Assembly (NCBI RefSeq): GCF_006345805.1
Contig: NW_021826376.1
Location: 1-13,044 of the forward strand
DNA from: Octopus sinensis
Taxonomy: Eukaryota
Length of the DNA stretch: 13,044 nt
Reading direction: 5' to 3'
Shown here: piece by piece, positions 1 to 13,044 of the stretch
How the letters are laid out: every line of letters begins with the position of its first letter
How positions within the stretch are numbered: the stretch's first letter is position 1
The notes under the pieces: generated by a model
What the model was told of the DNA's origin: nothing
The model's input: only the letters and a program-made list of their open reading frames with translations
Databases searched by the model: none
Translations under genes and position numbers: made by a program

Positions 1-368
1 ACCCGAAACTATAACGCAACTACTGCCAGAAATATCATTATCACCACCACCACTATTACCACCACTACCACCACCACCACTATACCCACCACTATCACTA
101 CCACTACAACCTCTACTATCACAACCACCACTACCACCAACACCACCACTATCACCACCACTACAGCCTCTACTATCACAACCACCACTAACACCACCAC
201 CACCAACACCACCACTATCACCACCACTACAGCCTCCACCATTACAACCGCTACCAACACCACCAACGCCACCACCACTAGTACTACGATTAGCACAAGT
301 ATTACCATAACCACTATCACCGTGACATCCTCCTCCTCCTCCTCATCATCACCACCACCACCACCACC
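1..368. repeat. (ACC/ACT)n low-complexity repeat with a higher-order ~55-65 bp unit; frame +1 is open (Thr-rich) to TAG at 388-390
   Basis: Directly visible trinucleotide repeat. The unit accaccactatcaccaccactacagcctc recurs about 3 times between ~85 and 260. Confidence 0.9.
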
Positions 369-497
369 TTTCACTACCGACAGCAATTAGTGAACCACAG
401 AGCGAGACTTTCATCCACAGCTCCGCAAAACGCGCAAGAATTAAAGAAAAAATAACCATTAAAAAAAAACCATGCCAACCAAAATTAAAACAACAGC

Positions 498-730
498 AAT
501 AATAATAATATAATACTAAATAATAATAATAATATAATAATCTAACAATAATAATAATCATACTAATAATAATAATAATAATAATATAACAATAATAATA
601 ATAACAATAAAATAATAATATATTAATAATAATAATAATAATATATCATAATAATAATCATAATAATAATAATAATAATAATAAATGATAATATAATAAT
701 AAACCATAATAACAATAATAATAATAATAA
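498..730. repeat. (AAT)n microsatellite, degenerate
   Basis: Directly visible. Confidence 0.95.
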
Positions 731-1237
731 GAATTAGTAAATGAAATAATATCACACTGTAGATATCTGTTTTTCTCATCGACATTAAGGTTCTACTCTT
801 GTCAAACCGATCCTGGTCTTCTAAAGAGCGAGACACCCCCCACTCACGATGAGTAAAAAAAAAAGGGGAAAAGAAAAAACAGAAAAAAAAAACGAGGAGA
901 AAAAGACAAATATTAGCTTAACTTTGGTTCCAGGGTACAAATATGGAGACAATATTAAGTGGTCAAGATGTAGGTTGATTATATGTTTTTTAGTAGTGGA
1001 TTATATTTAATAATCTGCCTCCTTCACGATCATCTGTCATATCCCATCACTCGCTAAAGGCAGCTCAAGATACTTCAAATGGATACTTTGTGTGTATTTG
1101 TATGTGTGTGTGTGTGTGTGTATATATAAATGTGCACGCTTCTCTTTACCTTCACCCACCACCATCATCATCATCACCGCATACACCGTTACCACCTCAA
1201 GCGTAACCGTCATCTTCCATATACGTATATTTGAATA

Positions 1238-2712
<1,475 letters not shown>

Positions 2713-2744
2713 ATCTATCTATCTATCTATCTGTCTGTCTGTCT
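2713..2744. repeat. (ATCT)n(GTCT)n microsatellite; right flank of the Tx1 element
   Basis: Directly visible immediately after AATAAAGAAACAT. Confidence 0.95.
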
Positions 2745-2790
2745 ACGAACACGCGCACGTACACACACACATATGTATGGATGTATGTAT

Positions 2791-2991
2791 GTCGGTAATG
2801 TGACCAGCGTGTGTACCGTTGGTGATTTTTTACCTCTGTCTTCCCTTCTCTGGATCTTCCCTTCTCCTATGTTTCCGACGAAGAGCTCCGCTCGAAACGT
2901 TAAACCCTCCTTCTTTCCTGAGCGTCCAATAATACTAATATTTGTTCCACGTACTCGCGCTGTTGTGTTTTTTTCTGCTTACTTGTTTGGT

Positions 2992-2995
<4 letters not shown>
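2791..2995 (+). mobile_element. ~200-bp Penelope-like pLTR/non-autonomous retroelement remnant (family A, copy 1), ending in (TA)n
   Basis: Contains a minimal hammerhead motif. Shares GAAGAGC..GCTCGAAACGT, TTCCTGAGCG and ATTTGTT..GTACTC with 8758-8958. The 5' boundary is approximate. Confidence 0.65.
2871..2905 (+). ncRNA. Minimal type I hammerhead ribozyme-like motif (U4C variant core)
   Basis: GUUU-CCGACGA-A-GAGC(UCC)GCUC-GAAAC-GUU/AAAC. Stem I is GUUU:AAAC, stem II is GAGC:GCUC and stem III is the loopless palindrome ACGU. Predicted cleavage after 2901. Confidence 0.7.
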
Positions 2996-3044
<49 letters not shown>

Positions 3045-3072
3045 ATATATAATATATATATATATATATATA
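2996..3072. repeat. (TA)n microsatellite
   Basis: Directly visible. Confidence 0.97.
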
Positions 3073-3115
3073 CTTCTAAATATCTCAGAGAGATATAAGC
3101 AGTAGTGGTACGATG

Positions 3116-3519
3116 GGATCTTTTCGGTTTGAACGGCAGTTTTTTCTAGCGGTGTCATATGAAATTGTCACCCATAATTATGACCCTAGTATCGATCTAT
3201 TGCAATCTGTTTTAGGGTTAGGGTTAGGGGTGGGGGAAGGGTATCTTTTTTCTTCAGAAATGTAAATAAACCCAATCTGTTTCTTAAACGAGGGACATAT
3301 ACGGCACAGAATGTTTTTTTTTTACCTCAATAGACGTCAGTGATTGGTTGGAATTGCAGAAATTGAAGAAAAAAACAACAACAAATATCTTACAAACTAT
3401 AGAATTTTCTCAATAAAGCCATGAGATGTTTTATAAACACATTCTACCAGTATACGAAGTTTAAAAGTTTTAGTTACCTAGAAATTATGTTAAAAGCTGC
3501 CGTTCAAACCGAAAAGATC
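3116..3519 (+). mobile_element. MITE, GGATC-terminal family, with internal (TTAGGG)3 (copy 1)
   Basis: Perfect 23-bp TIR GATCTTTTCGGTTTGAACGGCAG / CTGCCGTTCAAACCGAAAAGATC. Highly similar along its length to 11105-11517. Confidence 0.92.
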
Positions 3520-3571
3520 ACAAATCTGGTTAAAACAAATCTTGTCAACTGCCTTTGTAATAAAATTTTAA

Positions 3572-3600
3572 AATTGTAAAGAGACTTTATGAACACCCTG
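3572..3600. mobile_element. Solo right terminus of a Tc1/mariner-type element
   Basis: Reverse complement reads TA|CAGGGTGTTCATAAAGTCTC, a typical Tc1/mariner end next to TA. No partner TIR was found. Confidence 0.45.
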
Positions 3601-3904
3601 TATATTTACTTATATGTGTACAGTTCTCCCTACTTATAAGGCATATCGCTACATTGCGTCCCCGCATATAACGCGGGTGGTTTGATGGACTCCCAAATAA
3701 TTTGAAGCAGAATTTCCCTTATTATCGCTCACAACTTGCAAAAACCTTGATTAGAAGCAGAATTTCAACTACGAACCACATGGTTCCGGGTTCATTCCTA
3801 CTGCGTGGCACCTTGGGCAAGTGTCTTCCACTATAGCCTCGGGCCGAAAAAAGCCTTGTGAGTGGATTTGGTAGACGGAAACTGAAAGAAGCCCGTCGTA
3901 TATA

Positions 3905-5205
3905 CGAGGGGCGTTCAATAAGTAATGCCCCTGACGCACTTCCCATAGCAGTAGAGCAACGAAACTTGTTATAACGAAACAGTTATTAGTCTTTTTCTAC
4001 ATAGGAAACAACCAGAGTTACGCATTTCTCCCATCGTTGATGCGGCTCTGAGAGACCGTTTTTGTAGAAGAACCCAGCTTGGTCCTCCAACCTCAACGTG
4101 ACTTCAGAAATCAAGGCTGCATCATCTGGGGGAAACGCTTTCCTTTCAAAAACAACTTTATGATTGGGAAGAGGTGTAAAAATCAGAGGGTGCAAGGTCA
4201 GGAAGTAGTGGGGATGGGGAGGAGTTCATAGCCATACGCCTGTGCTTCTTGATCTGGCGACACGCGAGTTGTGGACCGGAGCGTTGTCCTGCAGGAGGAG
4301 GAAGCCTTTGCTGATCTGCCCCGCCTCTTGATTTTGATAACTTCTCTTAATTTCCTCAAAAGTGAAGCATAATAGGCTCCTGCAATTGTGGTACCCTTTG
4401 CCAGGAAATCTGTCATCACTACTCCGTCCTGTCTGGTCCCAGAAGACTGTGAGCATGACCTTGCCAGCGGAGGGCTGCACCCTGCTTTCTTTGGAGGGGG
4501 TGAGTCACGGTGCTTCCACTGCATTGACTGGGCTCTGGTCTATGGATCATCGTGATGCACCCAGGTTTCATCCTGTGTAATCAGTCTTTTGAAAAATTTT
4601 GACTCATCTTCTTGGCACATCTCCAAATTCACCCTCGAGCACTCGACGCGTTCTTGCTTCTGGAAAGGCGTGAGCAACCTGGGAATCCATCTGGCAGACA
4701 CCTTTTGCATATGCAAATGGTCATGAATGATAGTTTCCACAGACCCGGTACTATCTTGACCTCATGGGCTATTGGCGAATAATTATGCGTCGATCTTCCA
4801 AAATGGCAGCCTCAACTTGACGGACAGATGCCTCATCAATGGCAGAAGGGGGCGACCAGATCTGGGAGCTGTTTCCACAGAGTTCCGACCATGTTTGAAT
4901 TCACGATGCCAGCGTTTTACAAGGTCATATGATGGGGCATCATCACCATAAGTTACTTTCATTTCATCAAAGTCTCCCGTGGGTGCGTCCTTTCAAATAC
5001 AAAAAACCGGATCACTGCTCGACACTCAACAGGCTCCATTTCACACTTGATTCGGTTCAAACACCTGTAAATAAGAAACCACAATTATTCATAGCTGTAA
5101 TTTGCCACTTACTCTATAGAGATATAAATGATTGCACATGCAAAATTTCAGCTAGATCAAACAACTGCAAATGGGTCAGAGGCATTACTTATTGAACGTC
5201 TCTCG
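3905..5205 (-). mobile_element. Full-length (1301 bp) mariner transposon, probably irritans-subfamily-like
   Basis: ~31-bp TIRs CGAGGGGCGTTCAATAAGTAATGCCCCTGAC / GTCAGAGGCATTACTTATTGAACGTCTCTCG, with TA TSDs at 3903-3904 and 5206-5207. The subfamily is inferred only from the CGAGGGG terminus. Confidence 0.97.
3986..5039 (-). pseudogene. Mariner transposase (D,D34D type), disrupted by frameshifts and stops
   Basis: MEPVECRAVIRF start, WIPRLL (WVPHEL motif), ITQDETWVHH, SAGKVMLTVFWD, LLQDNAPVH, PDLAPSDF, and RWEKCV..YVEKD stop. Confidence 0.95.
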
Positions 5206-5793
5206 TATATATTTATATATATATGTGTGTGTGTGCGTGTGTGTGTGTATGTTTCTGTGTCTGTGTTTGCCCTCCCAACATCGCTTGTCAACCGATGTTG
5301 GTATGTTTACGTCCCCGTAACTTAGCGGTTCGGCAAAAGTGACCGATAGAATAATTACTAGGCTTACAAAGAATAAGTCCTGGGGTCGATTCGCTCGAAC
5401 GACTAAAGGCGGTGCTCCAGCATGGCCACAGTCAAATGACTGAAACAAGTAAAAGAGTAAAAGAGCAAGTGCATACCTTAATCAACAGCTTGAAAATAAT
5501 ATTGCAATCGGTTACCAAATAATTGGGTGCTAATTATCTGTTTCTTTGATTTTGCGATGAAATCAACACCTTTTCGACCGGCGAGCGCTCTTTTGACAGT
5601 TCGATTTCCACGATTTGATTGGATTGTTTGAAGAAGATTCCTCCAATCAAAGGGTTCGAATGAGACAAGCAAATTAATATTTTCACACTGGAGGTATGTT
5701 TTATATAAAAGTGACACCATATTCCACATCACTTCATTACAATTTCAAGTTATCTTGCAGATATTTGAAAAAAAAATACAGTATGACTACACA

Positions 5794-6823
5794 ATGCCTA
5801 AGAGACAAGGATCGTTTCACTTTGGCCGACAGATTTTTAAAACAATTTCTTTGTAACTAAACACTTTTAACTGATATGAAATATGTCATAAAGAACAGTG
5901 ACATTTTCACATGACACCGCAAATAATTGTTGTTGACACACTACGGCAGAAATTGAATTCACCTCAATAGATGTCATTGATTTGTTGAAATTGCCGAAAT
6001 GCAGAAATTAAACAACAATAGCTTACAAATACAGAATTCTCAAGAAAGCCAAGAGAAAAAGATGTTTTATAAACACATTCTACCAGTATACGAAGTTTAA
6101 AAGTGTTTAGTTACAAAGAAATTATTTTAAAAATCTGCCGGTCAAAGCGAAAAGATCCAGAGGTAGTCCTATTCTGTAAAGGAAAAGTTAGATCTGGTTG
6201 AATGTATTCGAAATGGCGAAAGCAAAGCCAAACTATCGAGAAAGACTGGTGTTCCGGAGTCCACCCTGTGTGGTTGGGTTAAGGATGAGGCTAACCTCAG
6301 GAGTTATGTAAATACAGTTGTGGACAGTGAGGGCCTAGCTAGGAAGAAGGCCAGGACTGCCAATGACAGTGAACTTCAGAAAGTAGTTTTCACCTGGTTT
6401 GTCCAGGAGCAGAGTGGCAGCACCCCCACTGTCAGGCGCCATTAGCAGAACCCAGGCAGAGAAGTTTTATAGCCAGCTGCATCTAGAGCAACCTGACCAG
6501 ACTGATCAGCAGACCTTTCTAGTCAACAAGGGGTGACTGTACAGGTTCCAGAAGCGCTATTGGTATAGGTTCTGTCAAGATCAGTGGGAATCAGAGATCA
6601 GCAGACAGCCAAGCTGCAGATGACTTCCCAGCTACTCTGAAGCAGCATATGGAAGCAGAATACCTCACCCCAGAACAACTGTGCAATGCAGATGAGTCCG
6701 GCCTCTTCTGGAAGATACTACCAAACAACACTAACAGTAGCAACAGATGTTCATAACACCTTGGACTACAAACAGGCAAAGAACAGACTGTGCCAGAAGA
6801 AGCTGAGAGACTTTTTTATGTGA
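5794..6823 (+). pseudogene. pogo/Tigger (CENP-B/Jerky-like) transposase relic: two HTH domains, start of the DDE domain, then the C-terminus; interrupted by a MITE at 5809-6158
   Basis: MPKRQ [MITE] SYSVKEKLDLVECIRNGESKAKLSRKTGVPESTLCGWVK..RKKARTA..VVFTWF..KG*LYRFQKRY..NADESGLFWKILP..KNRLCQKKLRDFFM*. AATAAA follows at ~6827. Confidence 0.9.
5809..6158. mobile_element. MITE related to the GGATC family, with ~65-bp TIRs and no TTAGGG tract
   Basis: GGATC...GATCC termini. The right ~200 bp is homologous to the right part of 3116-3519. It is inserted after codon 5 of the Tigger ORF. Confidence 0.88.
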
Positions 6824-6925
6824 TTGAATAAAAAACAATTAAATGTGAACCTTCATACAATGTAACTTTATTAATTAAACATACTTTTAAGGGTTTTCAA
6901 ATCATTCACCAGGTGGCATGACACC

Positions 6926-7411
6926 TGTAATGATATGCATAAGATCTGGTATCAAATCTAAGTAGAGATTTCAAACTTAAAATCTTCAAAGCCACAGTCG
7001 AACCATTCTACTATATGGCTCAGAAACCTGGACGTTATCAATCAGAAGCTTGAGAGGCGGTGGATGGAACTTACACTTGCTCCTTATGAGAGCTTAAATC
7101 TCTCGTGAAAGCGTCATCCAACCAAAGTACAAATATATGGGAAGTTACCCCTGTATCATCTCTTGTGAAAGGTAGAAGAGTCCAGTTTGCTGGACATTGT
7201 TGTAGAGCTAAAAAGAGGTAATTTCTACTCTTCTCCTCTGGAAGCCATCTGCTCACGATACCAGAGGGCGCAAACTCTCCTACCCTGATGTAATCTCCAG
7301 GAATACAGGCATCTAGCAACAGGACCTCCGTGATGCTATGATGGACCGTGAAGCCTGATGTAAAATAGTAAATTCCATTGTCTCGACCACGGTCGAACAA
7401 TGATGATGATG
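6926..7411 (+). mobile_element. 5'-truncated RTE-clade LINE (ORF C-terminus plus (TGA)n tail)
   Basis: Degenerate translation CNDMHKIW..KLKIFKATVEP-LLYGSETWTLS..RRVQFAGHC. (TGA)n tail and an 8-bp TSD ATGACACC at 6918-6925 and 7412-7419. Confidence 0.9.
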
Positions 7412-7569
7412 ATGACACCAGATATGCAATGTAAAAGCATTTCGTAAGTATTTATTGAAAATTCTTATTTTAGAGTCAACAAGAACTGCTCACGGAAGTA
7501 AACAATGTAAATATTTTTGAAAAGTTGTTGTAAGTGCTGTAATTAATGATATTTTGTAATTTATTGTTA

Positions 7570-7944
7570 TCTCTCTATATATAAACGGCAGTTTGTCTGT
7601 GCGTGTTTCTGTGTGTCTGTCAGGTTGTACCCTCACCCTGACCACGGCTTTCAACGATCTGATTCTGATGAAACTTGACACACACATAGCCCAATGTCAT
7701 AATTCAAAACTAACGCAGCGAAAATTTTGTAAAGTTCCTCCAGTTCTGAAAAAAATCGATAAAATCGACATGGGTCGAGAATCAGAAACAAACCACAGAC
7801 TGTCTAGGGGACGCAACTCAACCTTTTTTAACTAAAAAAAAAAATTTACCATCATTTTTTTGCTATTTTTTGGCTATAACTCTCTAAAAATGCTTTATAG
7901 TTATTTCCCTTACAAAACTGAGCAACGCCGGGCGATACTGCTAG
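7570..7944 (+). mobile_element. Non-autonomous Helitron
   Basis: A|TCTCTCTATATATAAA 5' end, internal TCTG/TG repeat, subterminal GC hairpin CTGAGCAACGCCGGG (7918-7932), CTAG|T 3' end. Inserted between A and T with no TSD. Confidence 0.88.
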
Positions 7945-8197
7945 TTGTATAATACATGTTAAACTTGATTGAATTATATATATATATTTTCGTTCGTGCA
8001 CTTTACTAATCAAACAAAATATCTCATTTTCTTCTATTATCGCCTGTTCCCTCACTTACCCATGAAACCGCGGCCCGGATGGGACGCGGTTGGTTTTTAG
8101 AGCCCATCACCCGCATTTAGAGAGGGGAGTACTGTATTATATGCGTGTGTCTGTATATATATATATATGCATATACGTGTAATATGGTGTGTGTATG

Positions 8198-8222
8198 TCT
8201 CTCTCTCTCTCTCTCTCTCTGT

Positions 8223-8285
<63 letters not shown>
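8198..8285. repeat. (TC)n and (TA)n microsatellites
   Basis: Directly visible. Confidence 0.95.
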
Positions 8286-8286
<1 letters not shown>

Positions 8287-8700
8287 CCAGAGGTGTGGTG
8301 GTTGTGTAGTAAGAAGCTTGGTTACCAACTACATGGTTCCGGTTTCAGTCCCACTGCGTGGCACTCGGGCAAGTGTCTTCTATAGTTTCGGGCCGACGAA
8401 AGCCTTGTGAGTGGATTTGGTAGACGGAAACTGAAAGAAGCCCGTCGTGTATATATGTATATATTTATGTGTGTGTTTTTATGTCTGTGTTTGTCCGACC
8501 ACCACCACCATCACCATCCCTTGACAGCCGATGTTGGTGTGTTTACGCCCCCGAAACTTATCGGTTCGCCAAAAGAGACGGAAAGAATAAGTACTAGTCT
8601 TATAAAAAATAAGTCCTAGGATTGATTTGCTCGACTAAAGGCGGTGTAACAACATGGCAGCATTCAAATACTGAAACGCGTAAAAGAGGGAAAGAGAGAG
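8286..8700 (+). mobile_element. tRNA-derived SINE, family 1, uninterrupted copy
   Basis: Degenerate A box (~8299) and B box GGTTTCAGTCC (8341-8351), central (TA)/(TG) tract and purine-rich tail. Homologous to 3773-5465 and 11762-12438. Confidence 0.9.
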
Positions 8701-8721
8701 TATGTGTATACACACGTGTGT

Positions 8722-8757
<36 letters not shown>

Positions 8758-8760
<3 letters not shown>

Positions 8761-8958
8761 CGCCATGATAGATCGTTAGCTCCTACACGCATTTTTTTCT
8801 CTCCTTGTTTTTTTTTCTGTGTATCTTTCTGTCGAAGAGCGTAGGCTCGAAACGTAAAAGACTTGTTCTATTTCTATTCCTGAGCGCCATACTTATACAT
8901 TTGTTTGTTTGTACTCCACCTGCCTTCGTCTTTTGTTTATTTTCGTAAACCTTCCCAT
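8758..8958 (+). mobile_element. 201-bp Penelope-like pLTR/non-autonomous retroelement remnant (family A, copy 2) inside (TA)n
   Basis: Flanked by (TA)n at 8724-8757 and 8959-8978. Carries a hammerhead motif and the downstream motifs shared with 2791-2995. Confidence 0.7.
8824..8861 (+). ncRNA. Minimal type I hammerhead ribozyme-like motif (A6U variant core)
   Basis: UCUUU-CUGUCGA-A-GAGC(GUAG)GCUC-GAAAC-GUA/AAAGA. Stem I UCUUU:AAAGA covaries with copy 1. Predicted cleavage after 8856. Confidence 0.7.
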
Positions 8959-8979
8959 TATATATATATATATATATAA

Positions 8980-9537
8980 TGTGACAATTATTCGGTAGCC
9001 ATTATAAAACTCCGAGTTTCGGATGTCGGGGCGGAAACCCACGCCGGCATCTCTTCAGTTGTCAGGCCATCGAAAAAAATGCTATGAAAATGACCGTTAA
9101 AACAAAGGGAAATTATTGTGTGATTGACCGTTATTAAGACAAAAGAGCTATTAGAATGACCGGTAAGTAAGGGAAGGGAGTAAAGGTAAGGGAGTAAAAA
9201 TGCTCATAGTAATCGCGTAACCGCGCATGTGTATGTATGGACATGCGCGCTTACGCGCTTACCTTTCCTTTACTACCCTCCCCTTACTTAGCGGTCATTC
9301 TAATACTTCTTTTGTCTTAATAACGGTCAATCACACAGTAATTTCCCTTTGTTTTAATGGTTGTTTTCGTAGCATTGTTTTCGATGGCCTGACTGTGTTT
9401 CCGCCCGACATCCGAAACTCGGAGTTTTATCATGGCTACCGAATAATTGTCACATATTATATTTACAGATAAATTCCTCTATTTACATAATATCGAGGTC
9501 TCTTTCTTTCTTTTGTTATCTTACCATTACTATCAAT
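8980..9537. mobile_element. Foldback element: 475-bp inverted repeat (8980-9454) plus an ~80-bp unique tail; probably an inverted-pLTR Penelope-like insertion (family B)
   Basis: Arms are complementary from TGTGACAATTATTCGGTAGCC inward to CGCGCATGT/ACATGCGCG around a 10-nt loop (9231-9240). There is a hammerhead motif in the arm, TA-repeat flanks and no clear TSD. Confidence 0.7.
9002..9064 (-). ncRNA. Type I hammerhead ribozyme motif with an intact core and long stem II
   Basis: Minus strand reads UGACAA-CUGAAGA-GAUGCCGGCGUGG(GUUU)CCGCCCCGACAUC-C-GAAACUCGGAGUU/UUAUAA. Stem II has 11 of 13 pairs, stem III is near-palindromic ACUC-G-GAGU and stem I is imperfect. Confidence 0.72.
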
Positions 9538-9549
9538 ATATATATTACA

Positions 9550-9758
9550 CCACACATACATACATACATCATACACACATACATGCTTGCATACATACAA
9601 CATACATTACATCATACATACATACAATACATCATACATACAACACACACATACATGCATACATACATACATACATACATACATACATGCATACATACAT
9701 GCATACACACATACATACATACATACATACATACATACATACATACATACATACACAC
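9550..9758. repeat. (ATAC)n microsatellite
   Basis: Directly visible. Confidence 0.95.
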
Positions 9759-10149
9759 ATCTATTTTTACTTATGCGTGCGCACTTTCGCATTTGAACGG
9801 TCGTGTGCCTGCGTAATGTGTGTTTGTGTGTGTATGTGTGCGCGAGCGTGAGTGTAGTGTGTGTATATTTGTGCGTACACATACATGTATGTTTCAGTAG
9901 CTGTTATTTTGGTAGCGATGTGTCCCTTGTACACTACAGACGACTCCACAATGTTGATACTGTCATCGTTGTAATAGGTTTTACATATTAGAAAACAGAG
10001 AGAAAGAAGAAAAGAAAGAAGGAAGGAAGGAAGGAAATACTAAATGCGGAAACAAAATAAATTATGAAATAAAAAATACAAAAACAAAAACTGGCATTCG
10101 GCGTACGAACGAGAGTAAATATTGACCGTCATCATCTATATTCACAAAA

Positions 10150-10368
10150 ACATACATAGTTATATGCACACATAGACACACGTGCACACACAGACACATA
10201 CACACACATACAATTAGATGCGCGTGTATATATGAAGATACAAATACGCACACACACACACACACGAAGGATACATCATATATATATTATATATATATAT
10301 GCATATATACATACACACACACATATATATATATATATGTTATATATATATATATGTATATCTATATG

Positions 10369-10421
<53 letters not shown>

Positions 10422-10657
10422 TGTACGTGTATATATGTATAAATAAAATATGTATGTGTTATGTATATATATATATGTGTGTGTGTGTACATATATATGT
10501 ATATACACACACACTTATGTGTATGTGTAGTGTATATATATGTATAATATATATATATATGTGTGTGTGTGTATATATATATATATGTATGTATTATATA
10601 TGTATGTAGTATGTATGTATGTATGTATGTATGTATGTATGTATTGTATGTATATAT
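10150..10657. repeat. Compound (CA)n/(TA)n/(TG)n/(TATG)n microsatellite field
   Basis: Directly visible. Confidence 0.95.
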
Positions 10658-10789
10658 ACCCTGTGAGAGTATCTAGGTGTGTTATTTATTAAGTTATATT
10701 ACATTACGATTTCTTCCGAGAAAGAAAATATAACGGAAGTCGTAATTACACATTACGGAAAAACTACTGCTACACAAAACGTATATATC

Positions 10790-10818
<29 letters not shown>
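10790..10818. repeat. (CA)n microsatellite
   Basis: Directly visible. Confidence 0.95.
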
Positions 10819-10820
<2 letters not shown>

Positions 10821-10975
10821 GGTAGTGTCCAGCAAGGCAACATTCTAATAACTGAAACGTGTGTTTGTGTGTGCGTATGGGCGGCGCGCGTGTGTGTTGG
10901 GTGTATGTGTGTGTCTGCATGGCTGTGTGCGTGTAATGTTAGAAACTAACTCTCGATGAACTTTTTCTATTTTAG

Positions 10976-11065
10976 CAAGCAACGAAAAACTAAACAGTGA
11001 AAATACTCCGGTTCAGAACAACAATCTGGGAATAATCTGCCATCAAGTACGGATCATACTCCCAG
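10976..11065 (+). CDS. Candidate 90-bp internal exon of an unidentified host gene (phase 1-1)
   Basis: Branch-point-like ACTAAC (~10945-10950), pyrimidine tract CTTTTTCTATTTTAG, donor CAG|GTATGT. Only one frame is open: SNEKLNSENTPVQNNNLGIICHQVRIILP. No homology recognised. Confidence 0.4.
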
Positions 11066-11104
11066 GTATGTTAGGACACGAGGGTGGATGTCGTAAAACA
11101 GACG

Positions 11105-11517
11105 GGAACTTTTCGGTTTGAACGGCAGTTTTTTCTAGCGGTGTCATATGAAAATGTCACCCATAATATAACCCTAGGATCGATCTATGCATTCAATCGT
11201 TTTTAGGGTTAGGGTTAGGGGTGGGGGGAAGGGTTATCTTTTTGTCTTCAGAAATGTAAATACACCCAATCTGTTTCTTAAACGAGGGACATATTCATAC
11301 GGCACAGAATGTTTTCACCTCAATAGACGTCAGTGATTGGTTGAAATTGCCGAAATTGAAGACAAAAAACAATAAATATCTTACAAACTAGAATTTTCTC
11401 AATAAAGCCAAGAGAAAAAGATGTTTTATAAACGCATTCTACCAGTATATGAAGTTTAAAAGTGTTTAGTTATGTAGAAATTATTTAAAAAAACTGCCGT
11501 TCAAACCTAAAAGATCC
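11105..11517 (+). mobile_element. MITE, GGATC-terminal family, with internal (TTAGGG)3 (copy 2)
   Basis: TIRs GGAACTTTTCGGTTTGAACGGCAG / CTGCCGTTCAAACCTAAAAGATCC. Colinear with 3116-3519. Confidence 0.92.
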
Positions 11518-11585
11518 CAGAACCACAATCCGGGAATAATCAGTCATCAAGTACGGATCATACACCCAAAGTATATTAGGACCAC

Positions 11586-11615
11586 AATAGCCCCTTGTGG
11601 GCAAAAAAAGAAATA
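11586..11615 (+). mobile_element. 30-bp extreme 3' end of an L1/Tx1-type LINE with a 14-bp TSD
   Basis: TATATTAGGACCAC is duplicated at 11572-11585 and 11616-11629. The insert GCCCCTTGTGGGCAAAAAAAGAAA resembles the Tx1 3' end GCCCTGTGTGGCTAATAAAGAAA at 2687-2709. Confidence 0.7.
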
Positions 11616-11761
11616 TATATTAGGACCACGATGGTGGATGCCGTAAGACAGGCGGGTGCGTTTAGAAGGAGATGCTAAAAGTGAACGTCGCTTCAAGATT
11701 CATGCATCAAAGCAAATCTGTTTGCGAATTGTAATTACAGCCAAGGAAAAAATATATCTAA

Positions 11762-11989
11762 CTTTTACTTGTTTCAGTCATTTGACTGAGGCCATGCTGG
11801 AGCACCGCCTTTAGTTGAGTAAATTGATCCCAGAACTTATTGTTTGGAAGCCTAGTGCTTATTCTAACGGTCTCTGTTGCGGAACAGCTAAGTTACGGGG
11901 ACGTAAACACTCCACCATTGGTTGTCAAGCGATGTTGGGGGGACAAACACAGACACACAAAGATATACACACGCATATATATATATATA

Positions 11990-12038
<49 letters not shown>

Positions 12039-12438
12039 AGGCGTAATGGCCCAGTGGTTAGGGCAGCGGATTCGCGGTCGTAGGATCGCGGTTTCGATTC
12101 CCGACCCACCGGGCGTTGTGAGTGTTTATGAGCGAAAACACCTAAAGTTCTCCACGAGGCTCCTGCAGGGGGTGGTGGCGAACCCTGCTGTACTCTTTCA
12201 CTACAACTTTCTCTCACTTTTTCTTCTGTTGGGACTGCTCTCTTAGCCAGCGGGGTGGCGTCATTTGAAGGCTAAAACAATGCGAAGCGCATTGTGACCA
12301 GCGATGTGTAGCAACATCTGAGAGCCTGGTCGGTCACGGTGATCACGGTGTTATATATATACGACGGGCGTCTTTCAGTTTCCGTCTACCAAATCCGCTC
12401 TCAAGGCTTTGGTTGGCCCGAGGCTATAGTAGAAGACA
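11762..12438 (-). mobile_element. tRNA-derived SINE, family 1, reverse copy; split by a family 2 SINE and cut at 12440 by a GGATC element
   Basis: 11762-~11965 and 12351-12438 are reverse complements of the SINE halves at 5255-5460 and 3823-3902. Confidence 0.9.
12037..12350 (+). mobile_element. tRNA-derived SINE, family 2
   Basis: A box TGGCCCAGTGG (12047-12057), B box GGTTTCGATTCC (12090-12101), unrelated body and a 3' tandem (TCACGGTGA)-type repeat. Confidence 0.88.
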
Positions 12439-12439
12439 T

Positions 12440-12570
12440 GGATCTTTTCCCTTTGAACGGCAGATCGAAAAATTAATTTTTTGTAATTAATCGAAACCAT
12501 GAAATTGCAATCATGAGTTTAACATCCTAACCATTAAGTCACACACACACACCCCCACACACACACACGT
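12440..12570 (+). mobile_element. Left end of a further GGATC-terminal element; right end not found
   Basis: GGATCTTTTCCCTTTGAACGGCAG matches the family TIR and truncates the SINE. The end coordinate is arbitrary. Confidence 0.65.
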
Positions 12571-13044
12571 ATTAATAATGAAAGGGTAAATTTTTATTAA
12601 TTAAATTAATTAATTAATTAAGTAATTAAAATTAGGGTTCAGCTAACTGCTTCACCACATACCCAATTTAGAAATAGGAGTTAAAAAAATTCCTTTTCTA
12701 CTACTATAAGAATCTCCATGACGGTAAACTTACTTTTTTTCGAAGGCGAAGAGAAAAATAATGAATCAATAATCCTGGTCGTGTTGATTCATCGATTTTC
12801 TCTGCCTTTGTAAAAAAGTATGTGTTAACAACAAACAAGATGAGGACAAATATCCGTCAAATGTAAATAAAGTAAATAATGGTTTAGGTCAAACAACTGA
12901 CAAGAAGAATATTTGCTGTAGCCCATCTTTTATACCAAGACAAAACAATGTGCATGATAACACTTCCAATCAGTACTGCATCAGGCTGCGTACTGTGGTC
13001 GGTCTAATCAACTGGCTCCTTCCCCCAAATTCCGGGCCTTGTGC

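Follow-up and report, generated by a model that had tools for sequence, protein, structure and literature searches.

Penelope-like elements (PLEs) of the Hydra clade are marked by an RWK motif, a change of DKG to DKT, a CxCX5C linker and a (TA)n target, and CxxC and CxH motifs around a conserved E and N replace the CCHH motif (Craig et al. 2021, PMC8557442). One described member, Hydra-1_Obim, is 2,507 bp long, is associated with (TA)n and is listed with a hammerhead whose stem II is atgtcta/tagatat and whose stem III is acca-a-tggt (PMC8557442). For PAc, an element of the Poseidon group, in vitro work revealed two internal RT start sites, the interval between which equals the genomic "tail" of that element; both DNA strands were cut and extended (Frangieh et al. 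2024, PMC11167929). The hammerhead of PAc was not required for insertion in vitro, and its cut site was free of RNA-seq read ends (PMC11167929).

Within a 13,044-nt stretch of Octopus sinensis DNA (NW_021826376.1, positions 1 to 13,044; referred to here as the window), the initial annotation had noted a MITE-like palindrome at 8980 to 9537 and read it as a probable inverted-pLTR Penelope insertion with an intact-core hammerhead. Our analysis indicates that 8980 to 9545 very probably comprises head-to-head, 5′-truncated copies of the 3′ end of a Hydra-clade PLE inserted in (TA)n, likely in one insertion event. The locus is laid out as follows (R1 is the covariance model described below).

8959 to 8979, no strand: (TA)n target microsatellite at the left flank, with which the left arm gradually merges at its outer end
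8980 to 9235, minus strand: left arm, a 5′-truncated antisense copy of the PLE 3′ UTR that stops at the internal ("no-tail") 3′ terminus
8997 to 9069, minus strand: likely hammerhead relic (R1 match at 9002 to 9064, minus strand, 18.0 bits, E = 0.0019)
9209 to 9262, no strand: palindrome centre, a 22-nt hairpin (9209 to 9230 with 9241 to 9262) that is the element's own inverted repeat
9236 to 9470, plus strand: right arm, a sense-oriented, 5′-truncated copy of the same 3′ UTR as the left arm
9471 to 9540, plus strand: 70-nt "tail", from the internal to the distal 3′ terminus of the element, on the right arm only
9536 to 9545, no strand: right flank, a remnant of (TA)n, beyond which lies a microsatellite of the (ACAT)n type

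The palindrome itself was confirmed, with long complementary arms around a central hairpin. Inverted pairs were detected at 9061 to 9178 with 9276 to 9393 (118 nt, 92% complementary) and at 8960 to 9030 with 9404 to 9474 (71 nt, 90% complementary), and alignment of the two arms to each other gave 197 identical columns of 224 (87.9%), with 37 gap columns. There is a 28-nt overlap between the arms, which extend about 370 nt from the 3′ end. The arm-to-arm junction falls within the central hairpin, the loop of which (9231 to 9240) is in sense orientation; the same 22-nt hairpin is found in solo copies. In the right arm, 17 nt are deleted near 9262, one C is missing from stem II, and 19 nt (AACUGAAGAGAUGCCGGCG) are absent between 9393 and 9394, which removes CUGAAGAG and half of stem II and agrees with the annotated loss of the CUGAAGA segment at about 9393. 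The right arm had also been said to run past the palindrome to a TA repeat, and it does so for 70 nt (9471 to 9540). Because solo copies elsewhere have this tail, it is part of the element; matches to it at 94 to 97% identity exist elsewhere. A TSD is not readable at this locus, since (TA)n lies on both sides (8959 to 8979 and 9536 to 9545). Private substitutions (GGCCTGAC) are common to both arms, which therefore derive from one template. With arms that are 88% alike, the locus is in decay, and no function is predicted for it; it is ordinary repeat DNA.

No ORF remnant was found in the window, and the PLE assignment therefore depends on copies elsewhere. In a class of copies (L024-type) that continue upstream into GIY-YIG and RT frames, the 3′ UTR matches the arms: the left arm is 89% identical to positions 1102 to 1389 of the reference copy (L024:400-1875) and 88 to 92% identical to solo copies, whose homology runs at least 800 nt upstream of the unit through GIY-YIG-like and RT-like frames. 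These comparisons show that the unit makes up the final ~330 nt of an element that encodes, in its ORF, a telomerase-like RT with a C-terminal GIY-YIG nuclease. The Penelope-like origin proposed in the initial annotation thus holds in essence: as it predicted, in other copies the unit adjoins RT/GIY-YIG ORF sequence without a break, and inversion points vary (see below). The "inverted pLTR" was right as to PLE and wrong as to a whole pLTR, the arms being 3′-UTR copies of an element in the Hydra clade.

A related copy (L050), an element of about 2.5 kb, contains a stop-to-stop frame of 717 amino acids, downstream of which lie the hammerhead region, the tail and (TA)n. The AlphaFold (AF2) model of this frame (pLDDT 86.1) found its best fold matches in telomerase TERT (9swo_A, Z = 16.9, rmsd 3.7, 328 residues aligned; 6zdp_A, Z = 16.9), followed by DGR, DRT2, R2 and LINE-1 RTs. 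When the C-terminal 148 amino acids were modelled alone (pLDDT 76.6), the top four fold matches were all GIY-YIG nucleases, at moderate Z values (I-TevI 1ln0_A, Z = 7.8, rmsd 2.5, 91 of 92 residues; T4 EndoII, 6.7; UvrC, 5.2; PD-T4-3, 4.9), the next match being at 3.8. Across an 18-sequence alignment, Y18, Y36, G38, R47, H51, E106 and N122 were invariant, as were C100, C103, C131 and H133. The ORF of L050 bears the marks of the Hydra clade (RMRWK, SDKTKN and CSCRNKELC, the last a CxCX5C linker), and CGLC and CPH flank the invariant E and N.

Sequence profiles contributed little. Pfam returned 0 families for the 717-amino-acid ORF and nothing relevant for four homologues or for 27 members; for six ORF fragments it returned only GIY-YIG (E = 8e-4, below cut-off), which also appeared in 2 of 18 members (best E = 0.0034, below cut-off). 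Profile searches of PDB sequences yielded nothing relevant, and none of the 825 relatives from a homologous-protein search was annotated past "hypothetical protein." Precomputed PF26215 and PF28514 labels on relatives were not reproduced with Pfam. One ESM Atlas lead was a cluster with GIY-YIG in 11% of its members.

The element resembles the Hydra clade in having a single ORF with RT followed by GIY-YIG, a length below 3 kb, a (TA)n target, a sense-strand hammerhead about 100 to 170 nt from the 3′ end, and inverted, 5′-truncated partners with a tail at one end only. Unlike the clade as described, its tail measures 70 nt rather than 30 to 40 bp. It is also a different family from Hydra-1_Obim: the listed hammerhead stems differ, stem II here having 13 positions, of which two are fixed mismatches, plus a bulged C, and the likeness of the proteins is one of motifs compared by eye.

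This Hydra-clade PLE family is very abundant and well preserved. The ~330-nt unit occurs in thousands of copies (3,154 first-look candidates; at least 92 matches from 40 scored), most of them single-armed, and about eight loci match the entire palindrome on both strands. Copy 3′ ends adjoin (TA)n, with three copies adjoining (CA)n instead, and other copies adjoin (TA)n or (CA)n at the point in the element that corresponds to the left flank of the locus. Some head-to-head pairs include parts of the ORF (L049, L054/L055), and in one case a direct repeat flanks the ORF (L048).

The lengths of these copies and the RNA reads bear on the nature of the template. Many young copies measure only about 190 to 200 nt, with starts that lie 10 to 25 nt ahead of the CUGA box. 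RNA reads from three runs, taken at 88% likeness or above and reporting coverage at the family level, cover both strands, at about 20 to 120x in the tail region versus 0 to 4x over the ORF of the open-frame copy; the run index lists no RNA for this particular stretch. Both patterns would be expected if the template were a short, non-coding, retrozyme- or SINE-like RNA made up of 3′ UTR, hammerhead and tail and mobilised by a PLE in trans. In 2020, Cervera and de la Pena reportedly described metazoan non-LTR retrozymes as non-coding, hammerhead-bearing sequences related to PLE termini. According to a preprint, the retrozymes of animals are PLE sequences that lack autonomy (Li et al. 2026, 10.64898/2026.07.22.740005). 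The unit is like such retrozymes, for which mobilisation by PLE enzymes has been proposed, in being non-coding, hammerhead-bearing and kin to PLE termini. Unlike retrozymes, however, the unit forms no tandem array and gives no sign of circular RNA, and it is the 3′ UTR of an autonomous element. Moreover, the arms stretch back about 370 nt from the 3′ end, into UTR that in the L024-type copies runs unbroken into ORF remnants; 5′ truncation of a long template accounts for the pattern just as well, and a discrete short master was not found. A short template is therefore rather unlikely, and we prefer 5′ truncation of the PLE transcript.

At the family level, the hammerhead is real; it is the conserved ribozyme that the clade has in its 3′ UTR or pLTR. 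We searched with R1, a covariance model for which 29 relatives from metagenome contigs were used, without any sequence from this genome. Nine family copies scored 23.6 to 26.5 bits (E = 2e-5 to 1.5e-4), and over the 13-kb window the left-arm motif was the only significant match, with two stem I pairs flagged as nonstandard; the right arm gave a partial match (9414 to 9425, 9.6 bits, E = 0.59). The whole hammerhead descriptor was passed by 26 of 63 distinct family copies. Descriptor matches were strongly biased by strand (37 of 39 sense, 2 antisense); 19 of the sense matches lay downstream of the ORF end, and the remaining 18 mostly fell just before the ORF. This positional bias supports the hammerhead independently of covariation. 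Among the relatives, 118 double-change cells were counted against 36.7, a level reached in 0 of 500 shuffles, a result that is partly circular because the rows were selected by a helix-demanding descriptor. Within the family, the helices showed no covariation (85.2% of cells paired versus 85.6% in shuffles). Rfam reported 0 matches for the whole window at gathering thresholds, no hammerhead in a typical copy (L025:1400-1620), and, for 8600 to 9700 at E ≤ 10, 44 low-complexity miRNA-like or similar matches with no hammerhead. Monomer folding of three whole hammerhead regions gave no three-way junction (z = −1.5, −2.5 and 0.1), and the deleted right-arm remnant gave z = −1.4.

By calling the palindrome a second ribozyme-bearing family, the initial annotation implied that family A, in the same (TA)n tract (8758 to 8958), also has a ribozyme. 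Family A is indeed a separate, young repeat of 199 bp in that tract, but a ribozyme in it was not supported (R1, 8.0 bits, E = 1.7).

The left arm retains, on the minus strand, all three core segments (CUGAAGA, GAAA and GUU). CUGAAGAG occupies 9058 to 9051; stem II with its loop spans 9051 to 9021; one unpaired C precedes GAAA at 9020 to 9017; and stem III (ACUC-G-GAGU) lies at 9017 to 9009, with H17 at 9008. An extended stem I pairs 9069 to 9059 with 9007 to 8997. The annotated 13-bp stem II does have 13 positions, but full pairing was not found: 11 pair, and two are fixed mismatches. The published table of Hydra hammerheads shows the same layout as that of the family, including a stem III of "actc g gagt." In the account of minimal type I PLE hammerheads by Cervera and de la Pena (2014, PMC4209133), the ribozymes combine a CUGANGA...GAAA...UH core with a long helix II; helix I is short, and helix III is very short, with a near-palindromic loop suited to dimers, all as here. 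That account likewise places hammerheads in PLE terminal repeats, with truncated elements giving many solitary or oppositely oriented copies, and it puts the unpaired nucleotide on the 5′ side of helix II, whereas here it lies on the 3′ side, beside G12.

Whether this particular copy could still cut minus-strand transcripts was weighed separately. The GUU places the predicted cut between 9008 and 9007, the position expected in the initial annotation, and the letters of the core, stem II and stem III are intact. The R1 score (18 bits, E = 0.0019) also speaks for activity, as does an RNAcofold dimer of the left-arm hammerhead, with an intermolecular helix through the stem III region, that is 13.9 kcal/mol more stable than two monomers, an ambiguous result. 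The "intact core" is thus intact in its letters; the hammerhead as a whole is not. Stem I has two contiguous pairs (3 of 5 in total) versus the 5 of 5 of typical family copies; this damage accounts for the score of only 18.0 bits, about 8 bits below typical, and the left arm fails the descriptor. The three RNA runs showed no excess of read ends at 9007/9008 (depth about 30 to 40 per strand class) and no pile-up anywhere in 8700 to 9700. In addition, a transcript spanning the palindrome would pair arm with arm, and published PLE hammerheads cleave poorly without a partner or protein (PMC4209133; PMC11167929). Continued activity is therefore improbable. The left-arm hammerhead is likely a relic that has kept its core and stems II and III and has a weakened stem I, such that cleavage is not predicted; nor is it predicted for the right arm, which is without the 5′ half of the core.

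The paired copies bear on integration. Copies of this family end at either of two 3′ termini, ...TTTACAGAT or ...CTATCAATATA, which are separated by 70 nt. In every two-armed copy (28 of 28), one arm ended at the distal terminus with the 70-nt tail and the other at the internal terminus. This held both for loci found with a tail-less query (21 distinct loci, 13 of them two-armed, with L020 left out as ambiguous), among which all 13 two-armed loci had exactly one tailed arm, and for 29 loci chosen for a tailed arm, among which 15 had an inverted partner and the partner reached the tail in 0 of 15. The shortest arms measure about 50 nt and the longest about 400 nt or more, some copies have a fold-back of only 15 to 26 nt, and junctions differ between loci, spreading over reference positions 963 to 1349. 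Arms abut: for 22 of 25 pairs, the inter-arm gap lay between −28 and +24 nt. In the unbiased set B, the inner ends of partner arms were modestly coupled (mean difference, 20.3 versus 33.5 nt; 273 of 20,000 permutations as low). A pooled permutation test of inner ends (1 of 10,000) was rejected because it was confounded by the way in which one set of loci, set A, had been selected, and only set B was used.

Could two independent PLE insertions have entered one (TA)n tract in opposite orientations at different times? The family does target (TA)n, the same tract also received the unrelated family A, and the arms are just 88% alike. However, the arms abut with no intervening microsatellite; independent insertions should yield tail/tail and no-tail/no-tail pairs, of which there were 0 among 28; and the private GGCCTGAC variant is common to both arms. 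We regard this history as very improbable. Least credible of all is a true MITE or foldback DNA transposon (class II), with arms serving as transposase-recognised TIRs and hammerhead-like letters incidental: the ~480-nt palindrome within a non-coding repeat of ~0.5 kb, its flanking TA (also the Tc1/mariner target) and the eight or so full-length matches on both strands are MITE-like, but in place of fixed TGT...ACA termini, all 28 of 28 two-armed copies have outer ends that differ by 70 nt, arm lengths and inversion points vary, most copies are single-armed, and the arm sequence runs upstream into the RT/GIY-YIG ORF of a retrotransposon.

Because all 28 two-armed copies are one-tailed, the arms abut and the inner ends are coupled, we tentatively suggest that the two arms are halves of one integration, begun from two RT start sites, one distal and one 70 nt upstream. 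We infer this single-event model from the patterns above, among which the inner-end coupling is modest in the unbiased set. By analogy with PAc (Frangieh et al. 2024), the element's protein would nick the microsatellite and prime cDNA inside the 3′ region of the RNA, where synthesis would start at two sites, as seen in vitro for that other PLE. Within that one event a second arm would then be made, either primed from the other DNA strand or copied as the enzyme turns back on its own cDNA. PAc, whose target is likewise AT-rich, belongs to another clade, and its start sites lie at the ORF start rather than in the 3′ UTR; there, no start-site difference between strands was found (PMC11167929), whereas here each site accounts for one arm in 28 of 28 pairs.

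Together, these results identify a MITE-like palindrome of this kind in this genome as the footprint of a retrotransposon rather than a DNA transposon. They also extend a clade previously described from few copies, with a family whose hammerhead is missed by Rfam models and caught by a model built from relatives. The strict asymmetry of the ends bears on how PLEs integrate, a process whose completion has been studied in vitro only once, in another clade, and the rule of one tail per insertion supplies many natural data points. If the single-event model is true, thousands of copies would constitute a natural record of the second half of PLE integration, and that record would show either a strand-specific choice of start site, an asymmetry unseen in the sole in vitro study, or copy-back synthesis that halts before the tail.

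The window sequence holds a long, imperfect palindrome at 8960-9474, which the initial annotation had described at 8980-9537 and which proved real, with three paired segments.

9061-9178 with 9276-9393: arm pair, 118 nt, 92% complementary
8960-9030 with 9404-9474: arm pair, 71 nt, 90% complementary
9209-9230 with 9241-9262: central GC-rich hairpin, 22 nt

The left arm (minus strand) and right arm (plus strand) are identical in 197 of 224 aligned columns. Three deletions mark the right arm: 19 nt (AACUGAAGAGAUGCCGGCG) at 9393/9394, the loss of the CUGAAGA segment previously placed near 9393; one C of helix II; and 17 nt near 9262. This arm runs on for 70 nt (9471-9540, against an earlier estimate of ~80 bp) before TA repeats begin, and the left arm grades into (TA)n at 8979-8960. 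The arm-to-arm junction falls inside the element's own hairpin. The right flank then becomes a long compound microsatellite, (ACAT)n/(AC)n (9546-9760), from which the miRNA-family matches of a permissive Rfam search arise; these were rejected as spurious.

We searched the genome (2.72 Gb) with 8980-9460, which listed at least 92 matches from 40 candidates scored, of 3154 first-look candidates. Most loci carry a single unit, and about eight among the matches listed are palindromic like the window. In these solo units a single stretch aligns to the left arm at 88 to 92% and, in the opposite orientation, to the right arm plus the 70-nt tail at 76 to 82%. Because solo copies carry the tail joined to the arm, it is part of the element, whose sense 3′ end is sharp (...CTATCAATATA) and borders either (TA)n or unique DNA. 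Solo copies remain homologous to one another for at least 800 nt further upstream of the unit, where frames encode RT-like motifs (IYKDDALAL, NFLDVSLDL, YRKPN...SCHP) and GIY-YIG-like motifs (...IIYEA...KKYVGLTEGNFKARFNNH...CGLCDMERW). One ORF-bearing fragment used as a genome query had 12,830 first-look candidates and at least 150 listed matches; three places carried open frames, the longest of 717 aa. In one such copy (L050), a 717-aa stop-to-stop frame (523..2676) is followed ~190 nt downstream by the hammerhead region (core CCGAAGAG), the tail, and (TA)n. Just upstream of this copy (L050:255-470), GTTAATTCCATTGTC... and its complement form an unrelated, near-perfect palindrome of ~200 nt centred on (CT)n/(TA)n.

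Sequence libraries did not name the protein. The whole ORF matched 0 Pfam families, GIY-YIG scored below the cut-off (E = 8e-4 and 3.4e-3 only), and PDB sequence-profile searches returned no match. Database relatives (P0001-P0120) carry the precomputed labels PF26215 and PF28514, neither of which was matched by local Pfam on four relatives or on the 717-aa query. The protein was therefore folded. In the whole-ORF model (27-sequence alignment, pLDDT 86.1, pTM 0.80), residues 8-490 best matched telomerase TERT (9swo_A, Z 16.9, rmsd 3.7, 328 aligned; 6zdp_A, Z 16.9), followed by DGR, DRT2, R2, and LINE-1 reverse transcriptases. For the last 148 residues, modeled alone from 18 of 20 planned alignment pieces (pLDDT 76.6), the top four matches were all GIY-YIG nucleases (I-TevI, Z 7.8, 91/92 residues; T4 EndoII, 6.7; UvrC, 5.2; PD-T4-3, 4.9), with the next at Z 3.8. 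A telomerase-like RT joined to a GIY-YIG nuclease at its C-terminus defines an EN+ Penelope-like element (PLE). These predicted folds identify the unit as the 3′ end of an EN+ PLE, and copies attached to RT/GIY-YIG ORFs, such as L050, were what a PLE origin had been expected to yield.

Craig et al. 2021 (PMC8557442) characterize the Hydra clade by a length of <3 kb, an RWK motif, DKT replacing DKG, a CxCX5C linker, CxxC and CxH (instead of a CCHH motif) flanking the conserved E and N, hammerheads that are easy to detect, and insertion into (TA)n. The L050 ORF carries RMRWK, SDKTKN, CSCRNKELC, CGLC, and CPH; among 18 relatives that are 34 to 46% identical, no change occurs in the cysteines, Y, YxG, R, H, E, or N. 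The hammerhead table in the supplement reads stem I, ctgaNga[g/t], stem II, [c/t]gaa, acNN, loop 1-3, NNgt, H, stem I, and two of its entries share the stem III of the present family (actc g gagt). The supplement also lists Hydra-1_Obim (2507 bp, (TA)n). Because the hammerhead stems differ, the present family is not Hydra-1_Obim (proteins were compared by eye only); it is distinct from that published element and of a known kind.

On the minus strand, 5′ to 3′, the left arm reads GGCCUGACAA, then CUGAAGAG, a helix II of 13 positions with GUUU closing, an extra C, GAAA, ACUC-G-GAGU, U, and UUAUAAUGGCU. This layout predicts a cut between 9008 and 9007, the position proposed earlier. Among 63 distinct family copies, 49 keep CUGANGAG, 46 keep C[C/U]GAAAC, and 26 pass the whole descriptor. 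With 2/4/4 for stems I/II/III, the left arm of the window falls short at stem I. One stem I change, GAUAA to GACAA, is common to both arms and therefore older than the insertion; UUAUC to UUAUA is confined to the left arm.

Rfam reported no hammerhead even at E ≤ 10, and within-family pairing was not above shuffles (85.2% versus 85.6%), as expected of neutrally decaying copies. As an independent test, we scanned 79 metagenome-contig loci encoding relatives (38 to 51% identity) with a strict descriptor, which gave 39 matches. Nineteen were sense-strand matches in the 600 nt that follow the ORF end, which amount to 30.9 kb of scanned sequence. The remaining 474 kb held the other 20: 18 also sense, mostly just upstream of the ORF in the position of the PLE terminal repeat (pLTR), and only 2 antisense. 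The core is constant among relatives and stem sequences vary. Their covariation count is strong (118 double-change cells versus 36.7; 0/500 shuffles as high), although choosing sequences with a descriptor that requires helices makes it partly circular. A covariance model (R1) of 29 relative sequences, none from the Octopus sinensis genome, scored nine family copies at 23.6 to 26.5 bits (E = 2e-5 to 1.5e-4), the open-frame type at 18.5 bits, and the window left arm at 18.0 bits (E = 0.0019, window alone searched; two stem I pairs flagged); the right arm gave only a fragment (9.6 bits). RNA reads (three runs, ≥88% identity) covered both strands, at depths of ~30 to 60 on the left arm and 100 to 120 over 9414-9515, and their ends did not pile up anywhere in 8700-9700. 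We conclude that the motif represents the hammerhead of the clade, present in the window as a weakened relic that is unlikely to be active. Of the intact core first described, the letters hold in the left arm, with stem I weakened. Elsewhere, a head-to-head pair of hammerheads of another family with a short stem II (L057:2835-2876(-) and 2884-2924(+); R1, 27 and 22 bits) lies ~1.2 kb from a copy of the window's family.

The neighboring repeat, family A (window 8758-8958), is distinct from the PLE family and shares its (TA)n tract, as initially annotated; its designation as ribozyme-bearing is not supported by R1 (8.0 bits, E = 1.7), and its hammerhead-like block has CUGUCGA where CUGANGA is expected. 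The family A repeat is young, 199 bp long, and ends ...CCTTCCC[G/A]TT before (TA)n; 40 scored matches, of 424 candidates, are 93 to 99% identical and nearly all full length, and one locus (L171) is a tandem array of four units. RNA depth reaches ~200-350x per strand class over a 60-nt block (8802-8869), with loosely placed read ends to either side (8810, 8825, 8864, 8868), which makes this block a conserved core common to many transcribed repeats that are more diverged.

Two 3′ termini were found in the PLE family: the distal ...CTATCAATATA and an internal ...TTTACAGAT, 70 nt upstream. Six of the copies examined have the internal terminus next to (TA)n; in three (L023:1430-1530, L029:1430-1530, L082:1760-1845) it reads ...TTTACA and adjoins (CA)n. 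Because these (CA)n-adjoining ends stop at ...TTTACA, three letters short of the others, the internal terminus is a fixed site and not just TA microhomology. Among 21 distinct loci from a tail-less query (L020, unclear, left out; L024 minus-arm end taken from the frame listing; L011 tail partial), 13 were two-armed, with exactly one tailed arm in 13/13, and 7 were solo (4 tailed, 3 without tail). Among 29 loci picked for a tailed arm, 15 had an inverted partner (14 close, with a gap of ≤24 nt, and one 640 nt off), and 0/15 partners reached the tail. A true MITE, with fixed symmetric termini, is rejected by these one-tailed pairs and by junctions that vary by locus (reference positions 963-1349), the variable inversion points predicted from a PLE origin. 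The inter-arm gap is -28 to +24 nt in 22/25 pairs, and in the unbiased set the arms' inner ends are modestly coupled (mean difference, 20.3 versus 33.5 nt; 273/20000 permutations as low). Two apparent solos (L067, L084) fold back over only 15 nt or 26 nt at the 5′ end, head-to-head pairs at L049 and L054/L055 still carry ORF sequence, and L048 has the unit on both ORF sides, as a pLTR. Short young copies (L059-L085; e.g., L079:1457, L083:1445, L067:1682, L084:1675; units of ~190-200 nt) have their 5′ ends grouped at reference positions 1250-1296, 10-25 nt before the CUGA box, which could reflect a preferred enzyme stop or turn-back point or a short non-autonomous master.

For a Poseidon element, Frangieh et al. 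2024 (PMC11167929) showed that the protein cleaves AT-rich sites on both DNA strands and extends both, and that reverse transcription has two internal start sites, the interval between which is the genomic tail; Craig et al. (PMC8557442) note a tail often at one end only. The pattern of one tail per pair fits a single insertion event, the likely origin of the palindrome, in which each arm would have begun at a different start site, the second arm being primed from the other DNA strand or made by copy-back of the first cDNA. Taken together, the ORF-linked unit, predicted RT and GIY-YIG folds, variable junctions, and one-tailed pairs bear out the Penelope-like reading: the window palindrome is a decayed piece of an element of known type, and the asymmetry rule of one tailed arm per pair is the sole part of wider interest.
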